From Methanosarcinales archaeon (lineage in GTDB: Archaea; Halobacteriota; Syntropharchaeia; Alkanophagales; Methanospirareceae): DNA of 48,012 nucleotides. This document shows, piece by piece, positions 1 to 48,012 of this stretch. The translations under genes and the position numbers were made by a program. The stretch lies in assembly GCA_025464325.1 (NCBI GenBank), contig JAODGH010000032.1:1-48012 (forward strand). The letters run 5' to 3'. The notes below the pieces were generated by a model. That model was given only the letters and a program-made list of their open reading frames with translations. It did not search any database and was not told the DNA's origin. How positions within the stretch are numbered: the stretch's first letter is position 1; each line of letters begins with the position of its first letter.

Positions 1-130
1 CCTTCTTTTCGAGAAGTCATACGTCCTCGACTTTAGCTGATATTACACGGCTGTAATAAGCTTTTCTTATAGAGACTAACAAATACCAGTAAAAAATTAC
101 GGAATGCCATGCTGGAGCGCATATAACCAC

Positions 131-691
131 TCATTTTTGGGCATCGTCTTCCGTTCGATCAAATATAACCGAAGCTTTATTTAGCAGCTCTCTCCATTCT
201 GGTATTCGTACGATTATAAATATAAAAATACACAGGCTTATTAACCAATTGGCTGGTAAATTCAGGCGATACGTTGTGATAAGCAGTACCAATAGGTAAA
301 TAACGAATAATTGAAAATCCGATCTTTTATATAGTCCTCTAAAATCGCTGATTCTAAATATCAAGCCCCAGACCACACATATAAAGAAAAATACTACAAC
401 AAAAAGAAAAAACAGACTCATCCTGTCTGGACTCACAATAGTGATGAGGTACCAGCATAGTAATATCGATATGTCAAAAATATAACCCAAAAAATATCTC
501 TTAGCACTAAGCTTAACCGATGAAATCTCAATGTGATAAGCCAGCCAATCATAGAAGACGATCAGTAACGCAAAAATCAGCATCAAATTCTTAGTTGTGC
601 AATTCAAAGAGAGTCTTGTTATTGCAGAGGATATTACCACAGCATATAAAATATCCGTGAATTCTATTTTGAGATGGGGTGTCTCTCTCAT
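131..691 (-). CDS. hypothetical multi-pass membrane protein
   Basis: 186-aa ORF with about 5 long hydrophobic stretches (e.g. LMLIFALLIVFYDWLAY, LFFLFVVVFFFICVVWGLIF). Its AT-rich codon usage differs from the neighbouring genes. I recognise no family. Confidence 0.45.
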   Translation of the reverse strand: MRETPHLKIEFTDILYAVVISSAITRLSLNCTTKNLMLIFALLIVFYDWLAYHIEISSVKLSAKRYFLGYIFDISILLCWYLITIVSPDRMSLFFLFVVVFFFICVVWGLIFRISDFRGLYKRSDFQLFVIYLLVLLITTYRLNLPANWLISLCIFIFIIVRIPEWRELLNKASVIFDRTEDDAQK

Positions 692-1218
692 TTTAACTCC
701 CTTCGCCTTTTTAGTATTATAAACACCATCGCCGCGATACCCCCTCCTCCGCCTTCGGATAGTAAAACTAATGAAATAGGTATCTATTCATTTTCTTAGG
801 TGGAGAACCTGAAATATATCCATTATAAATTCGTAGAGAAGTGGATAGCCAGGTTCTTGCGGTGTTGCAAATAGCCAGCGAGTTATCTGCGCCTGTGTTT
901 TTTCGAGTTGAATGATGCTGAAATAAAAGAGGTGAAGGTAGCAGGTTGTTTATGGTGTTTATGGTGAACCCGCCTCACCGCTATGAGTCACATCGATTAA
1001 AAAACCAATTTCGAGTCCATGATCAATGACAAATCCCTCAACCGTTACTTTCTTCCACCAGTTCCAACCTGCAAGCCGCATCGAAGCATTCCACCGGAAA
1101 CATACGGGTGCGCGGGTACACGCCAGATATGTGTTACATAAGCCCATACCACCTGTGAACTAATGAAGCTACTGGATGTACTGAATACAAAACACATAAA
1201 AACGCCTGAAACATAATT

Positions 1219-2175
1219 ATGATAAGTTTGATGCAATACAGGAAGATCCAGGGTCTGGAGAAGATAAGAGAATGGGGCTTGCCATATCCGCCGTATGCGG
1301 TGATAGACGCGGAACAGGCTACACCAGCCCGTATAGAATCAATCGTTAGGGCTATAGGGATACCGGATATAGAGGGCGATCGGGTTGGCATCGTTATAAG
1401 GACAGATGGGGCAGGACGAGTGGGTGGGCGAAGTGATTTACACCTGATGGATATGAAAGAGATAATAAACTGGGCTTTGCGGTTACGAGAGAGGAACAGA
1501 CCGGGTCTCAAACTGATCATACAGCACGTGGTAGATGCGAAATGTTCGGGCGTATTGCTCAAAGGTTCGGAAGACCTGTCGGTCGAGGTGGTCCATGGCG
1601 ATGCTCCCTCACTACTGGAAGGCAGAACGCGGGATATTGAACGCTGGGCGTATATGGGCTCGTGGAGGAAGGAGAACGAAATAGAAGGGATACTCAACGA
1701 AGGAGATCTTGCGTTATTATTGGAATATTCGCGTCTTGTACCCGATTATAGCTATCTGGAATGGTCGTTATCAAAAATCGGGAAGCTCTACTTCTATGAG
1801 TACATGGAGTGGAGTGGTGATCGAGAGCGGAAAGCAACATCGGGAGAAAGCATAAGAAAAACGATCATACACGGACTGAGTGCAAGTCCGGGTGTGGGTA
1901 CTGGCACCGTAAGAGTGGCATTGGACTCGTGGGCGATAAACCGAGTGCGAGAAGGGGATGTTCTCGTCATCAGGTATGCCGACCGGCATGTCATGCATGT
2001 CATCAATCGGATATCAGCTCTGGTCTGTGATGTCGGCGGACGGACGAGTCATGCTTCGATAATAGCGAGAGAATACGGAGTGCCATGTGTGATAAGCGAA
2101 AGAGCGACAAAAAGGCTGAGAGACGGCATGAAGGTTGTTGTTGATGGTTACAATGGCACCATATCTGTTCTTTAG
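1219..2175 (+). CDS. PEP-utilising-enzyme family protein: short ATP-grasp-like N-terminal region plus phosphohistidine swivel (mobile) domain, with no PEP/pyruvate TIM-barrel domain
   Basis: The C-terminal ~90 aa match the PEP-utilizers mobile domain, including the catalytic His motif GGRTSHASIIAREYGVPCV and the ending VVVDGYNGTISVL. The N-terminus resembles the PPDK_N/PpsA ATP-grasp (IIQHVVDAKCSGVLL, VEVVHGDAPSLLEG). Confidence 0.75.
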   Translation: MISLMQYRKIQGLEKIREWGLPYPPYAVIDAEQATPARIESIVRAIGIPDIEGDRVGIVIRTDGAGRVGGRSDLHLMDMKEIINWALRLRERNRPGLKLIIQHVVDAKCSGVLLKGSEDLSVEVVHGDAPSLLEGRTRDIERWAYMGSWRKENEIEGILNEGDLALLLEYSRLVPDYSYLEWSLSKIGKLYFYEYMEWSGDRERKATSGESIRKTIIHGLSASPGVGTGTVRVALDSWAINRVREGDVLVIRYADRHVMHVINRISALVCDVGGRTSHASIIAREYGVPCVISERATKRLRDGMKVVVDGYNGTISVL

Positions 2176-2305
2176 CTGTAGCTGGCGGGGCACTCACCTG
2201 CATTATCCCGGTGTGAGCACAGTACGTGAATCAGAATGAATGTATAATGATTTATTTTATATGGAAGTATATGCTTCTTTAGAGAAAGTTTTGTTTTGTA
2301 GAGAA

Positions 2306-3331
2306 ATGCTCAGGGAATATCTGGATAAGATAGTGGAAAGGAACGATCTGAGTGCTGAAGAAGCGAAGAGAGCGATGCACGTGATAATGGCGGGCGAAGC
2401 CGACAGGATACAGACTGCCGCGTTCCTCACCGCAATGCGTATGAAAGAGGAGACGGAAGAGGAGATAGCGGCATTTGCCGTTGCTATGCGGGATATGGCG
2501 TTGAAGATCGACCCGAAAGTTGATAAGAAGGTGGATGTATGTGGTACCGGCGGTGATGCGATAAAGACCTTCAACATATCCACCACTGCCGCGTTCATCA
2601 CTGCCTGTGTGGTGCCTGTCGCGAAACATGGCAACCGGTCGGTGACATCGAAATGTGGTAGTGCGGATGTCATGGAGGAGCTGGGAGTCAATCTGAAGTT
2701 ACCACCGGACAGGATCGAGGAATGCATAGAGAAGGTGGGTATCGGGTTCATGTTCGCACCATTGCATCATCCCGCGATGAAGAACGTTATGGAAGTGCGA
2801 CAGAAGCTGGGATTGCGGACGGTGTTCAATATACTGGGACCGTTGACCAATCCAGCGAATGCGACGCATCAACTGATGGGCGTTTACGATGCGGCATTGA
2901 CAGAGAAGATAGCGAAGGTGCTACGCATACTCGGATTGAAGAGAGCACTGGTCGTACATGGCGAACCGGGCATAGACGAGGTATCCATCGCCGGTAAGAC
3001 GAAGGTATCGCAGCTGGATGATGGAGAGATTGAGACATACTTTATAAGACCGGGGGATTTCGGATTGCGAATCGCAGCGCCGGCAGAGATTGCTGGTGGC
3101 AGCACAAGGGAGGAAGGTGCGAGGATGCTTAGAGACATTCTTGCCGGTAGAGAAGACGGTGCGAAACGGGATGTTGTTCTATTGAACGCAGCCTCAGCGA
3201 TATTTGCGGCAGAGGAAGCGGTAAGCATCTCAGAAGCGTTTGAAATTGCGAAGGATGTACTTGAATCGGGCAAAGCGGAAAAGAAGCTCGATGAGTTCAT
3301 TAATTTTACCACCAATAAGGGAGGTGATTGA
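2306..3331 (+). CDS. trpD: anthranilate phosphoribosyltransferase
   Basis: Motifs VCGTGGDAIKTFNISTTAAF, KHGNRSVTSKCGSADVMEELG and FMFAPLHHPAMK. The ORF is open from 2240, but 2240-2300 is AT-rich and contains a TATA-like tttattttatat, so the ATG at 2306 (MLREYLDKIV...) is the likelier start. Confidence 0.9.
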   Translation: MLREYLDKIVERNDLSAEEAKRAMHVIMAGEADRIQTAAFLTAMRMKEETEEEIAAFAVAMRDMALKIDPKVDKKVDVCGTGGDAIKTFNISTTAAFITACVVPVAKHGNRSVTSKCGSADVMEELGVNLKLPPDRIEECIEKVGIGFMFAPLHHPAMKNVMEVRQKLGLRTVFNILGPLTNPANATHQLMGVYDAALTEKIAKVLRILGLKRALVVHGEPGIDEVSIAGKTKVSQLDDGEIETYFIRPGDFGLRIAAPAEIAGGSTREEGARMLRDILAGREDGAKRDVVLLNAASAIFAAEEAVSISEAFEIAKDVLESGKAEKKLDEFINFTTNKGGD

Positions 3332-3332
3332 A

Positions 3333-3773
3333 TTGGATGATATAGATCGTTTGATACTCAGGGAACTTCAACAGGATTCTCGACGATCGTTTACTAAGAT
3401 AGCGCAGCAGGTAGGGGTGAGTACGGCGACGGTGAGTGAACGTGTGAGACGGTTGATGAGCAAGGGTATCATATGTGGCTATACGACCATCCTCAATACC
3501 ACGGAGATGGGTATGGTCACGCTAATTGCGAAGATAAAGACCAAGCAGGGGTACAGCGTGGAGGAGGTGGGAAGCGTGATAGCGGATATGGCGGAATGTT
3601 GCTGTGTTCATCACGTAACAGGCGAGTTTGACCTGCTTGTGATCTCTAAATGTGCGGGCTATGATAAGTGTGGTGACATAATAGAGGCGATAAAGAGGGT
3701 TGACGGTGTTGAGAGTGTGGAGGCAGAATTGGTTTTGAAGACGTTGAAAGAGGAGCTAAAGGTGCAGATGTGA
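3333..3773 (+). CDS. Lrp/AsnC-family transcriptional regulator
   Basis: HTH region DDIDRLILRELQQDSRRSFTKIAQQVGVSTATVSERVRRL followed by an AsnC-type ligand (RAM) domain. A TTG at 3333 lies 5 nt after the SD aagggaggtga, and a GTG at 3324 is the alternative start. It begins 2 nt after the trpD stop. Confidence 0.85.
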   Translation: MDDIDRLILRELQQDSRRSFTKIAQQVGVSTATVSERVRRLMSKGIICGYTTILNTTEMGMVTLIAKIKTKQGYSVEEVGSVIADMAECCCVHHVTGEFDLLVISKCAGYDKCGDIIEAIKRVDGVESVEAELVLKTLKEELKVQM

Positions 3774-4132
3774 AAATGGTAAGCGTATTTATTGAGGGTA
3801 CGCCCGCTAATTTGCGGATCGCAAAAGCGATTTGTGCGGATAATCGTGATAGAGACGCCAGCTATCTCTTTTTTGGGTTCCAGATACGACTAAAAGCAAA
3901 AGATAAACTCATTCTGTACCGTGCAAGTATAGAACGTGCAATTGAACGAGCGTTGAGTGAGGACGAGTGGCGGAGCGTTATGTGGAATCATACCGGGCGG
4001 ATAACCGGGATAGAACGTGACAAGATAGTGTTTGAGGATTCGGAAGAGACGAAGATGCTTGACGAGTACTGGGATAGGCGATTGAACGCGATAAAGGATA
4101 CGATGGATTTTTTAAATAGCGAATGTAAATGA
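3770..4132 (+). CDS. hypothetical protein (soluble, 120 aa)
   Basis: The ORF overlaps the lrp stop (GTG 3770 or ATG 3776) and has balanced, coding-like composition. I could not recall a family. Confidence 0.6.
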   Translation: MKMVSVFIEGTPANLRIAKAICADNRDRDASYLFFGFQIRLKAKDKLILYRASIERAIERALSEDEWRSVMWNHTGRITGIERDKIVFEDSEETKMLDEYWDRRLNAIKDTMDFLNSECK

Positions 4133-4138
4133 AGAAGC

Positions 4139-4585
4139 ATGGTAAAGATAGAGCACGTCTATTGGAAAGATAGAATAGGCGGGGAAATCGGGAAGGAGAC
4201 GGTAGAAGCCTTCAGTTACGGCTTCACAGTGGGACCGCATGGTGAATGGGAGATGGTGATAGCGAAGGAGGACAAAGAGGTGAAGAAGAATGATCTCGTA
4301 AACATAAAAATAGAAGAGATCGAAGTACCGCCCAGGTCAATAGTGTTACCATGCCCGTTAATGCGTCATGCATGCGGTATAGTAGCTTCGTTTGCAACAA
4401 TGGGTAAGCCGAAGAAGGTGGAAGGAGCGCGGGTACTTGAAGAGGTGTTGTTTCATCCAATAGTTGATGGTATGGTTCAGAAGGGGCAATTACTCGGTGT
4501 GGCAAACATATTCTATGCTGCGATAGAGCGGAGGCTTGCCCGGGGTGCAGCGGAGAGGTGGCTACGCGAAAGATACAGGTATTAG
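4139..4585 (+). CDS. hypothetical protein (148 aa)
   Basis: The ATG lies 6 nt after the preceding stop, and the 3' end overlaps the next gene. Cys/His-containing segment LPCPLMRHACGIV. No family recognised. Confidence 0.6.
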   Translation: MVKIEHVYWKDRIGGEIGKETVEAFSYGFTVGPHGEWEMVIAKEDKEVKKNDLVNIKIEEIEVPPRSIVLPCPLMRHACGIVASFATMGKPKKVEGARVLEEVLFHPIVDGMVQKGQLLGVANIFYAAIERRLARGAAERWLRERYRY

Positions 4586-5157
4586 CCTTTGTTGGCGCTC
4601 CTGCAGCGGGTAAGACCGAAGCGGCAGCGGTGGCACGGGAACTGGGCATTCCTGTGATAGTGATGGGCGACGTGATAAGGTCGGAACTGAAACGTCGCAA
4701 CATCCCGCTAAACGATGCCAATGCGGGTAGAATCGCGACCGAACTGCGGCTGAAGGACGGTATGGATGCGATTGCAAAGCGATGTATCCCGTATATAGAA
4801 GCGACTGGCAGCGACGTGGTTGTTATTGATGGCATACGGGGAATAGCGGAGGTGGAAACGTTTAAAGAACGATTTGGCGATGATTTCACTCTTGTTTGTA
4901 TACACGCATCACGCCCGATAAGGTATAGCAGGCTAAAAGCGCGCGGTAGAAGTGATGACACCCTGAGTCTCGAGGAGTTCAAGAAGCGCGAGGAACGGGA
5001 GATGGGATGGGGTATGGGCGAGGCAATGAGAGAAGCATCGATTGTAATTAAGAACGAGGGAGAACTGGAAGAGTTCAGGGCGCGGGTGAAGGAGCTATTG
5101 CTGGATGCTCTTCGTCGTACGACGGACAGCTTCATCACGAAAATCAATAATGGATAG
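4558..5157 (+). CDS. P-loop nucleotide/nucleoside kinase-like protein (archaeal UPF0200 / dephospho-CoA-kinase-like family)
   Basis: Walker A motif FVGAPAAGKTEAA at the N-terminus, a length of about 190 aa, and a GTG start preceded by ggagaggtg. The layout is typical of the small archaeal adenylate-kinase-like UPF0200 proteins. Confidence 0.7.
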   Translation: MATRKIQVLAFVGAPAAGKTEAAAVARELGIPVIVMGDVIRSELKRRNIPLNDANAGRIATELRLKDGMDAIAKRCIPYIEATGSDVVVIDGIRGIAEVETFKERFGDDFTLVCIHASRPIRYSRLKARGRSDDTLSLEEFKKREEREMGWGMGEAMREASIVIKNEGELEEFRARVKELLLDALRRTTDSFITKINNG

Positions 5158-5371
5158 AGGTAACACTTGCACATATTAACTAACCACGTCGTGTAAGCTA
5201 TTTCTTATTGAAGTGTATACTAATCGAGGTTTTTTGAGCACCCACAGATACCATTAGTCATACCGGTCATCCCCTTAGCTGTATATCCCTCTCCGCCTTG
5301 CAAATGCTCTGATCTGCCATTTGAATTGCTTTGTCAGAAATTAAGATTAGTTATGGGTTGAAACTGTGAAA

Positions 5372-5412
5372 TACCAAAAGCTTTTTACTATCTACCAAAA
5401 AGCTTTTATATA
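5372..5412 (+). promoter_or_regulatory. two copies of the palindrome-containing motif taccaaaa(a)gctttt spaced 21 bp apart, the second merging into a TATA box
   Basis: taccaaaagcttttta (5372-5387) and taccaaaaagcttttatata (5393-5412). The core aaaagctttt is self-complementary. They lie about 60 nt upstream of the ATG at 5471. Confidence 0.35.
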
Positions 5413-5470
5413 GTAACATCTTTCCATTAAGCATGGAGCAATTAAAAGACAAGGAGGTGGAAGTAAGAAG

Positions 5471-5701
5471 ATGATAAGTACGGTAACTACGACGACAGTT
5501 ACGGGAACATTGACGCATACGGCGATTTTTGGTGCTATCGGTATTACAGTGTTAATCTCGTTGCTTGTGGCAAAGGAGTTGCTAAACGCAAGTACGAACA
5601 GCAGAGCTTTGTTTCTCGGCAAGATTTCACTGGTTGCGATCTATCCGCTTCTATTCGCTTTCCTGACCATTATGGTCCTGAAAGTACTGGAAGCGATATA
5701 A
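5471..5701 (+). CDS. small membrane protein (76 aa, 2 TM, Thr-rich N-terminus)
   Basis: A strong SD (aaggaggtgg) lies 8 nt upstream of the ATG. There are two hydrophobic helices, and SRP19 follows after 7 nt. Confidence 0.5.
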   Translation: MISTVTTTTVTGTLTHTAIFGAIGITVLISLLVAKELLNASTNSRALFLGKISLVAIYPLLFAFLTIMVLKVLEAI

Positions 5702-5708
5702 TCGAATC

Positions 5709-6014
5709 GTGAAGAAGATAGTAATCTGGCCGGCTAATCTGGCGTCAGGGCGTACACGGAGTCAGGGGCGGGCAGTGCCGAGGAGGCTTAGCTTGAGGTC
5801 GCCAAAGGTCGAGGAGATAGAAGAGGTAGCATTAAGGCTCAATCTTCAGCCTGAGGTGGAGCGGGGCAAGGCGTACCCAAAAAGGCACTGGGACAAAAGT
5901 GGGAGAGTATTGGTGGCGAAGGTAGATCGTAAGGGTGCCATCTTGCGTGAAATCGCAGAAGGCATAAAGGAGCTGCGGATGCAGCAACAGAAGAGATCTA
6001 AGCATAAAGCTTGA
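5709..6014 (+). CDS. srp19: signal recognition particle protein SRP19
   Basis: N-terminus IVIWPANLASGRTRSQGRAVPRRL is the SRP19 signature (IWPxYxD...R..GRRVP). About 100 aa with a basic C-terminus and a GTG start. Confidence 0.9.
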   Translation: MKKIVIWPANLASGRTRSQGRAVPRRLSLRSPKVEEIEEVALRLNLQPEVERGKAYPKRHWDKSGRVLVAKVDRKGAILREIAEGIKELRMQQQKRSKHKA

Positions 6015-6043
6015 TTATTTTTATTTTTTATTTATTTATTTTC
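6015..6043 (+). terminator. oligo-T tract after srp19 (archaeal-type terminator), possibly doubling as a TATA region for the next gene
   Basis: ttatttttattttttatttatttatttt lies directly after the srp19 stop and ends 6 nt before the ATG at 6049. Confidence 0.4.
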
Positions 6044-6048
6044 ATCCG

Positions 6049-6708
6049 ATGATCGACCTGCATACGCATTCTATCTTCAGTGATGGTGAGTTGATACCGG
6101 GCGAGTTGGTAAGACGGGCGATATTTAATGGTTACGAAGCAATTGCAATCACAGATCATGTGGATTTTACGAATCTGGACTACGTGCTTGGTAGTCTAAA
6201 GAAGCTGAAGATGCAGAGCAATGATGATATAGAAGTACTTATCGGCGTCGAAATAACGCATGTGCCGGTGAGTAAAATAGATCGTGCAGTGAATAGAGCA
6301 CGTGAACTTGGTGCTGAATTGGTGGTTGTACACGGTGAGACCCTCGTGGAACCGGTAGCGAGCGGTACTAACAGAGCAGCAGTGGATAATCCCATGGTTG
6401 ACATCCTTGCGCATCCCGGACTGATAACGGAAGAGGAAGTAGAACTCGCGAAGGAGAACGGGGTCTATCTTGAGATTAGTTCGAGACAGGGGCATTGCCT
6501 TGCGAACGGGCACGTGGCACGCATATGTCACGAGCTTGGTGCCAGAATGCTGCTCAATACCGATTTGCATTCGCCGGATGATTTCCTCTGCGATGAACTT
6601 GCCATGAAGATACTCACGGGTGCCGGTCTTGATCCAGATACTGCGGAACGAGTGTTGCGGGTTTATCCTCGTGAGCTGGTAGATAGAGTGCTATCAGATT
6701 ATAGATAA
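6049..6708 (+). CDS. PHP-domain metal-dependent phosphoesterase (histidinol-phosphatase-related)
   Basis: N-terminal MIDLHTHSIFSDGE (HxH plus D) and later ITDH, VVHGE and LNTDLHS metal-ligand motifs typical of the PHP family. Confidence 0.8.
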   Translation: MIDLHTHSIFSDGELIPGELVRRAIFNGYEAIAITDHVDFTNLDYVLGSLKKLKMQSNDDIEVLIGVEITHVPVSKIDRAVNRARELGAELVVVHGETLVEPVASGTNRAAVDNPMVDILAHPGLITEEEVELAKENGVYLEISSRQGHCLANGHVARICHELGARMLLNTDLHSPDDFLCDELAMKILTGAGLDPDTAERVLRVYPRELVDRVLSDYR

Positions 6709-7373
6709 TTGGCGGCTTCTATAAACCGCTTTACCTTATCTGCATCTTTACGCCCGGGTTCACGTTCAACACCACTCGATACATCCACTGCGTACGGTCT
6801 GACCTTAGAAATCGCATCTGCAACATTCTCGGGCGTCAAACCACCAGCGAGTATTACCGGTGTGTCCACCGCTTCCACAATCGCTCTGCTTATGTTCCAG
6901 TCGTGTTTCTTTCCGGTCCCACCGATCTGCTTACCTGCGACAGTATCAAGCAGAATAGCGTCCACAATGTCTTCATACGCCTTTGCGTGTTCTATACACG
7001 CGTTTATGTCTCCGCGCACACCTATCTTCTTTATTATTCCAATGTGATCTGCCAGACTACTACGTACTTCCTCAACGAGTTCCACCGGTTCTTCACCATG
7101 TAGCTGTACGTAATTGGCACCGGTAGCTTCTATCATATCTATCTGTTCGCTCACATTCCCGGTATCCAGCACGACAACCAGAACCTTAGCCACGAATGGC
7201 GGTAGTGACCGGAATATGCGGTTGGCTTCATCCGGGCTCACGTAACGCGGTGTATTGGCAACATTTATTACACCGATAGCATCCGCACCCGCACGTGCAG
7301 CCAGAACGGCATCATTTATGTTCGTATTGCCGCATATCTTTACTTTTACGTTTACCGCCCGTCCTGCCAACAT
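6699..7373 (-). CDS. trpF: N-(5'-phosphoribosyl)anthranilate isomerase
   Basis: VKICGNTNINDAVLAARAGADAIGVI, YVQLHGEE, GGTGKKHDW, ILAGGLTPENV and DVSSGVE are PRAI motifs. Confidence 0.9.
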   Translation of the reverse strand: MLAGRAVNVKVKICGNTNINDAVLAARAGADAIGVINVANTPRYVSPDEANRIFRSLPPFVAKVLVVVLDTGNVSEQIDMIEATGANYVQLHGEEPVELVEEVRSSLADHIGIIKKIGVRGDINACIEHAKAYEDIVDAILLDTVAGKQIGGTGKKHDWNISRAIVEAVDTPVILAGGLTPENVADAISKVRPYAVDVSSGVEREPGRKDADKVKRFIEAANYL

Positions 7374-7397
7374 ACCAGCCCCCCTTTTGACGCATGC

Positions 7398-8639
7398 TCA
7401 TACAAATACGATCCGCTTCTCCGCACATTGATGATGCTTCTCGCTACGCCAATCGTTCACACGCATGTTCAGCATGCGCTGGTCAACGAATGCGAACCCA
7501 CCTCTCACAACCACCGGCAGTTCATCGCAGGAGAACACGGGTATGCCAGCTTCAAAGAACCGTTCAATTGCGAAATGCGACATCTCCTTGCCATATATGA
7601 CGGCGGACACACCCATATCCACCAGCAGTTCCGCGGTGTTACGACCGCCACCACTGCCATTTTCCAGGAATATCACGTCTCCTCGTTTGATACCGTATCT
7701 CCGATCCACCTCCAGAATCGCATCTCTGGTAAATGATTTTATCATTTTTATCTTCATCCCATTCTCTATCTTCGGCTCATTGCCACGCTTAAGTTCTTCT
7801 ATTATCCGTCTTAACCCTTCCATCTCTGCCGCTCTGGCGGTTAATTTGTTCCTCAATCGTTTTATCTCGCTATCCCGTTTCCTTATCGCCTCGGTCGTCT
7901 CTAACTCCCGTCTCATCTCTGATCGGAATGAAGCTATACGTGCACGCAATTTCTCTATCTCTCTCTTCTTCGCCTCGAGCTCTAACTCCAGAGCGGCGTT
8001 ATGCTCGCGAATAGCTTCTATCTCGCGCTCTTTCGCCTTAATTGTCCTGCGTAATAGCTGTATGTACGCTCTCACATCATCGTCAATATTCTCTACTTCG
8101 GCGGGTTTGCAATGCTCTTCCTCTGCCTCTGGTTCTGAACATTCGGACTCTCCGATCAATCTCTTGATTGCTGCACTTATGGATACACCTTTGATCACCA
8201 GTGCCTTCACCTCATCCACATCCACACCCGGTGGTGTCTTCTTACGTATCTGTGCGAATTTCTTCCTGTAATGCTTGAATGCATAGAGACACGCAGCCAG
8301 TGCGTCCCTCTCATGTACGTTTCGATAACTGTAACGCTCGTCCTTCGTCAATGCTATCTTATCCTCGACTGATAGTGATTCATTTAACTCATGAAGGTGT
8401 GAGGAAAAGACTTTGCTGATCCTCTTCACCATGGACGGTGTTGGTGAAACGTCAGAGGCTACAACCAGTGGAGTACCACATGATATTATCCTGCTCACGG
8501 CATCGGAGAAGGAACAATTCTTCGAACTGAATATCTCCACAGGATTACCATCGAGATCAACCATAGCAAGCCCGAGCGTGGTACCGGGATCAATACCAAC
8601 AATGGTGTATCGCTGTCCCTGCCGCTGTCGCGCTACCAT
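7398..8639 (-). CDS. DUF460 / COG2433-type protein (RNase H-fold, RuvC/YqgF-like N-domain, central coiled coil)
   Basis: N-terminus YTIVGIDPGTTLGLAMVDLDG is the RNase H-fold nuclease beta-strand-1 motif. It is followed by a long Glu/Arg/Lys coiled coil and a conserved C-terminal domain. Confidence 0.7.
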   Translation of the reverse strand: MVARQRQGQRYTIVGIDPGTTLGLAMVDLDGNPVEIFSSKNCSFSDAVSRIISCGTPLVVASDVSPTPSMVKRISKVFSSHLHELNESLSVEDKIALTKDERYSYRNVHERDALAACLYAFKHYRKKFAQIRKKTPPGVDVDEVKALVIKGVSISAAIKRLIGESECSEPEAEEEHCKPAEVENIDDDVRAYIQLLRRTIKAKEREIEAIREHNAALELELEAKKREIEKLRARIASFRSEMRRELETTEAIRKRDSEIKRLRNKLTARAAEMEGLRRIIEELKRGNEPKIENGMKIKMIKSFTRDAILEVDRRYGIKRGDVIFLENGSGGGRNTAELLVDMGVSAVIYGKEMSHFAIERFFEAGIPVFSCDELPVVVRGGFAFVDQRMLNMRVNDWRSEKHHQCAEKRIVFV

Positions 8640-8893
8640 CTGATTATTATGAAGCCTTTTAGGAATATAAAACTAACGGCTCTACAAAGGTTCTCAAAAA
8701 AACTCTTATCAGGCAGCAATATAATTCCATAGGGTCACCAGTGAAGGAGTATTTGTTCGTCGGGATCATCTGCTGATCAGGTATGAACTGCGAAACAAAG
8801 GACCGTGGAGCACAGATAAAGTGTAGTCTCATGGAATCCCCTTACCATATATACAAATAAATATATGTCATCATAGTAAAACAGAAATAATAG

Positions 8894-9667
8894 ATGAAGA
8901 AGGAGCAACACAGAGAACTGAGAATAGGTAAATTCGGATTCCTCAACAATTTCCTGCCGTATTATCGGCTTGAGCAGGATGGATTCATAAATATTTACGA
9001 AGGTTCACCGCGAGAGCTGGCTTTGTTGTTCGAACGTGATGAAATAGATTTTGCACCACTCCCTTCTTTCTATTACTTACGTAATAAGACGCAGTTGCGA
9101 AGTTATGAGTTCTGTGTCGCGTCGAAGGATAGCGTTTTGAGCGTACTTCTCGTCTCAGAACACGGTGTACAGGATGAAAATGGGCGAATCGCGGTTACAA
9201 ACCAGACCGTAACGTCCGTGAATCTGCTAAAGATAATATTAAATGAGCGTGGTATGACCAACAGGATTTTAGAGTTGAACGCATGTGAAACCAGCGAACT
9301 GCTCAGGCATGGCAGTTACGCACTCGTTATAGGCGATGAGGCGCTGAGGGCACGCTCAAGATATAAAGTTGTTATGGACCTTGGAGAGGAGTGGCATGAT
9401 ATTACCCGTTGTCCCATGGTATTCGGTATCGCGGTATCCTCGCACAAGGAGGACCTGAGTGAAGTGGACCGGACGATACTGGAATCGCTGGCATGGGGCG
9501 AGCAGAATCTGGAAACCGTGATGAGCGAGGCTAAAAAGCGATTTAGCAGTATGCCCGCGGATCTTATAGAACGGTACCTCAATTCTCTCACGTATCGGCT
9601 GGGCACACGAGAAAGAGAAGGCTTAAAAGTATTTGAAGCAAAATGCCATGAATATGGACTATTATGA
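8894..9667 (+). CDS. mqnA: futalosine-pathway menaquinone biosynthesis protein, MqnA/MqnD (VitK2_biosynth) family
   Basis: LRIGKFGFLNNFLPYY, DFAPLPSF and the periplasmic-binding-protein-like length (257 aa). It is directly followed by a CofH/MqnC-type radical-SAM gene. Confidence 0.7.
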   Translation: MKKEQHRELRIGKFGFLNNFLPYYRLEQDGFINIYEGSPRELALLFERDEIDFAPLPSFYYLRNKTQLRSYEFCVASKDSVLSVLLVSEHGVQDENGRIAVTNQTVTSVNLLKIILNERGMTNRILELNACETSELLRHGSYALVIGDEALRARSRYKVVMDLGEEWHDITRCPMVFGIAVSSHKEDLSEVDRTILESLAWGEQNLETVMSEAKKRFSSMPADLIERYLNSLTYRLGTREREGLKVFEAKCHEYGLL

Positions 9668-10730
9668 TGTTTATGTGGATAAGAACCTGAACGGGGAGGA
9701 CCTGAGTTTTGAGGAAGCGTTAAGACTATTCGAGCTACCGCTTCCCGCTCTCGGCAGGATCGCGGATGAGATAAGACGAAAACGCTGTGGGGACCTCGTT
9801 ACATTCGTCATTGATCGTAATATAAACTACACAAATAGGTGCGTATCTAAGTGCAAATTCTGCGCGTTCTATGCGAGACGGGAACAAGACTGTTACAAGT
9901 TAAGTAAACACACCATACTCAGCAAGATAAAAGAGGCGGTTGACGATGGTGCAACACAGATACTCATTCAGGGAGGTCTTGACCCTTCTATCGGGCTTGA
10001 ATGGTTCGAGGATCTATTTGCTACAATAAAGTTACGGTTCCCGCAGGTTCATATTCATAGCCTCTCTCCTCCTGAGGTATTCTTCATTGCAACGAATGAA
10101 GGCATGAGCATAGAGGATACTCTTGCGCGATTGAGAGCAGCAGGGCTGGATTCTCTGCCCGGGGGTGGTGCCGAGATACTCTGTGATCGGGTACGAAAGC
10201 AGATAAGTCCCGGCAAAGTCGGTGTAGAGGGGTGGTTAAAAGTGATGGAGATAGCGCAGAGAATGGGAATGAAGACAACGGCGACAATGATGTTCGGGCA
10301 TATAGAGCGTGATGAGGATATAATTGAGCATCTGTTCCGTGTGCTGGAACTGCAGAACAGGCTACACGGGTTCACAGCGTTCATACCATGGACGTTTCAG
10401 CCATGGCATACCCGGCTATACCCTGAGATAAGAGCCCCCGCACCTGTAACGAGATATCTGCAGGTACTTGCCATATCACGGATAGTACTGCATTCGATAA
10501 GGAACATACAGTCGTCATGGCTGACCCAGGGCATCGAGACAGCGAAGCTGGCACTCTTCTTCGGTGCGAACGATTTCGGTGGTACGATACTTGAGGAGAA
10601 CGTGGTGACTGCTGCGGGACGGGCACATAAGCCGAAGAGGGTGGAAGAGATAGTGAAGGCGATAAAATCTGTTGGTAGACCCGCAGCACAGCGAAATACG
10701 TACTATGAGATACTGAAATACTACGGGTGA
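9633..10730 (+). CDS. radical-SAM enzyme of the MqnC/MqnE (CofG/CofH-like) family
   Basis: Cluster motif CVSKCKFCAF, then QILIQGGL, GAEIL and the C-terminal ANDFGGTILEENVVTAAG. The true start is probably the ATG at 9648 or 9654. I cannot separate MqnC from MqnE by eye. Confidence 0.75.
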   Translation: MKQNAMNMDYYDVYVDKNLNGEDLSFEEALRLFELPLPALGRIADEIRRKRCGDLVTFVIDRNINYTNRCVSKCKFCAFYARREQDCYKLSKHTILSKIKEAVDDGATQILIQGGLDPSIGLEWFEDLFATIKLRFPQVHIHSLSPPEVFFIATNEGMSIEDTLARLRAAGLDSLPGGGAEILCDRVRKQISPGKVGVEGWLKVMEIAQRMGMKTTATMMFGHIERDEDIIEHLFRVLELQNRLHGFTAFIPWTFQPWHTRLYPEIRAPAPVTRYLQVLAISRIVLHSIRNIQSSWLTQGIETAKLALFFGANDFGGTILEENVVTAAGRAHKPKRVEEIVKAIKSVGRPAAQRNTYYEILKYYG

Positions 10731-10736
10731 TATTAA

Positions 10737-11963
10737 CTAAAATGTCCTCAATTCACCACGTATTGCCCTCTCCGTTATCTCCTGCACGTTCGATAGCCAC
10801 TCGTCCATTATTCGCACGGCTTTATGCTCGATAGTCGCGGTCATTTCGGTACTTTCGGGTATTATTCGCGCTGTTGCGACTCTTGGATCGTCTATTCTCC
10901 TGCCTATCTCGGATAGAAGCATAACATAAACCTCCCGGACACCGTCCACAGTAGCCACTATCTCATTGGCAATCTCAATAGCGAGCAGGTTATATATCTT
11001 GCCGGTATGGTTAACCGGATTTTTTCCCGCAGCGCCTTCCATGCTCATCGGTCTGCCTGGTGTGATGAGCCCATTACAGCGGTTACCACGACCGGCAGCG
11101 CCGTCATCACCCATCTCCGCCGAGGTACCGGTTACGGTGATATACACGGTCTCAGCAGTATCGGCTCGATTCACGTGTGTAGTTACCGATCTACCAGTAC
11201 ATTCTTCGGCAACGTCAGTGACAAACTGCTTCAAATTCGACTTTATCGTGGTATAGTGGTCATGATCATCCACGTATCTGGATACAAACGCGTCACCTAC
11301 GGTCAGTGTTATATTGTCACCTTCCCGTAGCGCCATCACTTTCATATCCTCGCCTATCGCGTTCTCTCTGTGCCGATAGTCCGACATCACCCTGCCTTCC
11401 ACATTTGATGCTATGGTCTCCACCTCAGATAGTGGCGCGTGGGCAACCCCGAAAGAGGTATCATTTGCTACCGGTATCTCTCGATCCTTCTCTTTAAATA
11501 CCTGCAGCAGATCCGCAGAGCCTTTACCCAATCGACTCTCTATCACGACATCACGATCCACATCGAGGTTACGTACGATACTCTTAAGATATTCGCGTGC
11601 CGCTTGCAGTGCAACAATATCCACAGCTACTTCCTCACCCTCAAATTCGCGTGTCGCTCGACCACCCAGGAGTATATATATCGGCGAAGTGATCTCGCCA
11701 CCGCCGTATTTTGGATCAGACCTGCCTGCGACGAGCTGAACTTTATCTGTATTGTGATGCAGGACCATGCCGAATTTGTCCAGGTATTCTTTACATAACG
11801 CGACACTGACCGCATCAGCAATGCCATCACACAAACTGTCCGGATGTCCCAGTCCCTTACGCTCTACCATCTCCACTTCCTGCTGCTCCACTGGCAGCCG
11901 GTGCATGAACTCAGCTCTTATATTCCGCTTCAACTCCATTTTGCTCATATCTCCTATCGCCAT
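10737..11963 (-). CDS. archaeal-type S-adenosylmethionine synthetase
   Basis: [31 protein letters not shown] and [25 protein letters not shown] are archaeal MAT (PF01941-like) signatures. 408 aa. Confidence 0.9.
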
Positions 11964-12100
11964 TACTCATTAATTAAGATTTCGGTATAATTGCTGTATC
12001 GTTTGATTCTTATATGACATGACGAAGAAGTGGACGTAAGCTCGAGCTGTGGACGACTAAAAATAAGGAATAAACCTGACTTGTAATCCTTCCGTAGCAG

Positions 12101-13120
12101 TCATACGTGGAATTTCTGAGCCAGTTCGAATGGATCGGATGCGATGACTGATGCGGCATAGAGCTCCATCGTACCTATATCCGAGGTTCTGTCATCAAGA
12201 TCTCCCCGGTCTACCAGCCTTACCACATGGTACGATCCTGTCTGGAATATTGCAAGATTATAGGACATCACGCCCATATCACGATAGAATCGCAGCAATT
12301 TATAAATAGTACGCGCTATCGCATCACTTCTGCGTGCGGTACTGACAACAACGATCTCCTTCTCCTTCACGGGCGTGAGATAAAATAGTATCCTGTCATT
12401 ATTGCTCGTCCCTGTGAGATCCAGACTTTCGTGTACCTTGCACAGATCTGAAATATAATCAGAGCGATATTGACAATTATATGCAGACACAACGCGATCT
12501 AAAGCTTCTAATTTACCGTATCTCGTCTTCGATGCCGTTAATTGCATATGTCCATGTATGATAGAAGCACCACTGCGCCACAGACAATTCCATAGAAAGA
12601 ACTTGTGCAGTTCATCACCGCTCTCCTTACATACAGATTCGAACCAGCGTTCACAGGTTCGCAGGTAATCAGCTATCCTGTCTTCTGTTATAACCAGCGG
12701 ATTGTGCTCATTGAAGATCACCAGACCGTGATAGGAATCGTACTTAGTGAGGTTACTCGCTGTGACGCAGTATCTCCCCCTGATTCGCCCGAAACTATCC
12801 ATTGGCGTTTGTTCGTCCGGCTTACAGAATCGGCAGTGGGTTTTATCATGAGGTACCGTCTTCTGCAGGCTATCCTTTGGTCTCTCAGCGCGTAACTCGT
12901 TGAAGAGACTGTGTTCCCCCGTGAACCTGTTCTTAATAGATACTATCTGCTGACGTTTAACACGTTCAAGCGATTTGAACCGCGTTTTAACCCAGTCTTC
13001 CATCCCGGAAGGTAGTTTCAACTCACCGGTGAAAGTTTTTATCTCATAGAGACGCATAAGTAACTCATATTCTGTCTTTGATAGCGTAGCAGCTAAATCT
13101 TCGATCCCGGTTATCCGCAT
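12101..13120 (-). CDS. GalT-like HIT-superfamily nucleotidyltransferase (galactose-1-P uridylyltransferase / Apa2-like)
   Basis: Zn-site-like HCRFCKP, NLTKYDSYHGLVIFNEH and the HxHxQ nucleotidyl-histidine motif SIIHGHMQL. Confidence 0.6.
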   Translation of the reverse strand: MRITGIEDLAATLSKTEYELLMRLYEIKTFTGELKLPSGMEDWVKTRFKSLERVKRQQIVSIKNRFTGEHSLFNELRAERPKDSLQKTVPHDKTHCRFCKPDEQTPMDSFGRIRGRYCVTASNLTKYDSYHGLVIFNEHNPLVITEDRIADYLRTCERWFESVCKESGDELHKFFLWNCLWRSGASIIHGHMQLTASKTRYGKLEALDRVVSAYNCQYRSDYISDLCKVHESLDLTGTSNNDRILFYLTPVKEKEIVVVSTARRSDAIARTIYKLLRFYRDMGVMSYNLAIFQTGSYHVVRLVDRGDLDDRTSDIGTMELYAASVIASDPFELAQKFHV

Positions 13121-13171
13121 CAGGCATCCTCCAGTGTTAATTATAAAAAGGATCCATTTATTATTTATAAT

Positions 13172-13891
13172 ATGAAAGTGGGTGTTTGCGGTTTTCCGAA
13201 GTCAAAGAGTGCTATATTTACGAATCTGGATCTGGTAGAGGTCCAGGCTACATTTTACAAGCCTGTACGCCGCTCAACTGCGGAACGATGGCGTAGGGAT
13301 GCACCCGCTGATTTCGAATTCACATTGAAAGCATGGCAGTTGATCACACACGAACCAAAGAGCCCAACATATCGTAAAGCGAAGCTGGAACTGAGTGGCG
13401 ACAGGTACGGGCTATTCCGACCGACAGAGGAGGTATTTGAGGCATGGACGGTGACTGATGGGATACGAAAAGCATTGAATGCTCGCATAGTGGTCTTCCA
13501 GACCCCTGCAAGCTTCAAAGAGACCGGGTCGAACATAAGCAATATGTACGATTTCTTCCACTCGATAGATCGCAACGAGATAATAATGGTATGGGAACCG
13601 AGGGGTGACTGGACTCGAAACACGATAATGAGGATATGTGAAGAACTCGAGCTTATACATTGTGTTGATCCTTTTGCCGCACAGCCAGAGAGTGGTACCG
13701 GGTTTGGATACTTCAGGTTACATGGCTCACCGCCTGGAAAAAGGATGTACCGTTACACTTACACGGACACCGACCTGCAGTTCCTGTATGAGCACTGCAG
13801 GGGCTACTCGCAGGTATACGTGTTATTCAATAACATCACAATGTTCGATGATGCTTTGCGATTCAAAAGATTGAGTGATGCTGGTTCCTGA
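13172..13891 (+). CDS. DUF72 (UPF0759) family protein
   Basis: MKVGVCGFP..., EVQATFYKP and FEFTLKAWQLITH are typical of the DUF72 TIM-barrel family. Confidence 0.75.
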   Translation: MKVGVCGFPKSKSAIFTNLDLVEVQATFYKPVRRSTAERWRRDAPADFEFTLKAWQLITHEPKSPTYRKAKLELSGDRYGLFRPTEEVFEAWTVTDGIRKALNARIVVFQTPASFKETGSNISNMYDFFHSIDRNEIIMVWEPRGDWTRNTIMRICEELELIHCVDPFAAQPESGTGFGYFRLHGSPPGKRMYRYTYTDTDLQFLYEHCRGYSQVYVLFNNITMFDDALRFKRLSDAGS

Positions 13892-13922
13892 TTCTGTTAT
13901 ACGTAGCCCTCCAACAACGTGC

Positions 13923-14246
13923 CTATTTCAGCGCGACACCCACCGCACGTCTTATCAATAGCTCGATCTCAGCAGCTCCTTCTCCCGTTGGTCCCTTCTT
14001 GTCCGGTATTTCTATGATGATCGGTGTGACCTCGCGTTTAGTCCCATTGATCTCCCTTATTCTGGCTCGAACATGCGATTCTGCAGCAAGACGTTCTGTT
14101 ATGAGTATGATAGTGGCACCATCGCGTACCAGTTTGTCAAGTAACCGAACTACCTCCACGCCGTCATGCTCCACTTCGTACGTATCGCGCACACCTGCGA
14201 GTCGAAACCCAATGGCTGTTTCCCGATCACCAATTACTGCAATCAT
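13923..14246 (-). CDS. atpF: A/V-type ATP synthase subunit F
   Basis: MIAVIGDRETAIGFRLAGV... and ILITERLA. 107 aa, starting 4 nt after the atpE stop. Confidence 0.85.
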   Translation of the reverse strand: MIAVIGDRETAIGFRLAGVRDTYEVEHDGVEVVRLLDKLVRDGATIILITERLAAESHVRARIREINGTKREVTPIIIEIPDKKGPTGEGAAEIELLIRRAVGVALK

Positions 14247-14250
14247 TCAT

Positions 14251-14889
14251 TCACGCCTCACCGTGGAATAAAGTACGTGCTACATGCTCTCTTAATTCCG
14301 ATGAGAGTCGCTTCATTCGATCCTCAAACGTGTTGTTCACCTCTATCTTACCGTCTGCTCTCCGTACTATCGCGCCACCAACGGTTTTTATACGCTCTTC
14401 TGAGATAGATATCTTGATACCACCGCCAATCTCATGGGCTATCGCATCCAGTACCTCACCGGTAACGAAACCGGCATCGTCGGCACTGAGCAGTACTTCC
14501 AGCTCTCCGTTGCCCGTGCCACCTGTGACACTCATAGCAGCTTCTTTGATCAAGCCCGCCAGGATATCAGAATATGTGCTGCCCCTGAATCCCGATTCTT
14601 TTATCTGTGGCAGTCGTTTCAAAGATTCGTCAAATACACGCTTTATCATCTCTTCCTCCATGTCCCAGCGTAACTTCTTCGCAGCCAGTCGTTTCGCCCG
14701 GATGATCCGCTCCTTATTTTCTGCCGCTTTATCACGTTCGGCATCAATATATCTTTCCTTCCTTGTCTCTATCTCCGCTTTCGCTCTCTCTAACCGCTCC
14801 TCCACCTGTTCGCGCGCTTCCTTCAATATCCGCGCCTGCTCCTCTTGCGCATCCTCCATTATCCGCTTTACTATCTCTGAAGCACCCAC
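14251..14889 (-). CDS. atpE: A/V-type ATP synthase subunit E
   Basis: An N-terminal charged helix (IVKRIMEDAQEEQARILKEAREQ...) and the C-terminal globular domain ending VNNTFEDRMKRL. 212 aa, GTG start. Confidence 0.85.
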   Translation of the reverse strand: MGASEIVKRIMEDAQEEQARILKEAREQVEERLERAKAEIETRKERYIDAERDKAAENKERIIRAKRLAAKKLRWDMEEEMIKRVFDESLKRLPQIKESGFRGSTYSDILAGLIKEAAMSVTGGTGNGELEVLLSADDAGFVTGEVLDAIAHEIGGGIKISISEERIKTVGGAIVRRADGKIEVNNTFEDRMKRLSSELREHVARTLFHGEA

Positions 14890-14899
14890 ATAGCATCAC

Positions 14900-15217
14900 C
14901 TACATCAATCCAAGAACCCGTGACAGCACGGTATCTACGGCACTCTCCAGCCGTTTCTCGGCGGCTGTACGCAGTTTCTCCAGCTCGTCCTTCGCCTCCT
15001 TGAGTATCGCCTCACCCTCCTCTTCACCCTCCTTTGCATAACTGTCCGCAATCTCCTTCGCTTTGCGCTCCATCTCTATCTTAGCCTCCTCTTCAAGCTT
15101 CTTTATCGCGTCATCCGCCTCTCGCATCATGGTTGCAGCCTGCGCTTTTGCTTCTTCGATCTTCTTACGGGCTTCCACTTCTGCCTCTCTTATCTCTTTC
15201 AGTGCTTCTACCGCCAT
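14900..15217 (-). CDS. atpH: A-type ATP synthase subunit H (peripheral-stalk, V-ATPase G-like)
   Basis: 105-aa, all-helical, Glu/Lys/Ala-rich protein (ALKEIREAEVEARKKIEEAKAQA) lying first in the atp cluster. Confidence 0.7.
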   Translation of the reverse strand: MAVEALKEIREAEVEARKKIEEAKAQAATMMREADDAIKKLEEEAKIEMERKAKEIADSYAKEGEEEGEAILKEAKDELEKLRTAAEKRLESAVDTVLSRVLGLM

Positions 15218-15330
15218 GACTCTTAGATTTAAGTTTTTTCATTGGTTATAAAACTTTCTCATTTCTTCTCCCGTTCCTGATTATGATTTATAATTGATAA
15301 GTTACAAGGTTTAAGGAGGAGGACAGGATA

Positions 15331-16278
15331 GTGGAGCTGGAGGATCTACCTGGCGTTGGACCTGCAATAGCGGAAAAGTTACGTGAAGCGGGTTTGACTA
15401 CTCTGGAGGCGATAGCGGTGGCGTCGCCTGCGGAACTGGTCGCTACTGCCGATATAGGGGAGTCAACGGCAGCAAAGATAATAAATGCGGCACGTGAGGC
15501 TGCCGACATAGGCGGGTTCGAGACCGGTGAGAGGATATTAGAGCGACGGGAGAATATAGGTAAGCTGACCACGTGTTCCAAATCACTGGATGGACTGCTT
15601 GGCGGTGGGCTTGAGACGTGTGCTATGACGGAGTTCTACGGTGAGTTCGGTAGCGGTAAGACGCAGATAGCGCATCAGCTCGTTGTGAATGTCCAGTTAC
15701 CGCCGGAAGAAGGCGGTCTGAACGGTTCTGCCATTATGATCGATACCGAGAACACGTTCAGACCAGAGCGTATAAAGGATATGGCGGAAGGACTCGGGCT
15801 TGATTACCGAGAGGTATTGAAGAATGTACACGTCGCCCGCGCTTACAACTCGAATCATCAGATATTACTCGTGGAGAAGGCGAAAGAACTCGCGGATGAG
15901 CTCCGTGATACCGAAAAGCCGGTTCGATTATTGATAATAGACTCTGCTACAGCTCATTTCAGAAGTGAATATGTAGGCAGAGGTACGCTTTCAGACCGAC
16001 AGCAGAAGATAAATAAGCATCTCCATGACGCCCTCCGGTTTGCTGACCTGAACAATGCGGTAGTGATGATAACGAACCAGGTGCAGGTGAGACCTGATGC
16101 GTTCTTTGGTGACCCCACGAGACCCATTGGCGGGCATATCGTCGGGCATACCGCAACATTCAGGATTTATCTCCGTAAATCTAAAGGTGAGAAGCGTATA
16201 GCAAGGCTGGTCGATTCACCCAACCTGCCAGAAGCGGAAGCGGTATTTACGGTCACAAAAGTCGGAATACGGGATTGA
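15331..16278 (+). CDS. radA: DNA repair and recombination protein RadA
   Basis: HhH N-domain [20 protein letters not shown], Walker [10 protein letters not shown] and Walker B LLIIDS. GTG start after the SD aaggaggagga. Confidence 0.95.
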
Positions 16279-16291
16279 GGATTGAGATCAC

Positions 16292-16864
16292 CTAATCCCC
16301 CTCTTCTAACTCAAGCTCCTCTTTGCAGCTCTCGCATACCATCAACCCGTCTTTCATTACGAGGTCATTAGAGAAGCATCCACATTTCTCACATATACCC
16401 TGCGTGATACCCTCACTTTCACGGCTTATTATATCCCGCTCCACGTGCATCTCGATCAGATCAGCAAGTATAGAGTTCATCTGCGACGAAACCGCGAGTA
16501 TATCAACATCAGCCACAATGCCCACCAGTTTGCCATCCTCTATTATGGGCAACTTCCGTATCCGCTCCGCTGCCATCTTCTTTGCTATATCAGAAACCCG
16601 ATCATTTGGCGAGCCTGTTATTACCGGTGTGGTCATCACTTCTTCCAGTTTCACCGTGCTCGGCGTGGTATCCCGGCTCACCAGTTCGTTGATTATATCG
16701 CTCTGCGTTACTATTCCAACCGGCTGACCACTTTCATTTACCACAACTATACTGTCCACATCGTACTTCCTCATAAGCTTCGCTGCATCCCTTACGTTCA
16801 TATCCCCCCTACCGGTCACCACTTCGCGCACCATTATATCCCGCAGCGGTATATCTGTCTCCAT
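16292..16864 (-). CDS. CBS-domain-pair protein with C-terminal zinc ribbon
   Basis: Two CBS repeats (IMVREVVTG...IVVVNESGQPVGIVT and VMTTPVITG...LPIIEDGKLVGIV) followed by CEKCG...CESC. Confidence 0.8.
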   Translation of the reverse strand: METDIPLRDIMVREVVTGRGDMNVRDAAKLMRKYDVDSIVVVNESGQPVGIVTQSDIINELVSRDTTPSTVKLEEVMTTPVITGSPNDRVSDIAKKMAAERIRKLPIIEDGKLVGIVADVDILAVSSQMNSILADLIEMHVERDIISRESEGITQGICEKCGCFSNDLVMKDGLMVCESCKEELELEEGD

Positions 16865-16915
16865 TCTCTCTCACTTAATATATTACGATAAAAATAAGTA
16901 AAACATAACCGGATA

Positions 16916-18106
16916 ATGCAAGCAGGAATGAAATACGTTATTTTGATTGGAGATGGTATGGCAGATTACCCGATAGCCGAATATGGTGGCAAAACAGCTT
17001 TACAGATTGCTTCTACACCCAATCTCGATTTCATTGCGAGTGAAGGCATCTGCGGGCGTGTGAGGACGATCCCGCCCAATATGGATGCAGGTAGCGATAT
17101 CGCCACATTATCCATTCTTGGCTATGAGCCCCCGCGCTACTATACCGGAAGGGGACCTCTGGAAGCGATCGGGATGGGCATACCACTCGATGATGCGGAG
17201 ATGGCATTCAGATGCAACCTCATAACGGTGTCAGGTGGTAAAATCGTGGATTACAGTGGTGGGCATATATCTGATACTGAAGCGAAAGAGCTTATAGAAT
17301 CACTCAATGCGGCATTTAAGTCGTGGGGTGTGAAGTTCTATCCCGGTGTCAGCTATCGAAACATAATGGTTCTTAAGACAGAAGAGGAGGTGGAGGGCGG
17401 TGCACCACCACATGACATCATTGGTGAGGATATCGAAGCGAACCTGCCGGAGAACAGATTATTGCGCGATATAGTGCTCAGATCGCGACAGATACTCGAG
17501 CATCACACAGTAAATGAGCAAAGAGCAGCCCGGGATAAGCACCGGGCGAATATGGTGTGGCTCTGGAGTGGTGGTCGGAAACCGGTAATGCCCGTGTTCA
17601 AGGATATGTACGGTGTGACAGGGGCAATGATATCGGGCGTATATCTGGTCAAAGGTGTGGCAAGAAGTGTGGGTCTGGACGTGATAGACGTGCCCGGCGC
17701 CACCGGCTACATAGACACGAACTACGCGGGCAAGGCAGAATATGCATTACAGGGTCTGAAGCAGAGAGATTTTATGCTTGTGCATGTGGAAGCACCGGAT
17801 GAAGCCGCACACAGTGGCGATATCGAGCAGAAGGTAAAAGCGATAGAAAATTTCGATCGGTTCGTGGTGGGCAAGATACTCAGTGGTCTGGAGTCGGAAT
17901 ACTCAGATTTCCGGGTATTGGCATTGCCTGACCATTACACGCCCACAGCCCTGAAGGTACATACTAAAGAACCAGTCCCGTTTGCCATCTACGACTCACG
18001 ATCACGTAGCCACAGTGATGCCACCTTTGACGAGGTATCGGCGAGTAAGAGCCCGTTGCGACTCGATGCGTACCGTCAGGATCTGATGCGGCGTCTATTC
18101 CAGTGA
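16916..18106 (+). CDS. apgM: cofactor-independent phosphoglycerate mutase, archaeal type
   Basis: KYVILIGDGMADYPI, FRCNL, PPHD and HVEAPDEAAHSGD. About 400 aa. An alternative ATG lies at 16928. Confidence 0.9.
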   Translation: MQAGMKYVILIGDGMADYPIAEYGGKTALQIASTPNLDFIASEGICGRVRTIPPNMDAGSDIATLSILGYEPPRYYTGRGPLEAIGMGIPLDDAEMAFRCNLITVSGGKIVDYSGGHISDTEAKELIESLNAAFKSWGVKFYPGVSYRNIMVLKTEEEVEGGAPPHDIIGEDIEANLPENRLLRDIVLRSRQILEHHTVNEQRAARDKHRANMVWLWSGGRKPVMPVFKDMYGVTGAMISGVYLVKGVARSVGLDVIDVPGATGYIDTNYAGKAEYALQGLKQRDFMLVHVEAPDEAAHSGDIEQKVKAIENFDRFVVGKILSGLESEYSDFRVLALPDHYTPTALKVHTKEPVPFAIYDSRSRSHSDATFDEVSASKSPLRLDAYRQDLMRRLFQ

Positions 18107-18391
18107 TTTTGCAAATACGCGTAGTTCCCGCCGTAACGTCTTAAGCCCGTACTTAAATTCTTTAAGTTCATGCTTAAAAGTACCCGGCAGCTCGGGAACA
18201 ACAGGCGGCTCTGGCTCCTTCAATTTCAGCGCTTCTGTCTGGCAAACCCGGTCACAGGCACCGCAGAGAGTACAGCAACCGTAATCGATGGATGATTTCC
18301 GGTCCACCACCGTTATCGCTCCTTCGGGACATGCCTCTACGCATTTACTGCACCCGACGCATCTCGTAAGATCTACGATAGGGATCCACAT
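18095..18391 (-). CDS. 4Fe-4S ferredoxin-domain protein
   Basis: CVGCSKCVEACP and CTLCGACDRVC motifs. The 3' end overlaps apgM convergently by 12 nt. Confidence 0.75.
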   Translation of the reverse strand: MWIPIVDLTRCVGCSKCVEACPEGAITVVDRKSSIDYGCCTLCGACDRVCQTEALKLKEPEPPVVPELPGTFKHELKEFKYGLKTLRRELRVFAKSLE

Positions 18392-18457
18392 CTCTCAGCC
18401 TACATTTTTTACACTTATCACAGCTTATTAGTCATCCATACATCAACCATACCGAAA

Positions 18458-18471
18458 CTTTAATTAAATAT
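18458..18471 (+). promoter_or_regulatory. candidate TATA box for tRNA-Ser (and the abutting CDS)
   Basis: ctttaattaaatat lies about 35 nt upstream of the mature tRNA 5' end. This is an inference from position only. Confidence 0.3.
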
Positions 18472-18501
18472 GTGTAAAATAATAAAACGATACTCCTGCT
18501 T

Positions 18502-18587
18502 GTCGGGATAGCCAAGTGGTCTAAGGCGGTGGGTTGCTAACCCACTTCCCCTTACGGGGAGCGAGGGTTCGAATCCCTCTCCCGGCG
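18502..18587 (+). tRNA. tRNA-Ser (anticodon GCU), class II with long variable arm
   Basis: Folded by hand. The acceptor stem gtcggga pairs with tcccggc (one G-U pair). The anticodon stem-loop is gtggg-ttGCTaa-cccac. There is a long variable arm (ttccccttacggggagc), the T arm is gaggg-ttcgaat-ccctc, and the discriminator is g. No encoded CCA. Confidence 0.9.
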
Positions 18588-18589
18588 CT

Positions 18590-19297
18590 ATGCTGGTGCT
18601 GAACCCCATTACTGCTGTTTATGAGCTGATACTGAAACGAGCAATCCTGAAATCACCTATTACGCTCAATCATATCCTTCTTGTACTGAATGAGAGTGAT
18701 CTCCTCCCGGACGACAGCATAGTGGGAGATAGCACCAGCACAGCCACGAAAGGGCTGGTTCGATTGAAACATTTCATCAGGTGGTGTGATGAACTAAGTA
18801 TAAACGTTATAAGCATTTACATAGCAGTAATACAGGGTGATGTGGGTAATAAACTGCTGGATGCGGCACATGAACATCTCAGGAAGGCGATAATCAGCAT
18901 ATTAAGCAGGGAGAACGCTTATGTTGCTATATACACAGGCTCCTCTGCATCGACCATCTGTGGAGAGGGTGGTGTGAGGAGGATAAATGTATCGATAGGT
19001 ATGGGTGGACGCAGTGAACTGACGAAAGCAATAAGAGCGATAGCGAAACGGGTGGAACGTGGAGAGGTAGAACCCGAGGACATCGATGAGAAGATGATAG
19101 AATCTCACCTCATATTCAAATCGGAGCCGGATCTGGTCATAAAGTCTGGTACGACGAGTTTAACCGATTTCCTGATTTGGCAGTCGGTATACAGTGAGTT
19201 CTATTTCACGGATGTGAACTGGCAGAATTTTCGTAAGATAGATCTGCTCCGGGCGGTTCGCGATTTCAAGTGGCGAGAACGCCGTTTTGGTAGATGA
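18590..19297 (+). CDS. cis-prenyltransferase (UppS) homologue with degenerate active site (NgBR/Nus1-like candidate)
   Basis: The C-terminal half is clearly UppS-like (GMGGR, PDLVIKSG...FLIWQSVYSEFYFTDVNWQNF, RERRFGR). The catalytic motifs are replaced, though: IMDGNRRWA becomes LVLNESDLL, and YAFSxENW becomes YIAVIQGD. Confidence 0.7.
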   Translation: MLVLNPITAVYELILKRAILKSPITLNHILLVLNESDLLPDDSIVGDSTSTATKGLVRLKHFIRWCDELSINVISIYIAVIQGDVGNKLLDAAHEHLRKAIISILSRENAYVAIYTGSSASTICGEGGVRRINVSIGMGGRSELTKAIRAIAKRVERGEVEPEDIDEKMIESHLIFKSEPDLVIKSGTTSLTDFLIWQSVYSEFYFTDVNWQNFRKIDLLRAVRDFKWRERRFGR

Positions 19298-19369
19298 ACG
19301 TGCCTTTATGAGGTTTTAAATTGTGGACATGTACAACACGTTAACGATATTGAGAAGAATAAGGACACT

Positions 19370-20044
19370 ATGGGCTACGTAGAGTCGGATATATGGGGAT
19401 CAAGGCACATTGGAGAGTTGTATAGCATTTATGGTGCTATTCGACCCGTAATATTAGCCAGATTGGCGGAGTTCAAGAGACTGGGCGAACGTGGCAGTGA
19501 GTATGACATATTCAAAGAGCTCGTATTCTGCCTGCTCACACCGCAATCGCGAGCCGAAAACTGCTGGTCCGCGGTAGAGTTTCTCGCGGGCAATAACTTG
19601 CTATTAGCTGGTGATGCTGCTACAATTGCGACTGCCCTGAGGGGTGTACGGTTCAGATACAATAAGGCGCGGTACATAGTAGAAGCGAGGGAGAGGTTCA
19701 TGATTGATGGCGAGCTAAAGCTCAGGAGGTTTTTGACGGACGTTGCGGATCCACAAGGTGTACGGGACTGGCTGGTCAGGACTGTGAAAGGGCTGGGCTA
19801 TAAAGAGGCGAGCCATCTGCTCAGAAATATCGGGTTGGGCACGAATATGGCGATTCTGGATCGGCATATACTGAAGAATTTGAGGATACTGGGTGTAATA
19901 GACGAGATACCGGCGAGTATGACCCGTAAGAGGTATCTGGCATTTGAGAGGAGGATGATGCGTTTTGCATGCAATGTATCGATACCGTTATCGCATCTGG
20001 ATTTCGTGTTGTGGTATAAAGAGACCGGCAGGGTGTTTAAATAA
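19370..20044 (+). CDS. ogg: N-glycosylase/DNA lyase (archaeal Ogg2-type 8-oxoguanine glycosylase)
   Basis: FCLLTPQSRAENCW, the HhH-GPD segment GLGYKEASHLLRNIG and ILDRHILKNL. Confidence 0.8.
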   Translation: MGYVESDIWGSRHIGELYSIYGAIRPVILARLAEFKRLGERGSEYDIFKELVFCLLTPQSRAENCWSAVEFLAGNNLLLAGDAATIATALRGVRFRYNKARYIVEARERFMIDGELKLRRFLTDVADPQGVRDWLVRTVKGLGYKEASHLLRNIGLGTNMAILDRHILKNLRILGVIDEIPASMTRKRYLAFERRMMRFACNVSIPLSHLDFVLWYKETGRVFK

Positions 20045-20151
20045 TTGATAACCGTATAGCTATCCAATATCATCAGGATATTAGAATGGGACGTGTGTTT
20101 ATTTAACCCTGACTCTGTCCTTCTTCCTGTGCTGGTTCCTCTTAGGCATGA

Positions 20152-20493
20152 TTATTTTAAGAACTCCTCTAATGACTTCACCTTTGACACTCCTTCTTTA
20201 ACCTTGGTAATCATCTTAAATGAATCATCATCAACATAACGCTTACTTCTGACGTAACTTCCAACTTCACCATCACCTATTGCCCTTTTCAGTCTTTCGG
20301 TTTCCATACCTATCTGTTCATAATTGAACGTTGTCTGAGCTTTCCTTCTTCTGTACAAGGAATTGTCTAAAAGATATTCGGGCTTGACCCTGCTATCTAC
20401 TGGACAAATCGCTCTGACTTCTCTTGCTTCCTGGATTTTATGATACCCATAGGCATCTTTGCAAAAGTATGGGTATGAGCTTTTAATTCCTGA
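20152..20493 (-). pseudogene. start-less remnant of an unidentified gene
   Basis: The minus-strand frame is open from 20493 to the stop at 20152. It has no ATG/GTG/TTG before the TTG at 20358, and it overlaps the 5' end of the opposite-strand PIN ORF. The setting is AT-rich. Confidence 0.3.
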
Positions 20494-20875
20494 TTATATC
20501 GTAAGGACTGGAATGAAAACCGATCTTGATATGCTCTATAGAGTAATAGAAAGAGGCGAAATGAGGACATTGTCGCAAATTCGAGGCGAAGATATTGAAG
20601 AACTTAGATTTAGATTTTCTTCCCTTAATCGGGGCGAGTTAGAAGTAATCTGGTGGGGAAGACATTTCAAAAGTGGAGGTGAAAAGTATCTATGTGCTCT
20701 GGATGATGGAAAAGCTCGCAGGGCAGCAAAAAAGTTGGGAATTGAAATAATCGGAACTTTAGGGATAATCGAAGTTTTGAATGAACTTGGAATAATAAAG
20801 AAAGAAGAAAGAATCGAGTTATGTGTAGAATTAAGAAACAAAGAGTTCCGAATGCCTAAGGACTACAAATGTTGA
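20459..20875 (+). CDS. PIN-like (DUF3368-type) toxin homologue, apparently 5'-truncated
   Basis: LNRGELEVI...ALDDGKARRAAKKLGIEIIGTLGIIEVL matches the C-terminal two thirds of DUF3368 PIN proteins. The N-terminal strand carrying the first acidic residue is absent, an in-frame stop lies at 20450, and only a TTG start is available. Confidence 0.5.
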   Translation: MQKYGYELLIPDYIVRTGMKTDLDMLYRVIERGEMRTLSQIRGEDIEELRFRFSSLNRGELEVIWWGRHFKSGGEKYLCALDDGKARRAAKKLGIEIIGTLGIIEVLNELGIIKKEERIELCVELRNKEFRMPKDYKC

Positions 20876-21251
20876 GATTGATATTCAAGCGGTATGGGTG
20901 TATCGCATAGTTGCGTATCAGGTAATGGCAATGGAAGGAAGAGTGAAATTGTCACAGGTGGAAATCGCACATTATATGCGTGTGACGGAGGCGATTGAAC
21001 TGACGAGGAAAGCGCAGGGAAGGAGGTAGAGGTGATATAGATCGGGATTTAGAGACATGAGAGAACCAGAAAAGGGGCCCTAACTAAGAATGAATTCCTA
21101 AGCAGCCATTTTTTGCGCCTGGGGGCTCTCGCTTTTTGTATCCTCAACTCTTCATCTTAGGGGGATATAATATAATAAAACCCATGATAAAACTACAAAG
21201 GACGGTAACGTATACAACATGATAATCCCATATAAAAGGTTGTTGATTTGA

Positions 21252-23981
21252 ATGGATAATAGAAACTGGTATCAACTCACAGTGGAAGAGGTTTTTGAAG
21301 CCTTAAAATCCAGCACTGCGGGACTCAGCACCAGCGAGTCAAAATCACGGCTTGCGAGATACGGCTATAACGAGCTGAAGTTCAGGCGACGAAGCACGCT
21401 CATCCGGTTCCTCATGCAGTTCCACAACGCCTTAATCTATATCCTGCTCGCTGCCGCATTCGTTACCGCAATTCTTGATATGTGGATGGATACCATAGCT
21501 ATCATGGCGGTGGTCTTTGCCAATACGATAATAGGCTTCATTCAGGAAGGCAAAGCAGAAGCTTCGATAGAGGCGCTGGATAAGATGATGACTCCGGAGT
21601 GCACCGTGCTCCGGGACGGTAAGAAACAGATCATACCGGCACGTGAACTGGTTCCCGGCGATGTGGTCCTGCTGGAAGAGGGAGACAAAGTGCCTGCGGA
21701 CTTACGGCTGTTCTACGCAAAGAACATGAGTGCCGATGAAGCCACTCTCACCGGGGAATCGATACCTGTGAACAAGGGCATTGAACCCATCACGAAAACG
21801 GACCTATCTCTCGCAGACCAGCGCTGCATGGCTTTCAGTGGCACTTTCATCACACGCGGTTCCGGGCAGGGCATCGTTGTGGCGACCGGTGAGCATACTG
21901 AGATGGGACGAATCGCAGAACTCATGAAATCAGCACCTAAAATCACCACTCCTCTGATGCGTAAGCTTGCGGACTTCACACGGTTTCTGGTCATCGCCAT
22001 CATCGCAATTGCAGCTCTTAATTTCATACTGGGGCTGTTATTTGGTTTCCCGCTCAGGTATTCGTTCCTTGCGTCGGTGGCGTTAGCGGTTGCGGCGATA
22101 CCGGAGGGTCTGCCTGCTATTGTGACCATAACCTTAGCCTTTGGTGTGACCGCAATGGCACGTCGAAATGCGCTTATAAAACGACTGCCCGCAGCAGAAA
22201 CGCTTGGTTGCACTACCGTTATATGCACAGATAAAACCGGCACACTCACAAAGAACCAGATGACCGTGTCCCGGATATACTGCGGAGGGAAAGTCTATGA
22301 GGTGACCGGTGCGGGATATGCCCCCTATGGTGAATTCATACTTGAGGATATAGCAATCAATCCGGCAGAAGCGGGAGAAGAGCTGATTGAACCCCTGAAA
22401 GCCGGTTATTTCTGTAATCATGCGTTCCTTATCGAGGCTGAGGACGTGTATAGCATTGCAGGCGACCCTACAGAAGGTGCTATGGTGGTCGCTGCACGCA
22501 AAGCAGGTATTAACGCACGTCTCCCACTACTCGATGAGATACCTTTTGTGGCTGAACAGCAGTATATGGCAACCCTGCACGAAGGTACTGATGCAGAAGA
22601 AAATGTAATCTACGTGAAAGGTTCTCCTGAAAAGGTCCTGGAGATGTGCCAGAACCAGCTGGTCAATGGAAGTACGGCACCTCTACGCAGAGAAGAGATA
22701 CTGACAGAGGCGGATGCGATGGCAGGCGAAGCTTTGAGAGTCCTTGGTATGGCGTATAAACGCGTACCGAAGACAAAAAAGAGACTCAAATCAGACGATT
22801 TGAATGGGTTTACCTTTCTCGGTCTCCAGGGCATGATAGACCCGTCCAGAGAAGAAGCAATAGATGCGGTTCAGAAATGCAAACGGGCAGGTATTAAGGT
22901 TGTGATGGTCACTGGCGACCACGCAAAGACGGCAAAAGCTATCGCACGACGGTTAGGAATTAGCAATGCTGAAGACCGGGTGATTACCGGCGGGGAGCTC
23001 TCACGAATGAGCGATGATGAGCTGTACGAGGTTGTAGATACCGTCCCGGTATACGCCCGGGCTGCTCCAGAACATAAGTTCAGAATAGTCACGCAGTTAC
23101 GGCGAAGAGGGCATATTATCGCCGTTACGGGCGATGGTGTGAACGATGCACCAGCGTTAAAGGCTGCGGATATCGGGATCGCAATGGGAATAACGGGAAC
23201 CGAGGTGAGCAAGGAGGCTGCGGATATGATTCTAACAGATGATAACTTCGCCAGTATCGTGTCCGCGGTGGAGGAGGGCAGACATGTCTTCGATACCATC
23301 AAGAAGGTCATCCTTTACACGCTGCCCACTAATGGTGGACAGACCCTGCTGGTACTGGGTGCGGTACTGCTTGCACACTTTATGCACCTGTTCAATCCAC
23401 TTTTTGGCGGGCGTCTACCTGTTGAGCCTGTACAAATCCTGTGGATAAATTTGATTGATGCCGTTGCTCTCGCACTGACGCTCATACGTGAGCCGAAGGA
23501 GAAGGGGTTACTTGATAGACCGCCTCGCAACCCTGATGAACGTATAACAGACAGCCCGTTTTTTAAGAAGGTCGGACTGGTATCGGTAGTAATGGCAGTT
23601 GCAGGCTTCACGGTATATTACTACTCCGGTGAGCCTGCCTTAGCCGGTTCCGTGGCGGACCCCGAATTACGACTGACGCAGGCGCAAACGGCTGCGTTCA
23701 CCACTGTTATGCTCGTCCATATCTGCTATCTCTTCACTGCAAGGTCAATAACAGAGTCTGCATTTACGTTCAGCCCGTTCTCTAATAGATGGGTGCTCAT
23801 CGGTGTCGCCGTAACGCTCGCGCTGCAGCTTACGGTGATATACGTCCTCCCATCAGGTGTTAACCCGTTGAGAACCGCACCTATACCTGTGGACTGGTGG
23901 ATAACCATGGTCATGGTCTCACTCCCGATATTCTTCATAATCGAGCTGGAGAAGTTCCTGACGAAGCGCTGGAAACGGTAA
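21252..23981 (+). CDS. P-type cation-transporting ATPase (type II, Ca2+/cation pump-like)
   Basis: TGES, PEGLP, the phosphorylation site ICTDKTGTLTKN, MVTGDH and TGDGVNDAPALKAADIGIAMG. 909 aa with about 10 TM. Confidence 0.9.
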   Translation: MDNRNWYQLTVEEVFEALKSSTAGLSTSESKSRLARYGYNELKFRRRSTLIRFLMQFHNALIYILLAAAFVTAILDMWMDTIAIMAVVFANTIIGFIQEGKAEASIEALDKMMTPECTVLRDGKKQIIPARELVPGDVVLLEEGDKVPADLRLFYAKNMSADEATLTGESIPVNKGIEPITKTDLSLADQRCMAFSGTFITRGSGQGIVVATGEHTEMGRIAELMKSAPKITTPLMRKLADFTRFLVIAIIAIAALNFILGLLFGFPLRYSFLASVALAVAAIPEGLPAIVTITLAFGVTAMARRNALIKRLPAAETLGCTTVICTDKTGTLTKNQMTVSRIYCGGKVYEVTGAGYAPYGEFILEDIAINPAEAGEELIEPLKAGYFCNHAFLIEAEDVYSIAGDPTEGAMVVAARKAGINARLPLLDEIPFVAEQQYMATLHEGTDAEENVIYVKGSPEKVLEMCQNQLVNGSTAPLRREEILTEADAMAGEALRVLGMAYKRVPKTKKRLKSDDLNGFTFLGLQGMIDPSREEAIDAVQKCKRAGIKVVMVTGDHAKTAKAIARRLGISNAEDRVITGGELSRMSDDELYEVVDTVPVYARAAPEHKFRIVTQLRRRGHIIAVTGDGVNDAPALKAADIGIAMGITGTEVSKEAADMILTDDNFASIVSAVEEGRHVFDTIKKVILYTLPTNGGQTLLVLGAVLLAHFMHLFNPLFGGRLPVEPVQILWINLIDAVALALTLIREPKEKGLLDRPPRNPDERITDSPFFKKVGLVSVVMAVAGFTVYYYSGEPALAGSVADPELRLTQAQTAAFTTVMLVHICYLFTARSITESAFTFSPFSNRWVLIGVAVTLALQLTVIYVLPSGVNPLRTAPIPVDWWITMVMVSLPIFFIIELEKFLTKRWKR

Positions 23982-24012
23982 CGCTTAAGGCAGACATAAA
24001 AAAACAGCAGTA

Positions 24013-24948
24013 TCATTCTCCCCCTAATTCGCTAAGATGTGCCCGAATTACATTCAGGCACTTTTCGCCGTATCGCATCATCTCACCATTCGTTATGCCT
24101 CTAATGAGTAACAGTTCTTCCATTGTTTGAGGCTTCCTGGCTGCTATCTCTTTCAATGTGGAATTATGGCAGACTTCGAAAGGTTCGATTCGCTCCGCTA
24201 TCGCTATTTCCCTCCTTAACCTACTTAATTTCGCAAATAACTCGTTATCATAATTTTCGGTAGTAGCAGTAGCAGTAGCGGTGGCATCATGAAGTCCGGT
24301 TTTTAGCACTCCGGGTGTGGTTATCTCCACTTCCTCCCGTTTCAATATGAACCTCACCCTCTTCCGCTCTATCAGCTCCTTTATCTCCTTCTCCGCACGT
24401 GTTAAGCCCGATGTGCCCGTTTTCACTTCTATAAAATCGATATACTCATCGCTAATCCCGATAAAATCAACGGGCTCTCCCAAAGGTATAATCCTCTTGT
24501 AATCGGCTAATATCCTTATAAGCGTTGTGAACTCCCCGACTCTGCCCTTTCTAACATTTATACCTGATTGTATGCTCTTGAGTACCTTATTCGGTAATTT
24601 GTCACCCATCTCCGCTATATTCCTGTCAAATTCCTTCAAATCCCGCAATGCACGTTCCAGCACCTCTTTTACGGGTTCTTTAACATCTTCAGGTAGCTCC
24701 TTGCGTATCCTCTCAAACAATTCCGCAACTGACTTCAGTGTGGTTGAAACGCCACCCACACGTTCTGATACCTCACTCACCGCTTCACGAACCGCTCTGG
24801 AGACATCTTCTCGTAGCCTCGTCGAGATGTCTTCGCTTAACTTTGTCGTATCTACCGCTACAGTCTCTCTTCTCCTCAGTGAAATGCCCAGGATGACCAG
24901 TACAAGCAGAATCGTCACGAGCAAGCCTATAATAACGTACTCAAGCAT
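24013..24948 (-). CDS. membrane-anchored Holliday-junction-resolvase-like endonuclease (COG4741-type) fused to a C-terminal HRDC domain
   Basis: An N-terminal TM followed by RRRE, then a coiled coil. The nuclease core is PLGEPVDFIGISDEYIDFIEVKTGTSGLTRAEKEIKELI. An (Ala-Thr)4 linker leads to the HRDC-like segment LFAKLSRLRREIAIAERIEPFEVCHNSTLKEIAARKPQTMEELLLIRGI. Confidence 0.65.
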   Translation of the reverse strand: MLEYVIIGLLVTILLVLVILGISLRRRETVAVDTTKLSEDISTRLREDVSRAVREAVSEVSERVGGVSTTLKSVAELFERIRKELPEDVKEPVKEVLERALRDLKEFDRNIAEMGDKLPNKVLKSIQSGINVRKGRVGEFTTLIRILADYKRIIPLGEPVDFIGISDEYIDFIEVKTGTSGLTRAEKEIKELIERKRVRFILKREEVEITTPGVLKTGLHDATATATATTENYDNELFAKLSRLRREIAIAERIEPFEVCHNSTLKEIAARKPQTMEELLLIRGITNGEMMRYGEKCLNVIRAHLSELGGE

Positions 24949-25159
24949 CTTTCCACTCCTTCATTAGATTAACCATTAATATTTATAGGTGGTTGGTATC
25001 TCTCACACGAGATAATAGCTTAGCCGTGCGCCACATTGTCGTGCTCTGACAGGTTTCTACTCTGCTGTAGATCGTTTTTTTCGGGCTGAACCGGTTTTTT
25101 GGCTAATCACAATTTATATATGGCCCGATAGCCAACTATGATTTGAGGTACATGCAAAA

Positions 25160-25912
25160 ATGGGTAAATATAGCGATGGGCTGGCATTCAAGTTGATAGC
25201 TTTATTTGCGATCTGTATAGCCATCGGGGGCATACTGTACATCAATACAAACGCGAATGCGATAGACAGCAGGGGCAATTCTTCAATAACTGTGACAGGA
25301 ACCGGGCTATTAAAAGCGGATCCGGATAAAGCCCGGATATGCCTGGGTGTAGAGACGCAATCGGACAATGTAACTGCAGCTTTAGAGGAGAACTCATTAA
25401 AAATGCGATCCGTAATCAAAGCGATAAAAGATATCGGGATATCGGGAGAGGATATAGAAACAACATACTTTGGTGTATATCCGATCAGGGATTACGAAAA
25501 GCGCAATAACGAAATCGTGGGCTACCGTGTGAGCAGCGAGGTTCAGGTCGAAGTTCGCGATCTTGAAAAGACAGGCAGAGTTATAGAAGAGGCGATGCGT
25601 GCAGGTGCCAACAAAGTGCGGAGTATTGAATTTGGACTGACGGACGCGAAAAGGGACAAGTTGCGTAACGAAGCGATAGAAAAGGCATGTAAAAATGCAA
25701 GAGCTAAAGCTGATGCGATAGCACGTGGTCTGGGACTGAGGATCGTCAGGATAAGAACCGCGAAGGAAAGCGGCGTGTATGTGAGACCATATAGATCCAG
25801 TGATTTAGATTATGTGGTTGCAACTGCAACTCCTGAAGCAGTACCACCACCAATCGAGCCGAAATCGGTGGATGTTAGTGCTACAATCGAGGTGGCTTAT
25901 GAGTGTATATAG
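25160..25912 (+). CDS. SIMPL-domain (DUF541) protein with N-terminal signal anchor
   Basis: ITVTGTGLLKADPDKARICLGVET, GYRVSSEVQVEV and the C-terminal IEVAYE are typical of SIMPL/DUF541. Confidence 0.75.
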   Translation: MGKYSDGLAFKLIALFAICIAIGGILYINTNANAIDSRGNSSITVTGTGLLKADPDKARICLGVETQSDNVTAALEENSLKMRSVIKAIKDIGISGEDIETTYFGVYPIRDYEKRNNEIVGYRVSSEVQVEVRDLEKTGRVIEEAMRAGANKVRSIEFGLTDAKRDKLRNEAIEKACKNARAKADAIARGLGLRIVRIRTAKESGVYVRPYRSSDLDYVVATATPEAVPPPIEPKSVDVSATIEVAYECI

Positions 25913-26009
25913 CTAACGGATCGTGCTCCATTTTCGGGCATACGCTGGCGCCCGTTTAAATATAACAAGTTTTTTATATTTACTGGTCCAAATTTAGGAT
26001 AAATAAGAA

Positions 26010-26465
26010 ATGACGACGGTATACGACGTACCAGCGGATGAGCTGGTGAAGAGAGTGGCGGATAGATTGAAGAAGAACAAGCATATTCGCCTCCCCAAAT
26101 GGGCTATGGAAGTGAAGACCGGGGCACATAAAGAATTACCTCCTCAAGATAATGAATGGTGGTACGTACGTGCTGCATCCATGCTGAGGCAGATCTATAT
26201 GCACGGACCGGTGGGTGTGGCACGGCTACGTACGTATTATGGTGGCAGGGTGAGAAGAGGTACGAGACGGGAACGATTTAGAGAAGCTTCTGGTAAGGTT
26301 ATAAGGACGATATTGTCGCAGTTAGAAGAAGCTGGCTATGTTATTAAACCAGAGAAGATCAAGAAGGGACGGATGATATCACCAAAAGGGCAGTCTTTCC
26401 TCGATGATATCGCACATGATATAAAGCTTGAAATGCTTAAAGGAGGTGACCGCAGTGGCAAGTGA
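26010..26465 (+). CDS. rps19e: 30S ribosomal protein S19e
   Basis: [46 protein letters not shown] and [14 protein letters not shown]. Confidence 0.95.
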
Positions 26466-26787
26466 CGAGGAACTGGAGGAGATAAGGCGTAAGAAGTACG
26501 AACAGTTGATGCAGGCGCAGGCGGGAGCTGCCGCGGAAGAAGAGAAGCAGCAGCAGATAGAGGAGGCAAAACGGAATATTATACGGCAGATACTCACGTC
26601 AGAAGCGCGAGAACGGTTGAATACGATAAGAATGGCAAAACCAGAATTCGCAGAACTGCTGGAGAACCAGCTGATTGCCCTCGCACAGAGTGGTCGGATC
26701 AAACAAATGATAAACGATGCCCAGCTCAAGGAGATTCTACGGCAGATAATGCCAAAGAAGCGTGATATATCCATAAGACGGATATAA
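26455..26787 (+). CDS. PDCD5/TFAR19-like dsDNA-binding protein
   Basis: [15 protein letters not shown]..., [40 protein letters not shown] at 26455 after the SD aggaggtga. This is the conserved archaeal neighbour of rps19e. Confidence 0.85.
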
Positions 26788-26839
26788 TGAACTTCTTTTG
26801 ACTTATTCTATTTGATTCTATGACGCTGCTGCACAAACG

Positions 26840-27709
26840 ATGAAACGGGAAGAGGTCCTGATAGAAGCGCTGCCATATATTCGTAAGTTCTATGGCTCTA
26901 AAATCGTAATTAAGGTCGGTGGACACGCTCTGGTAGAGGAAAGTATCATGGATAACATCATGCGTGACACCGTTCTACTACGATATATCGGGATAAATCC
27001 TGTGGTTGTGCATGGTGGTGGTCCTGAAATAACAAGACTCATGGAACGGCTGGGTAAGAAACCAAAGTTTATTGGTGGGCTCCGTATCACGGATGATGAA
27101 ACGTTGGAGATAGCGCGGATGGTACTCGTCGGCAGTGTCAACGAACGCATAGTATCGCTGATTGGCAAGCATGGTGGAAAGGGTATCGGGCTATCGGGCA
27201 ATGATGGCCGGCTACTGGTAGCGAAGAAGAAGGATAAGCAGCACATGGCTGGTGAGGAGATAGACCTTGGATGGGTCGGTGAGATAGAAGAGATCAATGC
27301 AGAGCTGATAAATATTACGGCAGAGCACAATTATATACCCGTTATATCGCCGATTGCGGTAGACAGGGCAGGTAATAGCTTGAATGTGAATGCCGATTCG
27401 GTCGCTGCGGAGATAGCGTGTGCGATAAAAGCAAAGAAGCTAATATTGCTCACCGATGTTGTAGGGCTGCTACGTAACCCCGCGAATCCCGCTTCGCTTA
27501 TATCTCAGGCGACACCCACGCTGGTACAGGAACTCATATCGACCGGTGTCATAGCTGGTGGTATGCTACCAAAAGCAGAAGCATGCCTGAAAGCTGCAAA
27601 TCAAGGTGTCACCGCGCACATAATCGATGGTAGAGTACCACACACACTGCTGCTTGAGTTACTCACTGATAGTGGCATAGGTACCATGATAACCCCGGAT
27701 GAAGTTTGA
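26840..27709 (+). CDS. argB: acetylglutamate kinase
   Basis: LPYIRKFYGSKIVIKVGGHAL, VVVHGGGPEI, GLRITD, NVNADSVAA and LLTDVVGL. Confidence 0.9.
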   Translation: MKREEVLIEALPYIRKFYGSKIVIKVGGHALVEESIMDNIMRDTVLLRYIGINPVVVHGGGPEITRLMERLGKKPKFIGGLRITDDETLEIARMVLVGSVNERIVSLIGKHGGKGIGLSGNDGRLLVAKKKDKQHMAGEEIDLGWVGEIEEINAELINITAEHNYIPVISPIAVDRAGNSLNVNADSVAAEIACAIKAKKLILLTDVVGLLRNPANPASLISQATPTLVQELISTGVIAGGMLPKAEACLKAANQGVTAHIIDGRVPHTLLLELLTDSGIGTMITPDEV

Positions 27710-27744
27710 GTTAGCAGCCAGCCCGGGTCTTAGGTACGTAAAGT

Positions 27745-29142
27745 TTAACTGGTCGTACGTAAAGCCTCATAGAAACCATATGCAACACACACGGTGAAGA
27801 GCAGCTCGGTAACAGAAACCTGTCCGAGTGTACCGAACATACCTGCAAGTACGTACAGTAAACCCATAGTAACGCTGACCTGTACCATCACGAGTTTCGA
27901 AACATCTCTATCTGTACTTCTCTTCATCGCTTTTAATACTACCCGCGATCGCGGCAATCGTACATATCTTAGCATTGCCTTTATATCCCTCGATTCTGGT
28001 CCCGGTGTTAGTTTTAACCATAAAAACACGGAAAGCATCATTCCCGCAACCAGTATTGGAAAGGTAATGGCGATTCTCGGTGCTAAATGCCAGTCCCAGG
28101 GTCCATAAATCGGACTGAAATAGTACATCAAGCCGGATACGGCATTACCCCATTTGTCATGTGTCCCGGGTACGGTGATCCCTCGCAGCCATAAAAACCA
28201 TCCAAAACTACGGATGACTGATAAAATCAACCAGCTGAGATTGAGAAATGCCAGTGGAACTACAAATGCGTATGAGAAATAAAGCAGTGGTAATCGCACT
28301 GTTGTCCGATGTGCATACTTACCAGGTATCTTAAGCTCTACACGTGTGGTCAGTAGATAAACTAATATGAGGAATATAGCGATTGTAGAGAGGAGCGCGA
28401 TTAAGTTATGCTGGAACAGGAGGGTCATGTCGTATCCATGCGTTTGAGAAGCCTGCGGGAACAGAGCAGCCCGGCGCGGTATGACTCCTGCGAGAAGATC
28501 ATTCTGGTCCGGAAACCATCTAACGAGCCCGGTGATTAACCGCAGAGATACATCGGCAAGGATGAATAACGATATGCCCGAGCCTATACCCCAGCGTGAA
28601 ACCACTTCTTCAAGGTAGTATATCAGCACACCACCGAGGAATATCTGGATGAACAATATAATCGTGAGAATTCTGAGCGATACGCCGAGTTGGGTGGCAA
28701 ACCATGGATCGGGCTCATAGAAACCATGTAAATATACCATACTCATGAGGATAGAGAATACTACCACGAGCAGTTTCTGGATGTTCAGATACAGCGCTTG
28801 ATCTCTGGTATTGCTCAGATCAAGCTTCAGTAGCTTTGGTCCAGCCAATATCTGAGAGATGACTGCAGCGTATATGATCGGCTGGAGTCCAAGCGCGGTC
28901 AATGAGAACCGGTGTCCCGCGAATAGCGCTCGCCACCGAACAAAAAGGTCTATTGAGGCAGGTGACAGCCCAAAAAGAGGTATATTACTCAGGATAAAGT
29001 ATAACAGAAGAGGAATAGCGGTGAACATAAGCCTCACGGCAAATGGGACTCGACCCTGAGGCTGTGAGACCATGGGTATCCAGCGTAAAACCACACCTCT
29101 GTCCCGTGCAAATGTACACATACCCGTATAAAATGTACACAT
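27745..29142 (-). CDS. divergent SecY paralogue (candidate accessory translocon subunit, 'SecY2')
   Basis: Full-length 10-TM ORF that aligns with the adjacent SecY, e.g. NIPLFGLSP, RFSLTALG, IQKLLVVVFSI, WGIGSGISLF, HDKWGNAVSGLMYYFSPIYGPWDW and GMFGTLGQ. TM7, the TM8 start and the C-terminal cytosolic loop are rewritten. The start is ambiguous (29142, 29121 or 29073) because of a 21-bp duplication. Confidence 0.8.
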   Translation of the reverse strand: MCTFYTGMCTFARDRGVVLRWIPMVSQPQGRVPFAVRLMFTAIPLLLYFILSNIPLFGLSPASIDLFVRWRALFAGHRFSLTALGLQPIIYAAVISQILAGPKLLKLDLSNTRDQALYLNIQKLLVVVFSILMSMVYLHGFYEPDPWFATQLGVSLRILTIILFIQIFLGGVLIYYLEEVVSRWGIGSGISLFILADVSLRLITGLVRWFPDQNDLLAGVIPRRAALFPQASQTHGYDMTLLFQHNLIALLSTIAIFLILVYLLTTRVELKIPGKYAHRTTVRLPLLYFSYAFVVPLAFLNLSWLILSVIRSFGWFLWLRGITVPGTHDKWGNAVSGLMYYFSPIYGPWDWHLAPRIAITFPILVAGMMLSVFLWLKLTPGPESRDIKAMLRYVRLPRSRVVLKAMKRSTDRDVSKLVMVQVSVTMGLLYVLAGMFGTLGQVSVTELLFTVCVAYGFYEALRTTS

Positions 29143-29150
29143 ACCCGTAT
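29110..29150. repeat. perfect 21-bp-period tandem duplication (aaatgtacacatacccgtat x2) at the secY/secY2 junction
   Basis: 29110-29129 and 29131-29150 are identical 20-mers separated by a single a. On the minus strand this duplicates ATG-TGT-ACA-TTT-TAT-ACG-GGT (MCTFYTG). Confidence 0.95.
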
Positions 29151-29156
29151 TAAGAA

Positions 29157-30620
29157 CTATTCCTCACCGAAGAATCTTCTTAACGCCGGATACATCTCCA
29201 TCATCTGTTCTGATGCCACCTCCTCATAAAGGTTGTATGCAATACTAACAGCGAGCAGTAAGCCCGTACCAGAAGCCTGTCCGAGTGTACCGAACATATT
29301 CGCAAGTACACATAACGTACCAAGAAGTGCACCACCCATTATCGCGATACGCGGTATGTAGCCCTCCATCAATCGCTCTATCGTTGCGGGATTGCGGCGA
29401 TGTCCCGGTATCTGCAGTCCGGAGCGGTATATCTGGCCCGCAACGTCACGGGCGCCCATACCGGTTGTCTCTATCCAGAAGAGCGCAAATATCGCGCCCC
29501 CAACTACCATAAATACCAGATCTATACCGAGCCGTATAGCTACCTGCCAGCCCGCATGTGGCGTCGCCATAAGACTGGGTAGCCAGTCCCAGGGTCCATA
29601 AATCGGACTGAGATAGTACATCAATCCAGATACAGCGCTACCCCATTTATCATATGTCCCTAATACAGTGATCCCGTGCAGCCACAAAGCCCGACCGAAA
29701 CCCTGTATACTCATCTGTAGTGCTCTAACAAGTATCATTGGCAGTACACTCGCGTATAATAGCTTGATCGGGAACCTGCCCCGGGCACCTCGTGCCAGCG
29801 AATGTGCCAGCGGGATCTCCAGACGCGTACTCTCCAGATACACAACGATGAAGAATACGGCAATAGTGGAGAAGAGAGCGATTAAATTATGCTGGAACAG
29901 GAAAGTTATACCCCCTTCCAGGATCTCATAAGCTTCTACATGAAGCGGTGAACCCGGCCAGAGCAGTACAAACCAGCGTGGTATAACTCCTACCGGGAGA
30001 CCGCTCTGATCCGGAACCCAATTAATGAGCCCGGTGATTACCTGCTGAGACACACCTGCAATGATGAATAGCGAAACGCCAGAGCCTATTCCCCATTTCG
30101 ATACTACCTCATCCATGAAATATATGAGCATACCACCGAGAAATACCTGGATGAACAGTATAATAGAGACGATCTTGAGCGAAACGCCGAGTTGCGCGGC
30201 TATACCGGGATCAGGCTTATAAAAACCCAATACATAGACCAGACTCATGAAGATAGAGAATACCACCACGAGCAGTTTCTGGATGTTCTGATAGAACTTC
30301 TGATCCTCGGAATTGGTCAGATCCAGCGACAATATCCCGGCGCCCACGAGTAGTTGTAGGATAATAGAAGCATCAACGATGGGCATGATACCGAGTGCGG
30401 TGAGTGAGAAACGATTACCCGCAAATATCGCTCGCCATCTGCCGAAAAGGTCAAGCGAATCGGGTGACAGTCCAAAAAGAGGCACGTTACCCAGCGCGAA
30501 ATAGAGTATCAGTATAGCAAGAGTCCATATCAACTTGGTCTTGAAATGAACGTGCCAGCTCGGACGTTCAACCATCGGGAATCTGTCCATCAGAGGTGTC
30601 AGAACTTCTCGTAGACTCAT
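29157..30620 (-). CDS. secY: preprotein translocase subunit SecY (canonical copy)
   Basis: Archaeal SecY motifs: EIPLAHSLARGARGRFPIKLLYASVLPMIL, FWIETTGMGARDVAGQI, IPGHRRNP, GYIPRIA and GTGLLLAVSIAYNLYEE. Starts 14 nt after uL15. Confidence 0.95.
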   Translation of the reverse strand: MSLREVLTPLMDRFPMVERPSWHVHFKTKLIWTLAILILYFALGNVPLFGLSPDSLDLFGRWRAIFAGNRFSLTALGIMPIVDASIILQLLVGAGILSLDLTNSEDQKFYQNIQKLLVVVFSIFMSLVYVLGFYKPDPGIAAQLGVSLKIVSIILFIQVFLGGMLIYFMDEVVSKWGIGSGVSLFIIAGVSQQVITGLINWVPDQSGLPVGVIPRWFVLLWPGSPLHVEAYEILEGGITFLFQHNLIALFSTIAVFFIVVYLESTRLEIPLAHSLARGARGRFPIKLLYASVLPMILVRALQMSIQGFGRALWLHGITVLGTYDKWGSAVSGLMYYLSPIYGPWDWLPSLMATPHAGWQVAIRLGIDLVFMVVGGAIFALFWIETTGMGARDVAGQIYRSGLQIPGHRRNPATIERLMEGYIPRIAIMGGALLGTLCVLANMFGTLGQASGTGLLLAVSIAYNLYEEVASEQMMEMYPALRRFFGEE

Positions 30621-30634
30621 TGCTTGTATCTACC

Positions 30635-31060
30635 TCAGCTAACTACTTCTACACTACCACCTGCTTGCTCTATCTTACCCTTTGCTATGCTCGATATCGC
30701 TTTTGCCTTAACTATCAACTTCTTTGTTACTTCTCCCTTGCCCAGTATCTTCGATATGCCGAGTTGGGTTGTATCGAGTATAAAAGCGTCATCACGCGCT
30801 TCCGCTTTGCCCGTCTTCAGCAATTCGTCCAAACGCTCTTCCAGTTCCCCTACGTTCAGTACCAGCTCATCACGCCTGATTGCAATATAAGGACGACCTC
30901 GCTTACCTTTCCTTATACCCTGCTTCAGAGATCGGACGAAATGATGTTCATAAGCGCCAGCATTACCGGAACCGCCTTTGCTGCCCTTACCACGGCGTTT
31001 CTTATGCGATCCCCCGCCACATGTCCTGGTTCCCCGTATCTTCTTTATCCTACGCTTCAT
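30635..31060 (-). CDS. rpl15: 50S ribosomal protein uL15
   Basis: [28 protein letters not shown] glycine/basic N-terminus. 141 aa, immediately upstream of secY. Confidence 0.95.
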
Positions 31061-31097
31061 CTCTTATCCCTGTCCTACTCCACAAAAACATGCTCCA

Positions 31098-31122
31098 ATT
31101 ATATATACTTTACTTTTTATAT
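31098..31122. promoter_or_regulatory. divergent TATA-like elements between rpl15 and tbp
   Basis: attatatatac and tttttatat lie within the 91-nt rpl15-tbp spacer. The second is about 30 nt upstream of the tbp ATG at 31152. Confidence 0.4.
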
Positions 31123-31151
31123 CTCATCAATAGTCTCAATTGGAGTTGGAG

Positions 31152-31706
31152 ATGATGACGGAAGTAGAAATAAAAGTGGAGAATGTGGTGGCGAATGCAA
31201 GGATCGCTGATGAATTAGATCTGAGATATATCGAATCAAAGTTAGAAGACGCGGTATTCACGAAGAAGAAGTTTCCGGGGCTGGTGTACAGGACCCATAA
31301 CCCTAAAGCGGCTTTTCTCATCTTTCGTTCGGGCAAGGTAGTATGTACAGGCTCGAAGACCGAAGAAGGTGTGCGTAAGGTAATGGACATACTTGCTGCT
31401 GACCTCAGACGTATAGGGATAGATGTAGCAGAACATCCGGAGTTCAAGGTGCAGAATATCGTCGCTTCCGCCAATATCGGGAAAGAGCTCAACCTTGGCG
31501 CGATCGTTGTGGGTCTGGAGCTTGAGGGTATGGAATACGAGCCAGAAGTGTTTCCAGGGCTTGTTTATCGTATTGATGATCCTAAAAGTGCCATATTGAT
31601 ATTCAGCTCGGGGCGGCTGGTGATAACCGGTGGCAAGACGGTTGAGGATTGTAAAAGAGCGGTGAACGTTTTGATGGCGAAGTTGAAGGAGTTGAAGCTG
31701 ATCTGA
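31152..31706 (+). CDS. tbp: TATA-box-binding protein
   Basis: Two direct repeats: IENVVA(S)A...FPGLVYR...LIFRSGKVVCTGSK and VQNIVASA...FPGLVYRI...ILIFSSGRLVITGGK. Confidence 0.95.
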   Translation: MMTEVEIKVENVVANARIADELDLRYIESKLEDAVFTKKKFPGLVYRTHNPKAAFLIFRSGKVVCTGSKTEEGVRKVMDILAADLRRIGIDVAEHPEFKVQNIVASANIGKELNLGAIVVGLELEGMEYEPEVFPGLVYRIDDPKSAILIFSSGRLVITGGKTVEDCKRAVNVLMAKLKELKLI

Positions 31707-31715
31707 TCAAAAGGT

Positions 31716-32138
31716 ATGTTTGAGCCCAAGATAGTGGCTTTCTGCTGTAACTGGTGCTCTTATGCGGCGGCAGACCTCGCGGGTGTATCGCGTTTCCAGT
31801 ACCCACCGAACGTGCGTATAATACGCGTGATGTGTTCGGGGCGGGTAGAACCTGAGTTCATATTTGATGCATTCAAACACGGAGCCGATGGTGTCATTGT
31901 CACGGGCTGTTATCCCGGAGAATGTCATTACATATCAGGCAATCAGAAAGTCGAACAGCGAGTGGCGAAGGTGAAGAAGGCGATGGAGTATCTGGGACTC
32001 GAACCCGAGCGGCTGCGGCTGGAATGGATGTCAGCAGCAGAGAGCGAGCGGTTCGCTTCGGTTATGCGCGACTTCACAGAGGCGATAAGGGCGCTGGGGC
32101 CTCTAAAATACAGGGTATGTGATAGAGATGGCAGATAA
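31716..32138 (+). CDS. mvhD: methyl-viologen-reducing hydrogenase delta subunit (MvhD/FlpD family)
   Basis: IVAFCCNWCSYAAADLAG, IRVMCSGRV, GADGVIVTGCYPGECHY. Confidence 0.9.
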   Translation: MFEPKIVAFCCNWCSYAAADLAGVSRFQYPPNVRIIRVMCSGRVEPEFIFDAFKHGADGVIVTGCYPGECHYISGNQKVEQRVAKVKKAMEYLGLEPERLRLEWMSAAESERFASVMRDFTEAIRALGPLKYRVCDRDGR

Positions 32139-33426
32139 GAAGGATGCAGTGGCGGTAATAGGTGGTGGTATTGCGGGTATACAGGCGGCAAACGATCTCG
32201 GTGAGATGGGTTTCCACGTGTACCTGCTGGAGAAGGAGCCATCGATTGGCGGGCGAGTGGCACGACTCAATCGTATATTTCCCACCGGTGAGAGCGCCAT
32301 ATCGATACTGGAGCCGAAGATACAGGCGCTTGTGGATAATGATAACATCGAACTACTGACATGTGCCGAAGTAGCGGAATTAAAAGGTACCGCGGGTGAT
32401 TTTGAACTCACGGTTGAGTGTAAACCGCGCTATGTCGATGAGGCTAAGTGTGTGGGCTGTCTACGTTGTATGGAGGTTTGCCCGGTTGAGTCGCCGGATC
32501 GTTTCAATGAAGGGCTGGGCACAAGGAAAGCTATCTTTATGTATCCACATGCTGTCCCGTCCTGTGCGACCATTGATATGGATGACTGCATACGAAGCGA
32601 CGGCTGTGATGCGTGTGTACGCGCATGCGAATACGATGCGATAGACTTCACACAGGAGAAACGGATCCGTAAGTTGAAAGTGGGGACGATAATCGTAGCA
32701 CCGGGTGCGGTAGCGTATGATCCCGGGTATGAGAACGATTATGGGTATGGGCTGTATGATAATGTGATAACGACAATGGAATTTGAACGACTTACGGACC
32801 CCGAAGGACCAACCGGCGGTGATCTGATCAGACCTTCGGACTGTGAGACGCCCATGCGTGTGGGCTTTATCAATTGCGTCGGCTCACGCGATATGAACAG
32901 GAACGTGTATTGTTCGGGAGGTGTGTGCTGCATGGAGAACATAAAGAACGCGATACTGCTTAAAGAGGCTCACCCGGAGGTCATATGCTATATCTTCTAT
33001 ATCGATATAAGAGCACCCTTCAGGAGCTATGAAGAGCTTTATACACGTGCACGTGAGCTTGGTATTCGCTTTATTCGCGGTAGACCGGCAGAAGTAACGG
33101 AAATGGATAACGGTAACCTGATAGTCAGAGCGGAAGACACGTTGAAGGGCATGGTACGTAATGTTGAGGTAGAACTCGTCGTGCTCGGCATCGGCAATGT
33201 GCCCGGTGAGGACATACCGAAACTATCAAATATGCTGCAGATACCGCTTGCAGAAGACGGTATGTTCAGGGAGTTACATTCCCGAGCAGCACCCGTGGAT
33301 AGCGAGCGCGAGGGTATATTCATCGCAGGTGCGGCTGCGGGTCCAAAGGATATCGCTATTGCTGTTGCACAGGGCAGTAGTGCAGCTGCGAGAGCCGCTT
33401 CCACGTTGCTCCACTCTCACAGTTAG
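32128..33426 (+). CDS. hdrA: HdrA-like FAD/FeS oxidoreductase, short form (heterodisulfide reductase subunit A family)
   Basis: Dinucleotide fold VAVIGGGIAGIQAANDL...LLEKEPSIGGR, an inserted 2x[4Fe-4S] ferredoxin (CVGCLRCMEVCP ... CDACVRAC) and the HdrA signature CVGSRDMNRNVYCSGGVCC. At only about 432 aa it is shorter than classical HdrA. Confidence 0.85.
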   Translation: MADKKDAVAVIGGGIAGIQAANDLGEMGFHVYLLEKEPSIGGRVARLNRIFPTGESAISILEPKIQALVDNDNIELLTCAEVAELKGTAGDFELTVECKPRYVDEAKCVGCLRCMEVCPVESPDRFNEGLGTRKAIFMYPHAVPSCATIDMDDCIRSDGCDACVRACEYDAIDFTQEKRIRKLKVGTIIVAPGAVAYDPGYENDYGYGLYDNVITTMEFERLTDPEGPTGGDLIRPSDCETPMRVGFINCVGSRDMNRNVYCSGGVCCMENIKNAILLKEAHPEVICYIFYIDIRAPFRSYEELYTRARELGIRFIRGRPAEVTEMDNGNLIVRAEDTLKGMVRNVEVELVVLGIGNVPGEDIPKLSNMLQIPLAEDGMFRELHSRAAPVDSEREGIFIAGAAAGPKDIAIAVAQGSSAAARAASTLLHSHS

Positions 33427-33469
33427 TAGAAACGATAGAATCCGGGAAGGAGCGTGTAAAGAGCGGTGA

Positions 33470-34093
33470 TTATACCGGCTGTCTCGACCCTGTACGGCGT
33501 ATCAGGTTCTGAAATGCACGTTTTACCTGCTTAGCGGTTTCTTCTACCGTGCCTTCGTTGTTTATCACAATATCTGCGAATTTTAATTTCTCATTCAGCG
33601 GTATCTGAAGCGCGATGAGTTCCTTCGCCTCCTGCTCGTCTATACCCTCTCGTTCCATCACTCGCTTCAGCTGTTCCTTCTCGTTCACATAGACCAGTAT
33701 CACGACATCGAATTTATCCACAAAACCCGCCTCTATCAAAAGCGGCACATCGACAACGATGAGCGCATTCGGTTCTATCTTCCTGATTGCTTCGATCCTT
33801 GCCCGGCACATCGCCATGACCTCGGGATGAATTACCGCTTCCAGATACCTGCGCCTGGCAGAATCGGCAACGACGATCTCACGCAGGCGCTTACGGTCAA
33901 TCTCCAGATCTCGCTTCAGTATCTCCTTGCCGAAATGCTCAACCAGTTGCCACCACGCCTTTGTGCATGGTCTCACGGCTTCACGACTCAGCACATCGCA
34001 ATCGATACCGAACGCTCCGAGTTCCAGGAATAACCTGTAAACCAGGCTCTTACCACTGCCTATACCTCCTGTTATGGCAGCAACAACGGTCAA
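33470..34093 (-). CDS. coaE: dephospho-CoA kinase, bacterial CoaE type
   Basis: ITGGIGSGKS P-loop, DCDVLSREAV, IHPEV and VVDVPLLIE. TTG start 1 nt after the upstream stop. Confidence 0.8.
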   Translation of the reverse strand: MTVVAAITGGIGSGKSLVYRLFLELGAFGIDCDVLSREAVRPCTKAWWQLVEHFGKEILKRDLEIDRKRLREIVVADSARRRYLEAVIHPEVMAMCRARIEAIRKIEPNALIVVDVPLLIEAGFVDKFDVVILVYVNEKEQLKRVMEREGIDEQEAKELIALQIPLNEKLKFADIVINNEGTVEETAKQVKRAFQNLIRRTGSRQPV

Positions 34094-34094
34094 C

Positions 34095-34742
34095 TCATTT
34101 CACCACCCGGATCGCTACAAACGCACCTTCACCGTATCCCGGTTTCCAATCCTCCGCTTCTGCCAGGTCTGTATCAAATACCGTCTGTACAAATTCGAAT
34201 TCGTGCTCATTAAAGCCGGCAAACTTCAATAAATCGGTTACCTCATCCGTACTGTAAAATCTCGCGATACGATAAAACGGGCTATCATATTTTTTACGCT
34301 CATATATCCTGCCAAGAGGGCTATCGCGATCTATAAACGCAAGTATGAACCAGCCCCGGGGCTTCAACACCCTGAAAACCTCCCGAAACGCCAGTGATAC
34401 GTCATCGAGAAAGCACATGGTGGTGACCATAAGTACGAATTTGAAACAGGATTTTGTGAATGGTAATGCCTCGGCTATACCTCTTATGACCGCGATACCG
34501 CGTGCTTTTGACCGTGCCGCCATCGTTGGTGAAGGCTCAATACCCAGAGGGATGCCCAATGGTGATGCGAAACGTCCGGTACCCACTCCTACCTCGATGC
34601 TCTCTTCACTCACGATCGATGCCATATCCGAAGGCAACAGAGCTCTTAGCGCACGCACTTCCGATTCGTATACCGCTCTGTGCTCTTCGAACCATTCATC
34701 ATATTCCGCGGCATATCTCTCAAAAGGCAGGATTCTCGGCAT
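34095..34742 (-). CDS. class I SAM-dependent methyltransferase
   Basis: Motif I IEVGVGTGRFASPLG plus post-I and motif II-like segments. 215 aa. Confidence 0.75.
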   Translation of the reverse strand: MPRILPFERYAAEYDEWFEEHRAVYESEVRALRALLPSDMASIVSEESIEVGVGTGRFASPLGIPLGIEPSPTMAARSKARGIAVIRGIAEALPFTKSCFKFVLMVTTMCFLDDVSLAFREVFRVLKPRGWFILAFIDRDSPLGRIYERKKYDSPFYRIARFYSTDEVTDLLKFAGFNEHEFEFVQTVFDTDLAEAEDWKPGYGEGAFVAIRVVK

Positions 34743-34748
34743 CGTTAT

Positions 34749-35963
34749 TCACTCTACCACGGTGCCCGCGCCGATGAGATGCCATCTCGCGCCTATTTTG
34801 CGCGCGATAGCCACACGTGCTCCCGTATCCGCGCATACGGGGCGGATCAGATTAGCTTTTAGCGAATTCTTCGTCAGCTTCTTCACTTCACCCATTGTGA
34901 TTGCCGTACCCACACTCAGCATAAGACTCTCACCCACCTTTATCGCGGCGGTCTCCATCTCCTTAGCTACGCCAACTACACGCTCTAACAGGCGGAATTG
35001 AACCGTGAGCTCATAGCGAGTGGGTGGTAAAGAGCCCTGTAAACCCACACACTGCCCAACAAGCGAATCCTCTATTGTCATGCTCGGATCTAATTTCGTG
35101 CCAACACCTATCAACCCACCCGGTGTCACCTCCTCTACGGGCACGCCACCAGCCATTATGGATGTTATCTCGGTCTCAATCGGTACCCATTTCGGCTTAC
35201 CACTGCCCGTAGTCACCATCCGGCCGGGGCGTATCTCAAGCCTGTCACCCACCCGCAACTTACCCCTGAGCAGGGAACCACCGATCACGCCTCCTTTAAG
35301 GTTCTCTATCGGTGTGCCGGGCTTATTCACATCAAAAGAGCGAGCAATATACATGAGCGGGGCTACATCTTCGGGACGGTCTGGCGTTGGTATTGTCTCC
35401 TCTATTTTCTGGATGAGAACATCTATGTTCACCGATTGCTGCGCAGAAATGGGCACAATCGGTGCGTCCTCTGCGATTGTGCCTTTGATAAACTCCTTTA
35501 TCTGTAAATAGTGTTTAAATGCATCCTCGCGCGTGACGAGATCGACCTTGTTCTGTGCAATTACCAGATTCTTTATGCCCACGATGCTGAGCGCCATCAG
35601 ATGCTCCTTTGTCTGTGGCTGAGGACACGGTTCAGACGCGGCAATGAGCAGAACGGCACCATCCATAATCGCAGCACCACTCAACATAGTTGCCATCAGT
35701 GCTTCATGCCCCGGCGAATCCACAAATGAGACCGTTCGTAGCTCCTCGGTCTTTGACCCGCAATGCTTACAGACATTCTCTACGGTATAACAATCGGGTT
35801 CCTTACATTTCGGACATCGCCTGAAAGTCGCATCGGCATAGCCCAGCCTTATAGATATGCCTCGCTTTATCTCTTCACTGTGCCGGTCGGTCCACTCGCC
35901 GGATAGCGCGTTCACTAACGTCGTCTTGCCATGATCCACATGCCCTACCATTCCTATGTTCAC
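34749..35963 (-). CDS. eif2g: translation initiation factor aIF2 subunit gamma
   Basis: [15 protein letters not shown], Zn knuckle CPKC...CKHCG, FVDSPGH, QNKVDL. GTG start. Confidence 0.95.
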
Positions 35964-36071
35964 AGATGGCTTTCCCGTTTTTATTTACCCCCCGCTTATT
36001 CAACCTTTTTATTCCATTCTCTTTTAAATTGAAGTAATAAAAATTATTAATCTTAATTGCTTGCGACGGGC

Positions 36072-37214
36072 ATGGAATTTGAACTAAGTACGCGGGAACG
36101 TGAAGTACAGAGCTTTGTAGCCGGGTTCGCAGCTACGGAAGTATTGCCACTCGCCGCTGAGATAGACCGTAAAGGCAAATTCCCCGTAGATATCGTCAGG
36201 CTGATGGGTAAGCATAAGCTATTTGGTATCCCTTTCCCACCCGAATACGGCGGATTGGGCGATAATCTGCTCTGCTACGTTCTGATGGTGGAGGAGCTAT
36301 CGAAGGTGAGCGCCAGTATCGGATTCCTTAGCTCCGCTGCACTTATCACTATATTCCCGATTTATTCGGCAGGTACCGAAGAGCAGAAAAGCAAGTACCT
36401 CGGGCCTTTATGCAGCGGTAAGAAGATCGGCGCATTTGCTATCACCGAGCCTGCAGCTGGTTCTGACCCACTGTCTATGACGACAACCGCGAGACGTGAG
36501 GGTGATGAATACGTATTGAACGGTCGAAAAGTGTTTATCACCAATGCCGCCGTTGCTGATATATACGTTGTCTTTGCATACACAGATAGCAGTAAGGGCA
36601 GAAAGGGCGTGAGTGCGTTTATCGTGGAGAAAGGTACAGACGGATTCTCGTTTACCCGGATGCAGGAGATGATAGGCATGCGTGGCTGTGTGGTGGGTGG
36701 GCTGGAATTCCACGATTGCAGGATTCCTGCCACCAATCTACTCGGTGCCGAGGGTGACGGGTTCAGGATCGCAATGGCTACTCTGGATAGAGATAGAATA
36801 GCGATGGGCGCTGTGGGGGTAGGTATTGCTCGTGCGTGCCTTGAGCTCTCTGTCCAATATGCCAGGGAACGCAAGCAGTTTGGTCAGCCGATATCAAATT
36901 TCCAGGCTGTTCAGTTTATGCTGGCGGATATGGCGGTACAGACCGAAGCGGCGAGATTGCTGACATATAAAGCTGCTTATCATGCGGATAGGGGCGATCG
37001 AATTACGATGAAAGCGGCATCAATGGCTAAGCTCTATGCTTCTGAGGTCGCATTCCACGTGGCTACTGATGCGGTGCAGATACACGGTGGTCTGGGCTGT
37101 ACACGGGGCAGTCCGGTAGAACGCTTTTTCCGGGATGCTAAAGTACTGAGTATCGCGGTTGGTACCTCAGAGATACAAAGACTGGTGATAGCGCGTGAGG
37201 AATTGAGAGGCTAA
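36072..37214 (+). CDS. acyl-CoA dehydrogenase
   Basis: GAFAITEPAAGSDP, FITNAAVADIYVVFA, ERKQFGQPI and the C-terminal QIHGGLGCTRGSPVERFFRDAKVLSIAVGTSEIQ. Confidence 0.9.
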   Translation: MEFELSTREREVQSFVAGFAATEVLPLAAEIDRKGKFPVDIVRLMGKHKLFGIPFPPEYGGLGDNLLCYVLMVEELSKVSASIGFLSSAALITIFPIYSAGTEEQKSKYLGPLCSGKKIGAFAITEPAAGSDPLSMTTTARREGDEYVLNGRKVFITNAAVADIYVVFAYTDSSKGRKGVSAFIVEKGTDGFSFTRMQEMIGMRGCVVGGLEFHDCRIPATNLLGAEGDGFRIAMATLDRDRIAMGAVGVGIARACLELSVQYARERKQFGQPISNFQAVQFMLADMAVQTEAARLLTYKAAYHADRGDRITMKAASMAKLYASEVAFHVATDAVQIHGGLGCTRGSPVERFFRDAKVLSIAVGTSEIQRLVIAREELRG

Positions 37215-37219
37215 AAAAA

Positions 37220-37789
37220 ATGAGCCGAATATCACTGGCTGTACCTGTACGAAGAAGCAACGTATCGGTGGAAATGGCGATTGCAAGCCGCAAATCACGC
37301 AGAGCATTCCGAAAGGAAGCACTCGGAATGACTGATTTAGCGCTGCTCGTATGGGCTGCGCGGAGAGTACCGTCTGCAGGCGCCATCTATCCACTGGAGC
37401 TGTATCTTGTGATCGGTGCCGTTGAAGGTATAAAACCGGGGGTGTACCACGTACTGGATGACAGTTCTATGGAACTGCATAGCGAGGGCGATCTGCGGAC
37501 CGAATTGGCTATTGCGTGTCTGGAACAGATGTTCATCGCTGATGCTGCGTTATCCATTGTTATCACGGCTGAGTACGAACGCACAACACGCAGATACGGC
37601 GAACGGGGTATAAGATACGTGTATATGGAGGCAGGGCATGTATCTCAGAACATATATTTAGAATGTGAGGCTCTGGGTCTTGCTACCGTTGCTATCGGTG
37701 CGTTCCGTGATGCTGAGGTCGCAAATGTGCTGGACCTACCGAAAACGCACAGACCGATATACCTGATGCCCGTTGGTGTCCGGGACTAA
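37220..37789 (+). CDS. SagB-type/nitroreductase-family oxidoreductase
   Basis: SRKSRRAFRKE, VPSAGAIYPLELYLV, RYGERGIRYVYMEAGHVSQNIYLECEALGLATVAIGAF. Confidence 0.8.
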   Translation: MSRISLAVPVRRSNVSVEMAIASRKSRRAFRKEALGMTDLALLVWAARRVPSAGAIYPLELYLVIGAVEGIKPGVYHVLDDSSMELHSEGDLRTELAIACLEQMFIADAALSIVITAEYERTTRRYGERGIRYVYMEAGHVSQNIYLECEALGLATVAIGAFRDAEVANVLDLPKTHRPIYLMPVGVRD

Positions 37790-37790
37790 C

Positions 37791-38456
37791 CTAACCATAT
37801 ATCCCCTTCTCCACTATCTTGCCGCCAGCAAACCGGGTTATGTAATCCAGCGCTATATCCATGCCACGATCGAGCTCGGATTTACTTATTCCGGGAATAC
37901 CGTAAGCGACCAGAAGCAGGTCTTTCGTAGATGCCGTCACCTTCGTCTGCTCTGTATCGCCATGAACATAAACAGAGAGTATCTTCTCGGAGTCGCAAAG
38001 TACTATCTCCTTACCTTTCAGGCTCTTCAACCGGTCTCCTATAAGGCGTACCATCTCGCCGGCATGCGCGAATCGCAACATGAGCGGTGGTACAATTCGC
38101 CGAAGGTCAAAAACGCTGAAAGTAAGCAGTGTCTGCACCGATGCGAGATTGTATGCATCAACGATCGGCGATATTCTTGGCAGTCCTCGACCCGTAAGGA
38201 TCCTGCGCAATAACGCTTCAGATGCTGGACGAACCTTCGTGGGGTCAATGCCCATATGCCAGAAGAAATCCCGCTGGAGCCGCAATGTTCTTATATCTTT
38301 CAATGCTGATGGCTCATACTGTGCCCTCAATGCAGCTTCAACCGCCGATATCTCGGTTTCTATCGACCCCGTCCCGGGACTCACATCCGCTATCTCAGCA
38401 AGCCCTATGTACAGCTCGAATCGGGTTCGTATCGCATCATCTATTACGAGTTGCAT
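37791..38456 (-). CDS. B3/B4 tRNA-binding-domain protein (PheRS beta-subunit-related, stand-alone)
   Basis: LPRISPIVDAYNLASVQTLLTFSVFDL and the overall ~220-aa layout of stand-alone B3_4 proteins. Confidence 0.65.
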   Translation of the reverse strand: MQLVIDDAIRTRFELYIGLAEIADVSPGTGSIETEISAVEAALRAQYEPSALKDIRTLRLQRDFFWHMGIDPTKVRPASEALLRRILTGRGLPRISPIVDAYNLASVQTLLTFSVFDLRRIVPPLMLRFAHAGEMVRLIGDRLKSLKGKEIVLCDSEKILSVYVHGDTEQTKVTASTKDLLLVAYGIPGISKSELDRGMDIALDYITRFAGGKIVEKGIYG

Positions 38457-38465
38457 CTGTGCATA

Positions 38466-38648
38466 CTATGTTATCAATATCGTGTGTTTCAACAGGTCAA
38501 TCTCCTTTATCCTGCCTTTTGCATGCCGTACCTCGCCGAATATACCCGTGAGCTTTATGTCATCACCCGTTATCTCCACCCGTATCACGTCCTCCATCAG
38601 TAGTTCACGTTCACCCGCCCTGTCCATCAATACACGCGATTCACACAT
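38466..38648 (-). CDS. cooT: CooT-family small protein (Ni-binding / predicted RNA-binding fold)
   Basis: 60 aa beginning MCESRVLMD, with ...LTGIFGEV...IKEIDLLKHTILI. The N-terminal Met-Cys and the length are characteristic of CooT. Confidence 0.6.
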   Translation of the reverse strand: MCESRVLMDRAGERELLMEDVIRVEITGDDIKLTGIFGEVRHAKGRIKEIDLLKHTILIT

Positions 38649-38787
38649 GGTCTGTCAATAGTTATGCCCGGCTTTGTAATAAATGAATAGTAATAATAAA
38701 TGGATAGTAATAAACAACCGGTAGCTGAGATGACCGCATGTCTTTTATATTATGCGAGTTTATCATTGTCTCAGGCAGGTGAGTGAA

Positions 38788-39114
38788 ATGGTAAAAACCA
38801 GCATGGGTATAGAAGAGAACATAGCCGGGCTTCTATGTTATGTCCTGGGTTGGATAACGGGTATTGTATTCCTGGTGCTGGAGAAGAATAGCCGATTTGT
38901 TCGATTTCATGCAATGCAGTCACTGATCACGTTTCTATCTCTTACAATAATAAACTGGATAGCTGGCATTATACCGCTGATCGGCAGTCTACTTTCAACT
39001 GCCATCGTGCTGTTATCGCTAATACTCTGGCTGATATTGATGTTCAAGGCATACAGTGGCGAGATGTACAAGTTACCGGTAGTGGGCGATTTAGCAGAGG
39101 GTCTGATAAAATAA
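38788..39114 (+). CDS. DUF4870-family membrane protein
   Basis: EENIAGLLCYVLGWITGIVFLVLEKNSRFVRFHAMQSL motif with 3 TM. The ATG at 38788 follows ggtgagtgaa, although the ORF is open from 38752. Confidence 0.7.
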   Translation: MVKTSMGIEENIAGLLCYVLGWITGIVFLVLEKNSRFVRFHAMQSLITFLSLTIINWIAGIIPLIGSLLSTAIVLLSLILWLILMFKAYSGEMYKLPVVGDLAEGLIK

Positions 39115-39136
39115 TATTAACGGGTGAAGCCAAAAG

Positions 39137-39838
39137 ATGATCAGGAGCGAAAAAATGAGTTGGAGTATAGTATGGCTGGTATGGCTGACCGTGCTGGGAC
39201 TGCTTTTTATCGGTGTTATCGGTGTTATCGGTGTTATTACAGCCGCGCCGCAGGTAGTGGATTATACTGATCTGATCAAGAAGTTACCGCAGCCACCGAA
39301 CGGATGGACCGCGAATGAACCGGAGGGGCTGAATTCTAAAACACCTGCCGGTGCCTTCAGCTTTGCGAGCAGGGAGTATACACAGTCAGGTACAGATAGA
39401 ATTGTGGATGTTACAATATTCGGTGGCGGCGATCTAATGCCGTTCTGGCAGGAATGGCAGGGCTTATATGCCTATGAATCTACGGATGGTTATGCGAAAC
39501 GGGTAACGGTTAATGATTTCCCCGCCTGGGAAGTGTACAGCAACGATACAGGCGAGTACATGCTATACATCGGTATAAACAGGAAAATAGGTGTGGTGGT
39601 GACAACCGATCAGGATAAGGATACACTGTATTTATTCGCAAACTCGATAGACTACAGCGGACTTGCCGCATTGTGCGGGGCGATAAATCCAACACCGCTC
39701 GTAACACCGGGTGAAGCGCCGCCGACAGCCACGAGCACACCAGCATCGGGGTCTGGAGATACCGGTAAGACGCCAGGGTTTGGATGGGTACATGCAATCG
39801 CAGGTGCTATTGCTGCATTATACATTTTGAGAAGGTAG
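39137..39838 (+). CDS. secreted/surface hypothetical protein with PGF-CTERM archaeosortase sorting signal
   Basis: An N-terminal signal anchor and a Thr/Pro/Ser-rich linker (PPTATSTPASGSGDTGKT), then PGFGWVHAIAGAIAALYILRR at the extreme C-terminus. Confidence 0.7.
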   Translation: MIRSEKMSWSIVWLVWLTVLGLLFIGVIGVIGVITAAPQVVDYTDLIKKLPQPPNGWTANEPEGLNSKTPAGAFSFASREYTQSGTDRIVDVTIFGGGDLMPFWQEWQGLYAYESTDGYAKRVTVNDFPAWEVYSNDTGEYMLYIGINRKIGVVVTTDQDKDTLYLFANSIDYSGLAALCGAINPTPLVTPGEAPPTATSTPASGSGDTGKTPGFGWVHAIAGAIAALYILRR

Positions 39839-39944
39839 GGTACCTTCCTGAAAAGGAAACGTCCCGCGGCACAGACACCTGCGATGCTTCTTTCATGTTG
39901 TGCATGATCAAAGCTACCGTTGTAGCTGAATTATTACACTATCT

Positions 39945-39972
39945 TTATTTATACAAGATTATTTATACAAGA
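39945..39972 (+). promoter_or_regulatory. tandemly duplicated TATA-containing 14-mer (ttatttatacaaga x2) upstream of rps14
   Basis: Two perfect adjacent copies. The proximal tttataca ends 26 nt upstream of the rps14 ATG at 39995. Confidence 0.4.
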
Positions 39973-39994
39973 GAATATAATTAGATGATGAGAT

Positions 39995-40150
39995 ATGGAG
40001 CGGAATAAGGATAAGAGGTTCGGAAGAGGTGCAAACGCATGCAGGCGATGTGGTAGACAGCGGGGGCTGGTTCGCAGATACGGGATATATCTCTGTCGGC
40101 AGTGCTTCCGGGAGATAGCAAGGGATATAGGTTTTAAGAAATATAATTAG
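39995..40150 (+). CDS. rps14: 30S ribosomal protein uS14 (zinc-binding type)
   Basis: Not in the ORF track (51 aa). My translation is [51 protein letters not shown], with the CxxC...CxxC zinc motif. It lies directly upstream of rps8. Confidence 0.9.
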
Positions 40151-40160
40151 GTGGTATAAG

Positions 40161-40553
40161 ATGACACTGAATGATCCGCTTGCAGATGCACTTTCGCATA
40201 TAAAGAATACAGAACGTGTGGGTAAGCTGGAATGTATTATAAAACCGGCTTCTAAACTGATCGGTAATGTACTCAGCGTGATGAAAGAAGGTGGCTACAT
40301 AGATGAGTTCGAGTACATAGACGATGGCAGAGGTGGCATATTCAAAGTGAAGCTCAGAGGCAAGATAAATGATTGTAATGCGATCAAACCCCGTTTCTTC
40401 GTTCGTGTGAAGGAGTACGAGAAATGGGAGAAGCGGTTCTTACCTGCGCGTGATTTTGGTATGCTCATAGTTACAACTTCAAAGGGCGTGATGTCGCATC
40501 ATGATGCGATAGAAGCGGGCATAGGTGGGCAGTTGCTCGCGTTCGTTTATTAA
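40161..40553 (+). CDS. rps8: 30S ribosomal protein uS8
   Basis: [35 protein letters not shown] and [22 protein letters not shown]. Confidence 0.95.
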
Positions 40554-40567
40554 ATTGGATTAAATGG

Positions 40568-40999
40568 ATGGTGTATCCGAATAGGTCTAAGATAAGATAC
40601 ATCGAGCATCCTTCTGATGTTGGATTTGAGGTTCAGGGAGCGACGCTGGCGGAGCTATTTGCCAATGCTGCGATTGCATATTACAGTTTTATAACCGATG
40701 TAGAGGCGATAGATGAAACCGAGGAGCGCACCATAGAGCTAAAAGCGGAGGATCTGCATAGCTTGATGTTCGATTGGATAGATGAACTGATCTTTTTATT
40801 TGAATCGGAATCGTTGGTCTTCAAGAAGTTTGATCTGGAGGTGGATGAAACCCGTTATACTTTGAGTGGTATTTGCCGCGGTGGAAAGTTCGATCCCGGC
40901 AGGCACGAAGCGGGTATAATAATCAAAGCGGTTACATATAACATGATGGAGATAAAGAAGAACGAGGTCTGGCACGCGCGTGTTGTTCTTGATGTATGA
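40568..40999 (+). CDS. archease
   Basis: YIEHPSDVGFEVQGATLAELFANAA, IKAVTYNMMEI and the ending RVVLDV are archease signatures. Confidence 0.85.
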   Translation: MVYPNRSKIRYIEHPSDVGFEVQGATLAELFANAAIAYYSFITDVEAIDETEERTIELKAEDLHSLMFDWIDELIFLFESESLVFKKFDLEVDETRYTLSGICRGGKFDPGRHEAGIIIKAVTYNMMEIKKNEVWHARVVLDV

Positions 41000-41009
41000 T
41001 GATGGATAG

Positions 41010-41780
41010 ATGATCAATGCGAATATAAGGTTAATAGAGGGTATTCCTGCGTTATATCTGCGATCGGAAGCTGCTTTATGCATTGCAGACCTGCATCTCG
41101 GCTATGAGGAGGCATTGATGGAGAGCAGTGGGATATCACTGCCATCCGGGCAACTGAAGGATGTGGAGAATAAACTGGCGACGGCGATTTCGAAATGTGG
41201 ATGTGTGCGCAGGTTGATAATAAACGGCGACTTGAAGCACGTATTTGCGCAATCCAGCCGGCAGGAATGGAATGAAGTGCCACTGTTCATCGAGTTCGCG
41301 CTCGGTTACGTGGAGGAGATAATACTGGTGCGGGGTAACCATGACACCTTTCTTGGGCCTCTGAAACGTTTTGGTAGCGCTATAGAGATCGTGAATGCAC
41401 TATCATGCGGCGATACACTGTTTCTACACGGGCATAACCGCGATTTTGAGCAGATACTGAGTGAAAGTAGCGAAGAGGTGGTAGTAATCGCGCACGAGCA
41501 CCCTATCATCGTACTGGGTGACCGGGTAGGTGCACGTGTAAGGTTGCCATGCTTTCTTACTGGCGATTTGGGCGTAACGAGAAAACTGATAGTTATGCCC
41601 GCGTTCTCACCACTGGCGGGAGGTACGCCGGTGAACCTTGCGTCACGTGAAGAGCTCTTATCTCCGATACTGAGAAGCACGGGTATAGATTATATGGAGG
41701 TGTACGCGGTGGACGAAGCAGTAGGAATACTGAACTTTCCTGAGCTGAGGAGATGGAGAGATATATCGCTATCTCTGTAA
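41010..41780 (+). CDS. metallophosphoesterase (MJ0037/TIGR00024-like)
   Basis: ALCIADLHLGYE, INGDLKH, VRGNHD, LHGH and AHEHP metal-ligand motifs. Confidence 0.75.
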   Translation: MINANIRLIEGIPALYLRSEAALCIADLHLGYEEALMESSGISLPSGQLKDVENKLATAISKCGCVRRLIINGDLKHVFAQSSRQEWNEVPLFIEFALGYVEEIILVRGNHDTFLGPLKRFGSAIEIVNALSCGDTLFLHGHNRDFEQILSESSEEVVVIAHEHPIIVLGDRVGARVRLPCFLTGDLGVTRKLIVMPAFSPLAGGTPVNLASREELLSPILRSTGIDYMEVYAVDEAVGILNFPELRRWRDISLSL

Positions 41781-41827
41781 AGGCAAATGCATGAACAACT
41801 CACCGGTAAATAACCTCCTCACTTTTT

Positions 41828-42484
41828 TTATTCCAGTTTCCTCTTCTCGCCCGTTATCATGTATATGATACGGGATGCTATATTGCACGCGTGGTCGCCA
41901 ATTCGTTCTAAATGCAGTGCTACGAAGAGCAGATGCCCCGCATTTGCTATGCAGCGTGGTCGCTCTATCGTTATCGTTATCAATTCCCGCCTGACCTGAT
42001 CAAATAGCGCATCTATCATGTCATCACGAGCAGAGAAATCCTCAAGTATCTTTATATCCCCGGTGGCGAACGCTTTGAGACAATCAGCGATCATACCCTG
42101 TGAAATCTCCGACATCCTCGGTATATCAATCAGCGGCTTCACATGCGGTTCATCTCCCATTCTGAGCACAATCTCGGCAATATCGCCCGCCAGGTCGCTT
42201 ATACGATCGAAATCAGTGATTATCTTCATGCATGTACCTATGGTACGTAAATCCGAAGCCATTGGCTGCTGTAACGCGAGCAGTCTCATACATCTGTTCT
42301 CTATATCAAATTCCAGTTCGTCTATTATTGCGTTCCCTTTCAGTATCTTCGACGCCAGTTCAGCATCGCGGTTAGCAAGGGCAGTGATGGCATTCTTCGC
42401 TGACTCCTTCGCCAGCTCGCCCATCTTCAGCACTTCTCCTTTGAGTCCCTCCAACTCCTCTATGTATTCTTTTCGCAGTGTCAT
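41828..42484 (-). CDS. phoU: phosphate-uptake regulator PhoU
   Basis: Two PhoU repeats (DxxIDxLExDIE..., ERIGDHACNIA). It overlaps the pstB stop by 1 nt. Confidence 0.9.
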   Translation of the reverse strand: MTLRKEYIEELEGLKGEVLKMGELAKESAKNAITALANRDAELASKILKGNAIIDELEFDIENRCMRLLALQQPMASDLRTIGTCMKIITDFDRISDLAGDIAEIVLRMGDEPHVKPLIDIPRMSEISQGMIADCLKAFATGDIKILEDFSARDDMIDALFDQVRRELITITIERPRCIANAGHLLFVALHLERIGDHACNIASRIIYMITGEKRKLE

Positions 42485-43233
42485 TACCCGAACCTACCCG
42501 TAATATAATCCTCAGTCCTTTTATCTTTCGGTCGTTCAAATATTCGTGTGGTCTCATCGAATTCTATCAGCTCACCCATCAGGAAGAACGCAGTGTAATC
42601 CGATACACGAGCCGCTTGCTGCATGTTATGAGTTACTATCACAATAGTATAATCCTTCTTCAATTCCCGTAGCAACGCTTCTATCCTCGCCGTTGATATC
42701 GGATCCAGCGCCGAACATGGCTCATCAAACAGTATTATCTCAGGATTCACCGCCAACGCCCGTGCTATACACAGCCGCTGCTGCTGACCACCGGATAACA
42801 TCAATGCACTGCTGTCCAGCCGGTCATGCACCTCCTCCCACAGCGCCGCCTTCCTCAGGCTCTCTTCCACTATCCTCTTCAGTTTATTGTTCCGTATGCC
42901 ATGTATCCTCGGTCCATACGCCACATTGTCAAATATACTCATAGGAAACGGATTTGGCTGCTGGAACACCATGCCCACACGCCGTCTCAACATATTCACA
43001 TCCGTGTTTCCGTTGTATATGTTTTCCCCGTCTATTAAAACTTTACCGTCCGTCCTCGCACCGTTCAACTCGTTCATTCTGTTAAGAGCCCTGAGGAACG
43101 TCGTCTTACCACAGCCCGAAGGTCCTATCACCGCCGTTATTTTATTCGCTTCTATCTCTATATTCACCCTTTTTATCGCAGGCACATCGCCATACAGCAC
43201 ACTCAAATCTTCCGTCTCTATCAATCCCATCAC
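42484..43233 (-). CDS. pstB: phosphate ABC transporter ATP-binding protein
   Basis: Walker [10 protein letters not shown], the PstB-typical [19 protein letters not shown], the signature LSGGQQQRL and Walker B ILFDEP. Confidence 0.95.
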
Positions 43234-44078
43234 TACTCACCCCTTAGCCGTTTAATATAGCGGTTACGCAGTAGAAGCGCGAATATGCTTATACACAGAA
43301 AAATACCTATCAGGACGAGAGAAGCACCAAATGCGTATGCCTCTCCTATCTCGCGGGAGGCAGGTATGACCGTAAGCACGAGATATATATAAACGGGCAA
43401 CGAACCCACATCGTCAAATAGTGAATGGGGAAGGAACGTTGCGAGCCCTCCTGTGGTGAGCAGAACAATTGCAGCTTCTCCTATTGCTTTACCCGCACCA
43501 AGCAATATGCCGGTTATCATACCCGGGTACGCGCTCTTCAGTACCACAAGGCGTATTGTCTGCCACTTAGACGCGCCGAGAGCAAGTGAAGCCGCCCGGT
43601 ATGTTGAGGGTACGGACTTTATCGCCTCCTCCGATGCCCGGACTGTCCATGGCAGGATCATTATACCCAGAGATAGCCCACCTGAGAGCACGGAGGGACC
43701 AAAACCCAGATAATAAACGAAGAAAGTCAGACCAAATAAGCCTATAACGACCGAAGGTATCCCTGCCAGGCATTCCACAAATAGCCGTGTACACATCGTT
43801 ACTATATTCCGGGGTGCATATTCCGCGAGATAGATACCAGAAGCAACACCGAGAGGTACGGCAAACAGCAGGGATACCGCAAGCAGGTATAACGAACCTA
43901 CGATCTGGGGGAATATGCCCCCTTCTTCAAAGTTTATATAGTCGGGTGATCGGAACAGGAACCCGGGACTTACCACCCGTGCTCCTGCCATCAATATGTA
44001 AAAAACAACACCGAGGAGTACCACCACCGAAATTAGCGATATCGCGCATAGGATTGCTTTTATCACACCCGTCTTCAT
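43233..44078 (-). CDS. pstA: phosphate ABC transporter permease PstA
   Basis: EAA-loop region [26 protein letters not shown]. 6 TM. Confidence 0.9.
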
Positions 44079-44081
44079 TAT

Positions 44082-45029
44082 CTAACCCCTCACCGCCCCT
44101 TTTATTACCGTGGTGGTGCGTTCCCTCAGCACCGCCGTTGTTGCTATATTCAGTACCGCTACTATTACAAACAGAACAACGCCGATAGCGAACAGCGCAT
44201 GCTGATGCATGGATCCCCATACCATGTACGAATATTCAAGAACAATTGTGGAGGTCAGCACACGGACGGGCTCCAATACCGAATGCGGAATCCATGGTAT
44301 GTGTGGATTGCCAATGACCATCAATACAGCCATGGTCTCTCCAATCGCATTGCCCATTCCGAGAATCAGGGACGCCAGTATGCCCGAACGTGCATTTGGT
44401 AATATCAATAGCCGGATAGTGACCAGATCAGTAGCACCGAGCGCAAGAGAAGCCTCCCGGTAGGCAGTCGGCACACCCCTGATTGCATCTTCTGATATGC
44501 TTATCACATGTGGCAGCGTCATTATCGATAGTATAAGCCAGCCCGCGAGGATACTCTCTCCACATCCACCAAAATGGTCACGTATAAACGGTACAAACAC
44601 CATCAGTCCGAAAAAGCCGAGTATCACTGATGGTATTCCCACCAGCAGGTCCACACACGGTTTTATTACGTTACGGAGCCACGGAGGTGCAAATTCAGCC
44701 AGATATACCGCGGTTGGGATGCCCACCGCTGCTGCGATTGCCAGTGCACCTAACCCGACCACGAAAGTGCTTATGATTGTTGGCAGTATACCAAACTGGT
44801 TATGCCCCGGCGACCATCTCATACCGAGCAGGAATACCCTGCCAAGTGCCAGTGCCGGTAAGCTCTCCTTCACGAGGAACGCGACAATAAAAAATACAAT
44901 AAGGATGGATGAGATCCCGGAGACGAATAGTGCCTTCTCGATCAGCAGTTCCTTTGTGCTACCGCGTGCTATACGCGTTTTAAAGCTACGGAACCGCGTT
45001 GTCGCTGATTGTTGCTGCTGCTTCTTCAT
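44082..45029 (-). CDS. pstC: phosphate ABC transporter permease PstC
   Basis: EDAIRGVPTAYREASLALGATDLVTI EAA loop. 6 TM. Confidence 0.9.
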   Translation of the reverse strand: MKKQQQQSATTRFRSFKTRIARGSTKELLIEKALFVSGISSILIVFFIVAFLVKESLPALALGRVFLLGMRWSPGHNQFGILPTIISTFVVGLGALAIAAAVGIPTAVYLAEFAPPWLRNVIKPCVDLLVGIPSVILGFFGLMVFVPFIRDHFGGCGESILAGWLILSIMTLPHVISISEDAIRGVPTAYREASLALGATDLVTIRLLILPNARSGILASLILGMGNAIGETMAVLMVIGNPHIPWIPHSVLEPVRVLTSTIVLEYSYMVWGSMHQHALFAIGVVLFVIVAVLNIATTAVLRERTTTVIKGAVRG

Positions 45030-45754
45030 ATTTCTGGTTGATTCAGTACCAGTTCCTGTCCCCCCTCTGAATAGATGCGATATATTTGTATGCCCGTATC
45101 CCCTTCATTCAGTTCTATCAGATTGAACGAGGGAGGGATACCCCATTTCACCCTGTTGCTGCACGCAGTACCGGCATTCACTATCAACATCCCGTTCAGG
45201 TTCCAGACCCATGGCACGTGCTTGTGTCCGCAGAGCGCGATATTTACACCACTTTTGAGTAATAAATCGAGTACATCTCCGGCATCCACCAGTATATTCC
45301 GCTCTCTACCGGTATTTGGTACTGGAATGAGGTGGTGATGCAGTGCGAAGATCTTGACCGACGCGTTACCGAAGCTCTTCATTATCCATTCGTATTTGTC
45401 CCTGCCCACGTGTCCTTCGTCAACATCTGGCTGTGATGAATCCACACCCACTATAGTCACGCCTCTGTATCGCTTCACCGCCATTCTTGTGCCGAAGACG
45501 TCTTCAAAGCAGAGATAGCCCACGTTTCTCGCATCGTGGTTGCCGGGTACAATTACCTTCACTTCACACTCTATACGGTCGATATAGCGTTTTGCCTGCT
45601 CGAATTCGGGCGAATAGCCACCGTCGGTAATATCACCGGTCAATACCATTATCTCCGGCTCCAGCTCATTTATCTTCGCTATCACCTTCTCAGCCAGCTC
45701 CGGTAAGAAATGCGATTCCGCTACATGGATGTCCGAGAGATGCACTATCCTCAT
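45026..45754 (-). CDS. calcineurin-like metallophosphoesterase (CpdA/GpdQ-type phosphodiesterase-like) embedded in the pst operon
   Basis: VHLSDIHV, LTGDITDGG, VPGNHD, ALHHH and CGHKHV. The ATG at 45754 overlaps the pstS stop as ATGA, and the 3' end overlaps the pstC start by 4 nt. The ORF track extends the ORF to 45772. Confidence 0.8.
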   Translation of the reverse strand: MRIVHLSDIHVAESHFLPELAEKVIAKINELEPEIMVLTGDITDGGYSPEFEQAKRYIDRIECEVKVIVPGNHDARNVGYLCFEDVFGTRMAVKRYRGVTIVGVDSSQPDVDEGHVGRDKYEWIMKSFGNASVKIFALHHHLIPVPNTGRERNILVDAGDVLDLLLKSGVNIALCGHKHVPWVWNLNGMLIVNAGTACSNRVKWGIPPSFNLIELNEGDTGIQIYRIYSEGGQELVLNQPEI

Positions 45755-46773
45755 TCGTCTCTTCTCCTCCATCCGTATGCCATATACGTCAGTAATGTCG
45801 CGATTACGGCTATCAAAGCGCCAAACCCTGGCGTTGCTGTTGCAGTAGCTGGTGTCTCTTCGGTTGCAGGTGTTGTCACCGGTGTAGCTGTTGCTTCGGC
45901 TGCAGGAGATGTTGCAGTAGCTGGTGTCTCGTCCGCGGCTATGCCGATGTAGCCCAGCTTCTTTACCACTTCCTGCCCTTTGTCACTGCACACGAAATCT
46001 ATGAATGCCTTCTCCAGTGCGCCGGGCTCACCTTTCGTTATGAGGTACAGGTTTCGTCGGATGGGGTACCTGCCCGCGAGTACGTTCTCTACCGTGGCTT
46101 CTACACCGTTAATCCTGAGTGCTTTCACCGAATTATCGATGTAACCCAGCGAGATATACCCTATACTGGCGGGATCGCTACCCACCGTTGCACGAACTTC
46201 ACCGTTCGATGGTTTTACCGAAGCTTCGTCCCTTAGCTCGCGGTTATAGGGCTTCATCACATACTTCTCGAATACTTCCCGCGTACCAGAGCCTTCTTCT
46301 CGTGTTATCACACGAATGTCCCGGTCCTCACCACCGACCTCTTTCCAGTTCGTTATCTCTCCCGCGAATATCCGTGATATCTGATCCATGCTCAAGTCGT
46401 TTACCGGGTTTAGAGGATGTACCACGATCGCAACGCTGTCATGCCCTATGACCACGGGTTTAAGGTCGGGATACTTCTCCATCTCCTCGGGCTTTATATC
46501 ACGAGATGCCGCCCCGATATCTATCTCTCCACTGCCTACCGCGCGTATGCCGTGACCGGATCCACCGCCGGATACCGATATCCGGAGTCCTGGATTCTTA
46601 GCCCGGAGCAGCTGTGCGCATTCCTGATTTATCGGTAAAACGGTCGTCGAACCCGCGATAGTAAGTTCGCCCGAGAGCCCGGTGGGTATCTGATATCCCT
46701 GTACGGGCGTTAAAGCCAGCGCTGTTACCAATGCCGCCATCACAATCGCATTTGCTTTTCCCATTTTTCTCAT
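45751..46773 (-). CDS. pstS: phosphate ABC transporter substrate-binding protein PstS with PGF-CTERM anchor
   Basis: GSTTVLP, SGGGSGHG and EGSGTR PstS motifs. A Thr/Ala/Pro/Glu linker leads to the C-terminal TPGFGALIAVIATLLTYMAYGWRRRDE. Start at 46773 or 46764 after ggaggt, although the ORF is open to 46815. Confidence 0.9.
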   Translation of the reverse strand: MRKMGKANAIVMAALVTALALTPVQGYQIPTGLSGELTIAGSTTVLPINQECAQLLRAKNPGLRISVSGGGSGHGIRAVGSGEIDIGAASRDIKPEEMEKYPDLKPVVIGHDSVAIVVHPLNPVNDLSMDQISRIFAGEITNWKEVGGEDRDIRVITREEGSGTREVFEKYVMKPYNRELRDEASVKPSNGEVRATVGSDPASIGYISLGYIDNSVKALRINGVEATVENVLAGRYPIRRNLYLITKGEPGALEKAFIDFVCSDKGQEVVKKLGYIGIAADETPATATSPAAEATATPVTTPATEETPATATATPGFGALIAVIATLLTYMAYGWRRRDE

Positions 46774-46824
46774 TACCTCCAAAGTAGGTAGAAAATAAAG
46801 GATTATATAAATCATTCTATATTT

Positions 46825-46850
46825 CCATATATGGATTTATGTATCCATAA
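46825..46850. promoter_or_regulatory. palindromic element upstream of the pstS TATA region (candidate operator)
   Basis: ccatatatgg overlaps the inverted repeat tatggat-ttatgt-atccata. A TATA-like tttatataa (minus strand, 46801-46813) lies between it and the pstS start. Confidence 0.3.
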
Positions 46851-47114
46851 ATAGTAGGCGTGTATCTTTACTTTACATAAATAAACCCCAAAATTCGAGT
46901 TGCCAATGCTTACTTATAATCGCCATCGTGTTATACTCTCGTGAGGACACCCACAGGGATAGTTTCGAACTTTCAATGATTGGTGCTCCCCGTGGTATTG
47001 GCTCAAACGGTTAAATAATGATATCGGGCGCTTCAAGGGGCAGTGTGATGTTGACGATAGCAATGATCAACCATTCGATTCATAAAATGATAGATCGGAG
47101 GTAAAAATACAAAA

Positions 47115-47594
47115 ATGGTAGAGGGGAAAACTCTGGTGGCTGTGTCTATTGGCGTCTGCGTCATAGCTGCGGTTGTTGCTGCGGGTGCATATGTGAGTGG
47201 CATCTCTGGATCAGGTAATCTCGGGCAAAAAACACTGAAGATTAGTCTGATTCCCGCGGAGGATCAGCTCGATATGCTCAAGAAATTAGAGCCCGTACGA
47301 AAGTATTTAGAGCGAGAATTGGGTATGAACGTGGAGACATTTACGGCAACCGATTATTCAGCAGTAATAGAAGCGATGCGGTCGAAGAAGATTGATATCG
47401 CTTACTTCGGACCGTTTTCGTATGTGCTGGCAGCGAAGCGAGCAAATGCAGAAGCAATTGTTACAGGAGGAACAGATTCGGGCAAGGTTGCGACATACCC
47501 CTCGCTTATCATCACGCACAAAGATTGTAACGCCGGACGAGGTGATAGCGGGAAGCGTAGTTGTAGAAGATACGCGTATAGCCGATATATCTGA
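47115..47594 (+). pseudogene. phnD: phosphonate ABC transporter substrate-binding protein PhnD, 3'-truncated
   Basis: A signal anchor, then LKISLIPAEDQLDMLKKLEPVRKYLERELGMNVETFTATDYSAVIEAMRSKKIDIAYFGPFSYVLA...YPSLIITHKD matches the PhnD N-terminal lobe. The similarity ends near 47522 and the frame then runs into nonsense. Confidence 0.7.
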
Positions 47595-47688
47595 AGAGGG
47601 TATACAATGCGATGGTAATGACGTTATAGATGCCAATGGCAGGTATCTGCTCCCCGGTCTGGTAGATATTCATGGTGATGACCTTTAG
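47521..47688 (+). pseudogene. phnM: PhnM-like amidohydrolase, N-terminal ~55 codons only
   Basis: The +1 frame relative to phnD reads KIVTPDEVIAGSVVVEDTRIADIS...VIDANGRYLLPGLVDIHGDDL and then TAG. This resembles the PhnM start (...LLPGLIELHTDNL in E. coli). It has no start codon of its own, and AT-rich non-coding DNA follows. Confidence 0.6.
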
Positions 47689-48012
47689 ATGGAAATATCC
47701 AAAGAATAAATAAAACATCGCTTGAAGGTGCAGCCGAAATAAATAGGGATTTATAGAACGGACATGTTGAGATAATACAGGATGCTGGAGATAGTAAAAA
47801 TTCCCTTCTTATTTGCGTCCGATTCGTGTGAACCTCCTGTCAGTATACAATTAAGGAGGACAGGAAATACGATTTAAAAGTTTCGATATACGCGCTGTTC
47901 GGGCATGCTAGCGAATGGGGATAGTCGTATGTTATGCTCCTCTCTTTAAACCGCATAAAAACTCCAGAGCGGTTTTCCAGAATCCGTTATTTATAATCAT
48001 AATGTTTATTTA

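Follow-up and report, generated by a model that had tools for sequence, protein, structure and literature searches.

The described systems closest to the gene pair reported here are of two kinds. The SecA2–SecY2 (aSec) system of Gram-positive bacteria resembles it in concept, as a second, divergent and non-essential SecY with presumably narrower or altered clients, and the Sec61-alpha paralogues (yeast Ssh1 and Sec61A2) and plastid SCY2 resemble it as lineage-specific duplications of the channel subunit that provide a dispensable second translocon. Those paralogues have partner subunits of their own, e.g. Sbh2/Sss1 for Ssh1 and SECA2 for SCY2. To our knowledge, accessory SecY channels have not been known outside bacteria (where they go with SecA2), plastids and eukaryotes, archaea have no SecA, and SecY in archaea is usually regarded as universal, single-copy and housekeeping. 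The literature searched contained no mention of an ANME-1 SecY paralogue and, as an earlier note on this DNA had supposed, no described archaeal counterpart.

The window, i.e. the whole stretch of 48,012 nucleotides that was analysed, belongs to ANME-1 (Methanophagales), and the host organisms are uncultured methane oxidisers. Its SecY locus comprises the following features.

30635–31060, minus strand: uL15 gene (Pfam Ribosomal_L27A, PF00828, 53.5 bits).
29157–30620, minus strand: copy 1, a 487-residue ORF, canonical, housekeeping SecY.
29110–29151, no strand assigned: 21-nt tandem duplication at the 5' end of copy 2, adjoining a 15-nt insertion (repeat search).
27745–29142, minus strand: copy 2, a 465-residue ORF, divergent ANME-1-specific SecY paralogue, its ATG 14 nt past the copy-1 stop codon.

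The ORF listing confirmed two complete SecY reading frames lying head to tail, 14 nt apart, downstream of uL15. The slot had been taken for that of an spc-type operon with secY followed by adk, which did not hold: there is no full spc operon at the locus and no adk after copy 2. The genes form a short unit in the order uL15–secY–secY2 with uL15 first, a TBP gene (31140–31706, plus strand) is divergent from uL15 and a convergent amino-acid kinase gene faces copy 2; FlpD/HdrA-like genes complete the neighbourhood. The arrangement of TBP divergent from uL15–SecY–SecY recurs in three other loci (L001, L002 and L005), with upstream synteny kept. An AT-rich TATA-like element, aagtatatataa, lies about 40–50 nt 5' of the uL15 ATG and is a putative promoter element of the unit. 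In public annotations copy 2 begins at Met24 (position 29073) and has 442 residues. In all other tandem pairs with a placeable start codon the paralogue begins +2 to +22 nt past the canonical stop, and the 465-residue start at +14 nt is favoured because it falls within this range.

Copy 1 matched the Pfam SecY (231 bits) and Plug_translocon (49 bits) profiles above their gathering scores, and its description as canonical SecY was borne out by the NCBIfam equivalogs NF006341 (319, cut-off 300) and TIGR00967 (271, cut-off 254). It shares 74–90% of its residues with canonical SecY elsewhere in ANME-1, retains 98% of the universally conserved columns and has P. furiosus SecY (E = 7e-91) and M. jannaschii SecY (E = 5e-80) as its top solved-structure matches. 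Copy 2 matched PF00344 (SecY, 101.5 bits, cut-off 32.2, profile positions 1–306) and the plug profile PF10559 (43.7 bits) and fell below both equivalogs (NF006341, 166.5, cut-off 300; TIGR00967, 127.5, cut-off 253.6). Its AF2 model, of moderate confidence (pLDDT 66.8, pTM 0.63), reproduces the pattern of helices with the L6/7 hairpin. Foldseek aligned this model over its full length (about 455–480 columns) with SecY/Sec61 structures, 2yxr and 1rhz at the top (E about 1e-13, TM about 0.6), and Ssh1 (2WW9) was among the matches. With these profile matches, an intact ORF and the predicted fold, copy 2 is a full-length SecY-fold paralogue and no obvious wreck, as had been proposed.

The two copies are 50–52% identical overall (BLASTP 50%, E = 1e-142), and the identity is unevenly distributed: 64% over copy-1 residues 15–200 (estimated earlier by eye as roughly 60% over TM1–TM5), 36% in L6/7–TM7, 78% in the TM7–TM8 loop and 31% from TM8 to the end. 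In the loop HDKWGNAVSGLMYYFSPIYGPWDW copy 2 equals copy 1 at 21 of 24 positions. The two near-identical DNA strings quoted in the earlier note were each found exactly twice, once per gene (chance expectation 0 to 0.01).

Neighbour-joining trees (distance-based only, 100 bootstraps) placed copy 2 in what is defined here as the ANME-1 SecY paralogue clade in 100/100 replicates, copy 1 and copy 2 being sisters in none (0/100); canonical and paralogous ANME-1 SecY together formed one group, also in 100/100. The earlier note had implied a duplication private to this lineage, which these figures contradict. On this topology the paralogue family probably arose by one tandem duplication early within ANME-1, copy 1 remaining the housekeeping gene. 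The ANME-1 paralogue is independent of bacterial SecY2 because its clade nests inside archaeal ANME-1 SecY; the best solved-structure relatives of the clade are archaeal and eukaryotic.

The clade keeps the plug, the L6/7 hairpin and ten predicted transmembrane helices in a SecY fold, and in these respects, in its Pfam family and in its hydrophobic pore ring it is like canonical archaeal SecY and eukaryotic Sec61-alpha (M. jannaschii 1RHZ, P. furiosus 3MP7). At the pore-ring positions (M. jannaschii I75, V79, I170, I174, I260 and L406) the residues are aliphatic (Ile/Val/Leu/Met) throughout the clade, the states being I/V, I, V/I/L, I, V/L/M and V/L/M, respectively; those of copy 2 read L, I, I, I, A and F in an alignment that is less certain in TM7 owing to the insertions. 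Unlike canonical SecY, copy 2 and its clade score under the NCBIfam equivalog cut-offs and evolve 2–5 times faster.

The sequence signature of the clade, all of it present in copy 2, consists of W[LIVM]K[LF][ST][PE]G with a one-residue insertion, AGPK ending TM2b, insertions in TM7, KA[IM]KR..DR in L8/9 and the lack of a C-terminal tail. At the lateral gate TM2b thus has AGPK as its end, and insertions of 2–3 residues make TM7 longer. On the cytosolic docking surface most members have an extra-basic L6/7, WLKLTPG stands in place of FWxxTTG, the IPGHRR tip of L8/9 is altered and the C-terminal tail is lost. FWxETTG, IPG(H/F)R(R/K) in L8/9 and the tail ..EQxxEMxPxxRxxFG are present in copy 1, in the other canonical ANME-1 proteins and in the outgroups and absent from copy 2, which has LWLKLTPG and ..RLPRSR.. 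and terminates in YEALRTTS. Of 38 discriminating columns, 26 in copy 2 agree with the paralogues and six with canonical SecY. The alignment upheld the clustering of changes in TM7, the FWxETTG entry to L8/9, the L8/9 loop and TM10; their interpretation as locally rewritten segments was not upheld, the segments being the inherited clade signatures WLKLTPG, KAIKR..DR, longer TM7 and missing C-terminal tail.

The paralogue signature was found in at least 40 clusters at 90% identity. The paralogue follows canonical secY directly in JGI metagenome contigs and in at least nine other species-level genomes (intact tandem pairs include L001/L011, L002, L006, L010, L012, L013, L015, L016, L018 and L026), so that the arrangement, for which restriction to a single assembly had been named as a warning sign, occurs in many assemblies and species. 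In two genomes (L009 and L014) the paralogue is at loci away from secY. It is interrupted or eroded in at least eight ANME-1 species representatives (L008, L025, L029, L030, L031, L032, L038, L039 and L059) and is therefore dispensable. About 27 further ANME-1 representatives, AMOR_3 and G60ANME1 among them, have no paralogue beside secY.

Sliding-window identities and partition trees divided copy 2 into segments of different affinity.

28414–28830, minus strand: TM3–TM6 (about residues 105–243 of copy 2), nearer to copy 1 and canonical SecY than to any paralogue; read as an older conversion tract.
28222–28377, minus strand: paralogue-specific segment 1, spanning the cytosolic loop L6/7 and the longer TM7 of the lateral gate, ELKIPGKYAHRTTVRLPLLYFSYAFVVPLAFLNLSW; clade insertions, never homogenised.
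28089–28221, minus strand: recent gene-conversion tract, the extracytoplasmic TM7–TM8 loop, ...GTHDKWGNAVSGLMYYFSPIYGPWDW; nucleotide identity to copy 1 of 0.81–0.93.
27748–28083, minus strand: paralogue-specific segment 2 (alignment blocks), the end of TM8 LWLKLTPGPESRD, the L8/9 loop with RLPRSRVVLKAMKRSTDRD, TM9, TM10 and a truncated C-terminus lacking the canonical ASEQMMEMYPxMRRFFG tail.

In the first of these segments copy 2 has a nucleotide identity to copy 1 of 0.72–0.84, compared with 0.48–0.63 to paralogues in most sliding windows (up to 0.73 at the tract ends and around residues 157–181), and the fraction of identical codons is 0.7–0.86 versus 0.55 overall. It includes an exact 23-nt shared string and grouped with canonical genes in 49/100 replicates and with paralogues in 14/100, a pattern that we interpret as an older conversion, with the canonical copy as donor. 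In the TM7–TM8 loop copy 2 was sister to copy 1 alone in 76/100 replicates. Over this segment the two copies of several further ANME-1 genomes are 0.9–0.98 identical, the mark of a conversion hotspot. The near-identical DNA, previously taken for leftover similarity, thus represents conversion tracts from copy 1. The non-converted segments placed copy 2 among the paralogues in 100/100 and 92/100 replicates of the partition trees, and segments 1 and 2 taken together did so in 100/100. No tandem pair is homogenised in segment 1 (within-pair nucleotide identity 0.35–0.62), and in segment 2 the two copies of one genome never exceed a nucleotide identity of 0.72. Conversion from the adjacent canonical gene recurrently overwrites other parts of the paralogue and never L6/7–TM7 or TM8 to the C-terminus. 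By these alignments and trees, the window's copy is a mosaic that combines segments of paralogue type with others derived from the canonical gene, and it is unusually divergent and fast-evolving.

The sequence comparisons make copy 2, as one of an ANME-1-specific family, most likely the alpha-subunit of an accessory translocon, changed in its gate and its docking surfaces. Together, presumably, with the SecE and Sec-beta that serve canonical SecY, the paralogue would build an alternative or accessory channel complex, and the changed gate and docking surfaces would make this complex differ in client or partner recognition. Where the paralogue is retained, uL15, secY and secY2 would be co-transcribed: lying directly downstream with its start at +2 to +22 nt, the paralogue is almost certainly part of the same transcript. 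It would be useful yet not essential, because several lineages have lost it. Unlike bacterial SecY2, the ANME-1 paralogue shares an operon with canonical secY. The window and the related loci examined yielded no domain of SecA or Asp type, and the surroundings of the ANME-1 pair encode neither Asp proteins nor glycosyltransferases nor a serine-rich substrate. Set beside the eukaryotic and plastid paralogues, the ANME-1 genes stand out by their tandem, operonic arrangement and by gene conversion that is still going on, and no dedicated partners were found near the paralogue; among the loci compared, the genes downstream of the pair vary between lineages and no dedicated partner genes are conserved beside it. 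A bolder and rather doubtful form of this proposal is that the pair represents the first accessory Sec translocon in Archaea, in which a second, co-expressed SecY with a remodelled gate (TM2b/TM7) and cytosolic surface (L6/7, L8/9, no C-terminal tail) might serve distinct clients or a distinct docking partner, or form an obligate SecY–SecY2 hetero-oligomer, with selection shielding the specificity segments from conversion. Possible clients in these syntrophic methane oxidisers are proteins of the cell envelope or of extracellular electron transfer.

Judged from dN/dS, the paralogue clade, including its never-converted segments, is under purifying selection that is more relaxed than that on the canonical gene. 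The ratio among orthologues is 0.18–0.36 for the paralogue versus 0.05–0.17 for the canonical gene, mostly 0.2–0.45 in the paralogue-specific segments (0.24–0.48 between paralogues in segment 2) and 0.33 between copies 1 and 2, gene conversion blurring branch lengths and dN/dS alike. A value near 1, named earlier as a sign against function, was thus not obtained. On the whole the earlier interpretation was borne out in part, and the conditions that it had set against itself gave a mixed outcome.

The strongest of the alternatives, although we consider it unlikely, is that the window's copy 2 is a relic en route to loss, drifting because this lineage has no more need of it and kept open partly by chance and partly by conversion patching from copy 1, in a family that was perhaps once functional. 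The same gene has repeatedly been pseudogenised or eroded in other ANME-1, and the tandem slot is empty in the closest relatives of the window (AMOR_3 and G60ANME1), but the roughly 465-codon ORF has stayed unbroken at about 50% amino-acid divergence and is open in 4/4 strain-level assemblies, with no stop codons or frameshifts. Frameshifts in orthologous copies had been named as counting against the earlier proposal, and interrupted or eroded orthologues do exist in other lineages. Copy 2 is one of the two fastest-evolving members of the clade and has changed at 18% of the clade-invariant columns, defined on 13 other paralogues (which themselves show 0–10%), yet many of these changes are conservative, e.g. 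I/L/V/M exchanges, and substitutions shun conserved columns (83% of 130 universally conserved columns are kept, as against a majority match of only 18% at variable columns). Clade-atypical changes (loss of the extra-basic L6/7, a 12-residue deletion in the TM7–TM8 loop and a 2-residue deletion in L8/9) and profile scores far under the NCBIfam cut-offs are in keeping with decay; against it stand the dN/dS between the copies and the preserved transmembrane hydropathy and predicted fold. Strain SNPs in copy 2 (three nonsynonymous to one synonymous, versus 10:19 in neighbouring genes; Fisher p = 0.28) are statistically uninformative and lean, if anything, towards relaxation. The 5' end of copy 2 is unstable, with strain-specific indels of 21 and 15 nt in the alignment with L005 and L085, but every between-strain indel is a multiple of three and in frame.

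It is improbable that the paralogue is instead a partner or regulatory subunit paired with canonical SecY, e.g. in a hetero-oligomer in which one copy docks the ribosome or a partner and the other conducts. This would account for the fixed co-expression from one operon, the paralogue being tightly coupled in one transcription unit in all tandem pairs, and would suit both the concentration of differences in the cytosolic docking loops and C-terminal tail and the lack of conserved dedicated accessory genes adjoining the paralogue. However, the plug and the hydrophobic pore ring are conserved, for which a subunit that does not conduct would have no use, and two genomes carry the paralogue away from secY.

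A recent duplication private to the window's genome followed by rapid neofunctionalisation would explain why the copies are adjacent and have near-identical DNA stretches in common, but these stretches are localised conversion tracts and the diverged motifs are common to at least 40 other sequences; given the bootstraps, clade signatures and partition trees, this very remote explanation was rejected. A chimeric contig joining the SecY genes of two organisms has a negligible probability and was rejected for practical purposes since, even with a metagenome-assembled source and N runs inside copy 1 in two sister assemblies, four independent assemblies contain this junction at >99% identity, it recurs in at least nine other species and in JGI metagenome contigs, GC content is even across both secY genes and the conversion tracts require that both genes coexist in one genome.

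As a probable accessory translocon subunit, an archaeal paralogue that keeps the pore and plug with fixed changes at the gate and docking surfaces would constitute a natural experiment on translocon specificity without SecA, and it bears on post-translational or specialised secretion in archaea. The never-converted segments amid recurrent conversion flag candidate specificity determinants, with no experiment needed. PF00344 matches both genes, so estimates of contamination from single-copy markers could be inflated for ANME-1 MAGs.

The earlier note had described two full SecY-type genes following uL15, and this was borne out by the open reading frames, the Pfam matches and BLASTP (50% identity between copy 1 and copy 2, E = 1e-142). 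The genes concerned are as follows.

30635..31060, minus strand, uL15, directly upstream of the SecY pair
29157..30620, minus strand, copy 1, SecY ORF of 487 aa
27745..29142, minus strand, copy 2, SecY ORF of 465 aa

The two SecY genes are separated by 14 nt. Both products scored above the Pfam gathering thresholds for SecY and the Sec61 plug domain. Against the NCBIfam SecY equivalog cut-offs (300 and 254), copy 1 passed with 319 and 271 and copy 2 remained below with 166 and 127. PF00344 accepts both copies and TIGR00967 copy 1 alone; with marker sets based on the Pfam SecY family, ANME-1 MAGs could appear to hold this single-copy marker twice. Identity between the copies was 64% over TM1-5, 36% over L6/7-TM7 and 78% over the TM7-8 loop, and it fell to 31% from TM8 onward. 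The two DNA strings previously noted as common to both genes are exact, each occurring once per SecY gene. The assignment to an spc-operon slot did not hold, as the genes form a short uL15-secY-secY2 cluster with TBP divergent from it, and the adk gene expected after secY does not follow it in the window. Ribosomal-protein genes of the window (40161-40553, 26010-26465 and 30635-31060) are dispersed without an spc-type cluster: uS8 is isolated beside an archease gene, eS19 is at another site, and a separate unit is made up of uL15-secY.

An artefactual origin of the tandem pair is refuted and an assembly chimera is excluded: three further NCBI assemblies (GCA_025464385, GCA_025464355 and GCA_025464185) share the locus at ~99-99.9% nucleotide identity, and copy 2 is intact in each. 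The apparent copy-1 gaps in two of them are runs of N; copy 1 seems disrupted in the sister assemblies L085, with a call of 193 aa, and L086, with none (L numbers denote loci or contigs from other genomes), but this reflects such runs, not mutations. The homologues were overwhelmingly from ANME-1/Methanophagales, and ANME-1 GoMg2 as well as JGI metagenome contigs had the TBP/uL15-SecY-SecY layout too.

Copy 1 was 74-90% identical to the canonical (upstream) genes of other ANME-1, and the downstream SecY genes formed a distinct, faster-evolving group (~55% identity to canonical genes and 47-51% to copy 2 by BLASTP). Neighbour-joining trees were calculated with Archaeoglobaceae, Syntrophoarchaeum, Methanoperedens, Methanothrix, Halobacteriales, P. 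furiosus and M. jannaschii as outgroups. Canonical and paralogous ANME-1 SecY grouped together in 100/100 bootstraps. A recent private duplication is refuted, since copy 1 and copy 2 were sisters in 0/100 bootstraps and the paralogue clade containing copy 2 was recovered in 100/100. The paralogue family is derived from a single duplication within ANME-1. In the neighbour-joining tree the only ANME-1 SecY branching below the duplication was that of AOM70-1 (L051), a placement given no weight because the branches are long.

The clade is marked by a one-residue insertion giving W-L-K-L-T-P-G where canonical SecY has F-W-I-x-T-T-G, insertions of two to three residues in TM7, a TM2b terminating in AGPK, KAIKRAVDR within L8/9 and loss of the C-terminal tail ASEQMMEMYPxMRRFFG. 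At the discriminating columns copy 2 has the paralogue state in 26/38 and the canonical state in 6/38. On the evidence of the tree, the rare changes and the discriminating columns, the parts of copy 2 that the earlier note called rewritten were inherited: they are signatures of a paralogue family that spans ANME-1, and not local rewriting.

The pair is not confined to one genome, as the tandem arrangement occurs in other ANME-1 species. When each GTDB species was represented by a single genome, scanning showed the intact tandem pair on one contig in nine species representatives, and in one more the pair was divided by a contig end. An intact paralogue at a non-tandem locus was found in two genomes, G60ANME1 and Yes46-13; the latter (L008 2380-3825 and L014 5956-7377) has three SecY genes, namely the canonical gene, an interrupted tandem paralogue and the intact relocated paralogue. 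Interrupted or eroded paralogue remnants lie directly 3' of canonical secY in several ANME-1 genomes (L008, L025, L029, L030 from ANME-1-THS, L031/L032 from AMOR_1b/1a, L038, L039 and L059). No paralogue was found 3' of secY in ~27 further species, including the nearest relatives of the window, AMOR_3 and G60ANME1 (tandem slot empty). Because of these remnants and absences downstream of secY, the family is clearly dispensable.

A profile search of 50%-identity representatives was uninformative for the census, paralogue and canonical ANME-1 SecY falling in the same or in fragmentary clusters. L056, which appeared to be a close copy 2 orthologue (57% identity to the N-terminal half), is a canonical SecY clipped by a contig end (91% identity to copy 1). 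The canonical secY of the L058 MAG (5215-6691) is split into two overlapping ORFs by an apparent frameshift, probably an assembly error. Contigs with ANME-1-typical canonical secY also occur in MAGs labelled Desulfobacteria bacterium (L055), Nitrosotalea sp. (L059) and Candidatus Syntrophoarchaeum sp. BS750m-G82 (L036), probably through mis-binning or mislabelling.

Nucleotide identity between the copies within a genome is patchy, and the patches vary by lineage (numbering by copy-1 residues).

Residues 11-80, L012, identity 0.97-0.98
Residues 191-230, L013, identity 0.82-0.93
Residues 311-360, L016 and L018, identity 0.77-0.98 (L016: 0.93-0.98)
Residues 311-360, L006 and L010, identity about 0.9
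Residues 101-130, window, identity 0.80-0.90
Residues 321-350, window, identity 0.87-0.93

In the window pair, identical codons make up 0.7-0.86 of those at conserved residues within the tracts, up from ~0.3-0.5; here copy 2 resembles copy 1 more closely than it resembles any paralogue or the canonical SecY of close relatives. Partitioned bootstraps placed the segments of copy 2 differently, confirming the mosaic.

Residues 255-305 and 361-470, copy 2 with paralogues, 100/100
Residues 1-96, copy 2 with paralogues, 92/100
Residues 306-350, copy 2 sister of copy 1 alone, 76/100
Residues 101-235, copy 2 with canonical genes 49/100, with paralogues 14/100

Three segments were never homogenised in any of 13 pairs: L6/7-TM7 (~261-300), the end of TM8 through L8/9 to TM9 (~361-430), and the end of TM10 with the C-terminus. 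Conversion acts on the remaining parts of the paralogue gene. Most simply, selection would eliminate convertants in these segments, which would therefore hold what sets the function of the paralogue apart. The extracytoplasmic TM7-TM8 loop (~311-360) is a recurrent conversion hotspot (L006, L010, L013, L016, L018 and others), with 0.9-0.98 DNA identity between the SecY copies of a genome in several lineages and ~0.5-0.7 elsewhere; in G60ANME1 it reaches 0.92 despite the non-tandem position of the paralogue.

The paralogue family is under purifying selection. Its dN/dS is well below 1, at 0.18-0.36 for low-divergence paralogue orthologues (canonical 0.05-0.17) and 0.33 for copy 2 against copy 1; dS was saturated between copy 2 and its nearest paralogue (L009), and this pair gave no figure. 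The paralogue-specific segments are likewise constrained (dN/dS mostly 0.2-0.45). The paralogue is a SecY-fold protein, encoded in the housekeeping secY unit, with a plug (domain retained according to Pfam) and a hydrophobic pore ring. Pore-ring positions were located by alignment to M. jannaschii, with a numbering that reproduces I75, V79, I170, I174, I260 and L406, and all six are aliphatic (Ile/Val/Leu/Met) across the clade. For copy 2, an AlphaFold model calculated with a 120-sequence alignment (pLDDT 66.8, pTM 0.63) had the helices expected of SecY as well as the L6/7 hairpin, and its best matches were SecY/Sec61 structures over the full length; a 22-sequence paralogue alignment had given an unusable model (pLDDT 46.8). 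Fixed changes lie at the lateral gate (TM2b and TM7) and at the cytosolic face (L6/7, the entry and tip of L8/9, and the C-tail). In most paralogues L6/7 is still basic and one or two arginines are retained in L8/9; any loss of ribosome docking would be no more than a possibility. Judged from these sequence features, the paralogue probably joins the common SecE and Sec-beta in an accessory or alternative translocon, which would be non-essential and would differ in client or partner recognition. A role as a non-conducting partner of canonical SecY is improbable.

The copy 2 of the window is harder to judge, being among the most eroded intact members. Of the columns invariant in 13 other paralogues, 18% are changed in copy 2 and 22% in P0081 (another paralogue sequence), compared with 0-10% in leave-one-out controls, and both are outliers. 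Copy 2 lacks the clade-typical extra-basic L6/7 (KRRxxRGRxR) and carries deletions of 12 residues in the TM7-8 loop and two in L8/9. Its 5' end also varies among strains.

29110-29130 / 29131-29151, 21-nt tandem duplication, absent from L005 and L085
29088-29151, region with the duplication and a 15-nt insertion, the insertion absent from L005 and L085

These observations would suit a relic decaying in this lineage. Against this, copy 2 keeps 83% of the universally conserved columns (18% majority agreement at variable columns), many of its changes at clade-invariant columns are conservative, its dN/dS against copy 1 is low, and the ORF is open in four of four assemblies. The 21-nt and 15-nt indels are multiples of three and in frame. 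Strain SNPs (nonsynonymous:synonymous 3:1 in copy 2 and 10:19 in neighbouring genes) were few and did not differ significantly (Fisher p = 0.28). Decay of copy 2 is considered somewhat unlikely, and a constrained, divergent paralogue is preferred.

Gene callers begin copy 2 at Met24 (442 aa), 5' of which the 21-nt duplication yields a TTTTATAC string. A by-eye check for a Shine-Dalgarno site for Met24 found only distant GAGG-like strings, one inside the strain-specific insertion. The ATG of the 465-aa form lies +14 nt past the copy-1 stop, which fits the +2 to +22 nt of all other tandem pairs with a placeable start, and with this start the N-terminal extension has a normal length; the 465-aa form is therefore favoured, as is co-transcription with copy 1. 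Translation of the two genes is probably coupled.

Overall, the original observation was confirmed and its interpretation in part only; the finding is larger than first claimed, as it concerns a paralogue family found across the clade, with candidate specificity segments shielded from conversion. Bacterial SecY2, yeast Ssh1 and plastid SCY2 are alike in concept, each being a second, dispensable channel subunit. The ANME-1 paralogue belongs to none of these families but nests inside ANME-1 SecY, shares an operon with the canonical gene and is subject to conversion with it; unlike bacterial SecY2, it has no SecA2, Asp or glycosyltransferase context. Databases name the paralogues plainly 'preprotein translocase subunit SecY'. 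In a 2018 review on the biogenesis of the archaeal surface, paralogues are listed for Tat components, for signal peptidase and for archaeosortase, and none for SecY; no archaeal SecY paralogue appeared in the reviews and preprint examined or in phrase-search titles, and SecY is not mentioned in the two major comparative-genomics papers on ANME. A full-text search gave a single paper with both SecY and ANME-1, on an unrelated subject. Novelty is provisional, resting on literature that can be searched without subscription.

No conserved partner genes adjoin the paralogue in the loci examined; downstream neighbours vary by lineage, and the two relocated paralogues have no neighbour in common. That of G60ANME1 (region L009 2371-7389) adjoins a divergently oriented gene for a DUF4013/CcmE-like membrane protein and a T2SSE ATPase gene of FlaI/PilB type. 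That of Yes46-13 (L014) shares 4 nt with an SCP2-domain gene; after the paralogue come an unknown ORF of 230 aa and the gene for a PQQ beta-propeller protein anchored by PGF-CTERM. A FlpD/MvhD-like and HdrA-like pair lies just past TBP, upstream of uL15-secY, in the window (31716-33426), L001, L005, L013, L017 and L019, and is not at that position in L002, L006, L012 and L016. In one ANME-1 lineage (L002/L003 2302-2598) the surroundings of the secY pair include an archaeal EMC6-like gene (PF19094), located two genes from TBP. Elsewhere in the window, the ORFs at 131-691 (minus strand, 186 aa), 12101-13120 (minus strand, 339 aa) and 39137-39838 (plus strand, 233 aa) had no Pfam match at E <= 1e-4. 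Adjoining MqnA-like (VitK2_biosynth) and MqnC/CofH-like radical-SAM genes at 8894-10730 represent futalosine-type menaquinone biosynthesis in an ANME-1 genome.
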